Assembly (NCBI GenBank): GCA_013416795.1
Contig: RQSC01000007.1
Span: forward strand, 41,516 to 105,515
Reading direction: 5' to 3'
Origin: Prasinococcaceae sp. CCMP 1430
Taxonomy: Eukaryota; Plantae; Prasinodermophyta
Length of the DNA: 64,000 bases
This document shows positions 1-64,000 of the stretch, in pieces (position 1 is the first letter of the stretch; every line of letters starts with the position of its first letter). A program made the position numbers and the translations under genes. The notes under the pieces are model-generated. The model made no database searches and had not been told where the DNA came from. It saw nothing but the letters and a program-made list of their open reading frames with translations.

Positions 1-299
1 AGCGCCGCCGCGCCGCGCCGCGCGCTGCGCGCGCTCCCCCACCCCCCCATCCCACCCCGCCCTCGGCCCATCCCCCTGCGCACCCCGCCGCAACAGCAAC
101 AACCGCCGCAGCGCAGCGGCCCCTTTCGCATGCGAACAGACCAACAGACAAAACCACTCGCCCGTGTGTATGTTTATCCACATTTCTAAGCTACAATCGA
201 AGGGGCACCGCTGGAGGGCGTCGCCTTCGGCGTTCGTTCCCCCCCGTCCTCGTGGTTTTTCCCCATCCGGCGCGCTGCGAACCTTTTTGACGTGTGGCG

Positions 300-370
300 C
301 TTTTTTTCTTTTCCCCCTTTTTCTTTTTCTTTTTCTTTTTTCTTTTTTCTTTTTTCTTTTTTCTTTTTGT
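300..370. repeat. T/C-rich low-complexity tract
   Basis: Runs of (TTTTTC/CTTTTT)n upstream of DRC1. They produce spurious poly-Lys and poly-Phe ORFs. Confidence 0.7.
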
Positions 371-595
371 CTGTCCTGTCGGTCGCCGCGTGGGCGTGCG
401 AGGCGCGAAGCGCACTCTGATGCGTTTTGACGTGCACGTGCTCGTGGAGTTTGACCGGACTCGACTACAAAGTATCCCGTGTGTTGTATTGATTTTCGTT
501 TGTTTGCATTGGTGGTGCGGGCGCGGCGCGCGCCGGATGCGGGGCGCCACACGCGTCGCGCCGCGCGCCTGTCACAGAAGGCCAAGCAGCTCGCA

Positions 596-2974
596 ATGTC
601 CAGGCGGCGGGGGGCGGGGGCGATGGAGGAGGCGCTGGTGGCGGAGAACGACCGCGAGGCGCGCATCGCCGCGCGGCGCGAGCGCATCGCGGCGCGGCTC
701 AAGGCGAAGCGGGAGGCCGAGGTGAGGCGGGGGGATAGGGCGAAGGGGGGCGGGCGCCTCGAGAGGCTGGCTGGGAACGGGCGCCCGGAAAAAAAAAAAA
801 AAAACGCGCGCGCGCGCGCGCGCGCGCTCGCGAGCGAGCGAGAGAGAGAGAGAGCGGCCGCGCGGTGGTGAACCTCCTGCCCCCCGACGTCCCTCGTGGA
901 CGTCTCTGGGAATGTTGCGTTTGAGAGTCGTCCGAATCCCACGGACAAGCGCGGGGGTCGTGGCGCAGGCGGAGGGGGGGAGGTGTGCCTCTCCCCTCCC
1001 CTCGCGCGCGCAATTTTCTCGAGCTCTGGTGTGACGAGATGCAGAAAAATGCGCGTGTGCGCGCACGCGCTGACCGCCGCCAACGGCGCGCTCCTCGCCA
1101 CGCGCCCGTTGCGCTCGCAGGGCGGCGATGCAAAGCAGTCGGAGTCGGCGGAGTCGGCCGATGTGGGCAAGGCGCGCGAGCAAATCGCCGCGTCGCGCAA
1201 GCGCGCGACGCGCGTCGCCTCGGACGGGACGCGCGAGGTGACGTCGGTGCGCGTGGCGGCCGACATGCGAGAGTCGCAGCGGCGCACAGAGGAGGAGCTC
1301 AAGCGCCAGGACTTGCGCGCCAGGCTGCTCGCCGAGGCCGAGTACAGCGCGCGCCGCAACGCCGTGGTCGCCATGCGCTGGGCCGACCTCTTCGCCACCG
1401 AGCTTCCGCAGGTGCTCGACGGGCAGATCGCCGCGCAGCGTGCCAACTGCGAGAAGATCATCGCGAGCAAGGAGAAGCTCATCGCGGACATCAAGACCGA
1501 GCTCAAGGCGAAGGACGACGAGTACGATAAGGCGCTCAAGACGCAGGCAAAGGACATAGACACGCTCATCTCAGCCATGGGCAAGCAGTTCCGCGAGCTG
1601 CAGGGCGTATTCGCCGCCGAGCTAGGCGACATCGAGGCGGCCTTCCTGGCGGAGCGCAGCGAGCTCCTCGCGGCCAACAAGGCCGAGATGGCGGCGTTGT
1701 TCGACCGGCGGCGCGCGATGGAGCAGCTTTTCATGGAGAAGACGCAGGCGCGCGCGGAGAAGTACCAAGCGGAGCTCGAGCAGATTCGCGTGGATGACGC
1801 GGAGGAGTACAACATGCTCAAGATCCGCCTCGAGACGGACATCCAGCAGCTGAGCCAGCACCTGGAGACCATGCGCGCCACCTACCAGCTCAACGCGGAG
1901 AAGCTCGAGTACAATTACCGCGTGCTCATCGAGCGCGACAACGAGAATCGCTCGACCATCGTCACGCAGAAGAAGAAGATCGCGCGCCATCGCAGCATCC
2001 TCAGCTCGGTCAAGGAGCGCTACGCGGAGACCGACAAACGCTTCGCCGACGAAAACGCGAAGCTGACGGACGAGTACAGGCGCGTCACAGAGCAGTTCAA
2101 GGAACTTCAGGTCAAGTACCGCCACTTCGAAGGCGCCGACTTGCGCCGCTTTGCCGAGGTCTGGGAGATGAACGAGGAGGAGGTGGCCGAGCTCGTGTCG
2201 AGTGTGCTGCAGGGCGACCGCGTCCTGCACGAGCAGCAGCTGGGCCTGTCGTGGCGGCCGCCGAGCGCGAAGGTGTTCGAGTCGCCGCTGATGGAGCGCG
2301 AGGGCGGCGGTGGCGAGGGCGCTACTGCCGGGACGGACGCGGCGGGGAACGGCGGCAGCAATGGAGGGAGCGGCGAGTCACTGGTGGCCAGCATGTCACC
2401 CGAGTACGCCGCCATTTCGCGAGTGGTGTGCAATGAGGCGGGCTTCCTGGTGGACGCCAAGGTGCGCGCGGCGCTGGCGGGTCTCACGGGCACCGAGCGC
2501 GAGAACGCGCGCGCAGACGCGGTGCTGCGATGCCTGGGAGTGACGGACACCTCGAGGATGGACAAGCTCGTGTCGATCATCACGGAGGGCTCGGCCGATG
2601 GCACGAGCGTGGACCTCGATCAGCTGTTGCCGCGCCTGCGCGCGTTCTGCGAGGCGGAGCAGGGCGCCACGGGCGCGCTTCCCGAAAGCTCGGCGGCGGC
2701 GCGCGGCGTTCCGCGCGAGAGCGCGCTGCGGGCCACGGAGCGCGAGCACTGGCGGCGGCTGGCCAACGTGGTGAGCGAGCGCATGTACCGCATATGGGGC
2801 GCGCTGGAGAAGGCCATGCTGCAGTACAACGCTCTTTTGATGAAGAGGCACTCCTCGCTGGAGTCGACTGAGCACCTGCAGAAGCAGAACGACGAGCTCC
2901 GCGCGCTTCTCACCCAGTACCTCAGCAACAAGGTCAACGAGGAGCTGCGGGTGCCGCCCGCCAGCCTCATGTGA
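596..2974 (+). CDS. DRC1: Dynein regulatory complex subunit 1 (CCDC164); join(596..721,1121..2974)
   Basis: Exon 1 encodes MSRRRGAGAMEEALVAENDREARIAARRERIAARL. A phase-0 intron spans 722-1120 (GTGAGG donor, CTGAC branch, GCAG acceptor). The long coiled coil has DRC1-type segments (ELKAKDDEYDKALK, YNMLKIRLETDIQ, YQLNAEKLEYNYRVL, C-terminal QNDELRALLTQYL..VNEELRVPP). Confidence 0.88.
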
Positions 2975-3433
2975 GCAAGCGTCGCCCCGGCCGTCGCGCG
3001 ATGTACCATATAATCTGACATGATATTTATACATCATTCTCACCCACGGCGTAGTCCCCTCACGCCACGTCAAATCGCACCCGCCTCGCGGGCGCCCCGC
3101 GCGCCGCGGAGCGCGTGCGTTTCGACCTCCTCCGGCGCGCGCATGCGTTTCGATGGCGCCCAGCCTTGTGTGGCGCTCGGTGCGCGCGCCCTCGCATGCA
3201 CGCGAAATGCTACAATCTGTGAAAAATTGACATATGATCGAATTCAAGAGCTCTGACGTGAAGTTTTATTCCGTCTTCCGTAATGTGCGCGGAGGGCGGA
3301 TAAAGTGCCCCGATACCCGGCGGCTCCGCCGCTGCGCGCCGAGCTGCGGCGCCACAGACGCCTCGCGCGCCGCCCGGAGCGCCCCCAAGCGCGCCCAGCG
3401 GCCTCCGGCCCCTTTCCTTTTCCCCCGCCGGAG

Positions 3434-4851
3434 CGGCCATGCTCTTTCGCGTCGGCGTCGGCCGCCGAGGCGGCCGCGCTGCCCGACGCGCCGCAGCTGC
3501 CGCACCTCGTGCAGGCCATCGCCGACGCCAAGGAGCAGGGCACGTTCAAGGCGGAGCGCGTGATCTCGTCGCCGCAGCGCGCGCGCGTCTCCGTGGAGGG
3601 AAGCAGCTCGAAGGTGCTCAACATGTGCGCCAACAACTACCTGGGCTACTGCGACCACCCCGAGCTCATCGAGGCCGCGCGCAAGGCGCTCGACACGCAC
3701 GGCGTGGGTCTGTCCTCGGTGCGCTTCATCTGCGGCACGCAGGACCTGCACAAGGAGCTGGAGGCCATCATCTCCAAGTTCCACCACACCGACGACACAA
3801 TCCTGTACCCCAGCTGCTTCGACGCCAACGCGGGGCTCTTCGAGGCCATTCTCACCAAGGAGGACGCCATCCTGTCGGACGCCCTCAACCACGCGAGCAT
3901 CATCGATGGCGTGCGCCTGTGCAAGGCGCGCCGCATGCGCTACGAGCACAACGACATGGCCGCCCTGGAGGCCGCGCTCATTGAGTCGCGCGATGCCCGC
4001 GTTCGCCTCATCGCCACCGACAGCGTCTTCAGCATGGACGGCGACGTGGCGCCGCTCAAGGAGATCGTGCGCCTCGCGCGCAAGCACGACGCGCTGGTGA
4101 TGATCGACGAGTGCCACGCCACGGGCGTCCTCGGTGACAGCGGCATCGGCGCCACGGAGGCGTGCGATGTGCTCGGGCAGGTGGACATCATCAACTCGAC
4201 GCTCGGCAAGGCTATGGGCGGCGCGAGCGGCGGCTTCACCACTGGCCGCCAGGACGTCGTCGACGTGCTGCGCCAGAAGGCGCGCCCGTACCTCTTCTCC
4301 AACACCATCGCGCCGCCTCTGGTCGCCGCCGCCACCAAGGCGTTCGAGCTGCTCATGGCCGACCCCGCGCCGCTTGTGCAGCTCAAGTCCAACGCCGCCC
4401 TCTTCCGCTCGAGGCTTGAGGAGGCGGGTTTCGAGCTCAAGCCGGGCAACACTGCCATCGTGCCGGTGATGCTCCACGACGCTGCGCTCGCCACGAAGAT
4501 GGCGGCGCTGCTGCTGCAGAAGGGCGTGTACGGTGCGTGCCGAACGCTCGCGAGCGCGCGTGCAAGACGCGCGCGCGTTCGCTCCGCGCGCGCGCGAACT
4601 TATTGCAACATCCGCGGCGCCTCGCTGACGCGGCTGCGCTCGTCCCCGCGTGTGCGTGCCCACGTGCGCGCGCATCGCCCGACGCGCCTCGCGCTGCCGC
4701 GCATACAGTCATTGGCTTCTCGTACCCCGTGGTGCCCATGGGGGCCGCGCGCATCCGCGCGCAGGTCAGCGCTGCGCATTCGGAGGCCGACATCAACTTC
4801 GCCGCCGACATGTTCATCGAGTCGGGCAGGGAGCTGGGCGTCATCTCGTGA
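3434..4851 (+). CDS. kbl: 2-amino-3-ketobutyrate CoA ligase (glycine C-acetyltransferase), PLP class II aminotransferase; intron 4533..4708; 5' start unresolved
   Basis: Motifs [62 protein letters not shown] (PLP Lys) and RPYLFSN. The phase-1 intron GTGCGT..ATACAG restores [22 protein letters not shown]. There is no in-frame ATG before the conserved domain. Confidence 0.93.
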
Positions 4852-5086
4852 GCGGCACGGGCGAGTCGCGCGTTTTTGAGCTACCGAGCTGCGAGCGTTT
4901 TGAGAGCTCGCGCGAAGGCCAATGCGAGGCGGCGAGTTGTTTGCTAGAGGCTAGTAGAGTAACAAGGAGAGCTGCTGCTCGCGAGGAGACATTTACAAAG
5001 GCAGTTGGCCACTGCGGCCACGTGCGTGCATGTGCGCCAAACAGAACAATAGGAAAGAATCGCCGGCATCGCGGGGGCTGTGGGAC

Positions 5087-6264
5087 CTACGCCGTGGCCA
5101 CCATCGGCGTAGTGCCGTCTACGCTCTCGGGAAATTCTAGCTCGGTCGCCTTCGTGAGGTCCGGGCGCAACTCCTTCACCATGTCGTCCGCCATCGCGTC
5201 GATGTCGTACTCCGGCTCCCAGTCCCAGTCGGCCGCCGCGAGCGAGTCGTCGATTGATTGCGGCCACGTCTCCGCAATGGCCTGACGGAAGTCGGGCGTG
5301 TATTCCACCTCGAGGTTCGGCACGTGGCGCCGTATGCTGGTGGCGAGCTCCGCGGGCGTGAAGCTCATCGCTGTAATATTGTACACGCAGCGGGAGAGGC
5401 GCTCGCGCGGCGCCTCCATGAGCTCAACCGTGGCCCGCAGGCAGTCGGGCATGTACATCATCGGGAGCGCAGTGTCCTTTTGCAGGAAGCACTGGTAGTG
5501 CCCCTTGCTCAGGCTCTCGTGGAAGATGTCCACCGCATAGTCTGTGGTGCCGCCGCCGGGCGGCGCCTTGGATGAGATGATGCCCGGGTAGCGCAGCGAG
5601 CGGAAGTCCACGCCGAACGCCCTGTGGTAGTAGTTGCCGAGCAACTCGAGGTGCACCTTCTGCAGGCGCACGTGTTCGCGAGCGCAGTTGTGGCGGCAGG
5701 GCGCATTTTTGCGTCAGCCGGCCTCGAGCGCGAGCGCGTCATCGTCGGGCGCGTCGGAGCGCCGCGCCTGCTCAGCCTCGCGCGCGCCACGCGCTGCTCG
5801 CGCACCGTCACGCCATACATGGTGGTGGGCTGCATGATGGTGTCCTCAGGCGTGGAGACCTTCGGGGTGGACTCGCCGAACACGGCAATGGTTGAGGGCG
5901 AGTACACGCGCAGCGAGTGCAGCCGCGCGAGCTCCAGCACGTGCTGGATGCCCGCAGTGTTGATCTTGAGCGCGAGCTGCGGGTTGCGCTCGCCGACGGC
6001 CGACAGCAGGCTGGCGAGGTGCACCACCGAGTCGATGCCGTTCTCGAGTATGACCCGCGCGAGCGAGTCGTAGTCCTGCACGTCGCAGTACACGAAGTGG
6101 CCCCCGTCCCTGCCCTTGCTCGGCATGCGCACGTCCGACGCGACGACGTTGTCCGCGCCGTAGCGCTCGCGCAGGTGCGCGGTCAGCTCGCCGCCAATCT
6201 GGCCCGCCGCGCCCGTCACGAGCACGCGCTGGCCACCGCTGCTGCTCCCCCCGGCCACCGGCAT
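5087..6264 (-). CDS. tdh: L-threonine 3-dehydrogenase, SDR/epimerase type; complement(join(5087..5659,5806..6264)); start may lie further upstream
   Basis: Motifs [12 protein letters not shown] (Rossmann), [29 protein letters not shown], spliced [17 protein letters not shown] (YxxxK), [29 protein letters not shown] and [11 protein letters not shown]. All are typical of SDR-type TDH. Phase-0 intron at 5660-5805. Confidence 0.92.
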
Positions 6265-6347
6265 GCCCGTGCCGAAGTAGCCGCCCGGCGACTGCGGCGA
6301 CGCGGCTGCGGCCGCCGCGGTGCCGAGCGCCCTCGCCGTCCCCGCCG

Positions 6348-6350
<3 letters not shown>

Positions 6351-6405
<55 letters not shown>
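6351..6405. repeat. (CA)n microsatellite, about 27 units
   Basis: Perfect AC dinucleotide run just upstream of the tdh coding region. Confidence 0.97.
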
Positions 6406-6408
<3 letters not shown>

Positions 6409-6866
6409 CGCCCCGCCCCTGCGCAGCGCGCGCTCGCGCGCACCCGCGCGCGCCGGCGCACCCGTCGCTTTCTTTTTTCCCGCCTCCGGCATTTCGCAAC
6501 CGCGGGAACCTCCGAGCGGATGGCCCTTCCAGAAACAAATGGGAATGAAATAATCTATATACATCAATCCACATGTCAAAACCTCGGCATAGCGTCTGCA
6601 ATTATTGTACAATTGGAAAATATGGAGACGACGGAAAGAGCTTTGGTGGTACATTCGAACCGCGCGTCTCGGAGAATTCGAACACGAGCACGAGGGGGGC
6701 AATGCGAAGAAGGGACTCCGCGACGTTCCCCGAAGCACTGGGTTCGGACTCGAGGGTGGAGGTGGCGGCCGGGGTGGCGACCGACCGCGCGCGCGCGCAG
6801 GCGCGCAGGCGCGCCAGTGCGCTGGGCGCGCTGCGTGCGCACTGCGCACGCCGCACACTTTTGCTG

Positions 6867-7954
6867 TCAGCGCCCCTCCTCCTGCGGCCTCGCGCGCACC
6901 ACGGTGGAGGCGTCCACGCCGTATCTCACGACGGGCGCCCCCCGCGCCCGCGAGGGCGGGTGGGCCACCTCCTTGAGGTCAAGCGCGCCGTCCGCGCCGA
7001 CGTATTGCACGACGTGCGCCTTGCTCGCGCCCTCGCCCTCGCGCACCACCACCACGTCGCCCTGGCGCACGTCCCCGCCTGGGGTGACGGCGGCGCGGTC
7101 GAGCGCCGCAGCCGTCGCGCGCCGCTGGGCCTCGCGCGCGCTCATGGGCTCGTCGCGCGCGCCGCGGCCCCGCCGGCTTCTACCGCCACCGTCACCACCG
7201 CTCGCGCTGCCTCGGGACGACCCGCCACCTGTGAGCTTTGCAAACAGCGCCGCCGACGCCGCCAGTACCATGGTCGCGCGGCACGCGACCCGCGCGACTT
7301 TGAGCCCGCTGCCGAGGAGTGCCGACGCTCTCGACGCGAACGCCCTGAGCCACCCGTCGCCCTCGCCAGAGGCCAAGCCGAGGAGCCACGCAACCAGCGC
7401 GAGCGCCGCGCCGCAGGCCATTGCGCTCCCAAGTGCGATCGCCAGCTCGATCACGAACGACACCACCGTAAGGGGCAGCGCGACGATCGGCATGATGAGG
7501 ATCGCGAAGAACATGTGGCCGACGGCGTCCTGCCAGGTGGTCGAACGGCGCTCGAGCATCGGTCGCATCATCGCATACGTGCGCGCCGTCACACGCCCGC
7601 CGAATTGCGGCATGCACGCGGCCATGACCGTCAGCCCCCCCGCGTCCAACGCCAGCAGCGATGCGCGCTTGGTCAAGTTGAGCACCCCCAGCAGCAGTGG
7701 GCCGAACGCGAGCTGTACGAACAGCGAGTCTCCGAAGTCGCTATCGCCTCCGGGGGAGCCCGGGAGGCCCCCGCGTCCGCCCCCGCCGTTCCCCCGGCCG
7801 CCACTCCCACCGCATCTGTTGCAGCCGCCGCCGCCCACGACCGCATTACCCTCGCCGCGCTCGCCGCCGAGCCCTGCATGCGTGCCCGCCGCGCTGGCCG
7901 GCGCACCCGCTCGCGCGCGCCCTCCGCCCTCCCCCTCTTCTTCCTGTCCCTCGC
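6867..7954 (-). CDS. Hypothetical multi-pass membrane protein with Gly-rich linker and small C-terminal beta-rich domain; 5' end runs into N gap
   Basis: The frame is open from the gap to the TGA at 6867. It has a Gly-rich segment (GGSGGRGNGGGGRGG), hydrophobic helices (FFAILIMPIVALPLTVVSFVIELAIALGSAMACGAALALVAWLLGL) and the C-terminus RQGDVVVVREG...YGVDASTVVRAR. Confidence 0.5.
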
Positions 7955-8257
7955 NNNNNNNNNNNNNNNNNNNNNNNNNNNNNNNNNNNNNNNNNNNNNN
8001 NNNNNNNNNNNNNNNNNNNNNNNNNNNNNNNNNNNNNNNNNNNNNNNNNNNNNNNNNNNNNNNNNNNNNNNNNNNNNNNNNNNNNNNNNNNNNNNNNNNN
8101 NNNNNNNNNNNNNNNNNNNNNNNNNNNNNNNNNNNNNNNNNNNNNNNNNNNNNNNNNNNNNNNNNNNNNNNNNNNNNNNNNNNNNNNNNNNNNNNNNNNN
8201 NNNNNNNNNNNNNNNNNNNNNNNNNNNNNNNNNNNNNNNNNNNNNNNNNNNNNNNNN
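7955..8257. other. Assembly gap (303 N)
   Basis: N run in the divergent promoter region upstream of TOP2. Confidence 1.
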
Positions 8258-8382
8258 CTGCGGCGCGCCGCGCCGCTCCGCGCACGCGGGAGCGAGGGAG
8301 AGAAGGGAGAGCCGCGCGGCGCGCGGCGTCCGCCGCCCGACTCAGCCGGCCAGCGCCCGCCGCGCCGCGCGCGCCGCCGGCC

Positions 8383-11300
8383 ATGTCGGACGTCGACATG
8401 GACAGCGACTTCTGCCCGTCGCCCTCGCCGATCAAGGCCCAGGGCAAGGCGGCGAAGCAGCCGCTCGGCGAGGCGACCAACGCCGGGAAGGCCAAGGGCA
8501 GGGCCATCGAAGAGACGTACAAGAAGCTCTCGCAGCTTGAGCACATCCTGCTGCGCCCCGACACGTACGTTGGCTCGGTGGAGAAGCAGCAGGCCATGCT
8601 GTGGGTGCACGACGGCGGGGAGGGCTTCACGCAGCGCCAGGTGACGTACGTGCCCGGCCTGTACAAGATTTTCGACGAGATCATCGTCAACGCCGCAGAC
8701 AACAAGATGCGCGATGACAGCATGGACGGTTTCAAGGTGAGCGACGCGCGCCGCGAGCAGCAGGCCGGCGGGTCGCGGGCGCCCCGCTGAATCGCTGCAG
8801 AGCGCGCCTCGCGAGCGCCGTCCCTCCTCGTCCCGCTGCCGGACTGACTCGGAGCGGCCGCGCCGCGTGCTCCATTTGGTCTACGCGCTTTGCCCTTCTC
8901 CGCGCGCCGCGCTTCGCCTCGACAGGTCGACATCGACCAGGAGGCGGGCACCATCAAGGTTTGGAACAACGGCAACGGCCTGCCCGTGGAGATGCACAAA
9001 GACATGGGCGTGTATGTGCCCGAGATGATCTTCGGCAACCTGCTGACGTCGTCCAACTACAACGACTCCGAGAAGAAGGTCGTCGGCGGCCGCAACGGCT
9101 ACGGCGCCAAGCTCGCGAACATCTTCTCCACCGAGTTCATCGTCGAGACGGCCGATGGCTCGCGCGAGAAGAAGTACCGCCAGGTGTTCAGCAACAACAT
9201 GCAGGACAAGTCCAAGCCGAAGATCACCAAGTGCAAGGCCAGCGACAACTGGACGTGCATCACCTTCACGCCCGATCTTTCCAAGTTCGGGATGGACTCG
9301 CTCGACGACGACACCGTCGCGCTCATGCGCAAGCGCGTGTACGACGTGGCGGGCTGCATCGGCGCGCGCGGCGTCAAGGTGCACCTCAACGGCACGCGCC
9401 TGCCCATCAAGACCTTCCAGCAGTATGTTGGCGAGTACTTCAAGGGCGTCGAGGATCCGCCCAAGGTCTTCTACGAGCGCGTGAACGACCGCTGGGAGGT
9501 GGCCATCACCGCCAGCACCGAAGGCCAGGCGCAGCAGGTTAGCTTCGTCAACTCCATCAACACCATCAAGGGCGGCACCCACGTGAACAACGTGGCCGAC
9601 AAGGTGGCGGCCAAGCTCCTCGAGCACATCAACAAGAAGCACAAGAAGCAAAACGTCAAGGCGTTTCAGATCAAAAACCACACCTGGGTGTTCGTGAACG
9701 CGCTCATCGAGAACCCGGCCTTCGACTCGCAGTGCAAGGAGACGCTCACCACCAAGGCCTCCGCCTTCGGGTCGCGCTGCGACATGTCGGATGATTTCTT
9801 CAAGAAGCTCACCAAATGCGCCATTGTCGACAACGTGCTCATGTGGGCGACGTTCAAGGCCAACAAGGACATGAAGAAGAACGACGGCGCCAAGAAGTCC
9901 CGCCTCCTCGGCGTTCCCAAGCTCGACGACGCCAACGACGCCGGCACGCGCAACAGCCAGAAGTGCACGCTCATCCTCACCGAGGGTGACTCCGCCAAGG
10001 CGCTCGCCATTTCGGGACTCAGCGTGGTCGGGCGCGACCACTACGGCGTGTTCCCGCTGCGCGGCAAGCTTCTCAACGTGCGCGATGCGGCGCCCAAGCA
10101 GATCATGGACAACGCCGAGATCTCCAACATCAAGAAGATCCTCGGGCTGCAGCAGAACAAGGTGTACGAGGACACCAAGGCGCTGCGCTACGGCTCGGTG
10201 ATGATCATGACCGATCAGGATCACGACGGCAGCCACATCAAGGGTCTCCTGATCAACTTCCTGCACAAGTTCTGGCCCAGCCTCCTCAAGATCCCCGACT
10301 TCCTCGTCGAGTTCATCACGCCGATCGTCAAGGCCACGAAGGGGAGGCAGTCGCAGATTTTCTACACGATGCCCGAGTACGAGACTTGGAAGGAGGAGCT
10401 CGGCGGCAGCACAAAGGGCTGGTCCATCAAGTACTACAAGGGTCTTGGTACCTCGACGGCCGCCGAGGCCAAGGAGTACTTCGCGGACATCGACCAGCAC
10501 CGCAAGCCCTTCGTGTACGAGGATCACCTCGACGACGAGTGCATCGATATGGCCTTCTCCAAGAAGAAGGTCGACGAGCGCAAGCAGTGGCTGAGCAACT
10601 GCAAGCCGGGCACCTACCTGGACATGAGCGTGGACACCATCAAGTACTCCGAATTTATCAACAAGGAGCTCATCCTGTTCTCGCTCGCCGACCTGCAGCG
10701 CTCGATCCCCAGCATGGTTGACGGCCTCAAGCCCGGCCAGCGCAAGATCATGTTCTGCGCCTTCAAGCGCAAGCTCAAGAGCGACATCAAGGTGGCGCAG
10801 CTCGCCGGCTACGTCTCCGAACACTCGGCCTACCACCACGGCGAGGCCAGCCTGGCGTCGACCATCGTGGGCCTCGCGCAGAACTTCGTGGGCAACAACA
10901 ACGTGGCCTTGCTCGTCCCGAGCGGCCAGTTCGGCACTCGCCTGCAGGGCGGCAAGGACTGCGCGTCGCCGCGTTACATCTTCACGCGCCTCAGCCCGCT
11001 CGCGCGCGCAGTGATGCCCGAAGCGGACGACGCGCTGCTTGACTTCCTGTCGGAGGACGGCCAGAAGATCGAACCAACCTGGTACATGCCCACCCTCCCC
11101 ACCGTGCTGGTCAACGGTGCCGACGGCATCGGCACCGGCTGGTCGACCTTCGTGCCGAACTACAACCCGCTCGACCTCATCGGCAACATCCGCCGCATGC
11201 TGCGCGACGAGCCGACGGTGCCCATGGTGCCCTGGTACCGCGGCTTCGAGGGCACCGTCGAGCCCGCGGGGGGCAAGGCCAAGGAGTTCGGCGAGAGCTT

Positions 11301-13179
11301 CACAGTCACCGGCAAGATCCGCGAGATCGATGAGACCACCGTCGAGATTTCCGAGCTGCCGCTGCGCAAGTGGACCCAGGACTACAAGGAGTGGCTGCAG
11401 ATTGTGACGATTGGTGGCGCCAGCGATAAGGACGACAAGAAGAAGGAGAAGCCCTTCATCACCGAGTACAGGGAATACCACACCGATGAGACCGTCCGCT
11501 TCGTGATCACCATGCCTGAGGAGCAGATGCGTGAGGCCCACGCCATGGGCCTGGAGAAGCGCTTCAAGCTCACGTCCACCATCTCGACCACGAACATGCA
11601 CCTCTTCGATGCGGAGGGTCACATCCGCCGCTACGAGAGCCCAGAGGCCATCCTCGAAGAGTTCTTTCAGCTGCGCATGGCGTACTACGATGCGCGCAAG
11701 GCTTCGATGGCCGACATCCTGCGTTCGGACCTCGCTCGCCTGGAGAGCAAGGTGCGCTTCATCCTCGCCGTCGTGCAGGGTGACCTGGTCATCTCCAACA
11801 AGAAGAAGGCTGTGCTCATCGAGGAGCTCGAAGACTGCGGCTACGAGAGGATGACCAAGAGCTCCAAGAGCTCAGGAAAGGCCAGCGCGCCCGTGGAGGA
11901 GGAGGATGACAGCGAGGGTGGGTCGTCCGCCGCCACCGCGTCCGGCAAGAACTACGACTACCTGCTCGGCATGCCGCTGTGGAGCCTCACCATGGAGCGC
12001 GTTGCCACCCTCATCGCCGAGCGCGACACCAAGCAGGGCGAGCTCGATGAGCTCATGAGGACCTCACCCGCGCAGATGTGGGAAACGGACCTCGACACCT
12101 TCGAGGCTGTTCTCGAGACGGAGGAGGACGAGGCGATGAAGCTCGCGGCCGAGGCCGACAAGCACGCCAAGTCGCACCGCCGTGGCAAGGGCAAGGCCAA
12201 GACCACGAAGGCCTCCAAGGCGTCGGCGGCCGACCTCGAGTACGTCGAAACGAAGGTCAAGACCAAGTTCCCGCCGCGCCCTGCTAGCGTGAGCGGCGAG
12301 CTGAAGCTGCAGCCGCTGGCGGCGGCGATGGCGCTGCCCGCGACCAGTGAGGTCAGCATTGACACCGCGGCGGCAGGCATCTTCGAGCGCCTGAATATTC
12401 GCTCGACGGGTACGCTCGCGGCTACCAAGGGCGCCCTCAAGTCCAAGGCAGAGGTCAAGCCCAAGGTCATGGCCTCCAAGGCCGAGTCCAAGCCCAAGGT
12501 CGTGGCCAAGGGGACGAAGAAGGCCGTCGTCGTGGATGAAGACAGCGAGGATGAGCCCTACGAAGAGATTCCCGCCGAGGACTCGGACGACGACTTCTCG
12601 CTGGGTGGCGGCTCGCTCATGGCGCGACTCGCGGCGCGCAACAAGTCAAGCCGCGCGACCGCCAAGAAGGCGCCCGTGTACGACCTCAGCGACTCGGAGG
12701 AGGAGGGCGAGGAGGACCTCGACTCGGGGTCGGACTTCTGCGCGGACACGCCTCAGCCCAAGAAGAAGGCGCCCGCGCGCAAGCCCGCTGCCAAGAAGCC
12801 ACCTACCGGCAAAGCCAAGGCGCCAGCAGCCAAGGCCGCTGGCAAGAAGCGCGTCACGACTAAGTCGGCTGTGTCCAAGGCGTCAGCAGCGATGGATTGC
12901 GAGGCGGACGACGACGCCTGCGTGGTGGACTCGCCCGCAGTGGCGCCGGCGGGCAAGATGCGCCGCATGCGCCCGAGTCCCTTCCACAAGGGCAGCGCCT
13001 CGCGCACGGCCGCCGCCGACAAGGAGGAGGAGGAGGAGCCTGCCGAGCCTGCCGCGCGCCCCTCACGCCGCGCGGCCGCCAACCGCGTGGTGTACACGCT
13101 GGACAGCGACGAGTCCGAGGAGGAGGAGTCCGACGAGGAAGAGTACGACGACGACTCGGGGTCCGACTTCGAGGGCTAG
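8383..13179 (+). CDS. TOP2: DNA topoisomerase II (eukaryotic type IIA); join(8383..8736,8926..13179), about 1535 aa
   Basis: Motifs EHILLRPDTYVGS, GGRNGYGAKL (ATP lid), EGDSA, PLRGK, IMTDQDHDGSHIKGLL, YKGLGTS and ASPRYIFT (catalytic Tyr), followed by a charged C-terminal tail. Phase-0 intron GTGAGC..GACAG at 8737-8925. Confidence 0.98.
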
Positions 13180-13550
13180 GTTGCCCAACACACGCCATGT
13201 GTCTTTCGTCGACACGCCCTCTGTTCCTCGCCTCCTGCCTCCCCACGAAGCCAGAGGCCACCGTCCTAATATAAGCGGCGCGACGCGGCAGGTCCCCCAC
13301 AAGGGGCCACAACGCGCACCTGCCTCGCGCTCGTTTCCGCTAGCGCCCCGCCTCTGCGGCGGCGCTGTAGCTGATGTAAAAACGGCCCGCACTACCGTGT
13401 CAGACGCGCCTGGGGCAACGCGGGTGGCATGCGCGCCAGAGACGCTTCCGGAGCGAGGCGTTGCGGAGTGCGCGTTCCACCTGGCGCGCATTATTACGTG
13501 TGTGTGTCAATGATACAGTGTGTATGTGTGCGCGTGCGAGTGGGGGTTTC

Positions 13551-14484
13551 TCAAGCGGGTGCTCGTAGGAGCGTCAGCCAGTCGGAGGCGACCACCGCCC
13601 CGTGCGCCTCGCGCGGCAGCGCGGGGCTCGGCGCCCACGGCCTCCCGACGACGCGCGCATCCGCGCGCGCGTATCGCAAGGCGAGGGCTCGGCGCGGCGT
13701 GGGGTCGTGCGCCGCGCGCGAGTCGTTCCCCGGGGCCCAGTGTAGCGTGCGCGCATCGAATGCAACGGCGTCGCCTGGGGCGCACGCCCAGGCGAGCGTA
13801 TCTGCGGCCATCGCGGCGTCGCTGGGTACCTCAACCGGCGCCTCGGCATAGATGGCGCCACTGGGCGGGGGCCACCCCCCCGAAGCGTCGTCGGCGCCGC
13901 GAACATCGCGCTCGTAGAGCTCCCCCGTGGCGAATTTGCGGGGCGCCCACAGCGCGCCCGCTGGCAACAGGGGCGGCACGTGCGACGCGCGCCAGTACCG
14001 CACGGAGGCTTCGAGCGGCACCTCGTCGAGCGCGACCCACAGGCTCAGCAGGTGCGGATCGCGGCCGTCCTCTCTACCGCCCGACTCGCCGCCGTCGAGG
14101 GGATAATACGCGGCGTCGGCGTGGAGGGGCGTCCGTGTGGAGCAGCCCGCATCCTGGAGGGGCGCCGCGAGCGCAGTGGCGAGGGGGAATAGCGAAGCCG
14201 TGAGCATGCGAGCTTGTACGAGCATGCGTGCGTGAGGTCACGCTTCTATGCGCACCGGGCCCAGGCGCAAGCGCGCTCGGGTGCGGACCTTGACGAGCAC
14301 GTGCTCGTGGTAGAAGACAACGCCATCTCGCACCGCGGTAGCGCCCTCCTCCTCGCCGAGCATCAGCGCCCGCGCCAGGTCCGCCGCGGGGCCCCACGCA
14401 CCGAGGGCGCCGAGGGCCTCATTGCCCGTCGCGAGGTCGCTGTAGAAGCCCGCGAGCTCCTCGCCCCGCGGTGACGGCGACCGC
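13551..14484 (-). CDS. Phytanoyl-CoA dioxygenase (PhyH)-family 2OG-Fe(II) oxygenase; exons 14484..14289 and 14153..13551; upstream exon(s) unresolved
   Basis: Spliced sequence VFYHEHVLVK|DAGCSTRTPLHADAAYYP (HxD), then LSLWVALD, PGDAVAFDARTLHWAPGN (distal His) and RRALALRY. Phase-0 intron GTCCGC..CTCCAG at 14288-14154. Confidence 0.78.
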
Positions 14485-15482
14485 CTGCGCCTTGTCAGAG
14501 GCGGGGCGGCCGCGGCTGCGCGCACGCACGCGTGCGGGCCGGCGCGGTCTGGGCGCTCTCCGCCGCAGCGCGCGCGCGGGCTGGCGGGGCGCCCCCGCCG
14601 GCCCCATCCCCCCCGCGTGAAAAGGGCTCGTTTCGAAAACGCTCCGCGGCGGGAAAAAAAAAAAAAAAATGGCACGCCACCATCCGATCGGCGCATCCGC
14701 GCGACGCGGACGCGAGCGCCCCACACACACCAGGGAATTGACCCACCCCGGCGCGCACGCCGGGTGGGAGCCGCCGGCCGGTGGCGCCCCGCGTCAAACC
14801 CATGCGCAGACCCCCGCCCCCCGACCGAATGACTGACTGAGCAGTACTGTACTGTACTGTCTCCTCTGTGATGATGATGACTGTACTTTGTTGTCCATGT
14901 TTTGTTTAAACCCTATCAAACCAACCTCAATGTGTGCATCTCCCAGCTGCAGGCCAGCACTACCATCATGATGGTACCAGGTACACTGTACTGCACGCCT
15001 GCAGCCTGCGGTTCGAAATCGGAACCTCACTTTTGGCCCGCTGCCCGGCGGTGCGCAGTACACTACCATCTGCAGGTACGACGGCCCTGCTGCGCGGCGG
15101 CGGCGGCTCTCTCTCGGGCCTCGGCTGGCGCGCGCATTGGCATTGACCGGGCGGGTGGGTTAATGCGCCGATCGGCGGCGCGGCGAGCGCGTGCGCGCGC
15201 TCCGTCGTTTTTTTTTTTCCTTTTTTTTCTCCCCGACCGAGGCTGGCTGGTGCTCATTCTCCTCGCCCGCGGCGCCCACGCCGCGCCGCGCCGCGTTCGC
15301 GGCGCCTCGCCCATGATTTTCGGGGGCGCGCGATGCGGAAGCGGAAGCGGAAAGCGAGGAAACGCGCGCGGGAGGGCGCCGAGCGCGAGACGTGCGCGGG
15401 GGCGGGCGTAAAAAAGAAAAAGAGAAAAAAAAACGGGTGCAGGTTTCGGCGAGTCGGCGCGTTTCGAGCGCTTTTTTGGGCG

Positions 15483-16633
15483 GGAGGAGGGCGTGGCCCC
15501 GCCGCCACAACAGCAGCACCAGCAGCAGCACCAGCAGCAGCAGCAACAACAACAACAACAGCAACAGGCCGCGGGCGAGGGCGCGACCGAGGAGGCAGAG
15601 ACCGAGGTGGCTACCGCAGCGGACGACTCAGCTGAGCGGCGCGAGGCGAGCGGCGAGCGGAGCGGCGACGATGGACCCGCCTCGTGTGCGGCGGGGGGAC
15701 TATCGGACGCCGCGCCTGCGTCCGAATCCGTTCCCGCTTCCGACGCTTCTGTGCTCGACTCGCCGGGCGCCTTGACCGCGGCCATGGGTGGTGCCACAAG
15801 GGCGGTGACGGAGGGAGAGCACGCCGATGATGGCGGCGTTGCGAGCGCCACAGAGCGCGTTGAGGCCAGCGAGCGCATGCAGGCGACGGCGGAGGTCGCT
15901 ACGGCGTCGACGGCCAGCGCCGGGCGGCGACAAGAGCGCGCGGTGCCAACGCCCGCGGCCGCTGCTGAGGCGGCCCGCGGAGGCGGCGCCGACAGCGACG
16001 ATGCGGTGGCGGCAGCGGCGGCGCGAGCGCGGCTGGCCGCAGAGCTCAGCGCCGCGCGACGCGAGCAATCGAGTGTGTCGACGCTCACCGGCGTGCTCGC
16101 CGTGGCGCTGCTCGCGGTAGCAGCGCGTAGGATCATGCGCCTCAGCGGCGTGTCTCTGGACCTCTGAGCTAGCGCGCGCCGCGTGCAGGTCGCCGCAGCG
16201 GTGGTCGCCCTTGTACCTGTAGTCTATACATCCATGCCCACGCACGCGTGAGTGCCCGCGCCGCGCCTGCGTGCGCGCGCAGAGGTGCATGCGGTGGCGT
16301 GTGAGCCTCTCGTCACCGGTCTGCCACCCCTGCCATCGCTCCGCTCGGCTGTAGCTATCGCTGCCGCGCCGTCAATGCTCGCCCTCTATCAGCACGCCCC
16401 GTCCCCGACTCCGCTACTCGAACAGGGCGTCGTCCCTCCACCGCGCGCACGCAGGCGCGGCGAGTGCGTCGCGCGCGCGCGCGATGTCAGCGTGGATCTG
16501 CGCGACGAGCGCCTCGAGGCCGTCGAAGCGCTGCTCGGGCCGCGCTGCGCCACACACGAGGAGGCGCATCTCCTCGTCGTAGAAGTCCGCTGCATACTCG
16601 TGCAGGACGTGCGCCTCAACGCTCAGGCCTGCG
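15483..16633 (+). repeat. Copy 1 of a 1151-bp direct repeat (copy 2 at 17942..19092)
   Basis: Apparently identical to copy 2 at an offset of 2459 bp. It contains the 3' half of the E2 gene and the 3' part of riboflavin kinase. Confidence 0.95.
15493..16167 (+). pseudogene. 5'-truncated duplicate of the Ubc6/UBE2J gene (poly-Q, linker and tail anchor only; no UBC core)
   Basis: Identical to the C-terminal 224 codons of the gene at 17421..18626, with no catalytic domain upstream. Confidence 0.7.
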
Positions 16634-16990
16634 CCGTCGGCGAACGTCGGCCGCTCGCCCACGTTGAGCACCATGGGGTGCGCTGCGCCCGATTCGGAGC
16701 TCAGGCGCGCCCAGCCGTAGTACACGCCTTGGCGCGAGCACGCGGCGTGCGCGTCAGCTCCGAGACCGCGCCGGTACAGAGCGCCAGCGCTGCGCGCAGG
16801 CACGAGACACGGAGAGACAGAGAGCGCTCGCACCCTTGGGGAGCTGCCCCGCGTCGATAGCTTCAGCAACCGACGGCGCGGCAGGGTCCACATTGGCCGT
16901 CGGCACCGCCATCTCGCGCGATCCGCGGCCGAAGCCGCGAACGACAGCGCCCCGCAGCCGCAGAGGCTCGTCCGCGAGCGCCGTCGGCAT
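16414..16990 (-). CDS. RFK: Riboflavin kinase (monofunctional); complement(join(16414..16727,16834..16990))
   Basis: Motifs LRGAVVRGFGRGSREMAVPTAN, spliced PKG|VYYGWA, MVLNVGERPTF, VEAHVLHEYAADFYDEEMRL and RPEQRFDGLEALVAQIHADI. The spliced length of 471 nt is in frame. The intron has a GTGCGA donor and an AAG acceptor. Confidence 0.9.
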
Positions 16991-17420
16991 CGCCCCCGCC
17001 GCGCTGGCCGCGCCTTCCGTCGCAGCCTCGTCGGTGCGAGTTGGTCCCGCCCCCGCAGCACCGGCAGCGCAGGCGGGCGCCGCCGAGGCGCGGGGCCATG
17101 CGGGCACTGGCCCACGCCCTCGCTCCCTCCCACGCTGGCGCTGTGACGCGCGCGCGCTCTGTGATGCCAGTAGCGGTTTTTGTGCGCGCTGGTGGGGGAG
17201 CAAAAAGGCGCGCGGTGTGGGCCTCTCCACACCGTCCGCGTAGCGCAGCGCCCCCTCCTTCCCCGTGGAGAGTCCGCTCCGTCGGTGAGCGCGACGCCCG
17301 GTGCGGCTCTGTCCGCGCGCGTGCGCACACGCGCCCGCCTCTGCACACGCACACGCACACGCACGCGAGCGCGCGCGCGGACGCACACCGCCGCGCGGAG
17401 GCGCACGTCGCACTTTGCGG

Positions 17421-18626
17421 ATGGCGTCGTCACCCAGCAACGCGGCGGTGAAGCGCCTCCTGCGCGAGGCGAGGGAGGTGGCGCGCGCGGCGGACGCCGA
17501 CTTCGTGGCGGCGCCACTGGCGACGGACCTGTTCGAGTGGCACTTCGTCGTGCGCGGCCCGCCGGGCACGGACTTCGCAGGCGGCGTGTACCACGGCCGG
17601 ATCCTCGTGCCGCCGGACTACCCGTTCAAGCCGCCGAGCTTCATGTTCCTCACGCCCAATGGGCGCTTCGAGACCAACACCAAGATTTGCCTCAACATCT
17701 CCGAGCACCACCCGGAGAGCTGGCAGCCGAGCTGGTCGGTGCGCACGGCGCTCCTCGCGCTCGTCGCGTTCTTCCCGACACCGCCCGACGGCGGCATCGG
17801 CAGCGCCGACTACCCCCCGGAGGCGCGGCGCGAGCTCGCCGCGCGCTCGCGCGCCGAGCCGCCTCTCGAGTTCGGTACCGAGGAAAGAAGGGCCGTGACG
17901 CGCCGGATGCACGAGCTCATGCTCGAGAAGATCAGCGCCGAGGAGGAGGGCGTGGCCCCGCCGCCACAACAGCAGCACCAGCAGCAGCACCAGCAGCAGC
18001 AGCAACAACAACAACAACAGCAACAGGCCGCGGGCGAGGGCGCGACCGAGGAGGCAGAGACCGAGGTGGCTACCGCAGCGGACGACTCAGCTGAGCGGCG
18101 CGAGGCGAGCGGCGAGCGGAGCGGCGACGATGGACCCGCCTCGTGTGCGGCGGGGGGACTATCGGACGCCGCGCCTGCGTCCGAATCCGTTCCCGCTTCC
18201 GACGCTTCTGTGCTCGACTCGCCGGGCGCCTTGACCGCGGCCATGGGTGGTGCCACAAGGGCGGTGACGGAGGGAGAGCACGCCGATGATGGCGGCGTTG
18301 CGAGCGCCACAGAGCGCGTTGAGGCCAGCGAGCGCATGCAGGCGACGGCGGAGGTCGCTACGGCGTCGACGGCCAGCGCCGGGCGGCGACAAGAGCGCGC
18401 GGTGCCAACGCCCGCGGCCGCTGCTGAGGCGGCCCGCGGAGGCGGCGCCGACAGCGACGATGCGGTGGCGGCAGCGGCGGCGCGAGCGCGGCTGGCCGCA
18501 GAGCTCAGCGCCGCGCGACGCGAGCAATCGAGTGTGTCGACGCTCACCGGCGTGCTCGCCGTGGCGCTGCTCGCGGTAGCAGCGCGTAGGATCATGCGCC
18601 TCAGCGGCGTGTCTCTGGACCTCTGA
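17421..18626 (+). CDS. Tail-anchored ERAD ubiquitin-conjugating enzyme E2 (Ubc6/UBE2J1, plant UBC32-like)
   Basis: Motifs AVKRLLREA, DLFEWHFVVRGPPGTDFAGGVYHGRI, YPFKPP and TPNGRFETNTKICLNIS.HHPE.WQPSW (catalytic Cys). A poly-Q linker precedes the C-terminal TM segment LTGVLAVALLAVAA. Confidence 0.92.
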   Translation: MASSPSNAAVKRLLREAREVARAADADFVAAPLATDLFEWHFVVRGPPGTDFAGGVYHGRILVPPDYPFKPPSFMFLTPNGRFETNTKICLNISEHHPESWQPSWSVRTALLALVAFFPTPPDGGIGSADYPPEARRELAARSRAEPPLEFGTEERRAVTRRMHELMLEKISAEEEGVAPPPQQQHQQQHQQQQQQQQQQQQAAGEGATEEAETEVATAADDSAERREASGERSGDDGPASCAAGGLSDAAPASESVPASDASVLDSPGALTAAMGGATRAVTEGEHADDGGVASATERVEASERMQATAEVATASTASAGRRQERAVPTPAAAAEAARGGGADSDDAVAAAAARARLAAELSAARREQSSVSTLTGVLAVALLAVAARRIMRLSGVSLDL

Positions 18627-19092
18627 GCTAGCGCGCGCCGCGTGCAGGTCGCCGCAGCGGTGGTCGCCCTTGTACCTGTAGTCTATACATCCATGCCCAC
18701 GCACGCGTGAGTGCCCGCGCCGCGCCTGCGTGCGCGCGCAGAGGTGCATGCGGTGGCGTGTGAGCCTCTCGTCACCGGTCTGCCACCCCTGCCATCGCTC
18801 CGCTCGGCTGTAGCTATCGCTGCCGCGCCGTCAATGCTCGCCCTCTATCAGCACGCCCCGTCCCCGACTCCGCTACTCGAACAGGGCGTCGTCCCTCCAC
18901 CGCGCGCACGCAGGCGCGGCGAGTGCGTCGCGCGCGCGCGCGATGTCAGCGTGGATCTGCGCGACGAGCGCCTCGAGGCCGTCGAAGCGCTGCTCGGGCC
19001 GCGCTGCGCCACACACGAGGAGGCGCATCTCCTCGTCGTAGAAGTCCGCTGCATACTCGTGCAGGACGTGCGCCTCAACGCTCAGGCCTGCG
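17942..19092 (+). repeat. Copy 2 of the 1151-bp direct repeat, ending at single N (19093)
   Basis: Matches 15483..16633. The second RFK copy is cut mid-exon at the N. Confidence 0.95.
18873..19092 (-). pseudogene. Orphan 3' fragment of riboflavin kinase
   Basis: Encodes AGLSVEAHVLHEY...RWRDDALFE*. Its 5' part is absent beyond n19093. Confidence 0.65.
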
Positions 19093-19350
19093 NCGCGCGC
19101 GCGGGCCGGGCCGCGCGCGCGCGGGCCGTGCGCTGACAGCGCTGTCCGAGGTGCCGCCCAGCGGCTGTGGCGACCATGGCTGACATCGCCACCGCTCGCT
19201 ACGCGCCACAACGCGGCACTGGCGGCCGCCCGCCTTGTGGCACCTCTGCGGGCGCACGCACGCACGGACCCGCGCACTCGCACCCGCACGTAGGGTTTGA
19301 GGTTTGGGTTACATATAGGGTTTACTAAATGGTCAGGGTCTGGACCGCGC

Positions 19351-19995
19351 TCATTGCACCTCGCGCTGCCGACTGGCGCGCCTGGGCCGCTTGGCGGCCG
19401 GGGCAGTCCCATCGCGCGGCGCTCCCGGCGTGTTGGGGGCGTCGGGCGCGGCAGGGGCGGCGGGGGGTACGGGCGCGACCTGCCTGGCCTTCCTAGCCTT
19501 GCTTTTGGGAGGCTCCAGCGTATACGAGTGCGCGTCCTCATTTGCTCCCACCGCCTCGCCGGCGCCAGCCTCCTTGCGCTCGACGGGCCGTGGCCACAAA
19601 TACGCCACCTGCGGCTCGTCGTTCCAGCCGAATTGTGCGTAGTGGTCGGGCTCCTTGAACATAAGCGCGGCGCGATGCGTCGCGTGCAGGCGCTCGTCGC
19701 CCAGCCACGGCGGCAAGGCCACGCCGCCGGCCGGCAGCGCCTCAGGGGTGCACTCGATGTTCGCCTTCCCGCGGCGCGCCCACTCCTCACAGCACGCGTT
19801 GTAGTATGCGGCGAGGGCGTCCTCGTGCCCGCGCCACATCGCCGTATACCCGGCCGCCTGCTGGCGTGCGTAGCGCAGGGGGTTGCGAAGCCAGCGCAGG
19901 ATCATGCGCGCCTCCACGCGCTGGTTGCCTAGCCTCCGAGTGTCCAGCATTCGAGCGCTCGCGTCGAAGTCCGCAACCGGCAAGAACGTAATCAT
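19351..19995 (-). CDS. MSMEG_6728-family protein, pyrimidine-dimer DNA glycosylase (T4 endonuclease V)-like; intronless, 214 aa
   Basis: MITFLPVADF..SAR.LD.RRLGNQRVE, MWRGHEDAL..Y...C.EW.RRG, LPPWLGDERLH.THRAAL..K.P.HY and YLWP match the bacterial family pattern (MQTFLP..DF..SA..LD..RLGKQRVE). The tail is basic, NLS-like (AKRPRR). A TTACA (UGUAA on -) lies at 19309-19313. Confidence 0.82.
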   Translation of the reverse strand: MITFLPVADFDASARMLDTRRLGNQRVEARMILRWLRNPLRYARQQAAGYTAMWRGHEDALAAYYNACCEEWARRGKANIECTPEALPAGGVALPPWLGDERLHATHRAALMFKEPDHYAQFGWNDEPQVAYLWPRPVERKEAGAGEAVGANEDAHSYTLEPPKSKARKARQVAPVPPAAPAAPDAPNTPGAPRDGTAPAAKRPRRASRQREVQ

Positions 19996-20056
19996 GGCTG
20001 CCCGCCCAGCGGTCGGAGGGCGCGTTGCGCGACAGGACGCGCGGGCGTTTCGGGGC

Positions 20057-20266
20057 CTAGCTGGATGGTGCCTCGCCGGCGTCCTCCCCTGCGCGCTCCG
20101 CGCGGTTCGCCGCCTGCCGCTGCGCGCGGCGCTTCGCGTTGCACGACTTGGAGCAAGTTGAGACCTCGTCCCAGACCTTCTCCCACTTCTTGCGCCAGGT
20201 GAAAGGACGATTGCACACGACACACACCTTCGTGGGCAGGTTCTCCTTCGCGACGCCGCGCGGCAT
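20057..20266 (-). CDS. DUF2256 family small Cys-motif protein, 69 aa
   Basis: [42 protein letters not shown] carries the DUF2256 signature LP.K.C..C.RPF.WRKKW...W.EV..CS..C. Confidence 0.88.
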
Positions 20267-20963
20267 GCGCTCGCTGCTACTCGCGCCGCCGCCGCCCTTG
20301 CCGCCGCCGCCCTTACGCCTGCCGCCGCACGCGGCGGTGGCGCGGCGCCGGCTGCCGCCGCCGCGGCCGCCGCGCCGCGTAGTGCTGCCTGCGCTACCGA
20401 GCGCAGCATTGACACCCCACTCCGACCCCTCTCCCTCCTCCCCACCCCGCCCCGCCAGACGCCGCCTGCAGCGGCAGCGCCCGCTGACGTGTCGCGCTCG
20501 CAGGCCGGCGTTCTGGATAAAGGCATTCACATGTTGCCCAGGTTGCAACAATTTCGCGACCGCAGTTTTGAGGAGACGCGGTGCATTTTAATACAATACA
20601 AAACCAACGGTATCGCATTTGTAGTTGAAATTCCCTTGCACAACCGGCAATTTTGAGGATCTGCGATACCAGTTTTTGGCGGCGTTTTCGAACAGTGCGT
20701 GCGCGGTCTATGCGGGCGCTGGTCAAGTGCGGGCACGGCGCGTGCGCCACAGCGTGCGCGTCTGGTTCCCCCCCCCCACACACACAGACTATCCACCACC
20801 CTGTGGCGTGCGTCGCCCGCGCGCGCGGGGACGTCGCCGCAGCGCCCCGCCGTGAGCGCCCAGGTAGGAGAGGGTTCTCCGCCGCGCGCGCGCGAGCGAG
20901 CGCGCGAGCGCGAGCGCGAGCGAGCTGGCGAGCGAGCGAGCGGGCGAGCGAGCGATCGAGGCG

Positions 20964-21918
20964 ATGTCGGTCACCGAGGCCGACGTGCTCGCTGCTGCGA
21001 ACAAGTACGACGTGGCGGACGTGCTCGTGCTGCCGCTCGCACGGCGGCAGCTCGGCGGATCGGGGATGGCGCTGCGCGCAGCGCTGCTACGATGCGAACG
21101 GCTGGAGGAGCTCGACCTGACGGGGAACGCGCTGGAGTCGCTCGAGTGGCTCGGTGGCCTGCCAGCCGCGGCGACGCTGCGCAAGCTCACGCTCACGCAG
21201 AACGGGCTCGCTTCGCTGAAGGGTGCGGGCGCGCTCAACTCCCTGGAGCACCTCATGGTGCAGGCGAACTGTCTGCGTGGTGTGGACGACCTCGCCCTGG
21301 ATGAGCTGGCGTCGCTGCCCTCCCTGCACAGCCTATACCTCGCGAACGTCGACGGCTCGCAGCCGAACCCCGCGTGCAGCGACCCCGGCTACCGAGCGGC
21401 GGTGCTGGGTGCGCTGCCAAAGCTAAGGATTCTCGATGGCGAGAGGCTTGATGGGCCGGGAAGCGCGGCGTTCCGCGAGGCGTGCGGCTCGCACGCGGGC
21501 ATGGGGCTCGACGAACTCGATGCGGCTGCGAGTGGTGCCGAGGAGGACTTCGTCGCCGCGCACGCTCGGGCGGAGGCTGAGCTCGCTGACGCGGCGGACC
21601 TGGACGCCATGCTCAGAGGGGGTGCGTGCCGCACGCGCCTTCGTGGCACCTGCGCGCATGCGCGTGCATCTGACAAGCGCACGCCCGCGCACACGTCGCA
21701 TCGCTGCGCGCGCAGGTCTGCTGCCGGCCCCCGGCGATGGCGCCGCGCCCGATGGCGCGGGCGCGCGCCTCGCCGCGCTCCTTGCAGAGAGCTCGGCGCT
21801 CGCGTCGCGTGCGAAGGAGGCCGTGCTCGAGGCCGAGCGCCGCAACGCCGTCGAAGGCGCCCTCGCGGGCGTTGCCGTGCCCGCGCAGCGGGCCGCACGC
21901 GCCGGTCGGCGCGCGTGA
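20964..21918 (+). CDS. Leucine-rich repeat protein, LRRC61-like; join(20964..21621,21716..21918)
   Basis: SDS22-type LRRs (LEELDLTGNAL, LRKLTLTQNGL, LEHLMVQANCL) and the LRR cap NPAC...YR..V...LPKLRILDGER. Phase-1 intron GTGCGT..GCGCAG. TGTAA at about 21969. Confidence 0.75.
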
Positions 21919-22307
21919 GCTCTCGCGCCCCTACCCACACGGCGCTCGCCGACCGACCGACACATCATGTAATTTTTGTACACAATCTATTCGGGCATCG
22001 CGGTGCGCTCGTGGCGGGGTGTGTGTGTGCGCGCGGATGGATGGCCGCGCGTGAGCTGGTGTTGAATAGGACTACGCAAGCCTAAAAAAAGTCCGCGATA
22101 AGTTACTTGTTCGTGGTGAATTGATAAGGCACGGTACAACAGGTACAGAAGTAGCGTGAGGGAGCACATACGACAATCGTTGGTCGGCGTGTATGCGTTT
22201 GTATGTCAATGATGCGTGTGCACTGGCCGGCAGGCAGTCTGTGGTCTGCTCGAGGCACTGCTCGAGGCACATACATAATGGCCGCGGGTGTGCGGGCCAC
22301 CTGTCGG

Positions 22308-23027
22308 TCACAGTAGCAGCGCGTCGGAATTGGAGACGGAGGTACGGCGCGTTGCCGCGACGCCGTCGCGGTGGGTGTAGTTCACAGGCATGCTCTCCGC
22401 CCTGCGCAGGCCGGAGCCTGCTCGGCCCACTCTCCCTGCGAGGGCGCTCTTGGGGTCAATCAAGTCATCGCTCAGAGCGAGGTCCTCGTCGTGCAGAAAG
22501 AGGCACTTGTGGCCGTATTTGCACGTCCCTGTGAGCGCCCACGTTCTGCAGCGAACTGTCTTGTATTTGGGGTGGCGTATCACCTCGCGAAGCTCGGACG
22601 CGCCGTGGGCAAAGCGGCACTTTCGTCCGTAGCGGCACGCGCCGAACGTCTCGAAGGACCGGCACAGCTCCGTCTTGTAGAGCTGCGCCTGCTGCTGTGC
22701 CTCCCGAGACTGTTGCGCCTGAAGCTCTGCGTGATCTGAGAGCACGCGAGTCGTTGGCAGAGGTGAGCCTGAGCTGACAGGCAGGCTCATGGCACGCTGC
22801 AAACCGCCCGCCGATGCCCTTGGCCTCGCGCGCACCGCTGACATTGCACCGCTGTTTTCAGGCATACCGCTGTCGTGGTGTGTGCCTCCGCCCTCCGCAT
22901 GCGCAGAGGTTCCGCCCCCTCTGCGCGGAGGAACGCGGTCTCCGAGCGCGGGCCAGGGCGACGCGCGCGTCGGCCGCCCCTCCGCCGGTTCGCACCGTGC
23001 CACCGGCGTGACGCTCTCCCAGTCCAT
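22308..23027 (-). CDS. Tandem CCCH zinc-finger RNA-binding protein (TTP/ZFP36/Cth-like)
   Basis: Two C-x8-C-x5-C-x3-H fingers with lead-ins LYKTELC and KYKTVRC, at TTP-like spacing. Start is tentatively MDWES. Confidence 0.85.
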   Translation of the reverse strand: MDWESVTPVARCEPAEGRPTRASPWPALGDRVPPRRGGGTSAHAEGGGTHHDSGMPENSGAMSAVRARPRASAGGLQRAMSLPVSSGSPLPTTRVLSDHAELQAQQSREAQQQAQLYKTELCRSFETFGACRYGRKCRFAHGASELREVIRHPKYKTVRCRTWALTGTCKYGHKCLFLHDEDLALSDDLIDPKSALAGRVGRAGSGLRRAESMPVNYTHRDGVAATRRTSVSNSDALLL

Positions 23028-23932
23028 GCTGAGCGCCCTCGCGAGCGGACGGCGCGGATGGCGCGGATGGGTGGGCGGGCGCGCGCATGCCAGTGCCAGG
23101 CGGCTTTCACCACCATGCCCTGGAAGAGCACCTCTGTCATCTTGGCGCCCGATAGGGTGCACTGGCGTGCGAGGGCGGAGGGGGCTCGTTTCGACGTGCG
23201 GGGCGGAGGAGCCCAGCGACTGCGAGCGCGCCAGCGAGGGGGGGCTGCCTCTGAGCGACCCGAGCGGTACCAGGCCGCGTCCAGTGGTGTTGTTTGGGCC
23301 AGGAGGCTGGTGCAGTTGGGGGTGATTCTGTTGTGGTAGCGAAGCCTCCGCCGCTGCCGCGCGGCCGAAAACGAAAGCGCCGCCGCGGCGCCGCCGCGGG
23401 CAGGAGAAGTACTTCACTATTTTATGGTACAAATGTACCGACGGGCGATCACAATACATATCAACGTCTTTGAAGGAATCAAACGCCGTGTGATGCGCGG
23501 GCGCCGTTTGACCGGGGCACGCCAGGATCGGAGCGCGGTGTTTGGGTTATGTGTTTAGGGTCAGTTGGTAGGGTGCGGATCCGCGCTCGGCGAGGCCCGG
23601 GCGCGGCGTGGTGCGACGGTTTGGATCACTGGTTGTCACTGTCCGCGTAGAAGAGCCTCTCCAGCAGGCCCTCCCGCAGGTCAGCGTCGCGCGGCCACGG
23701 CCGCAGGCTCGCAGCACCAGCGGCCGTGGGTGGCAGCTCGCAGTGACACAATGTAAGATGACTACTACAAGTACATGTCCACTCGTGGCTCTCACAAAAT
23801 ATCTGCACCGCCGTAGCTCTCTTCACCAGCTATTGCGGCACTCGCGCTCGTGCAGGTCTGCACCCGCCGAGGGGGGAGCTGCGCTGTGCGCGCGCGCTCT
23901 AGAGCTGCCACAGCGCGCGCATGCCCTCCACT

Positions 23933-25217
23933 CTATTTGGTCCTTTTGAAGAAAGAGAAGCCGTTGGTGGCTGTGCTCGCCGGCCTGGCCTTGCTCGACA
24001 GCTTCGCCTTGGTGGTGAGCTTCTTCTTTGGCTGCGTCTTCGCGGCGGTGAACTTCTTTGTGCCGCCGGTACTGAAGTTGAAGAAAGAGAAGCCGTTGGT
24101 GGCTGTGCTCGCCGGCCTGGCCTTGCTCGACAGCTTCGCCTTGGTGGTGAGCTTCTTCTTTGGCTGCGTCTTTGCGGCGGTGAACTTCTTTGTGCCGCCG
24201 GAACTGAATAAAGAGAAGCCATTGGTGGCCTTCTTCACGCTTTTCGCCTTCTTCGCGGTCGCGGCCTTCTTCGCTGTCGACACCTTCTTCGTGCCCAGTC
24301 CGTACTTGGACGCGGGCTTCTTGACCTTCTTCGCGGTCGCGGCCTTCTTCGCTGTCGACACCTTCTTCGTGCCCAGTCCGTACTTGGACGCGGGCTTCTT
24401 GACCTTCTTCGCGGGCGCGGCCTTCTTAAGTAACTCAGCCCTCTTCGCTGCCGCGGCTTTCCGGGCTGCTGCGGCCTTCCTCGCCGCCGCAGCTTCCCTC
24501 TTCGCGGCCGCCGCCTTCGCCGCCGCCGCTGTCTTCTTCGCCACCGCGGCTCTCTCCCTCTTCGCTGCGGCCTTCTTCAATGCGACCTGCGTACGAATGT
24601 CAGATGAATACTTGGGCTTCTTAATCGTAGTCGTAGTCGTAGTCCGGGTCGTAGTCGTCGTCAGGGTCCTAGTCGCGCTCGCGCGCGTCTTGGCAGCAGG
24701 CGCCGCGCGCTTCTTGGCAGCAGGAGTGCGCGCAGCCTTTTTTGCAGCAGGGGCACCACTGCCAAACAAGCCGCCGAGCAATCCCCCAGCGGGCGCCTTC
24801 TGAGAGGCGGCAGACGCGGGCGGCGGGCGGCTGAACGTCTTCAGCTGCCTCGTCTCCACTGAAGCGATGGCCGCGAGTCGCTCGCGCTGGAGCTGCTCCT
24901 TAGAGGGACCACTCTTCACGATGTCTGTGACTTCTGTCTTCAGACCTGAGACTTCTGCCTTGAGTGAAAAGAGTGCACCCGTGAGCTCGGACACCTCACT
25001 CTTCAGCCTGTCTCTTTCGGCCTTCACATCGGAGAGTTCCGCCACGCTCCTCGCGGGCGCAGCCTTGGCAGCGGGCTTGGCCGGAGCCTCTTCCTGCTCC
25101 TTCTCTGCGGCGGGCGCGGGGGCCGGCTTGGCAGCGGGCTTGGCAGCGGGCTTGGCCGGAGCCTCTTCCTGCTCCTTCTCTGCGGCGGGCGCGGGGGCCG
25201 GCTTGGCAGCGGGCTTG
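23933..25217 (-). CDS. Lys/Ala-rich repetitive, largely disordered protein with short coiled coil; 5' part lost in gap
   Basis: The frame is open from the gap to the TAG at 23933. In-frame tandem repeats of 75, 78 and 132 nt are all multiples of 3. Heptads LKSEVSELTGALFSLKAEVSGLKTEV are present. Confidence 0.72.
23948..24225 (-). repeat. 132-bp (44-aa) tandem coding repeat, 2+ copies
   Basis: Unit ...TNGFS(L/F)F..GGTKKFTAAKTQPKKKLTTKAKLSSKARPASTA, with copies starting at 23948 and 24080. Confidence 0.9.
24253..24415 (-). repeat. 78-bp (26-aa) tandem coding repeat, 2 copies
   Basis: KKVKKPASKYGLGTKKVSTAKKAATA occurs twice. Confidence 0.9.
25060..25217 (-). repeat. 75-bp (25-aa) tandem coding repeat running into the gap
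   Basis: KPAAKPAPAPAAEKEQEEAPAKPAA occurs twice and is probably collapsed in the gap. Confidence 0.85.
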
Positions 25218-25786
25218 NNNNNNNNNNNNNNNNNNNNNNNNNNNNNNNNNNNNNNNNNNNNNNNNNNNNNNNNNNNNNNNNNNNNNNNNNNNNNNNNNNN
25301 NNNNNNNNNNNNNNNNNNNNNNNNNNNNNNNNNNNNNNNNNNNNNNNNNNNNNNNNNNNNNNNNNNNNNNNNNNNNNNNNNNNNNNNNNNNNNNNNNNNN
25401 NNNNNNNNNNNNNNNNNNNNNNNNNNNNNNNNNNNNNNNNNNNNNNNNNNNNNNNNNNNNNNNNNNNNNNNNNNNNNNNNNNNNNNNNNNNNNNNNNNNN
25501 NNNNNNNNNNNNNNNNNNNNNNNNNNNNNNNNNNNNNNNNNNNNNNNNNNNNNNNNNNNNNNNNNNNNNNNNNNNNNNNNNNNNNNNNNNNNNNNNNNNN
25601 NNNNNNNNNNNNNNNNNNNNNNNNNNNNNNNNNNNNNNNNNNNNNNNNNNNNNNNNNNNNNNNNNNNNNNNNNNNNNNNNNNNNNNNNNNNNNNNNNNNN
25701 NNNNNNNNNNNNNNNNNNNNNNNNNNNNNNNNNNNNNNNNNNNNNNNNNNNNNNNNNNNNNNNNNNNNNNNNNNNNNNNNNNNNNN
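25218..25786. other. Assembly gap (569 N)
   Basis: N run. Confidence 1.
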
Positions 25787-26564
25787 GCGCGGCGCCGGGC
25801 CCGGACCCCTCCGCTCGCCCAGCGGAACCCATGCCGTTTGGGCTAGCAGTGGGTCGCCCGTGGGTAGCACTCGCGCGCGGCCGTGCCGCGCGCGCGGCAC
25901 GCGCCGCTGCCACCGCGCTCGCGCCGCCGACGGGGTGAAGGTTTAATTATTAGGGTTTGACTCATTAGGGTTTAATATCGCGGCGGCGATCGGACGGGGG
26001 GCCAATGAACAGCAAGGGAACCGGAGCCGGAACTGGAATTGACTGAAGTCTTGCCGTTGGTGGATTCGGATTCGAGGCGCCACAACAGGTCTCAATCCGG
26101 ATCAAGCTCGGGGCGAGAGATCCTACGAAGTCTACCTGGTATCATAGTCATAGCGACGGTAGACTCCTGTGAGAACACGACTAGCTACCACGTGGTACGC
26201 CCGACCGACCGACAGGCACAACAGGCGACGAGGCAAGGCCCAGCGGTCCGCCCACCCGCCCGTCCGCCCCGCCCCTCCCGCCCGTGCACGCACATGTGCA
26301 CCCGCGGCCGCCGGCCGGGCGTCGCGCGACGGCGTGCGGGCTGCGGCGTCGCGCGACGTTACGCGCGCGCCTGGGTGGGTGCTGGCTGATGGTATGCCGC
26401 CATTGGCTTTCGCGCGGTGCGGATTGGCCCGCTGCTCTGCGCGCGCGCGCGCGTTCGGGGAACCGCGGAGGCCGCGCGGCGAAAGCGCGGCGGGGATGCG
26501 CGAATGCGGGTGCGGGCAGATGGCGGGGCGCGCCGGTGCGCGCGCGGCGAAATCCGGGCCGTCG

Positions 26565-29500
26565 ATGGCGCGGTGCAGTGCGCTCGCGCTCGTGCTCGGC
26601 GCCGCCGCGGCGGCGGGGGCCGCCGCGCAGTCGGCCGACCTCTTCGTGACGGAGCTGCTGCAGCGGCCGATCACGCTGATCACCAAGGGCGTGTGCGCCG
26701 CCGAGAACTTCGACACCCCGGTGGGCCTCACCGTGCCCTCGCAGATGGTCCCGTGGGACGGCGGCGACTTCACCTTCTCGCTGCGCGTCGACACCGACAT
26801 CCCCGACGACAAGCCGTGGTCGTGCTCGGGCTACTCGTGCGGCGAGTCGAGCACCGGCGCGCTCTTTGGCATCAACGGCCAGTTCTCGCTCGGCATGTCG
26901 GACGTCTTCTCGAAGATCAAGATCACCATCCCGTCCATTCCGTCGATGTACCACGCGCAGGAGGGCGTCGGCTCGCTTTCGAAGTCGATCGACGGTCGCG
27001 CGAGTTCGAAGCGCCGCGCGCTGCTCGCCACCGAAGACAGCGCCACCGACGGCGGTGACGGCGCGCTCCTCGATGCGCCAGGAGCCGTGGTCGCGAACGC
27101 CACCTCGCGCGGTCTGAAGTTCTACGGGGGCAAAGGCGGCGGCGGATGGAATGGCGGCGGCGGTGGCGCGGCCAATCTGCCCAAGAAGGACGACAATCCC
27201 GACGAGTACGACGTCACCGTCATGCGCCGCGGCTCCCAGGTTGCGGCCTGCGTCAACGGCGACATGGTGGTCGAGTGGACCGACGTCGAGTACTGGGCGG
27301 AGGGTGAGATCATGCACGATGCGCCCTACTCCGAGGCCGACGGCCAGGTGTTCTTTGGCTACACGACGCCCCAGCACTGGGGCCCCTCGTCGGGCCAGCC
27401 GCCCTCCTCCCCGGCCTTTTCCATCCCCGGTGAGTACAAGAGCGCGCGGATCGCCAACAAGGCCTTCGACACGTGCGAGGAGGCCGTGGCCGCCACGCTG
27501 GATGCCGTGGAGGCGGAGGACGGCTCGCTCATTCCATACGCCGACGAGGCAGCCAACGTCAAGCCAAAGGTGGAGCTCACCTCGTCACTCGGCTCGTCGA
27601 TGTTCGTCAACGACGAGACGACCATCAGAGTGCGCGCCACCGACGCCGATGGCGAACCCATCAAGGTGACGGTGACCTTCTTCGCCCGCCCGCCCGAGGA
27701 GTGTGACTGGCCGCAGTGCAACTCCAAGTCCACCCACCTGATCAACGGGACGGGCGAGGCCGAGCTCGAGATCAAGAATTTGTGGCCCTTCCCCGGGCGC
27801 TTCCTCGTGCGGGTCGTGGCCACCGACTTCCGCGGCGGCATCGACGTGCTCGACGTGCCCTTCATGGTTCACAAGATTGGGGACACCAACTTCAGCGCGC
27901 CGTGCTGCCGCTACGCGGTGGAGACGATCCACTACGCGCCGAAGAAGGGCCCCCACAACACCAGATGGACCAACTCGGGCGACCCGTACGAGCGGCTGTA
28001 CAACTACCAGATCATCGCCGACCCCTTCCCCGAGCAGCGCCTCGACGTGCTGTCCTGTAAGGGCATGCACCATGCGGGCCCCGGGACGTCGATCAACTTC
28101 GGCGTGTACATGAACAAGGACCGCGGCTCGAGCCAGCGCTTCGTGCTCGTCCCGACCACGAACGGCTGCGGCAGCACCTACTCGCACCCCTACCTTGACT
28201 ATGGGGCGGCCTCGGAGGAGGGCTCCACCAACGACGCTGGGCTGGCGTGCGGATGCACCAAGGGCGGCACCAAGCTCATCATCGAGGAGGGCCTGGGCCT
28301 GGACAACATGAACCAGTTCTACATCCGCGTGTCCTACGGCCGCATGTCGCTGCACTGGGACCCGCCCATCTTGCCCCCCGTGAACGGGCGCGCATCGGTG
28401 AGCGACATCACCGATGCCTTCGATGGCAACCCGTTCTTTCGCCACTTCATGTTCTACCAGGAGCAGAACCCCGGCACGGGCAACTCAGGCACTGGTGGCG
28501 GCAAGATGTCGCAGCTCTCTGGCTGCGACTTCGGCTCGGGCAAGATCCCCGGCATCATCATTGCGCACGAGATCGGGCACGCGTGGGACCTTGCGCACGC
28601 CGAGATGTGGACCAACACCGACTCCTCGCAGGTGTCGATGAAGGACCCCGCGAGCTCGCAGGGCCAAGGTTTCACGGAGTACATGGACTACTGGTCGGTG
28701 ATGGGCAGGGGTATTGACTTCAACGAGGTCGATCGCCTGCGCCTCGGGTGGATCCACGAAACAGAGCAGAAGCTCTGGCTGAAAGCGGACCGCGCGGTCG
28801 TCAAGGAGGAGATCCTCGTGCTGCACCCCGTCGACCGCGCCGAGTCCAAGGGCAACCGCCTCATGCTGACTTTCGAGGGCAACGAGGCGCCTGTGTTCCT
28901 GGCGTGCATGTTCCGCTCGTTCAGCGGCTCCCCGCGGGACTCGCTCCGCCTGGGCAGGTGGGGTGGCTTCTCGCGCGGCAGTGTCAGCACGAGTCAGCAC
29001 CTCCAGGGCAACATCCAGGGCTTCAGCTGCATCCGATCGAAGGGTGGCTCGAAGCGCCTCAGCCGCGACGACTTCCGTGTGGACTTCAACGTCCTCGATG
29101 GCGACTACCCAAGCCTGCTGCCGCGGAGCGCGGGCTCCAACCCTCCGGAGGGCGGCCTCGCCAACGGTCTCGCGGCCGGCAAGACATGGTACTACCAGGA
29201 GGGCGGCATGTCCGTGTCGGTGCTCAACATCGGCGAGGACGCCTGCGACACGCCCCCGCTCTACCCGCTGTTCGACGAGTGGGGCGTGAACACGTACGAG
29301 TGCATGTCTGTCAAGGTCAAGACAGGCCTGGAGGTGGACAGGCCCTTTATGGGCCGCAAGGTCACGGTGGGCTACACGCTCGCCGACGCCGCGGTGCCCG
29401 TGCTGGCGAACACGGGCAAGCAGTGCGGCGAGGTGGATGTCAAGCTGGCGGTGAGTGTCGAGCTCAGCGTGGAAGGCGAGGAGGACCTCGAGCCTGAGGC

Positions 29501-32500
29501 CATCGCCTGGCGCGATGCCAGGGGCAAGGTCGTCTTCAGCGGCTCGACCAGCGCGAACCTACCGCTCGTTTCGGGGAGCGAGGTGACCATGTACGCCTCC
29601 TGGGACGACTCGACGCAGGCGCGCCTGAAGATCGAGATCACCGCGCTGACGGCCACACAGGCCACCCTCAAGATGACGTCCATTCGGTTGCACGACGGCG
29701 CCAAGAAGGAGGAGGAGGACCTGGGCACTGAGACCGTTCCCATCGACGGCGCGAGCCTCGACCTCGGCTCCGCGCGCGGCATCACGCTCTTTAACGAGGC
29801 TGGCACCAAGCCCGCACTCGGCAACGGCTTTGTGGTGAACGCCGACGGCCTGCTGCCGGTCACCTCCTGCCGCGCTTTCACCGTGACGATGCTCGCGGAC
29901 CTCTCCAAGGCCGAGGACGGCGACGTGCTCTTCTCCATGTCGGACGAGCTCGTCGATCACCCCAAGCTGCTCGTTAAGATTGGCGTGACCTCGTCGTATT
30001 GGAGCACGTCAAAGACGCTCTCGGTGTGCTGGCTCACCGGGCAGCCGTGCATGCCCGTGACCTTGCCCGACACCGGCTCGACCTCGCACCTCGCGCTGGT
30101 CGTGCAGGAGAACGGCGACAACGTGGAGGTGCAGGTGTTCTTCGACGGCACCGAGCTCGGCGATCGCGGTGACTACAAGCCTTTCCTGCGCAACGGTTGG
30201 TGCATCCCCGATGCGAGCCAGTACCCTCAGCGCGGTTCGTGGAGCTCGAGCCCGAAGGCGTACGGCAACTGCGCCAGCGAGCCGCTCGGTGCCGGCCTGC
30301 CGCCCATGGAGGCGCTGCGCTTCGGTGGCGCCGCGGCCAAGGGCAAGAGCGGCCCCAACGGCGTGGCCACGCACGCGCGCTTCTACAACTTCCCGCTGTC
30401 AAGCTCGCAGATCAAGAGCGACAACGAGTGCGCCTCTCGCAAGACGTGCGAGTCTGAGCTCGGTCTCGGTGCAGCCGGTGACTCGCCGCCAGTGCTCGAG
30501 ACGCTGCGCGTGGCGCGCGAGGACGGCGAGGACGACGACGACGACGATGGGGCGCTCGAGCTCTTCACTGACACCGAAGCGGTCTTCGAGTACACGGCAC
30601 GTTCTGTGACCGGTGAAGGCACCGTCGGATTCGAGGTCAGCACTCGCGAGGGCGGCGTAATCCACACGGACAGCGCCGAGGGCGAGGTCTCCGGCACCTT
30701 TAAGGTGTCGTTCTCTACGCCGGGCACGTACGCCGTGGCTGTGAAAATGACCGCCGGCGAGGCTGTGGCCACCGAGTACGCCATGGCGCACGTGCACCGC
30801 CCAGGGTCGGGCCTCGAGCACAAGGGGCGCTTCGTGCTGCCGCGCGGCGCCGACCTTGACATGTCGATCAACCCCGCCGACCAGTTCTCCGACTTTGACG
30901 GCCAGTACACCTTCTCCAATGTGCTCGTTTTCGACGACGCAGACGCACCGCAGTGCGCGCTCCTCCAGAACCCAACCACCGGTATGCTCATCACCATCGA
31001 TGCTGGCGCCAGCACCTTCACCGTCAGCGGACGCACGGGCAGCGCGCCGCCAGCGGCTTACAACAAGGACGGCACCTTCCCGGAGAGGCACCACCTGCAG
31101 GTGGCCACCACCGGCTCGACCACGGAGGTCTTCCTGAACGGCGTCTCCGCCGGCAGCCTCAAGGCCATCGGCCTGAGCAGCCCGGGCGCCGCCGGCGGTG
31201 AGCTGCGGCTTGGAGCCAAGGTGGACAGCGACAAGATCCCGACTTGCGAAGGCGCCGTTGGCAAGGCCAGCTTGTACAACTACTTCATCGGCGCAAACGC
31301 GCTCGAGATGGAGAGGCGCTGCCCCGAGCGCGGCTCGTGCAAGGTCTTCAACATCTGCTCGTACGCGGACACCGACAAGGCGTGCCGCAAGTTCTTCGAC
31401 ATCAATGCGGAGCTTGACACGCTCAACAACCCACCGCCGCCTCCGCTGCCGCCGAGCCCGCCGAGCCCTCCGCCGAGCCCGCCGACACCGCCGCCGAGCC
31501 CGCCGCCGCCGCCTTCACCGCAGCCGCCACCGGCGCCGCCGAGCCCTCCGCCGAGCCCGCCGCCGCCGCCTGGCCCGCCGCCGAGCCCACCGCCGTTTCC
31601 ACCGCCAAGTCCGCCGCCGAGCCCGCCGCCGCCCCCAGCGCCTCAATACCGCGCCGCGGAGGCGACCATGTTCGACTGCGGCACGTCGGTTCAGCTTCCG
31701 CTGACGATCGAGGCCATCCTCCAGGTCGATGCGCCATCCGAGTCGGGCGCAGCGCAGGTCATCTGGGCGGCGCACGATGGCAGCGGCGACGATCCGGCGC
31801 TCGTCTTCCAGATTCGCGACGGCAAGCCGGAGCTCAAGTACAAAGGCACGCTCCTTGCGCCGCCGACGCCGCCGCCCAGCCCACCTAACCCTCCGCCGCC
31901 GAGCCCTCCTACCCCACCTCCCATGGGTGGCGGGGGTGGTGGGCTCGAGAGGCCTGATTTGGGCGACGGCGAAGGAGGGCTTGGTGGCATCCCGGACGAC
32001 ATGAAGGACAAGGTCCCGCCGATGCCCGAGGGTGCGCCCCCTTTCCCTGACAGGCTCGCCGGCCGCAGGCCGGGCGGCCAAAACAAGCCCGACTGGCTCA
32101 ATGATATGACAGGTGGCGGTCACGAGGGCGCCGGTGGTAGCCCCTTCGGCTCCTTCGGCTCCCACGGCGGCCGGAAGATGCTCTTCGGCAGCTGGGGCGG
32201 CAACAACGGCTCTCCCAGTGGGAGTGGCTCCTCTCACGACGACGACGACGACGACGAGATCCTGGAGTTTACGACCATCTCCGCCGACGAGGGCGCCAAC
32301 AAAGAGGGCGCTTGGCAGCACGTAGCCGTCGCGATCGCGCCGCGCGGTTTCGTCTCGATCTACCAAGAGGGCCTGCGCATCGGCACCGGCCAGATCAACG
32401 TGGGCGGTCTGCAGGCCTTCAGCGACTTCTCGCTCTTTGGCTACGCCCACGAGAAAGAGAGGTACTGGCAGAGCAGCCCAAAGGAGTTCACCATGTACGA

Positions 32501-35500
32501 CCCCTTTGAGGGCATCATCGACGAGATTCGCATCTACAACACGAGCCTGCTGCTGGAGGACCTCCTCGACATCCGCGCCTCGGAGCCTGCCTCCAAGGGC
32601 CTCGTCCACCACTATCCTTTCTACTACCAGGGCCACGAGCCAGGGGACGTCCGCGAGATTGCCGACGTCGTGGGTGGTAACGACTCGTGCGAGCCGTCCG
32701 AGGCCGGCGAGTGGTACGCCCAAGAGAAGGCTGACGAGGAAAACGAGGCGCAAAACCCGATGAGGTACCCGCAGTGGTACCTCGAGCGAATCGGAAAGAA
32801 CATCGTGACCGTCGAGCCGACGATCCTCAAGTTTGTGGAGTCGGACGCTGGCCTTGGCGGGTCGTTCGACGGGCTGTACAGCCCGCCACCGCCGCCGAGC
32901 CCGAGCCCGCCGCCGCCGAGCCCGAGCCCACCACCACCAGGTCAGCCGCCGAGCCCGCCGCCAGAGCCACCGGCTCCGCCGCCGAGCCCGCCCCTCGACT
33001 GGTATCACTCCCACAATCCCGACCATCACCACCATGACGACGACGAAGATGATGCCCCTGCGTCGCTGCCCAGCGCTCCGCCGAGCCCGCCGCCGAGCCC
33101 GCCGCCGAGCCCCCCGCCTCCGCCGCCTCCTCCGCCGAGTGCACCGCCTAGCCCGCCACCGAGCCCGACGCGACGATGACCGCCTGCGAGCCCGTGCGCT
33201 CGAGCCCGCCGCCGAGCCCGCCGCCTCCCACTCCGCCGCCGAATCCTCCGCCACCGAGCCCACCTCCCGGTGCGCCTGTCGCTGGACCGCCGCCGCCTCC
33301 TCCTCCACCGCCGCCCCCGCCGCCGAGCGCCCCGCCGAGCCCTCCGCCAAGCCCTCCGCCGACTCCGAGCGCGCCGCCGAGCCCGCCTCCGAGCCCACCG
33401 CCACCACCGCCGCCGCCGCCGTCAAGCCCGCCGGCACCGCCGCCCTCTCAGCCTCCAAGCCCGCCGCCGCCGCCGCCGCCGCCGCCGTCGATGCCTCCGA
33501 GCCCACCGCCAGGCTCGCCACCGCCTCCGAGCCCGCCGGCGCCACCGCCGAGCCCGCCCATCGAGTGGCTGCACTACATCGCGCCCTCGCCACCGACGCC
33601 GCCTCCGGTGCCCAGCGCACCGCCGAGCCCGCCGCCACTGCAGCCGCCGAGCGCGCCACCGAGCCCGCCGCCGCCGCCCAACCCGCCGCCGCCACCGCCG
33701 CCTGCGCAGCCGAGTCCGCCCATTGAGTGGTGGCACCCTGGTCGGTACCACGCCCCGAACCCGCCTCCGCCGCCTCTTACGAAGAAGCAGAAGAAGGCCG
33801 CGAAGAAGGCCGCGGAGGCGGCGAGCTCGGACGGGGGCGTGTGTGACGGCCTGAACAAGAAGAAGTGCAAGAAGCAGGCGGGCTGCACGTACAAGAAGAA
33901 GCAGTGTATTGAGGACACGAGCGCGCGCCGTGCCTTGCTCCAAAAGAAAATGAAGAAGAGCAAGTCCGCTGCGCCACCCCCGGCGCCGCCTGCCGTCGTC
34001 GAGGCTGTGTTCGCCTCCGTGCTCGACTGCGGCGAGGGTTTCCCTTCGTCGCCCTTCACTATCGAGGCCTTCGTGTACGCGAGCACGGCCGCCGAGTACA
34101 CCGAGACGCAGCGCCTCGTGACCGCCGAGGCGGTCGACGCGTCCGAGTTCAGCGTCGCTTGGCACCTGTCAATCCGCCGCGGCTCGCCGGTCTTCGGCTA
34201 CGTGGCGGATGATGAGGTCGAGGAGGTTGCGGCCCCCTCGCGCTTCGAGCTGCGAAACCGCTGGCAGCACATCGCCGTCAGCGTGGGCGACGGCGCCATC
34301 GTGCTATACCAGGAGGGCGTGGAGGTCGCGCGCGCCGCGATGCGCGGCGAGCCGGCTGCCGCGTCCAACATTCAGCTGGGCGGCTACGCCTCGCGTGCCT
34401 GGGAGGGCGCGGAGGCCGTGCATTCGGTCTTTGATGGCCTCATCGACGAGGTGCGCGTCTTCTCCGGCGTGCGATCGGCCGCGGACATCCTCAGCTACGT
34501 AGGTGTGTCCGGTACGACCGCCCAGATGCCGACATTGCAGCGCCTGTACAACGTGCGCTTCGACCCTGCGTCCTCGAGCATCGCACCGGCGGTCCTCAGG
34601 GACGCGACCGGCAACAGTGGCGGCTGCACGGTGTCGCCCGAGGCTTACGCCGCGGGCTACGGCATTGAGTGGCTTCCTGATGGCTCGCAGTCTGCTGGCC
34701 TTGAGCTCCCCGCGGTGGTGGCGTCACCGCCTCCCGCTCTCATCGAGCTGCCGCCGCTGTCGCTGTCGCCGCCGCCGGCTATCGCCACCGCCGAACCGCC
34801 ACTGGCGGTCGGGGAACCGACCGCCTTCGCGACGCCTCCGGCTTATGATTACGATTCAGAGGAGTGCGCAACGCCGCCATCGAGGACCTTCACGCTGCCT
34901 GGAGGTGGCATGCTGCCCTTCAGCGGCGCCTCAGGCTGCTCGCCGATGTCGTCGCCCTTTGGGTCGACCTCGTCGTACATGACCGCCTACGAGCACGCGA
35001 GGCTGGACGGCCACGGGAGCTTCGGGTGCCAGACCTTTGACGCAGCAGGCGACGGCCTCACGCTGACCTTCTCGCTCAAGCCCGCGCGCGCGTTCACCGG
35101 CGCTGTGGCCGCCATGCTCGATGGCGACGGCGATGCCTTTATGACCATTGGCATTCAGACGGGCGGCTGGCTCGAGGCCAGGGTGCTTTCGGACGAGGCC
35201 ACCGGCCGCAAACTGGGCGTCACCCTCAAGGAGCCCGCGTTGGCCTCGGGCGACAGGTGGACCACGTGCAGCCTCGTGCTGTCGGGGTCGAACGCCAGGC
35301 TTGCTTGCGGCACCGCCTCGGTTTCTGAGGATGCCGCGAACGACTTCCCGCTGCCGGACACTGCCGCGCTCATCATCGGCGCCCACGAGATCGATGCGTC
35401 GGGCCACGGCTTTGAGGGCGAGGTCGACGACGTGCGCGTGTGGTCCAAGGCGCTGCGCACGAGCCAGATCCAGGTCAACCGTGACAACGAGCTCGTCGGT

Positions 35501-38500
35501 GACGAGGATGGCCTTGCTGCGTACTACCGCATGGGCGAGGCTGGAGGGCACGACTGTGCTCGACGCCACCGGCCATGGCGCCGCGTGCGAGTTCGTCAGC
35601 ACAGACCTCGACACGCCCGCTGCAAGCATTTTCGTGCATGTGCCTCTGACCGAACGCCGCCTGTATGCGCCCGAGCCCAAGCCGGCACTCACGAAGGATG
35701 GCGGGCGCCGCCGCTCTTTGCTGCAGACGGTGCCGCCGGCGCCGGCAAGCGCGGTCACTCTCGCGCCCGAGGGTGCCAAGGCCACGTGCGCGCAGATCCT
35801 CGCGGAGACTCCGGCGCTCGAGGGTCTCGACGGCCAGCGTGTGGTCGCGCTGCCCGATGGCGCCGCACAGAAGGTGTACTGTGACATGACGCGCTTTGGC
35901 GGAGGCTGGACGCTGCTCGTGAACAACGCGGGCGGTGGCGGATTCACCCAGGACAACGTGCTGCGCCGCTACCCCGCGAATCCCAACATCATGTCCGACT
36001 ACTCCAACTTGGCCATGACGGACACGATCCTCGCCGCCGGCGCCACCGGCCGCCCCTGGCACTACATGGTGGAAGTTGTGGTCAAGCCCGACGCGGACGC
36101 TGCGGTCACTGAGTCTCGCGGCGCGGTGTACTCCGCTCCGGCCAACTCCTCGCTGATCGGCGGCAACTCAAAGCGGGCATCGGTCAGCCTGGTGGAGCGC
36201 TTCGGCGAGTGGCGTGCGTCGCCGCTCGGCCTGCAAGACCTTCTCCCTACCGTTGTGACCGATGGCTCCGACGATGACGAGACGCACGCGCTGCTCTCGA
36301 CGGGCATCCGCCCTCTCGCCAGCCCGTGGGGTGCACTGGTCAATGCCGGCGAGCTACCCGACGCTTGCAACGCTGCCACGACATTCTTCGATGCGTGCGT
36401 GGTTAACACGCGCCTCTGGGTGCGGGAGGCCGGCGACGCGCCCGTCGAGGAGCCCGAGGAGGTGACGGTGAGCGCGTGCGACCTCGCGCTGTGCGAATCG
36501 GCCGCCACCAACCAGTGCAAGCAGGCACAGTGCCTCGACGATGGCACGTGCGCGTTCGAACTCAACAAGCCCGACGGCACCGCGTGCGATGACGGCGACA
36601 GCTCGACGCACCTCGACGAGTGCGACGCTGGCGTGTGCCTCGGCTACACGCTCGTGTCGCGCCAGGTTGCGCCCCTGACGCCTGCGCAGGTAGAGCGTGC
36701 GGCGTCTGGCGAGCGTGTCGGTGATGCGGACGCTTCGTTCGTGGATGCGGCCGCCATCAAGAGCCTCAGCTCGCGCGGGGGCGTCAACTACGCGCTGCAC
36801 TGGCCGGGCACGCGCTTCAGCACGCAGACGTGGACGCAGAAGAGCTACCCATGGGAGTCGAGGACCACCTCAAAGGCACGCGGTTTTGCCGCGCGCAAGG
36901 TAACGCTGGTCGGCTTCGCTGGACTGGTCGGTGACGGCGGTGACGAGCTCGCGGCGCTCGCGCAGGCACCCGCAGTCGGCTTGAAGGTTGGCGCCGCGCG
37001 CTCGTACTTCGACGGACTGCCCGGCCCGGGCGTGCTGCCAGTGGACACCATCGAGCTCTACGCGCGCGAGGTGCACTCGGACGGTGGCGTTGACGAGACC
37101 GCGACCTGGACGATCACAGTGATTACGGTCCTCGTGGTCACGCTCGCGGGGCTCCTTCTGCTGAGCCTGCGCCGAATGAGGAAGAGGGGCGAGGACGTCA
37201 AGATGGGCATGCTCTCCGGGCTGAGCGTCGCTGCTGGGCACCTCGGCATTCCAATGAGCGAACGCGTGCTCGAAGGCACGGGACACAGGTCGTTCTCCGG
37301 CTCGTTCCTGGCATCGCCGACGGCGCGCGCGGAGGCGGCGCTCATTGCCGTGCGTTCCGAGGTGTGCAAGAACTCGACCGAGCGCTGGGGGAAGCTCAGG
37401 AAGCAGTTCGAGGCGGGCTCGTACCCCTTCCGCCCGCACATGCGCCACCGACTCGTCAAGCTCATGCGCCGCTACTTGAAGCCCGACGGCAGGCTCGACC
37501 GCAACAAGCTCCAGCGCCTCGAGGTGGCGCAGCGCGTCACCATCAAGCGCTCACAGGGCGCGTCGCTGAGCGAGCGCCTCAAGGACGAGCTCTTCCTCAT
37601 CAGCGCGTACGTTTTCGACACCCTCAGCCCAGGCGTAGACGCCATGGGCAAGTTCTGGCCCGTGCTCAGCCCGCTGGTGTGTATGGTCATCTTCGGCGTG
37701 CACTCCTTCATGGCGGGACAGTACACCACCTACCAGACGGAGCTTCGCTACCGCGAGTGCGAGGCCGAGCAGGCGATCGCAGCCGCAAGCCGCGCGGAGA
37801 CCCAGGCGCTGCTCGCGCAGGTGACTGCCAGTGCGGCGCTTGCACTCGAGTCCGCAAACGCTGCGCAGGAGACTGCAGCGCTCGTCGCCAATGCCACCAT
37901 TGCCGAAGCAATCGACGCCACCGACACGACCATCGCCACACTCACCGCGATGTCCGACAACCAGGCACGCCAGCAGCAGGAGCAGGGAGGCAAGCAGGGC
38001 GATCTCGGCAACGACGTGTTCGCGCGGGTGCATGACGCACATCGCGCGCAGGATCGCGTGGGCGCGCTCGAGGCCGAACTCGACCTCGACAATCTCAGTC
38101 GCGAGGAGCAGGTCATGCTCGAGCAAGCCCGTGCCGACAAAGACCGGCAGGACGAGAGCGTGAAGTCGCTCTTTGATGAGGTCAGCGCCCTCGACTCAGA
38201 GATGCAGGCCGGCCGCGACCTGGCCGACAACGCGGAGACCGTCGCCACGCTTCACGAAGAGAAGCAGCAGACACGCATCAGTGCCGCACAGGGCCTCGCT
38301 GATCTTCAGATCGGCCAAGCCCAGGTGATTGCGTCAGGGGCTACCGATCAACTCGATAGCGCCGCTGCTGCTACTGCCGCCGCCAACGACCTGCTCGATC
38401 CGTGGGCGGCCGTTGGCACCCTCGACGCCAGCTTGCTCGCCAGCGATGCCGCCGCGGTGGCGCTGCTCGAGGCTAAGCTCAGCGCCGTGTCCGGCAACGG

Positions 38501-39215
38501 CTATGGCGCCGTGGAGCACACCTGCGAGCTCTTTGCCCCCACGCGCGCCTCCCCTGGCATCTTCGAGTCGAGCCTGCACGGCTTCTCAAAGCCTTTTGAC
38601 GCCGAGTACCTCGTGCGCTGGGGTGCGCGCTACGTGCCGTCGCTTCTCGAAGACACCGAGGGCTATCGCTTGATTGCGAGCACCTTTGTGCACGGCAGCT
38701 GGAGCCAGCTCTCCACTTCGATGCTCGTTATCGGCGTCGTGGGCATTCTGCTTGAGCGCCGCTACGGCTCGCTGCGCTTCCTGTCTGTCTTCGTGCTGTC
38801 AGCGCTGGGTGCCAACTTCGTCGGCGCGCTTGCCGACTCGGAGTGCGACGTCGTCACCGGCGCCACGGGTGCTACCTTCGGCCTCATGGCGTTCTATGTT
38901 CTCGACGCGGCGCTGTGCTCCTTCCACGCCGTGGCGCCCCCCACCATCTTCGCCTGGTCGTCGGCCACGCTCGTGTCGCTCATCCAGATTGCTGCGGCGT
39001 TCACGGGCGGCTCGATCGGCCACCTCACCAACTTCGGCGGATTCGTCACCGGCCTCGTCGTGTCGACGATCATGATCCCGCACTTTGTGCAGGAGCGTCT
39101 GGAGGTGCTCGTGCTGCCCGTGACGGCGATCGGGATCCTTGTGGTGTTCGCCGTGCTGCCGGCCGTGTTCTACGTGCAGAGCACCCCTTACTGCGCGGAG
39201 CAGTGGGAGCTCTAA
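26565..39215 (+). CDS. Giant (~4200 aa) cell-surface protein: signal peptide, LamG-like domains, M11/gametolysin-type metzincin, SPPP stalks, fibrinogen-like and Cys-rich modules, TM, inactive rhomboid; interrupted by two frame breaks (~33170, ~35545)
   Basis: Signal peptide [32 protein letters not shown] plus EYMDYWSVMG. Repeated LamG motifs (WQHVAV, FEGIIDEIRIYN, FDGLIDEVRVF, FEGEVDDVRVW). KVYCDM...GGGWTL. TM at about 37107-37170. Rhomboid core at about 38600-39190. The middle and last ORFs lack their own signal peptide. Confidence 0.72.
31432..33780 (+). repeat. (Ser-Pro3-4)n low-complexity coding arrays (extensin/pherophorin-like)
   Basis: CCG/AGC-rich blocks at about 31432-31640, 31860-31922, 32880-33000 and 33060-33780. 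Confidence 0.9.
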
Positions 39216-39349
39216 GGGAAGCGTAGACTATTAATTAAATACAGTATTATTCTATGGGACTCTGACATTGCGAGCTTTGCACGCGTCCGCGCCAGCGCTG
39301 CCTCCGCCAGCCAGCTGCTTCGCGCCCCGCGACGCAATAGTCGATGCGG

Positions 39350-42300
39350 CTAGTTGTTCGCCGCGTCCCACGCCGTCCGCCAAGTCGAGAAAGCGGGAAG
39401 CGCGTACACGCGCACCTTGCCGAGGTTGCCACCGCTGGCGCTGGTGGCATCGGCGTCGTCATCATCGGTCGAGTCATCCCCACAAAAGCCTGCTGCGACA
39501 CGCGTGCCGTCGCCCGAGATCGCCTCAGCGCAGCCGGCGCGGTCGCCCGACTCCGCACCTTCAATGCGATTGGTGATCTCGACCCAGTAGCCGCCGCTGC
39601 TGTGATTGGCGAGCTCGGGGACGTCGCTCGCATCCCACAGCTCGAAGATTCGCGTGGCGCCCTCGTTCGTGTCTGCAAACAGGGTGTCTTCCCCTGTCGC
39701 GCCGATAGAGACGCGCGCGCCGTCTGCACGCCAGGCCGGCCGCGCCCGCCCCGAGGATCCACGCGCCGGTGGTCGTGACAAATGAGCGTGGTCCGTGTCA
39801 GCAGCCGTCAAACGCGCGCCGACAGGCGTGGGCAGCGCTCGGCGCACGCACCTGTTGATATGGAAACCGACTCGCCCAAGCGAACGTCGCCGCCGTTGAA
39901 TGCAACCCCTCCCACGACATTCCCGGTCCAACCCAAGGAAGACCACGAGTCACCTCCGGCGTCGTAGTCATAAGCGCGCACAACGCCATCACCATAAAAA
40001 TAGCCAGGCGCGCCCACTGCCACTCGGGTGCCGTCGCCTGAGAGAGCGACAGCTCCTCCCTGTTCATCGCCTGAAAACGAGCTTGTCATGTCGTCGCCCA
40101 CCTGGGTCCAGGCTCCAGAGGTGTACTCCAGCACGCGCGCGCGGCCGCACGAGCCGTACCAACCGCTCACGAAGCCGGGCTCGCCGATTGCGATCTTGGT
40201 GCCGTCAGAGCTCAGCGATACCGACGTGCCTGCCTTGCTCTGGTCGTTGGCCCCATCCACGTCGGCACCCACTTGCGACCACGCGCCGGTGCTATACGCG
40301 AACACTCGCACGCTGGGAGTCAAGGTGCGTGATGAAGGGTTGGTGCAACAAGAGGTGTGGGTATTGTGTGGACGCGTGCACGCGCGCAGCGTCAGTGGTT
40401 GCTCGCGCTTGCTCGTGCGCGAACGCGTCCTTAGCTCCAAAGCTTGTCTCAACGCGAAGTGGTGAGCGAGCGAGCACGCGCGCGCGCGCGTTTGCGCGCG
40501 CGCACTCGCACGCACCTGCCCGCATTGGTGCCCCCGTCGCCGTTCTTAGGCGCACCCACGGCCATCGTCAGGCCATCGGCAGCGAGCGCCACAGACGAGC
40601 CGAACTCATCGCCCGCGGCCTCGCCGTCGATGTCTGATCCCAGCTGCGTCCAGGCCGCCAGCACATACTGAAAGACGCGCACGTGACCCGCGTCGGCACC
40701 AGTGCCGTCGTTCGCGTAGCCACCGATAGCGACGATACTTCCGTCCGAGGACATGGCGACCGTGCGGCCGAATCCATCGTCAGCGGCCTCCCCATTGATG
40801 GCGCTCCCGAGGAGAGTCCAAACCCCTCCGCTCTCTTCGAGCACGCGCACCTGGCCCGCACCGCTGCTGGCATATGGCATGCCCACGGCGATGCGCGTGC
40901 CATCCGACGACATCGCGACAAGCTCGGCGCTCATCGTGGTGAACGAGGCAGCGGCGGCATCCCCCCCTATTCCAGCGATTGTGTTGATCCCGTCTATAGT
41001 TGCACCAACCTGCGTGGGGTCGCTGAGCGTGGGGTACATGTTGAACATGCGCGGGGGTGGCGGGCTTGGTGGCGGTGATGGCGGCGGGGATGGCGGCGGC
41101 GGGCTTGGCGGTTGGGACGGCGGCGGGGGTGAGGGTGGAGGTGAGGGCTGCGCGGCGGGCGGGAACGCGCGCGCGCGGCCGAATTAACGCCGCGTTTTTT
41201 GGGCGGAAAAGGCGGCGAAAAAAACGCGCGCGGCGCCGGGGCGGCGTGCTGGCGGCGGCGGAGGCGGGCTAGGTGAGGGCGGGGGTGAGGGCGGGGGTGA
41301 GGGTGGAGGTGAGGGCGGGGGTGAGGGCGGAGGTGAGGGCGGGGGTGAGGGCGGCGGTGAGGGCGGAGGTGAGGGCGGGGGTGAGGGCGGAGGTGAGGGC
41401 GGGGGTGAGGGTGGAGGCGAAGGCGCAAGCACCGGGGGGGGTGAGGGCGGCGCCGCACTCGCTGCAAGAGGCGGCAGCGGAGGTGGAGAAGGTGGCGTGC
41501 CCGGCGCTGGCGCCTTCGATGACGGTGGTGAAGGCGGGCTCGCGATCTTGAACTCCGCCGGCTGAGGCGGCAGCAGCACTGTTGGCTCGGCCGGGGGCGC
41601 GACCGCCGCGACCAATGTGGAAAGAGATACCGGGGGCTGGCGGCCTTCAGTGCAGCGGTCAAGCAGGTCGAGTGCACGTTCCTGCGCCAGCAGGCCCTTC
41701 TCAGCCAGGCAGCCGTACTTTGAGCTTTCAACCTGAGCCTCAACGCGCACGAGGGCCCAGCATCCCGGCGAGAGGCTACACGCAAATCCGTTGTCAGCAC
41801 CCCCCTCAGTCGCAGTGTCCATGCCCTGGAAGAAATCGGCGCAACCCGTATCTGTGTAGACCGCCTCGACGTGGTCGCACGGATCAAGTTCGATCACGGA
41901 TGGCGAGAAAAAGTACACCGACTCGATGTCCAGCTCGACGCCCTTCGCGCGCATGGTCGACGAGATCTCAAACTGTTTGTTGACTATGGTCTCTTCGTAC
42001 ATCTCCACCTGTTCTTCGTCCTCGGCAGCGATGGCCACGTCGAGCTCGATGCCGCCACTGAAGGTCGCATCGGGGGGACTCGCGTCGTCCATCTCAAGCA
42101 GAGCCCGGCGCAATCTCCGCGCTCGGCGTGTTGCACCGCCATCGGCCACCGCCGGGCTCTCGGCTGGACGGATGTTGAAAGTGCGCACGTCGCTCAAGTC
42201 GGCACCGATGATATCGGCAAAGGACACGCGCGTGGCCATTTCTGCAGCGTCGTCGAAGCTTGTCACGTCGGGATACCTTCGAAGCCCCAGAGTGGTAATA

Positions 42301-43352
42301 ACCTCCACGGCATTGTTTTCGAAGTCGATCGTCGGCGGGCTGGGAGTGACGAGGTTGCCACCATTTGCTGCAACGACCGAACCGAGCGCCGCGCCAGTCG
42401 ATACGACCGCAGCGGTGGTTGCAACTGTGACCGTCGTCGCCGTGGTAGCGGTGGCGGCGCCCGCAGAGGCCGCAGCGCCTCCGGCCGCAGCAGCCGACCC
42501 AGACGCCGCCGCGCCGCCAGCGCTCGCGGCCGTGCTACCGGCGTTCGACGCGGCGCTCGCGGCCTGCTTCCCGCATTTGAAGAAGGTCGCCAGCTTGCGA
42601 TAGAGCAGTTCGCACCGCCCCGCCATGCCTGTGGCGCGTTTGGCTGTGCCTTTCACCTTCTGGTACGTCGCGTATCGCTTGTCGCCAAGCAGGCGCTTGA
42701 CGACCTCATCACCGATCTTCTCCATATCCATCTCCGACAGGCCTTCGAAGACCTTCTCATAGTTCTCAATGATGCTGCCGGCCTCGTCCACGGCTTCCAA
42801 TTGATCCACGAGCTGCTCCGCTGTGTCCATGCCCTGGTCAATCGCGTCCATTCTCTTGTTGAGTCCGTCGGCGGCGTCGTCCACTTTCTTGGCCGCCGAG
42901 TTCACCTTCTCGTTGGCCGCACTGACGGCGTCGACGCCCTTCTTGGCCACTCCTCCGACGCGAGTCGTGCCGAGCTTGTCCCACGCCTTCTCGGCGCCAG
43001 CCTTGAGCACGTCAACCACGACATTTTGCTCGTCAGACAAAAGCCTCAGGCCTGTCTCCGCGGTGGCCAGCGCCCTCCCGGCCACCTTGCTCGTGCGGTC
43101 GTCGAGGCTCTTGGCGGTCTTGACGCCCTTTTGAAACGACGTCAGCTCCTGCGCGCCGCCGTCGCCCTCACCCTCGCCCGCGCCGCTACTGCCATCGTCG
43201 CATTCGCCTGCCTCCGGGACATCCTGGACGTCCTCCTCCTGATCGGCCTCAGACGCGGGCTTGGCCGCAGGCTCCGCCACGGGCGTTGGCTGAGGGGCTG
43301 GCGCAACCTTGGGAGACTGCGTCCCGCCCTTTTCCCTGGCGAAGAGGCCCAT
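39350..43352 (-). CDS. Type II membrane protein with SPPP stalk and C-terminal seven-bladed FG-GAP (integrin-alpha-like) propeller; complement(join(39350..39723,39852..40312,40516..41147,41250..43352)), 1189 aa
   Basis: The spliced length of 3570 nt is in frame. Seven repeats of (I/V)DG...D.FG..VA(M/L)S.DG..(I/V)A(V/I)G.P....G.VRV. An internal hydrophobic segment, no signal peptide. The first intron requires a GC donor. Confidence 0.75.
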
Positions 43353-43609
43353 CGCGCGCGAGAGAGAGAGAGCGCGCGCGCACGCGCGCGAGAGCGCCTA
43401 CCGAGCGCCCGCCGAGGGCGCCTGTGGAGGGCGCCTGTGGAGGGCGCCTGCGGTAGCGCCTGCAGGTGCGCCTGCTGAGCGCGCCTGCGGGCGCGCTCGG
43501 CCGGCGCGCCTCTCGCGCCTCCCCTCACCCGGCCTCGCCCCGGTTCACCACCCCTTCCCCCTACCCCCGTCTGAGGGACACGCGCGGTCTGCCATGCCAC
43601 GCGCGCGCC

Positions 43610-45508
43610 ATGCGGTGCTACTATGAGGTGCTCGGCTGCGAGCCGAGCGCCGACGCGGACGCGTTGAAGCGTGCGTACCGCAGGGCGGCCCTGCGGTGGC
43701 ACCCCGACAAGAACGGCGGTTCCGAGGAGGCGGAGGAGATGTTCAAGGACGTGCAGGCCGCGTGGGAAGTCCTGAGCGACGCGAAGGAGCGCGCGTGGTA
43801 TGACGACCACCGCGAGGCAATCCTGCGCGGGGGAGCGCCTGGCAGCGGCGGTGGCGGCGATGGCGCGCACGGCGGCGGCCCGCCACCTGACGAGCCCAAC
43901 CTGTATCAGTACTTCGGCTCAGGCGCTTACCGTGGGTACGGCGACGACCCTGCCGGGTTCTACGCCACATACGAGCGCGTCTTTGAGACGCTCGCTGCGC
44001 TCGAACGAGAGGCGAGCACTCGAGCGGCGCAGCGCGCCGCAGCAGCAGGGTCGGCGCGCCATGAGCGCGAGCCCACGCACCTCCCGGCCTTCGGCGGCAG
44101 CTCGGCGTCGGCCGAGAGCGTCGGCGCGTTCTACCGCGCGTGGCAGGGCTTCACGTCCGCGCGCACGTTCGCCTGGGCGGACAAATACAATCCCAACGAC
44201 GCACCGAGCCGATTCGTGCGTCGCCGTATGGAGGAAGACAACCGCCGCGAGCGCAAGCGCGCCAAGCGCAGCTACACAGACACTGTGCGCGAGCTCGTCA
44301 ACTTCGTCAAGAAGCGAGACAAGCGCATGGCCGTCGTGGCTGCGGCGGCTGCGAAACGTGAGGCCGAGCGTGAGGCCGCTCGTGCAGCGCATCGCGCCGC
44401 GCAGGACGCCCAGCGCCGCGCGCGTGTCGAGGCTGCGCGTGCTGCTGAGGCTGCGGCGGCTGCCGCTGCGCGCGCTGCGAGGGGGGGGTCCGAGTCAGAC
44501 AGCGGCGACGCCGAACCATCTGACTACGACTACATTGAGGAGGAGGTGTACGAGTGCGTAGTGTGTGACAAGATTTTCAAGAGCTCCAAGCAGCTCCGCA
44601 ACCACGAGCGCTCGCGGAAGCACCGCGAGGCCATGGACGCGCTGCGTAGAGAGATGCTCGCCGAGGAGGAGGAGGAAATGCTCGCAGAAATGGCCGAGCA
44701 TGAAGCCGCTGAGGCCACGGTGATACCTGACACGGGTGATGGCGGCACAGCTTTGGACGGCGCGACGGAAACCGGCAACGCGCGCACCGAAAGCTCCGAG
44801 GCTGCGGAGGAGGAGGAGGAGGAGGAGGAGGAGGAGGAGGAGGAGGAGGAGGAGGAGGAGGAGGAGGAGGAGGAAGCTAGCGATGACGAGGAGGCGATGC
44901 TCGCGCGCATGATGGGCAGCATGCGCGTTCGCACCGCTGCAAGCGATGTGGACGGCGACACTGCAGACTCTGAGTCAGGAGGCGAGGCCGAGGTTGATGA
45001 GGGTAACACTATGTGCGGCGATAACGGCGTGGACGTCCCTGGGGCGGCCGATGGAAACGAGAGCAGGAACGACTCTGATTGCGAGCACAGGAGCAGAGGC
45101 GACGACAGCAACGCGCGCAACGCCGCCAGTGGCGCCGGCGCGGCCGAAGCGCCACCCGCAGATGTGGAAACGAACGCGGCTGGTGGCTCGCGCGCTGCAG
45201 ACCATGACTGCGGCAATGCACGCAAGGAAGGCGATGACAGTGGCGATGTGGGAGCGGGCGCAAAGCCTCCGGTCGTCGCACGGGTCGCTGAACAGGAGGC
45301 GGGCGGGCATGCACGGGCTGCTGAGCGCAAAGCGCGACGGAAACTCAAGAAGGCCCTCAAGGCCGCCGCCGGGGCTGGTGGGAAAGGGTCTGGCAACGGT
45401 ATCGATCCAGGGAACGTGTGCAAGGTGTGCGGTGAGACCTTCCCTTCGAGAACTGCCCTCTTCAGGCATATCCGCTCGAGCGGCCACGCGGCGCTGCGGA
45501 GTGTGTGA
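43610..45508 (+). CDS. DNAJC21: DnaJ protein DNAJC21/Jjj1 (60S maturation co-chaperone)
   Basis: J-domain YYEVLG..LKRAYRRAALRWHPDK. The zuotin-homology region includes FY.AW.GF.SAR.FAWADKY...APSR.VRR.ME.DN.RER. Two C2H2 fingers (CVVCDKIFKSSKQLRNHERSRKH and CKVCGETFPSRTALFRHI..SGH). Confidence 0.9.
   Translation: MRCYYEVLGCEPSADADALKRAYRRAALRWHPDKNGGSEEAEEMFKDVQAAWEVLSDAKERAWYDDHREAILRGGAPGSGGGGDGAHGGGPPPDEPNLYQYFGSGAYRGYGDDPAGFYATYERVFETLAALEREASTRAAQRAAAAGSARHEREPTHLPAFGGSSASAESVGAFYRAWQGFTSARTFAWADKYNPNDAPSRFVRRRMEEDNRRERKRAKRSYTDTVRELVNFVKKRDKRMAVVAAAAAKREAEREAARAAHRAAQDAQRRARVEAARAAEAAAAAAARAARGGSESDSGDAEPSDYDYIEEEVYECVVCDKIFKSSKQLRNHERSRKHREAMDALRREMLAEEEEEMLAEMAEHEAAEATVIPDTGDGGTALDGATETGNARTESSEAAEEEEEEEEEEEEEEEEEEEEEEEASDDEEAMLARMMGSMRVRTAASDVDGDTADSESGGEAEVDEGNTMCGDNGVDVPGAADGNESRNDSDCEHRSRGDDSNARNAASGAGAAEAPPADVETNAAGGSRAADHDCGNARKEGDDSGDVGAGAKPPVVARVAEQEAGGHARAAERKARRKLKKALKAAAGAGGKGSGNGIDPGNVCKVCGETFPSRTALFRHIRSSGHAALRSV
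44807..44875 (+). repeat. (GAG)n coding trinucleotide repeat (poly-Glu, about 23)
   Basis: Perfect GAG run inside DNAJC21. Confidence 0.95.
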
Positions 45509-45582
45509 CGGACGCCTACCACTGTACCACGTAAATAAATCGGGGAAAAAGAATGTGACGCTATCGCTCGGGACGGGGGTGC

Positions 45583-46390
45583 TCACCGGACGACGTACTC
45601 GCGATAGCAGCAGTTGCGCCCGAGCTTTCCTGACCCACAGGTGCAGAGCATCTTGTGCGCGGGCTTGGGCATGGGCGGCACGGGTGGCGCGCCGATGTGC
45701 ATTCCGATGTACTCGGCGCTCGGTGGCTCCTTGTTGCCCGCGTCGCGCCACCTGGCGGCCACTGACATTGCCGCCTTGAAGTACATGTAGTGGCCGAGCT
45801 GAAATTCGACCATGCGCGCGCCCACCCCGCCCTCAGGCACCGACTGGCGCAGCCTCTTGATAAGCGGCTGCGGTAGTGTGCGGTACGCGTCGGCGTCCTC
45901 CGGGAGCGACTCGAGCTGCTTGCGCTCCTCCTGCGGGGGTGGGTCAGCAAGTTAACCAATCGTCGGGGCGCGGTAAGCATCCTCGCGTCAGCAGGAGTGC
46001 GCGCGCGCGCGTAAGATAGAGAGCATCAGGCGGCAACGGCGCAGCCACGTCCGCCCTCCTCACCTTCGAGAGCGATCCGAAGACCTTATCAGCAGCCGCG
46101 TGCGAGAACTCAAGCTGCTGCCTCTGCGAGTCGTCGAGCCTCGCCTCGTGCTGCGAGCGCTGCTGATTCACCATCTGCAAGAATGAGTCCACCGAGAGCT
46201 CGGTCTCGGTCGCACCCTTGCGGCCGAACATCTGCGCAACGCGGTCCCGCACGCCGGCGAGCGTGTCCATGAAGCCGGGACCGCTCGCAGCCGCGGCCGC
46301 AAATTGCCGGCACTGCTGCACCGCCACGCCACGCATCGCGGTGGAGGCGGCGGCCGCCGCCGCTGCGCGTTCAGCTGCAAGCCTCAGCAT
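45583..46390 (-). CDS. Putative mitochondrial protein with SRP54 M-domain-like region and C-terminal SEC-C-like motif; complement(join(45583..45930,46064..46390)), 224 aa
   Basis: Presequence-like N-terminus MLRLAAERAAAA..MRGVAVQQCRQFAA. Phase-0 intron GTGAGG..CCGCAG with CTGAC branch point. CTCGSGKLGRNCC near the C-terminus. Confidence 0.7.
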
Positions 46391-47211
46391 CGCGTGCGCA
46401 CCCGTGTCTGCGCGCCTGCCCCCTTTTCACCCCCTCCCCCTCCTGTCCCGCCCACCCCACCCCACCCCACCCTGTGCGCTGGCCACGACGCAGGATCCGC
46501 TGCGCTGCCCACTTGCGCCGCACCCCCAGCCGCCGCCGCCCCCTGCATGTCTATGTCGACGTACTTGTCAAAAATTGCAGTAGATTTTAACAGGTACTAC
46601 TCCAAGCAAAACCTCGGCGCCCGCGGCGCCGCCGACGCCCACGCCGCGCCGCTCGGCGGAGGCGCCACCAAAGGTCAGTCGTGGTGGGGCTGCTGGCGAG
46701 GAGGAAGGGGCCGAGGGCTGCAGGCATCGGAGCCAGCCCGCGTCGACGCACCCGCCCGCTGCAGCCCCGCCATCTTCATTTTCCCCCACAAAAAAACACG
46801 CGCACCCAAAAACTCGAGTTTCCGTGCGGGGTTCCACGGTTGGCCTGCCGGGGGCGTGGCACGCAGCGCCAATGGGTCGTTCGTTATATCTAAAACAATT
46901 GCGATATGGAATCCATCAGAATGTGGAATCCACTTTACGGCCGACGTCGTGGAATCCATGGCACCGCGACCGGTGTGTGCGAATGATCGCATCCCGCGCC
47001 TTCCTCACGCCCCCGCCCCCAACATACACACACCTCCTCCCTTCCCCCTCTCCGAGGTTGGCTTCTGTCGAGGCCACGGGTGCAGGCGGGCGGAGCCTGC
47101 GCCCCGCCGTCCGTGGGTCAAAAAAATGTGCGGAGCTTACGCGGTCGCGTCGCGTCGCGTCGCGGCGCGGCGGTCGCGAGGGTGCGGGCTCTCGCGCTCG
47201 CACGGCCGCGC

Positions 47212-47786
47212 CTAGTAGCGGTGCGACAGCTTCTCCCCGTTCGAGTACCAGTCCGCGAAGCTGTGGGCGTGGGGGTAGGGGGGTAGCACGGCGGTGAGGG
47301 ACGAGGCGGGAGGGAGGGAGAAGGGCGTGTCAGCGGCGAAGGCGCGCTGCAACGCTGCGCCGGCCAGAGGGTACACCGCGCTGCCCCATTGCGAACCCTA
47401 AAGCGCCGCGTACGCAGCGGTGCCGATGGGGGAGCAGGGCGCGCGGCGGGCTGCCCCTCCCCGGTCGGTCCACGCACCTGAGCGTGCCGAAGAGCGGCAC
47501 CGCGCCGCACGCAACGGGGAACCACGTGCCCTTCACTGTGTGCATGATGGCCGACGCGCTGTCGCGCCACAGGCTGCCCATAACGTTCTGCGGGGGTGTG
47601 CGAGCGGGCGCGAGCGTCAGCAATGCCAGCGAGGCGCCTGGCTGCCGCAGCCTCGGCGCACCGCCGCCCCGGCGCGCGGCGCGACGGCCAAGCTCACACG
47701 CGAGCGCGCCGGGCCGCGCCTCGCACCAGCCTGTTGGGCGAGATGGTGTACACCACCTCGCGCATCTTCATGGCGACCTTGCCCAT
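47212..47786 (-). CDS. QCR8: Cytochrome bc1 complex subunit 8 (UQCRQ), plant/algal type; complement(join(47212..47260,47478..47587,47727..47786)), 72 aa
   Basis: Not in the ORF track; reconstructed by splicing as MGKVAMKMREVVYTISPNRL|NVMGSLWRDSASAIMHTVKGTWFPVACGAVPLFGTLS|FADWYSNGEKLSHRY*. This matches the plant QCR8 pattern (MGK.P.K...VVY.LSP...LWKD...EK..HRY). All splice sites are GT-AG and in phase. Confidence 0.9.
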
Positions 47787-48774
47787 GGCGACTGCTGGGG
47801 CTCGACCTTTGCTTTCGAAGCGCGTCGGCGCAGTCGCGGGGGCCACACCGAGCGGTGCGCGCGCGGGGCGAGCGCGCAGGTTGAAGGGGGGGGGCGAAGG
47901 ATTCGGCGTCAGCGACCTCGTCGCGGCGGGGCACGGGTCGGGGGGTCAGGCGCGCGCGCGCAGCGGGATGGGGAGCGTCGATATGGGGAGGATCCCCGTC
48001 GCATTATGGTATTAGGGTTTTCAATGTAGGGTCTCGTGCGTGTGGGCATCTCCCCCTCGGTGTGCGCTCGTCGAACAGGCGCGCGCCCGTTCGCGCCCCG
48101 CGCCTCCGAGCGCGCGCCGGCCGCGCCCCTTCGCGCCCCCGCACCGGTGACAGCGCCGTGCGCGGAACCATATGGAATCCACGATTATTTTCATTTCTCA
48201 TATGCGAATCCTTTCGTCACTCGTAATGCATTCATACCATTGAATGGATTCGTTTGTGTTTGTGTTGGATGAGCTCTGTGCACACGAGATTGATTGTGTT
48301 GTGATGGTCTTCTGATGGAATCCACAGGCGCCTCCGCGGGCGCGGCGGCGCCGCATTCGCGCTTTCGCGCGCGCGCGCCGCGCGGCGCGGCCGCGCGGGG
48401 GAGAGAAAGTTCCTCCAAAAATCGCGGATTGCTCCCATTTCGATCCATAAAACGTTGTTTCCCGTCCGGAAGGGCGCCGCCGTCGTCGAACGTTTTTTTT
48501 TCTTCGGGAAAAAGTCGCCCTGGGAGTTCCCAGTCGGTCGCCCTGCGATGCGTTTTGAGCTCGGACTTTTTTTTTGCGCGCGGGGCGCGCGGGCGCCCTT
48601 GGATGCGGTTTGATGGACTGTTGAGGAAATTTGGCGCGATTTGTAGCGCCCGCCAGAGCGCGCGCTTTCCCGTGTACCTGGTGGACGCCGCGGGCCTGCG
48701 CGCGGCGCGCATTAGAGGCGGCGGCGGCGGCGGCGCTCGTGCAGCCCGCGGCGGTCGCGACGCCGCCGCCACCG

Positions 48775-50181
48775 ATGCCTCGCGCGCCGCAGGAGCAGCG
48801 CGCGAGTGCCGGCGTCTCGAAGAAGAGCCTCGGCGCTGCGGGCCGCGCCGACAAGGGCACGCGGAAGGAGCAGGTGCAGCGCGCCTACAAGAAGTACCGC
48901 GCGAAGAAACGCGCGGAGCGCTCGCAGATGGAGCAGGACTTGACGACGCTGTCGGAAAAGGTGGAGGAGCTTCAGGCACAGCTCAGAGAGAAGGACGCAC
49001 TCATCGAGAAGATGGCCGCCGCGCAGAAGCAGTGGTCGCAGCCGGCGCAGTCCGCGCCGCAGCTGGCCCCGCAGGTCACCCCTGTCGCGAGCTCGGGCGA
49101 CAGCCTCGGCAACAGCGAGGGCGACAAGCACCGGATCGCCCTGCTGACGCATGCGCACGCGGCCGGAACCAGCGGCGCGGTCGAGCGCTGCGCCGAGGCC
49201 GTCGATACCGTCGATGACCAAGCTGTGGTCATCCACAGCAACTACCTGATGGAGGTGTCGAGCCTGCAGGAAAAGCTCAAGGAGACCCTGGACCACATGA
49301 AGGAGGTCTGCGGCAACCGCGAGGCCTTCGTGCCGCGGCTTGCCATGCACCCTGCCTCTGTCTGCCCCCTGCGAGCCAAGGTGCTGGATCAAGTGAATCG
49401 CTGCGTGTCGCTGCTGCAGAGCTGGGCGCTCGCAGCGCCCGACAGCGCGGATGGCAAGGAGCTCCTGCGCGCGTGCATGGCGCGCGAGAAGGGCAAGACC
49501 GGCACGTGGACTGGCGAGATGGGCCTGGCGCTGATCAGGCAGATGCAGCTTGAAAGCAAACAAGTCGCCGCCATCCTCAGACTTCGCGACGAGCTCTGCA
49601 GCCGCCTGGACGACATCTACGACTCGCGCGCCGACCTCAACGCCAAGATGGTGGAGACGTTCTCCCTGCCGCCGCCGCATCGCATCAGCAGCGCGGGGGG
49701 CAACTCCATGGGCGGCGGCAGCAGCAGCAGCGTGGACAGCGTGCAGGATCACTGCGATGCGCACGCGGCACGCTCGTCCACCGACGCGGCCCGCACGTCG
49801 GCCCTGCTGGACAAGGTCAAGAAGAGCCTGCGCGCCGAGATCCATGAGCGCGTCGAGTTCTCAGTGCGCGCGCTGCGCGTGCTCGAGCCCTCCCAGGCTG
49901 CGACCATCATCGTGCACGCCTTTCCGGAGATGATCGACGTCATGGATTTCGCAAACACCCTGTCGCTGCTCAAGAAGGTCGCCACCGAAGGCGACGTCCA
50001 GATGGATGGCATGCTCGAGCAGGGAGCGCTGGAGGGCGGCGTCGACAAGACGGCGCCGGACTACCTCGAGCAGTGCAAGGACGAGGGCGTCCCAATCAGC
50101 AAACTGCAGTGGGAGTGCAAGCGTTGGCACGCGCTCATTCACTCGCTGCCAGCCACGGGCAACGGCACAGCGACGGCGTAG
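48775..50181 (+). CDS. bZIP-like transcription factor with long helical C-terminal domain
   Basis: Basic region RKEQVQRAYKKYRAKKRAE followed by the zipper M..DL..LSEKVEELQAQL. The start is tentative. Confidence 0.62.
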   Translation: MPRAPQEQRASAGVSKKSLGAAGRADKGTRKEQVQRAYKKYRAKKRAERSQMEQDLTTLSEKVEELQAQLREKDALIEKMAAAQKQWSQPAQSAPQLAPQVTPVASSGDSLGNSEGDKHRIALLTHAHAAGTSGAVERCAEAVDTVDDQAVVIHSNYLMEVSSLQEKLKETLDHMKEVCGNREAFVPRLAMHPASVCPLRAKVLDQVNRCVSLLQSWALAAPDSADGKELLRACMAREKGKTGTWTGEMGLALIRQMQLESKQVAAILRLRDELCSRLDDIYDSRADLNAKMVETFSLPPPHRISSAGGNSMGGGSSSSVDSVQDHCDAHAARSSTDAARTSALLDKVKKSLRAEIHERVEFSVRALRVLEPSQAATIIVHAFPEMIDVMDFANTLSLLKKVATEGDVQMDGMLEQGALEGGVDKTAPDYLEQCKDEGVPISKLQWECKRWHALIHSLPATGNGTATA

Positions 50182-50426
50182 CTTAGCATCACACAGCACG
50201 AGCGCAAGCGCAAGCGCAAGCGCGCTTCCTCTTTGAGACCCCGTATTTATATCAAGTTTGGTGACCCACAGATTTGCGTTCGTGCGTGAGGGCAGCGCAA
50301 TGTGCGCGTCCGTGCGAATGGGGTGGTCAAGCGGTGCCGTGCGTTCTCTCGCGCCCGCGAGCCACGCGCACGCCGCCACGCCCGGCCAATGCCGCGCGGG
50401 CGCCCGCCCGCCGGCGCCACCCGCCC

Positions 50427-51317
50427 TCACGCGCCCTTGGCGCGCGCGGCGGCGGCCTTGCGCCACTTCCGCGCGGCGCTCGCGAGCACGGGGAACGCCC
50501 AGTAAAAGCTCAGCCCGAACATGGCGATTCCCGAGAAGAACCAAGCGCAGTACACGCCCATAGGCACCTTGGCCTCCTCCAGCGCGAACTTCCGGTCGGC
50601 CACGAAGAGGATGGCGAGCAGCGGGATGCCCACCAGCCGCGTGCCGATGAACGTCAACGCCAGCAGCACGCCGTTGGCGGCTTCCAGGCCGAGCTGGCGC
50701 TTCGGCACGCGCTGCAGGAGCTGTTTCGCGCTCACGAAGGGGTTGGACCACTCTGCGACGGCCATGGCCGCGCCGTACCAGCGGCCGCGGCGCATGGCCA
50801 TCGCCGCCACGAGGCCAAACGCCACGACGAGGTGGTGCGCGACGAAGAGGTAGCGACCCTCGCCCTTCTTGAACAACCCGCCTTCCGCGATGAAGTAGAA
50901 AGGAATGGTACCGAGGGCACGCGCGACCATGAGCACGTTGGTCAGCCAGCAGACGCCCATCGCGCCGCAGCCGCACGTGTCGGCGCCCGGCGCGAACGTG
51001 TTTGACGGCGCATCGGCGTCGCCAATCCAGCGCTCGTGCGCCGTCGCGCCGCCGTACACCGTCGACGCTGTCGCGAGCACGGCAACGGGAACCGACGACA
51101 CGAGCGACTCCAGGTCGAGCGCGCCGAGCCACACGTCGTCGCCCTTGCGCCGGCACAAGCCGAGCGCGCGCGTGGCGGGCGCGCACGCGAGCACTGCGAG
51201 CGCGATGGCCGCGCTCGCGCCCAGCGAGTACCAGAGCTCGCGGTCGGCCGCGCACTCCTCCCCGCCGCCGGCCGCCAGCCAGCCGCCCGCCGCCCGCGCG
51301 AGAGCCTCAGCGACCAT
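50427..51317 (-). CDS. TLC (TRAM/LAG1/CLN8) domain membrane protein
   Basis: Multiple TM helices with YLFVAHHL, AEWSNPF and NGVLLALTF.GTRL motifs typical of TLCD/TMEM56 proteins. Confidence 0.8.
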   Translation of the reverse strand: MVAEALARAAGGWLAAGGGEECAADRELWYSLGASAAIALAVLACAPATRALGLCRRKGDDVWLGALDLESLVSSVPVAVLATASTVYGGATAHERWIGDADAPSNTFAPGADTCGCGAMGVCWLTNVLMVARALGTIPFYFIAEGGLFKKGEGRYLFVAHHLVVAFGLVAAMAMRRGRWYGAAMAVAEWSNPFVSAKQLLQRVPKRQLGLEAANGVLLALTFIGTRLVGIPLLAILFVADRKFALEEAKVPMGVYCAWFFSGIAMFGLSFYWAFPVLASAARKWRKAAAARAKGA

Positions 51318-51353
51318 CCCGCCGGAAGGCGCGTCCCACCCGCCCCCCCTTCA

Positions 51354-51629
51354 NNNNNNNNNNNNNNNNNNNNNNNNNNNNNNNNNNNNNNNNNNNNNNN
51401 NNNNNNNNNNNNNNNNNNNNNNNNNNNNNNNNNNNNNNNNNNNNNNNNNNNNNNNNNNNNNNNNNNNNNNNNNNNNNNNNNNNNNNNNNNNNNNNNNNNN
51501 NNNNNNNNNNNNNNNNNNNNNNNNNNNNNNNNNNNNNNNNNNNNNNNNNNNNNNNNNNNNNNNNNNNNNNNNNNNNNNNNNNNNNNNNNNNNNNNNNNNN
51601 NNNNNNNNNNNNNNNNNNNNNNNNNNNNN
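51354..51629. other. Assembly gap (276 N)
   Basis: N run between the divergent TLC and DHHC genes. Confidence 1.
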
Positions 51630-52727
51630 TCCGGGCACTCGGCAGCGGCCGGGGAGGCGGCCGCGCGCGGCGCGGGCCGCGCCGTCGCACGCTACGCGCC
51701 GCTCGGCGTGCAAGCGGTCTACGTCGCGCTCGTCGGCGTCGGCTATCACGTCTTCGCGAGCCACGTGATCGATGAGCTCGAGGGCTCGCTCGCGGTGCAC
51801 CGAGCCGTCGGTCCTGCCGTGGTCGCCGCGTCCGTAGGCACCTTCGCGGCGGTCTGCCTCGCGCGAGCGGGCGAGGTTGACGCGACAAACGTCGAGCTGT
51901 ACCTGGCGGCGTACGACTACGACGGCTGCCTCTTCGTGGCAGGCGAGCGCTGCCCGGCCGCGTGCAATACGCAGCGTGTGCAGCGTCCGGCGCGGAGCAA
52001 GTACGTGCGATCCGCGGGCGCGCTCGTGCCGCGCTTCGACCACGTGTGCCCGTGGATCAACGGGCCGGTGGGGGAGGGCAACTACCGCTGGTTCTTGCTC
52101 TTCCTGGCGACGCACACGGCGCTATGCGCCTACGGATCTGCGGTGATGCTACTGGTGCTCGCAGATGCGGTCGACAGCAGAGGGGTGATGGCGACGACAT
52201 TTACCAGCGCGACCGGGGCGCCCGTCCACCCGAACGCGTCGCTCGCCGCCCGCTGGGCGGTCGCGTTCTACCCGGGCGCGATGTTCCTATTCGTGCTGCT
52301 CGTGTTGGTCACGCTCATGCTGGCATGCTTCACCGGGTATCACCTATACCTTGCCGCCACCAACCAGACCAGCTACGAGACTGCGAAGCGCGCTGTGATG
52401 CTACAGGACGCCGTCGACGTCGCACTTTACGAAGAGCCGGAGCGAGCCGCGCAAGCAGCCGCAGGCGAGAGGGGCAGCAACGGAGGCCCAGCGGCGGCAG
52501 AGGCGGGCGGCGACGGAATCGCAGGATGTTGGCGCCGCCTGCGAGCGCGACGTGTGGCCACGCGGCGCGTGTGCGACCGTGCGCTCGCCCGGGGAGGCGC
52601 CGATGCGGCGCTCGCGTACAACGCGTACGACAGGGGCTTGCTTGCGAACCTCGCCGAGGCATTGGTTCCTGAGCTGACGGTTCACGCGCGAGCGCGCGCG
52701 GCGGTCGCGCGGCACAAAGCGCAGTGA
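51630..52727 (+). CDS. DHHC-type protein S-acyltransferase, SWF1/ZDHHC4-like, with DHVC variant; 5' end in gap
   Basis: Motifs YL.AYDYDG.LF, RPARSK, RFDHVCPWIN..VG..NYRWF, TSYE and the C-terminal N.YDRG..ANL.E, plus TM helices. TGTAA lies after the stop. Confidence 0.85.
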   Translation, partial: SGHSAAAGEAAARGAGRAVARYAPLGVQAVYVALVGVGYHVFASHVIDELEGSLAVHRAVGPAVVAASVGTFAAVCLARAGEVDATNVELYLAAYDYDGCLFVAGERCPAACNTQRVQRPARSKYVRSAGALVPRFDHVCPWINGPVGEGNYRWFLLFLATHTALCAYGSAVMLLVLADAVDSRGVMATTFTSATGAPVHPNASLAARWAVAFYPGAMFLFVLLVLVTLMLACFTGYHLYLAATNQTSYETAKRAVMLQDAVDVALYEEPERAAQAAAGERGSNGGPAAAEAGGDGIAGCWRRLRARRVATRRVCDRALARGGADAALAYNAYDRGLLANLAEALVPELTVHARARAAVARHKAQ

Positions 52728-52796
52728 GATGTTGTGAAATGTGTACTTTATGTTTGTAAGCTTACAGGTCCAGCGCAGGTGGGAATGGTGGAGGCG

Positions 52797-55700
52797 CTAG
52801 ATGGACGCGAGGCCAAGTGCGCGCTCGAGCGCTTTCAGCGCCACACCGCCGAGCGGCGGCAGCGCATGAGAGGGCACGTCTCGCACGTCGGCCGCGATTC
52901 CGCGTGCGAGCGCGGCAGCGAGCGCGCCGCTGCCTCGCGCAGCGGCCGCGGCTTCAGCGTCAGGCAATCCACTGCCCGCCGCCATCGCCGCGTCGTCCGC
53001 CGTCGCAGCGACGCCGAGGATCCTGTCGAGCGCTCCAATGGGCGCCTCTGCCTCGCCTGGGGGCGCGCCCGCTGCGGCCTCAACCTCTTCGGCAGGGCCC
53101 GCCTCGTTGCTGCTCAGCACCACGAGCTCGCGCGATGCCAGGGAGACCACCAGGTCAGCCTCAGCGATCTCCTCCCCCTCGAGATCCTCGCCCTCCTCCG
53201 CGTCGGCGTCGGCGTCGGTGCCATCTCCATCCGACACGGCCGCGGCGCGAGCCAATGCCGGCGCGTACGCGAGTGCAGCCGGCGGCGCGCGCGCGCACCG
53301 CCACGCCTTCACTGGCGCCGCCGTGGCGACGTCCATAAGCAGGATGTGACCAAGCGAGTGAACGGGCGCAGAGCCCGCGGCTGAGCCAGTGCCTGTATCC
53401 TTGCCCCCACTTCCAGCGTCGCCGACGGCGGCGGCGATGGTGCCTCCCGCGGTGACCGCCACCGCCAGCAGCGGCGCGTGCGGTGCCGGCGCAATGCCCA
53501 CCACGTCCATGGTGTAGCTCCACCAAACGGAGCGCGTGAGCAGATCCCACACCACGAGGCGACCGCCCTTCGCCTCAGCCGCCGCGAGGTAAGGCGTGCC
53601 GCTCACAAATGCGAGCTGCACAACCGCGCGCTCGCGCCCGCCCGCGGGCGCCGCGGCGAGCGTCGCGCGCGGGGAGGCGTTGCGCGCGTCCCACAGCGCA
53701 ACGCACGCGCCGGCCGCCCCCGCCAGCAGCGAGCCGTCCCACGAGAACGCGCCGGCGCCCATCGGCTCGCCGCGGTGCGACATCGACGACCGGCAGCCCC
53801 ACGCCGGCAGTGCCTTCTCGCCCGCGGCGGCGACGCCCTGCGCCTCCCACACCTTGAGCGTGCCGTCTTTGGAGGTGGTGGCAGCCATTCGCGACCCGGG
53901 GTGGAACGAGAGCGAGGTGACGCGGCGACGATGCGGCGTGTCCACTCGTGTGGCGAGCTCCCACGCATCGGCGGGCGCACCCTCGCGGCGGTGCCACAGT
54001 TTGAGGCAATACTCGTTGCGCGCGGCGCCCACGGCGGGGCGAACCTCGACGGTGGCCAGCGTCCGCGCGTCGGGGGACACGCCCGCGGCGGCCACGCGCA
54101 CGTCGCGCAACGTCTCCTCCTCCTCGGCGGCGTCGGTGGCGGCGCGTTTGGCCCCCTTGGCGCTAGCCTCGGCCGCGCGGGCGGGCGCGCGGCACGCCAC
54201 GCGCACCTCGCCCACGTGCGAGCCGCGCCGTGGCTCGTACATCTGCAACGCGCAGTGCGGTGCGGCGAGCACCGCGCAGCGCGCCCCCGCGTCCCACGCC
54301 AGCGGTGCGCGCAGCCAGTACGGGTCGTCCGGCCAGCGCCGGCCCGCCGCGGCGCTCACGAATTCGCCGCCGCTCCGCGCGAGCGCCTGCTGCGCCTGCT
54401 GCTGGTCGAGTGACTGCTGCTGCGCCTCCGTCCTCGCCGGCGCGGGCCTGAGCCCCGTCACGGCGGCAACGACGCGCATAGTCGCCGTGGAAACAACGCG
54501 CACGGCGTTGTCGCCGCAGCACAGCGCGTACGCCGCGCCGTCCGCCGGCGAGCGCGCCGCCGCCAGCAGCGCGCCGCCCAGTCGCGGCAGGAAGCTCACC
54601 GGCGTGGGGCCGCCCTCGAGGCGCCAGCGCACTAGCACGGCCTCCGCCCCGCCCGAGAGCAGCTCCGCGCCGTCCTGCGTGAACGTCAGGCAGCCCACGG
54701 GGCCCGCATGCCAGCGCACCGTCGTGCACGCCGCCGATGCGCTCACGCTGTCACCCCCCGCCTCCGCGCCGCCGCTGCCACCACCGCTGCCCGCGCCCGC
54801 ATCGACGTCCATCGCCCCAGCGCGAGCGCCGGCGCCGGCCACCGCGGCATCGCCGAGCGCGTGCCAGAGCAGCACGCGGCCCGTGGCGTCGCCAACCGCC
54901 AGCCGCGAGTCGTCCTCGTCGAAGGCGAGGCACGTGAGCTCCTTGGTGTGGCGCATGGCGATCACTGGCGACTCGGCGCCGCTCGCGCCCGCGCCCGCAC
55001 TACCATGTGCGGCGCCCAGCCGCCAGAGGAGCACGCGCCGCCGCACGAGCGCGCCCAGCCACGTGCCCCCAGGTGAGGTGAGCAGCGTGTGCGGCGCGGC
55101 GCCCTTTGTCTTGGCCATGACGGCCGTCGCGCGGCCCGTCGCGAGGTCCACCTGCAGCACGCGCCCCGATGCCGATGCGCTCACATCCAGGCCCGCCGTC
55201 GCCGCGGCCGACGAGTCCGCCGCCGCCGCGAACGCCGCCGCCGAAGCCACCGCGCCGCCATCCACGCCTCCTGATCCTCCCCCCTTTCCCTTTCTCCGCG
55301 CCTTCCTGCCACCTCCCGCTCCGCCACTGCCGCCTGAGTCCCCCGCGCCCGCCCCCTTGCCGCCGTCCGCGCCCTGTGCGCCTGGCGCGGCCTTGAGCCA
55401 GCGCACGGAGACGTACGCTTTCTGCGCGCCGCCCGACAGCGCGGCTGTCGGTGGCAGCGCCATGGCGACTATGGGCAGACCGACGCTTACGCATCGCAGC
55501 TGTGTGCCGTCGCGGTAGTCCCAGGCGCGCAGCGTGCCGTCGGCGGAGGCGGTGTAGCACTGTGCGCCGTTGGCCGGGTTGAGCGCGAGCGCCGTAACGG
55601 GCGCGCGGTGCCCCACCAGCGAGCGCGCGAGGCCGCCATAGGCGCCTCCGCCGCGCGCATCGACGCGGTGCACGTCGACGCGCACGCCGGCGGCGACGAG

Positions 55701-55817
55701 GAGGAGCGCGCCGTCGGGCGTCCACACGGGGGCATGCTCGACGGTCGAGCCGCCGCACCACGCGACGGCGCGCGGGAGTGCCGCGGCCAGCAACAGACTC
55801 CGGGTCAACCCCGCCAA
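52797..55817 (-). CDS. WDR75: WD40 protein WDR75/UTP17 (t-UTP/SSU processome); exact start unresolved
   Basis: N-terminus CGGS...W/F.PDG..L, LVGHRAPVTAL.LNP.N..Q.YTAS.DGT...WD, WH...V..L.F..DG..LLSGG.E.VLV.W, FLPRLGG and LKLW...(W)EL.TRVD.PH. Confidence 0.78.
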   Translation of the reverse strand: MAGLTRSLLLAAALPRAVAWCGGSTVEHAPVWTPDGALLLVAAGVRVDVHRVDARGGGAYGGLARSLVGHRAPVTALALNPANGAQCYTASADGTLRAWDYRDGTQLRCVSVGLPIVAMALPPTAALSGGAQKAYVSVRWLKAAPGAQGADGGKGAGAGDSGGSGGAGGGRKARRKGKGGGSGGVDGGAVASAAAFAAAADSSAAATAGLDVSASASGRVLQVDLATGRATAVMAKTKGAAPHTLLTSPGGTWLGALVRRRVLLWRLGAAHGSAGAGASGAESPVIAMRHTKELTCLAFDEDDSRLAVGDATGRVLLWHALGDAAVAGAGARAGAMDVDAGAGSGGGSGGAEAGGDSVSASAACTTVRWHAGPVGCLTFTQDGAELLSGGAEAVLVRWRLEGGPTPVSFLPRLGGALLAAARSPADGAAYALCCGDNAVRVVSTATMRVVAAVTGLRPAPARTEAQQQSLDQQQAQQALARSGGEFVSAAAGRRWPDDPYWLRAPLAWDAGARCAVLAAPHCALQMYEPRRGSHVGEVRVACRAPARAAEASAKGAKRAATDAAEEEETLRDVRVAAAGVSPDARTLATVEVRPAVGAARNEYCLKLWHRREGAPADAWELATRVDTPHRRRVTSLSFHPGSRMAATTSKDGTLKVWEAQGVAAAGEKALPAWGCRSSMSHRGEPMGAGAFSWDGSLLAGAAGACVALWDARNASPRATLAAAPAGGRERAVVQLAFVSGTPYLAAAEAKGGRLVVWDLLTRSVWWSYTMDVVGIAPAPHAPLLAVAVTAGGTIAAAVGDAGSGGKDTGTGSAAGSAPVHSLGHILLMDVATAAPVKAWRCARAPPAALAYAPALARAAAVSDGDGTDADADAEEGEDLEGEEIAEADLVVSLASRELVVLSSNEAGPAEEVEAAAGAPPGEAEAPIGALDRILGVAATADDAAMAAGSGLPDAEAAAAARGSGALAAALARGIAADVRDVPSHALPPLGGVALKALERALGLASI

Positions 55818-56024
55818 CGTCGTCCAGAGCCGCCGCCGCGCACGTACGGCAGGCCGCCGCCGCGGGAAAGCGCCACCCCGCCCCGACCCCGGTGTTCTCG
55901 CAGTCTGACCGGGTCACGTCCCAAGTACCCCGCCGACAGACCCGCATCGTCCAGCGAACCCTAGCGCAAAGACCGGGGTCGGGACGAGGGCCGAGCGCGC
56001 GCGCCCCCCCGCGCGGACCTCCGC

Positions 56025-56230
56025 AAAATCAAAATAAAATACCGTAAAATCAAAATCAAATCCGCAAAATAAATCTAAATCAAAATCAAAATCCGCGATC
56101 TTTCTCCTCGGCCCGTCGAGATCGGCCGGCGCCCGCGCGCATCATTCCGCCGACCCCGCGGCGAACAAATTCCGTTCTGATATCAAATATAGGTTGAAAT
56201 TGTACGTAAAATCGCGACTCTGCGAAATTT
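56025..56230. promoter_or_regulatory. AT-rich divergent promoter region with (AAAATC)-like repeats
   Basis: CAAAATCAAAATAAAAT...AAAATCAAAATCAAATCC...AAATCAAAATCAAAATCC lies between the head-to-head WDR75 and MORN genes. Confidence 0.5.
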
Positions 56231-56339
56231 CCGCGTTTTTACGCGGGGCGCGCGGCCGCGCGTCGGCGGGCGTGGCGGGGCGCGAGCGGCGGCCTGCGGG
56301 GAGCGGGGGAGCGCGGAGGATAGGGGGCCACACGGCGTN

Positions 56340-59300
56340 CAGCAAGCCCGGTGGCGCGGCCGCCGGCGGCGGCGGAGGGGGGCCGCGGGCCGAAGACGAG
56401 GGCGGCGACGCGGCAGCGGACGCCGGCGATGACGAGGAGAAGGGCGTGGACTGGCTGTTCTCCGAGGCCAAGGAGCTGCTGGATGCCATGGAGAACGAGG
56501 AGGACGGGACCATCGACGTGACGATTGACCTCGGGGGCGGCGCGGGCAAGCCGGACGACTTCGGCGACGCCTTCTCGTCGTTGCTGAAGCGCCTCGACGC
56601 CGAGACGGCGCTGCTGCTGCACGCCGTGCAGGTGGGATTCGAGTGCTCGCTCGCGGTGCTCTTTGCCAACGTCGTCGGCTTGCACCCGTTCGAGGCGCTG
56701 CACGCCGACCCGTACGTCGCGCGCGTCGTGCTCACGTACCTTGCCCCGCTGGCGGCGTTCGACGCCATCGCGGGCGCGCTCGTCCCCAAGGCGCTCGGGG
56801 GCTCGGCCTACCAGGATCTGTTCGCCGCGACGCTCGAGCAGTCGGGCATGGAGGCCGAGCGAGGTGCCGCCGCCCTCGCCAAGTTGTCGCTGCTCGCGCC
56901 CGACGGCGCCAGCGTGACGCGCGAGGCGCTGCGCGAGGCGGCCGTCGCGGACGGCGCCGACGCAGTCGACCTTCATGGCCGCATCCGGCAGATCGCGACC
57001 GAACGCGCCGCGGCCGGCACGCTCGACGACGGCAGCGGCAACAAGCTCCCGGACCAGGTGGTGCGCGCCACCGCAGACGTGCTCGCCACCGCCGATGGCT
57101 CGGCCGCGGAGGTGCTCGCGGCGTTCGGCGAGACCGCCGAGAGCGCGCAGGAGACCGGCCGCGGGCGCACATGGCGATCCCTCTTGGGGCTGGACCAGTT
57201 CGATACCGCCTCGATGGGCGTCAAGGCGCTGCGCTACCAGTGCGACAAGGCGCTCCCGACGCGCCTGGGCTACACCCTTCTTGCCGAGACGAGCACGTCG
57301 CTCGTCACGTTCGGCATTGTCGTCGGCGGCTTCGCGGCGGCCGCGGATGCCCTGGCGACCTACGCCACGGGCGGCACGGGCGTCTTTGAGATTGATCCAG
57401 CGGGTGCCGCGGGCGCCGGCGCGGCTGCGGCGGGCGCCGGCGCGGCTGCTGCGGGCGCCGGTACCGTCTCCGATACGGCTGCGGATGCCGCCACTTTCGG
57501 GGCGATGCCGCAGGTCGCTGCGCCATCCATGCCGTCGCGGGCGGATTTCCTCAGCTGGCTGCTGCTTGGCGGCGGCGCCGGCGTCTCCGTCGGCCCGATG
57601 GGGACGGAGATCGTGCAGAGCGCGGTGCCCGCCGCCGCGGACGCCGCGGATGCTTTTGCCGGCGCAGGGGCGAGCGTGGGGGCAGGGGCGGCTCCCGCTG
57701 CTTCCGCCGCTGCCGCTGCTGGCGCGGACGCGTTGCAGCAGGGGGCAGTGGGGCCCGATGAGATCGTCGAGATAGACGCCGGACTCCTTGCTGCCGAAAC
57801 GCTGCTGGCTACCATGGTGGTGGCCGAGGCTGGCGGTGGGCTCGACATGAGCGCCTCGCCCGACGAGGACACGCCGAAGAACCTCGACCAGACCATGGAG
57901 TTCGCCAAGTACAACCTCGGGGGAGCGATCGCGGGCTCGCCCATGGAGGAATCCAAGGCTGCCACGTCTACCACAACACCTGATTCGCAGCGGGAGCAGG
58001 ATGCCGAGGGTGCGGGCGGGCTCGCGAATGTCGGCCAAGAGTTTGGCGCCTGGTGGTGGGAGTACCTTGCTCGCGGGCTGGTGCCGCGCTCGGACTTCGT
58101 GAACGCCCTCAACGTTCGCAATGCATTGAAGATCGCCATGATGGGCCTCGCGTACGTGGACACCGACTTCAACCTGCTTGCGCCTCTGGGAGTGGGCTTC
58201 GTGGCGGAATCGTTGCTGAGGGAATACTCGGCCGGGCGGACGCGCAATGCCGTGCCGAGGCGAATGTACTTCGACGGCGGCGCGGTGTACGAAGGTCCGC
58301 TGGTGGCGGGGGCGCCGCAGGGCGTGGGGCTGTACTCCAATTGCGGCATCACGGCACCGCGCGCGAGGCTTGTTGCGGGGCGGGCTGCGCTGGGTGGCCT
58401 CGCGCTTCTCCTTCGCTCGGCGGAGCTGCGCTACGTGGGCGAGTGGGTGCGCGGCGTGCCAGACGGGCTCGGCGCTGGCCAGGGTGGTCAAGATGTGAGC
58501 TTCGTATGGGCATCCATCGCTGCCTCGACGGGAGGGCGCGGAATCGAGGACGTCATCGCGAACGCGTCGGGCGCGAAGCAGCAGCAGAATGCGAGTGAGC
58601 AGGGGGGCTTGTTGGACTTTGCTGGCGAGGGCAACACCGAGGCCGGCGACACGGAGCCCATGTACTACGTGCGGGGCCTGTATGACGGGCGTTGGCGGCT
58701 GGGCCAGCCCTCGCGCGGGGTGTGCACCCTCGCCCGCTTCCCTGGCGCGGGGCCGATGGGCGAGTCCCTCTCGCCACAGACGCCCGCCGCAGCCGGCGCT
58801 GGTGCAGGAGCGGACGGCGATTCGAGCGCCGGTGCAGGCGCAGGCGCCGCGGAGAGGGCCGACAGCGAGACTTCCACACTGCCGTCGCGCTTGCCGTACG
58901 TCCAGGCCGTTCTGGCGGGTGATTTCGTTGATGGCGTGTTCCGCAGCGGCGTCATCACGGTGATGCCAACGCCCTCGGACGACGCCACCGGCGGCCCGCG
59001 TTCCTCCAATGCCCCGTCCGCGGAGAGCGAGCTTCCTCAACCGCAGGGACCCTCTTTCGCGCGCGGCGCAACCATCGACGAGTACCACGTCGCGCTGCTC
59101 GACCCGCTGCCTGCGAGCCGCGCACCGCTCGACAAGGCGCGCGATTTCCTGCGCGAGGCCGCGCGCGTGGGCAAGGCCGGCGTGGCGGGGCTCGACCGCG
59201 CGTCCGCACTCGCGCTCGCGCGCTCGCGCGCGCTGGGCGCGCATGTCCGCAAGGACGCGGCCACTGGAGAGGTGATATCCACGTACGTCGGCGAGTTCAC

Positions 59301-59772
59301 GGGGCTGCAGTACCAGGGCTTTGGCGCGCTTGCAGCGACAGCGGGTGGCAGTATGGACGACGTGAAGGCGTGGCTTGAGGAGGGCTCAGGCTCGGACTCT
59401 GAGTCGTCGCGGCGTGTGGCGACGACGGCAGCTGTCGGCACCAACGCGGTGGCGGACGTCGAGACTGCGGAGCTACGCGATGCGGGGCTGCTGAGTGAGC
59501 CTGAGGCCAGGGCCAGCGTCGCTCTCGCTGAAGCCTTTGAAGGCACCGACAGCCCTGTCCCTGCCGCGGCGGCGGCAACAGTGCGCGCGGGACGCTTCCA
59601 GGACGACGAGCTGCAGGGGAGTGCCTCGCGCACCGACGTGGCTTCAACTGTGACGTCCGCGCTGCAGCGTGCCGAAGCCGCGACGAATGCTGCGCAGGCT
59701 GCGCGCGAGGAGTCGGGTGCCGCCGCGGCGTACGCGCGCGCGCGTGAGCGCGTCGCGGAGCTGAACCTGTGA
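56340..59772 (+). CDS. Large membrane protein with MORN-like repeats; 5' end broken at single N (56339)
   Basis: A long open frame with hydrophobic helices and several MORN-like units (YFDGGAVYEGPLVAGAPQGVGLY, YVGEWVRGVPDGLG, YDGRWRLGQP, YVGEFTGLQYQGFG). Confidence 0.62.
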
Positions 59773-59933
59773 GACTTTCGTGTTTAATAAATAACGGTGC
59801 TGTGCTTGTGTCATTCGGTGTGTGACACGTTCTGCTACCTTGCTTCTTCGAAGTACACTTGACTTGAAGTACGAAGTTCTTAGCGCGCTCCCCGGTTGAT
59901 TCGTGCGCTCGCTGTGACGGGCGAGTAGCTTAC

Positions 59934-62095
59934 TTACTTCGGCTTGGGCTCGCGGTTGGCGTACGCCTTCATGAACACGAGCGCGACGTACTGCAACTTG
60001 AAGGCGACTGCGATGGCAATGATGATGATCACGTTGCGCACCGTGTTGTTCTCCGAGCTGATAGACCTGTAGGTGGTGCCGATAGTATCGAGCACATCCG
60101 TGCCGTGGTACCCATAGCACGTGTAGAGCTTTCCGAGGCCGGGGCATGAGTACACGCCGTCCGCATCCTCTTCCGCACCCTTGAAGGTGGTGTCGCGGAA
60201 ATCGACCTGCGCGAATGAGGTCATATCCCAGCGAAGCGGGTAGGTGTAACAGAGGACGCGGAAGGGCCAGACGACGTCCTCCTCGGGCACCATGATGCCG
60301 GCGAAGAGGAAAGCGGAGAACCAGTTGTTCATGTAGACGAGCATGCCCACGAGCGAATTCTCGAACATCACCGCGCAGAACTGCGCGATGCACTCGAACG
60401 ACCACAGCGTCACAGTGTAGATCAGCCAGTACTCGCCAAAGCCGGCCGCGTTGAAGTTGGCGATGCCGTACGCTGAGACGCCAATCGCGCCGATAGCCAG
60501 CACAAACATGAGCGGGATCTGGAGGATGGTGGTGGCGAGCACGTAGGCGCCCGGGGAGTACATGCCGTCCTTGACCTCCTTGCGGATGGAGAAGTACTCC
60601 ATGTTGTACCCGAAGACGGCCGCCACGCCAAGAGAACTGGGAACGCCGACGAACCACATCATGAGGAAGAGCTTGTAGATGGCCTGTTCCTGGTCGCGGC
60701 TGCGCGTGTTGAGGTAGATGACGGCGAAGAACGCACACGACATCAGGAACGCGAAGAAGCGCCCCAGATACAGCATGGGGTCACGCACGGTCAGCAGCGC
60801 GTGCCGTTTGAGCAGCGTCATCGTCTGTGAACCGAACGACGAGCCGAACTTGGACTTCTTGGCGTCGTCAGCCGACATGGCGACGGCCTTCTTGTCGGCC
60901 TTGGGCGCGAAGGTGTCCCTGTGCGCGGGCCACTTGTCCAAAAGCGCATCCACCTCGTCCTTGTCCGAGAACTCGCGATTGACCAAGTCGAGCGCATGCT
61001 CCGCGGTTGAGGACGTGCCCGGCGTGGGGTGGCCGATGATGGCCAAGTAGTCGTCCATGCGATCGGTGGGGCCCAAGTACGCCACCCGGCCGTCCGAGAG
61101 TAGCATGCAGTTGTCGAAACCCGCAAAGACCTTGGCGCTCGGCTGGTGAATGGTGCACACCACGATGATGTTGAGGTCGTGCGCGAGCTCCTTGATCCAA
61201 GTCATAATGGAGGCAGCTGCGGCCGCGTCGAGGCCCGACGTGGGCTCGTCGAGGAAGACCAGCTGAGGCTGCTTCATCAGCGCCACCGCCAGCGACAGGC
61301 GGCGCTTCTGGCCGCCCGACAGCCCGGCGAAGAACTGGTTGCCGACTGGCAAAGCGCGTAGGCGACGCAGGCCAAAGACGTCAGCAGAGAGCAAGAAGCG
61401 CGCACACAGAGGCGCAAGAGCGCGCTCGCGAGTGCTGTCGAGCGCAGTAGCAACGCACCCTTGGTGTCTGCGCAGCTCTCGAGGCCCGTGCGCTTGAGCA
61501 CAGCATCGACGCGAGCCGCCTTCTCCTCGGCGGACATGTCGCCCAGGTACAGGTCAGCACTCAGCGCCACCGACTCGCGGCACGTGAGGAACGCCCAGTG
61601 GCGGTCCACCTGGGTGACCACCGCGCAGTGCTTCTGGAACTCCCTGCGCGTGAGGGGCTCGCCGTTGAGCCGGACGTCGCCCGACACCTCGCCGGGGCCA
61701 TCCTCGAGCGTCAGCAGGTTGAGCAGCATGGTCTTGCCCGCGCCCGAGGGGCCCATGATGGCGAGGACCTCGCCGGACTTGGCGACGCCCGAGATTCCCT
61801 TGAGGATCTCCTTGTCCTTCCCTGCTCCAGCGCCGTGCGCCGACGCGTGCGCAGGCGCGGTCGTGCGTCAGCACGAGTGCGGGGCACGAGCGTTCATGGA
61901 TGCAGATCACCCTCCACCAACCTCACGCACTCGCGGGACTGGACGTGCGCGAGCGCTCGCGCACGCGCTCGCTCGCTTCGCAGGCTCGGCGACCGTACCG
62001 CCAAACTTGCAGTCCGCGAAGGTGAACGTCGACGACGCCAGCTGCGCGCCATTCTCGCCGTGCGCTACCGACGGCGCGGCCTCGACGTCACCCAT
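59934..62095 (-). CDS. ABCG (White-type) half transporter; complement(join(59934..61345,61459..61821,61999..62095)), 623 aa
   Basis: Walker A GPSGAGKT, Q-loop, spliced DTK|VGN..FAGLSGGQKRRLSLA, Walker B LDEPTSGLD, H-loop TIHQP and a six-TM ABC2 domain. The exon total of 1872 nt is in frame. Confidence 0.93.
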
Positions 62096-63655
62096 TGCGA
62101 GCGGCGTGTGTGGCCGCGTGAGAGGAAGGTGTGCTTGTAAGTGTTTGGAGGGGAGGGGGAGAGAGGCGCGATGGTAGGTGGCGTGGCCAGCGGACGTGCA
62201 GAGGGACTCGAGCGCGGCTAGCGCTGCCTTGCGCACCGCAGGCTTGACGTCCGTCACGCGGCGGTAGAGCAGGGGCGCCATTGCGCGTGCGGACGCACGC
62301 GCAGCGGCGTTGATGCCCTCCCTGCCCGCGGTGTCGTCCATGGGCGTCGGTCCAACCGGCGTCGACGCGGTGGCCTTCGTGCCAGCATCTGTGGGGGCCG
62401 TAAAGCCCAGAAGTGCATCGGTGTGCGCACCGGTGGTAAGGAGCGTGCTTCCGGGCGACGCGCTCGCTGCGCGCGCCACGAGGCCGTGGAAGCCCTCGGC
62501 GGTGAGTGCGCGCAGTGCGACCGCCAGCGCTGCCAAAGCCTTGGCACGCACGGCGGGCATGCGGTCGCTCGCGCGCGCCACCACCACGCCAGCGCAGGAC
62601 GCACCCCACGAGAGGGGGGCGCTCTGGCCAAACGCGCCTGGGGTCGGCTGCGGCGTGCCGGCGGTCGCACTGGCTGGTGTGGAAGCGTACGGCGTGCCAA
62701 CAGCAGCGCCGGGTGTGACCGGGAAGGGCGAGCGCGCGCCACCGCCACCGGGCGTGCCCGAGGGGGTGCCGCCGTACACTGAGCCCGGCGTGCCGGCGAC
62801 GGAGCCGGGGGTTACGATCTCCATTTCCATGCCCGCCGGGATCTCGTCCTGCGCACCAGGCATGGTGGCGAGCAGCTCGCCAGCGAGCTCGACCGCGACT
62901 TGGCGGCGCACGGGCTTGCCGTTCTTGCTGAGCTTGGCGAGGAAGCGGCCCATGCGATGGCGCTCCGCGAGCGGCAGCGTGTGCACGAGGTCGCGCGCGG
63001 CCTCGATGGCCAGGTTGTGCAGGTCGGCGCGCTCGGGGGCGCGAAGGCAGAGCTGGCGAGAGAGCGCCGCCGCCGCCGCGCTGGTGGTCGAGTCGGCAAC
63101 ACACAACGCCACCTCGAGCGCCGCGGCGCGGCACGCCTTCTGGGCGCGGCTCATGGTGGGCTGCGAGCGGTTGACGCTCGCGGCCGCGGGCGGAGCGCCG
63201 TAGAGCAGGCATGGCAGCAGCTCCTTGAGCACGCACGCGGCGAGCGCCACGGTGACGAAGCCACCGCCAACACAGAGCGCACGCAGCGCCTCGCATGCGT
63301 CTTCCACGGCCTGCGCCGGCGACCGCTCGCACGCGAGCACGTCGCCGCAAAGCGCGGCCGCCGCGCGCACGGCCTCGCTGCGCGTCGAGAGCAGCTTGCC
63401 GTGGCGCGTGGTGATGGCGCGCAGCGCGCGCGCCAGGGACTCGGGCGAGGCGAGGCTGGCGCCCGCGTCGCTTTCGGCGCCGGCGTCGGCGTCCACGTCC
63501 ATGGCGTCATCGCCCGCGCCGCCGCCGGGCGCCGCCTGCGCGGGCAGCAGGCCGCGGCCCGCTGCACGGCACGCGTCGACGAATGCGAGCTCGTCGAAGA
63601 GCGAGAAGAACGGCGCGGCCGGCGCGGCGAGCGCGGCGGCGTACGACGCGCCCAC
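62096..63655 (-). pseudogene. N-terminal fragment of condensin II HEAT subunit CAP-D3 (NCAPD3-like), truncated and read in frame into the ABCG start
   Basis: Segments FLAKLSKNGK..RRQVAVELA, ARASDRMPAVRAKAL and LYRRVTDVKPAVRKAAL match the CAP-D3/D2 HEAT pattern (R..DKAP.VRSKAL; RR..D.K..VRK.AL). Similarity ends at about 62170. Confidence 0.62.
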
Positions 63656-64000
63656 GCGAGCGGCCGCATGCGTTTCGCTAGGCTTTTGCCAATACAGTCT
63701 CCCGTTGTTACATATGATTTACATAATAATGAAGTACTTCGCGCGCTCCGCCGCATGGCAGCATGGCACCCCCTTTCCATGGCGGCCGGCTCGCCGGCCG
63801 GTGGCGCGCGCGCGCGTCCTAAACCCAAATGGATCCGCGCTTCGGTGGTACCGCCGCCGGCGCGGGAGATTCGGCGCGGATGCCGCCCCCCACTAATGCG
63901 GTCTCGGATCCAGTTTTTTCGTTTCTGTTCGCGCGCCCCCGATTTCGCTCGCTCGCTCGCCCGCCCGCTCGCGGCGGTGCGCGCGCGCGCGAGGTCGAGC

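Follow-up and report, generated by a model that had tools for sequence, protein, structure and literature searches.

The window analysed here, a 64,000-nucleotide stretch of genomic DNA from Prasinococcaceae sp. CCMP 1430 with a GC content of 0.67, carries two closely spaced ORFs on its minus strand. ORF1 (ATG at 20266, stop at 20057; 210 nt) encodes a 69-aa protein matching DUF2256 (Pfam PF10013), and ORF2 (ATG at 19995, stop at 19351) encodes a 214-aa T4-endonuclease-V-like protein of the MSMEG_6728 family, as assigned with Pfam and NCBIfam. The 61-nt spacer between them (minus strand, 19996-20056) is about 77-78% GC and contains neither ATG nor TGTAA. The 5′ leader (minus strand, 20267-20395), in which assembled RNA contigs start at 20277, 20300, 20316 and ~20395, is likewise without ATG, and the 3′ UTR (minus strand, 19299-19350) holds a TGTAA at 19313-19309, with RNA contigs ending at 19298-19308. 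Because the RNA contigs are collinear with the genome across both ORFs, both genes are intronless. These are the two intronless same-strand genes, parted by a 61-nt GC-rich spacer, that the initial annotation had described.

Upstream of the leader, an AT-richer intergenic region (20500-20700, unstranded; GC 0.44-0.50) separates the ORF1/ORF2 unit from a divergent plus-strand LRR gene, which starts at 20964 and has LRR Pfam matches over 20964-21563; this region is likely a promoter region shared by the unit and the LRR gene. The next gene on the same strand as the unit encodes riboflavin kinase, and its likely ATG lies ~115 nt past the 3′ end of the unit. The window also encodes a 2-amino-3-ketobutyrate ligase, a fragment of which is 100% identical to EukProt entry PRCOL_00004803, whose prefix probably stands for Prasinoderma coloniale; at 0.67, the GC content of the window comes near the 69.8% published for the P. 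coloniale genome (PMC7455551). On the minus strand of 20560-19291, the TGTAA 3′ of ORF2 is the only one, which bears out the annotation's statement that UGUAA is missing from the spacer and occurs solely after the second gene, and no AATAAA-like poly(A) site is present in the same interval. RNA-contig 3′ ends fall about 5-15 nt past the TGTAA. The motif reads TGTAC in environmental haplotypes and in a second species described below, which makes it an insecure candidate for the poly(A) signal of this locus.

ORF1 matches the DUF2256 profile with an E value of 1.5e-19 (70.3 bits; cut-off 25). An alignment of 25 homologues shows no variation at the four predicted zinc-binding cysteines (C15, C18, C38 and C42) and also displays a WRKKW...W motif, and in the AF2 model (pLDDT 83) a short hairpin knuckle precedes a long basic helix. 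The best structural matches of the model are YacG (DUF329; Z 3.2) and the FCS finger of L3MBTL2 (Z 3.0), and Z scores of ~3 from a predicted structure are too weak to argue for homology or shared function. YacG works by binding the DNA enzyme gyrase. DUF2256 is placed in the Pfam TRASH clan together with YacG and FCS-type zinc fingers (PMC4047054), from which it differs by its own WRKKW...W motif and its long basic helix. Bacterial DUF2256 proteins are 51-73% identical to ORF1 over the domain, and the domain is further present in a liverwort and in algae of the green, red and diatom groups; many of the eukaryotic homologues are stand-alone proteins with transit-peptide-like N-termini. In sORFdb, DUF2256 is named among the Pfam domains most frequent in small bacterial proteins (10.1101/2024.06.19.599710), and we found no paper giving it a function. 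The exact 69-aa ORF1 product is absent from a collection of 15 billion proteins, and ORF1 has apparently not been annotated as a gene before.

ORF2 matches both Pfam PF03013 Pyr_excise (E 6.8e-14, 52.4 bits; cut-off 23) and NCBIfam NF038085 MSMEG_6728_fam (E 1.7e-33, 115.7 bits; cut-off 100). Its AF2 model (pLDDT 84.6, with a core above 90) matches T4 endonuclease V (2END) with Z 9.3 and an rmsd of 3.3 Å over 104 residues, the next unrelated chain scoring Z 4.2, and residue 1 of the model aligns with T4 residue 2, at which the catalytic N-terminus of the T4 enzyme lies. Searching the PDB sequences with an ORF2-family profile returned nothing relevant, and neither hhalign nor hmmalign gave a usable N-terminal alignment of the family with T4 DenV; the kinship of the two is argued by the Pfam profile and the predicted fold. 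For catalysis, T4 endonuclease V relies on its N-terminal amine as the nucleophile and on Glu23. The ORF2 N-terminus, M-[IQ]-TFLP, is the exact start of ~30 homologues, and E28 is invariant; by inspection, E28 is likely the counterpart of T4 Glu23. Judging from the family alignment, in which residue 2 is Ile or Gln, Met1 is probably retained. Compared with T4 endonuclease V (DenV) and the chlorovirus cv-PDG, ORF2 has the same PF03013 match, a predicted fold like that of 2END and an invariant Glu in the first long helix; it differs from them in being only ~16% identical and in having an extra C-terminal tail, which is basic and of low complexity. ORF2 is thus predicted, from its profile and modelled fold, to be pyrimidine-dimer-glycosylase-like. 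In the literature searched, no member of the MSMEG_6728 family had a reported activity.

An altogether different gene structure has to be weighed against two separate proteins. The ORF2 frame is uninterrupted from 20526 to 19351, and the upstream ATGs at 20532, 20526 and 20409 all lie in this frame, so that one long protein of 352 or 391 aa, starting at 20409 or 20526 and carrying an Ala/Arg-rich, transit-peptide-like extension, could in principle be encoded, with DUF2256 as an overlapping or spurious ORF. The ORF2 frame is likewise open across ORF1 in the second alga. Open alternative frames are, however, expected at ~75% GC, and the DUF2256 profile match (E 1.5e-19) speaks against a spurious ORF. 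No RNA contig reaches 20409, and neither the 352-aa nor the 391-aa product occurs in the 15-billion-protein collection. The ~30 homologues all have M-[IQ]-TFLP as their very start.

Sequence variation among haplotypes speaks against the long protein as well. The last ~57 nt before the ORF1 ATG are conserved; on their 5′ side lies a 19-nt indel, which breaks the extended frame in the strain represented by contig L001, and the sequence farther upstream cannot be aligned, the environmental haplotypes carrying unrelated sequence where the extension would lie. Beyond about -75 the leader diverges with indels, as does the 3′ UTR. Across 10 aligned sequences, which represent only about three haplotypes, variable sites at codon positions 1, 2 and 3 number 2, 0 and 4 in ORF1 and 1, 0 and 9 in ORF2. 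This distribution points to purifying selection on each ORF in its own frame, which is indirect evidence that both may be translated, and the concentration of ORF1-internal variation at ORF1's own third positions speaks against a long protein read in the ORF2 frame. On RNA extent, the L001 indel, haplotype variation and absence from the protein collection, we rejected the long-ORF reading, to which we give hardly any weight.

The RNA data consist of assembled contigs, and a single contig over two ORFs is not by itself proof of a single transcript. JGI contig L002 (1019 nt) is 100% identical to the window from 20316 to ~19298, spans both ORFs and has its end some 11-15 nt beyond the TGTAA. The JGI contigs appear to be poly(A)+ transcriptomes of cultured strains, as contigs of the same series carry a protein that is also labelled MMETSP. 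Both ORFs are also spanned by a Logan contig from another strain (L001), which starts from ~20395. A 994-nt contig from a marine metatranscriptome (X1) covers 19308-20300; runs labelled 'organism A' yield contigs over 19511-20163 (X2) and 19873-20277 (X4); and a second metatranscriptome contributes overlapping pieces across the spacer. When four sequencing runs were compared over 18600-21400, none of them contained RNA contigs on 20386-20760 or between the 3′ end of the unit (~19300) and the riboflavin kinase gene. Contigs from at least four independent sources thus share common outer ends and are never broken at the 61-nt spacer, and the same assemblies that part neighbouring genes, including across the ~115-nt gap before riboflavin kinase, never part ORF1 from ORF2.

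The pair is retained in a second, related alga, identified through the closest ORF2 relative on a long contig (P0023), in which ORF2 is 59% identical and a DUF2256 gene, 81% identical at the protein level, lies directly ahead of the glycosylase gene. Here the junction is different: the two ORFs overlap by the 4 nt ATGA, which holds the ORF2 start and the ORF1 stop, in all 10 places where that DUF2256 was found, Tara Oceans scaffolds and a contig of the JGI transcriptome series among them. Neither a terminator nor a promoter would fit into an overlap of 4 nt, so ORF2 must be co-transcribed with ORF1 in this alga. Among environmental contigs of the window's own type, the spacer is exactly 61 nt in 7/7, and none of its 61 positions varies across the 10 aligned sequences. 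At the third-codon-position rate this invariance has P ~0.06 with about three haplotypes, which is suggestive only.

One transcription unit therefore probably covers ORF1 and ORF2, a reading well supported at the contig level and by synteny. The operon-like single unit proposed in the initial annotation is supported, as contigs from several studies cross the junction and a second species retains the pair, there with overlapping ORFs. It would be possible to read the locus instead as two tightly packed monocistronic genes, with an ORF2 promoter inside ORF1 or the spacer, or a poly(A) site of ORF1's own, and with the spanning contigs produced by an assembler that merged overlapping transcripts. 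The contig-level nature of the RNA evidence and the compactness of the genome, in which the next gene follows after only ~115 nt, lend this some credit. Against it, contigs from the independent sources have common outer ends, stay unbroken at the spacer and break at the next intergenic gap; no TGTAA or AATAAA lies between the ORFs; and the overlapping junction of the second alga could accommodate neither element. We consider two monocistronic genes improbable. The single mRNA would be ~1.0-1.1 kb long, starting at roughly 20300-20395 on the minus strand, ending ~10 nt past the TGTAA at 19313, and carrying two independently translated ORFs.

How ORF2 would be reached by ribosomes is suggested by the distribution of start codons. 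In the interval 20409-19995, no ATG occurs apart from the start codons of the two ORFs, at 20266 and 19995; the 268 nt that follow the ORF1 start are free of ATG, as are the corresponding 203 nt of the second alga, the L001 leader and the leader of the second alga. Taken by itself, this lack of ATG ahead of ORF2 does not reach significance (P ~0.12 here and 0.20 in the second alga by shuffling; P 0.46 by synonymous resampling with the Met-free protein held fixed). Graded by the general -3/+4 rule, which may not be the host's own consensus, the ORF1 start context is weak (gagcgcATGc, with C at -3 and C at +4) and that of ORF2 is better (gcagccATGa, with G at -3). The ORF1 start of the second alga has G at -3. 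The leader is short, roughly 35-130 nt.

From these features, ribosomes would load at the cap, and part of them would start at the weakly placed ORF1 AUG to produce the 69-aa DUF2256 protein, while others would pass it, cross 268 nt that lack AUG in all frames and start at the ORF2 AUG. On this analysis leaky scanning is the probable mode of ORF2 translation, and termination-reinitiation possibly contributes in the alga with the ATGA junction. The spacer is predicted to fold no more stably than shuffled sequence (z 0.46), and an IRES-like or otherwise structured spacer element was dropped on that account. ORF2 would begin at its own Met, given the invariant family N-terminus and a free amine presumably needed for catalysis. 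Such a need for a free N-terminus could explain why the two ORFs are co-cistronic and not fused.

We fetched 80 bacterial DUF2256 loci, clustered the neighbouring proteins and scored 79 of the loci for photolyase-family genes. Photolyase/cryptochrome (PF00875 and PF03441) and DPRP (PF04244) make up the two largest clusters of neighbours. A photolyase-family gene lies within 2.5 kb of the DUF2256 gene in 43/79 loci, and in 37/79 it is on the same strand at a distance of at most 300 nt. The association spans at least eight bacterial phyla, with linkage seen in Bacteroidota, Alphaproteobacteria, Verrucomicrobiota, Chloroflexota, Planctomycetota, Actinomycetota, an Obscuribacterales genome and SAR86. 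Among control loci, by contrast, a photolyase gene is nearby in 0/80 metagenomic and 0/80 viral glycosylase loci (0/160 together) and in 1/36 viral DUF2256 loci. The statement in the initial annotation that bacterial DUF2256 genes often neighbour photolyase/cryptochrome genes is thereby confirmed, and we found no paper on a link of DUF2256 with either photolyases or the glycosylase.

The DUF2256-glycosylase pair itself has a much narrower distribution. It occurs in 0/80 bacterial DUF2256, 0/80 metagenomic and 0/80 viral glycosylase and 0/36 viral DUF2256 loci, and it was not found in a diatom-like scaffold (L003), in MMETSP transcripts (L004/5), in Cymbomonas (L174), in L176 or in three stand-alone DUF2256 contexts (L167, L168 and L169-173). 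As none of the 276 bacterial, metagenomic and viral loci, nor any of the other algal contigs examined, has both genes, the algal pair is best described as a lineage-specific juxtaposition and not an inherited operon; a bacterial or viral operon origin was rejected. The linkage expected from the earlier reading is therefore conserved in the second alga, in all 10 places, and does not extend to the bacterial, metagenomic and viral loci or the other algal contigs. What underlies the functional link is consequently a pair of separate associations and no single conserved module.

These two associations suggest a role for DUF2256. Its linkage partners are dimer-repair enzymes of two unrelated mechanisms, namely photolyases in at least eight bacterial phyla and the glycosylase in the algae, and we therefore propose, as an idea with somewhat less than even odds, that DUF2256 may be an accessory factor of pyrimidine-dimer repair, for instance a small DNA- or partner-binding zinc finger. 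A more specific version, which we regard as speculative and rather unlikely in its full form, is that DUF2256 recognises UV lesions, marks them or helps the repair enzyme to dock on DNA, and was recruited independently to bacterial photolyases and to the prasinodermophyte glycosylase, the eukaryotic 'operon' having been built de novo for co-expression while leaving the catalytic N-terminus free. Two independent genomic associations with enzymes that repair the same lesion by different chemistry provide a concrete and cheaply testable hypothesis for DUF2256.

Alternatively, the locus could be truly bicistronic and its two proteins functionally unrelated, with ORF1 mainly sharing a promoter or throttling ORF2 translation and the bacterial photolyase neighbourhood being uninformative for the alga. 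Most published algal bicistrons are without evident functional coupling (PMC7896298), the pair is absent from the bacteria, viruses and other algae examined, and the many stand-alone eukaryotic homologues with transit-peptide-like N-termini also speak for this reading. On the other hand, two species retain the pair despite a 41% difference in ORF2 and dissimilar junctions, and DUF2256 is independently tied to another class of dimer-repair enzyme across at least eight bacterial phyla. We regard functionally unrelated products as a serious possibility, though the less probable outcome. Our main reading, with a probability of roughly 0.7, is that the locus is a nuclear bicistronic gene that yields DUF2256 and the glycosylase as separate products, probably through leaky scanning and with a possible link to dimer repair.

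If so, bicistronic nuclear mRNAs would extend to Prasinodermophyta, the deepest branch of green plants, which diverged before the Chlorophyta/Streptophyta split (PMC7455551), a result that bears on the age of leaky-scanning bicistrons in the green lineage. We found no paper reporting bicistrons in Prasinodermophyta. The gene pair would have been assembled into a bicistron within eukaryotes and not inherited as a bacterial operon, and the absence of ORF1 from the protein collection illustrates a systematic blind spot of annotation.

The closest parallels are the exclusively bicistronic loci of chlorophytes (Gallaher et al. 2021; Duenas et al. 2024), for which published medians are 291-357 for ORF1 and 40-183 nt for the inter-ORF distance (PMC7896298; PMC11291117). 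In Chlamydomonas and Auxenochlorella, a small ORF1, a short spacer and leader, a weak start followed by a stronger one and the absence of ATG have been linked to leaky scanning (PMC11291117). The present locus resembles them in its ORF1 of 210 nt, its 61-nt spacer and its short leader, in the weak ORF1 and stronger ORF2 start, in the lack of any ATG before ORF2, in a poly(A)-type motif located only after ORF2, and in an ORF1 that protein collections lack. The ATGA junction of the second alga recalls the overlapping stop and start codons reported for Auxenochlorella loci (PMC11291117). The present locus differs from the chlorophyte cases in its prasinodermophyte host and in evidence that is contig-level here, as opposed to Iso-Seq. 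The precedent of green-algal polycistrons invoked in the initial annotation accordingly applies in part: the published bicistron features fit the locus, whereas its host, a prasinodermophyte, is a 'green alga' only in the broad sense. The main texts of the two studies (PMC7896298; PMC11291117) make no mention of a DUF2256-glycosylase pair.

In the bacterial photolyase clusters, the same small zinc-finger protein adjoins an enzyme that repairs UV pyrimidine dimers, as it is predicted to do in the alga; the bacterial partner is a photolyase/cryptochrome and/or DPRP in a prokaryotic operon, whereas the algal partner is a glycosylase in a eukaryotic bicistron. A bicistronic DNA-repair locus is known from Chlamydomonas reinhardtii, in which REX1-S and REX1-B (cited in PMC7896298 and PMC11291117), like the proposed products of the present locus, combine a small and a larger protein on a single algal mRNA, both tied to DNA repair. 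The two loci differ in their products, a TFIIH-subunit-like protein being encoded in Chlamydomonas and a DUF2256 zinc finger with a T4 endonuclease V-like glycosylase here, and in the nature of the link to UV repair, which is genetic for REX1-S/REX1-B and inferred for the DUF2256/glycosylase locus.

Next downstream of the bicistron, in the same orientation, lies a gene for riboflavin kinase (window 18663-19190, minus strand; Pfam Flavokinase, E = 8.9e-13 for 18876-19091), with a likely ATG near 19185 that leaves a gap of only ~115 nt to the 3′ end of the bicistron. A single N interrupts this gene at position 19093. RNA contigs agree with the window as far as 19092 and beyond that point carry ~280 nt that are absent from the assembly, indicating that the N hides missing sequence. 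Riboflavin kinase is one of the enzymes leading to the flavin cofactor that photolyases use, and its location beside UV-repair genes may be due to chance. On the plus strand, a UBC-type E2 enzyme (17301-18626; UQ_con, E = 1.2e-18) has a hydrophobic segment at its C-terminus in addition to a long poly-Gln tract, and looks like a tail-anchored UBC6-type protein.

The TGTAA motif downstream of ORF2 (window 19309-19313) is replaced by TGTAC in all seven environmental haplotypes (L178-L184), and the contig of a second, related alga carries TTGTACA 3′ of the stop codon (L166:1050-1060). Judging from these motifs, the poly(A) signal of this lineage may be UGUA-based, unlike the chlorophyte UGUAA. Variation is also found at the opposite end of the bicistron. 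The environmental haplotype L178 has an upstream in-frame ATG that would lengthen DUF2256 by 28 residues (L178:71-364), and beyond approximately -75 its upstream sequence is unrelated to that of the reference strain, indicating that promoter and leader evolve fast.

Several eukaryotic DUF2256 proteins (P0074, P0078, P0096 and P0137 in the DUF2256 alignment A2), the Chlamydomonas protein and that of the diatom Skeletonema among them, possess N-terminal extensions of 40-70 residues that look like organelle targeting peptides; the Prasinoderma protein lacks such an extension. The Prasinoderma and Skeletonema proteins have a ten-residue signature in common, distinct from the CSDRCR of bacteria. 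In the glycosylase, the eukaryotic homologues retain a basic motif, R-P-R-R-S-x-R-L, at the C-terminus after a low-complexity linker (alignment A3, P0001-P0024), which reads RPRRASRQ in the window protein and could serve as a nuclear localisation signal or a DNA-binding tail.

In another GC-rich alga (contig L175, Logan SRR5245155), a 383-aa ORF (L175:3-1154) precedes the glycosylase ORF (1129-1872) and overlaps its start by 26 nt; the L175 protein is also present in MMETSP. The upstream ORF has no Pfam match, and may represent either a different upstream partner of the glycosylase or an open-frame artefact of high GC content. MSMEG_6728-type glycosylase genes are also very common in viral contigs (IMG/VR, loci L195-L274), with at least 594 confirmed stretches, an abundance consistent with a phage-borne UV-repair role such as that of T4 denV.
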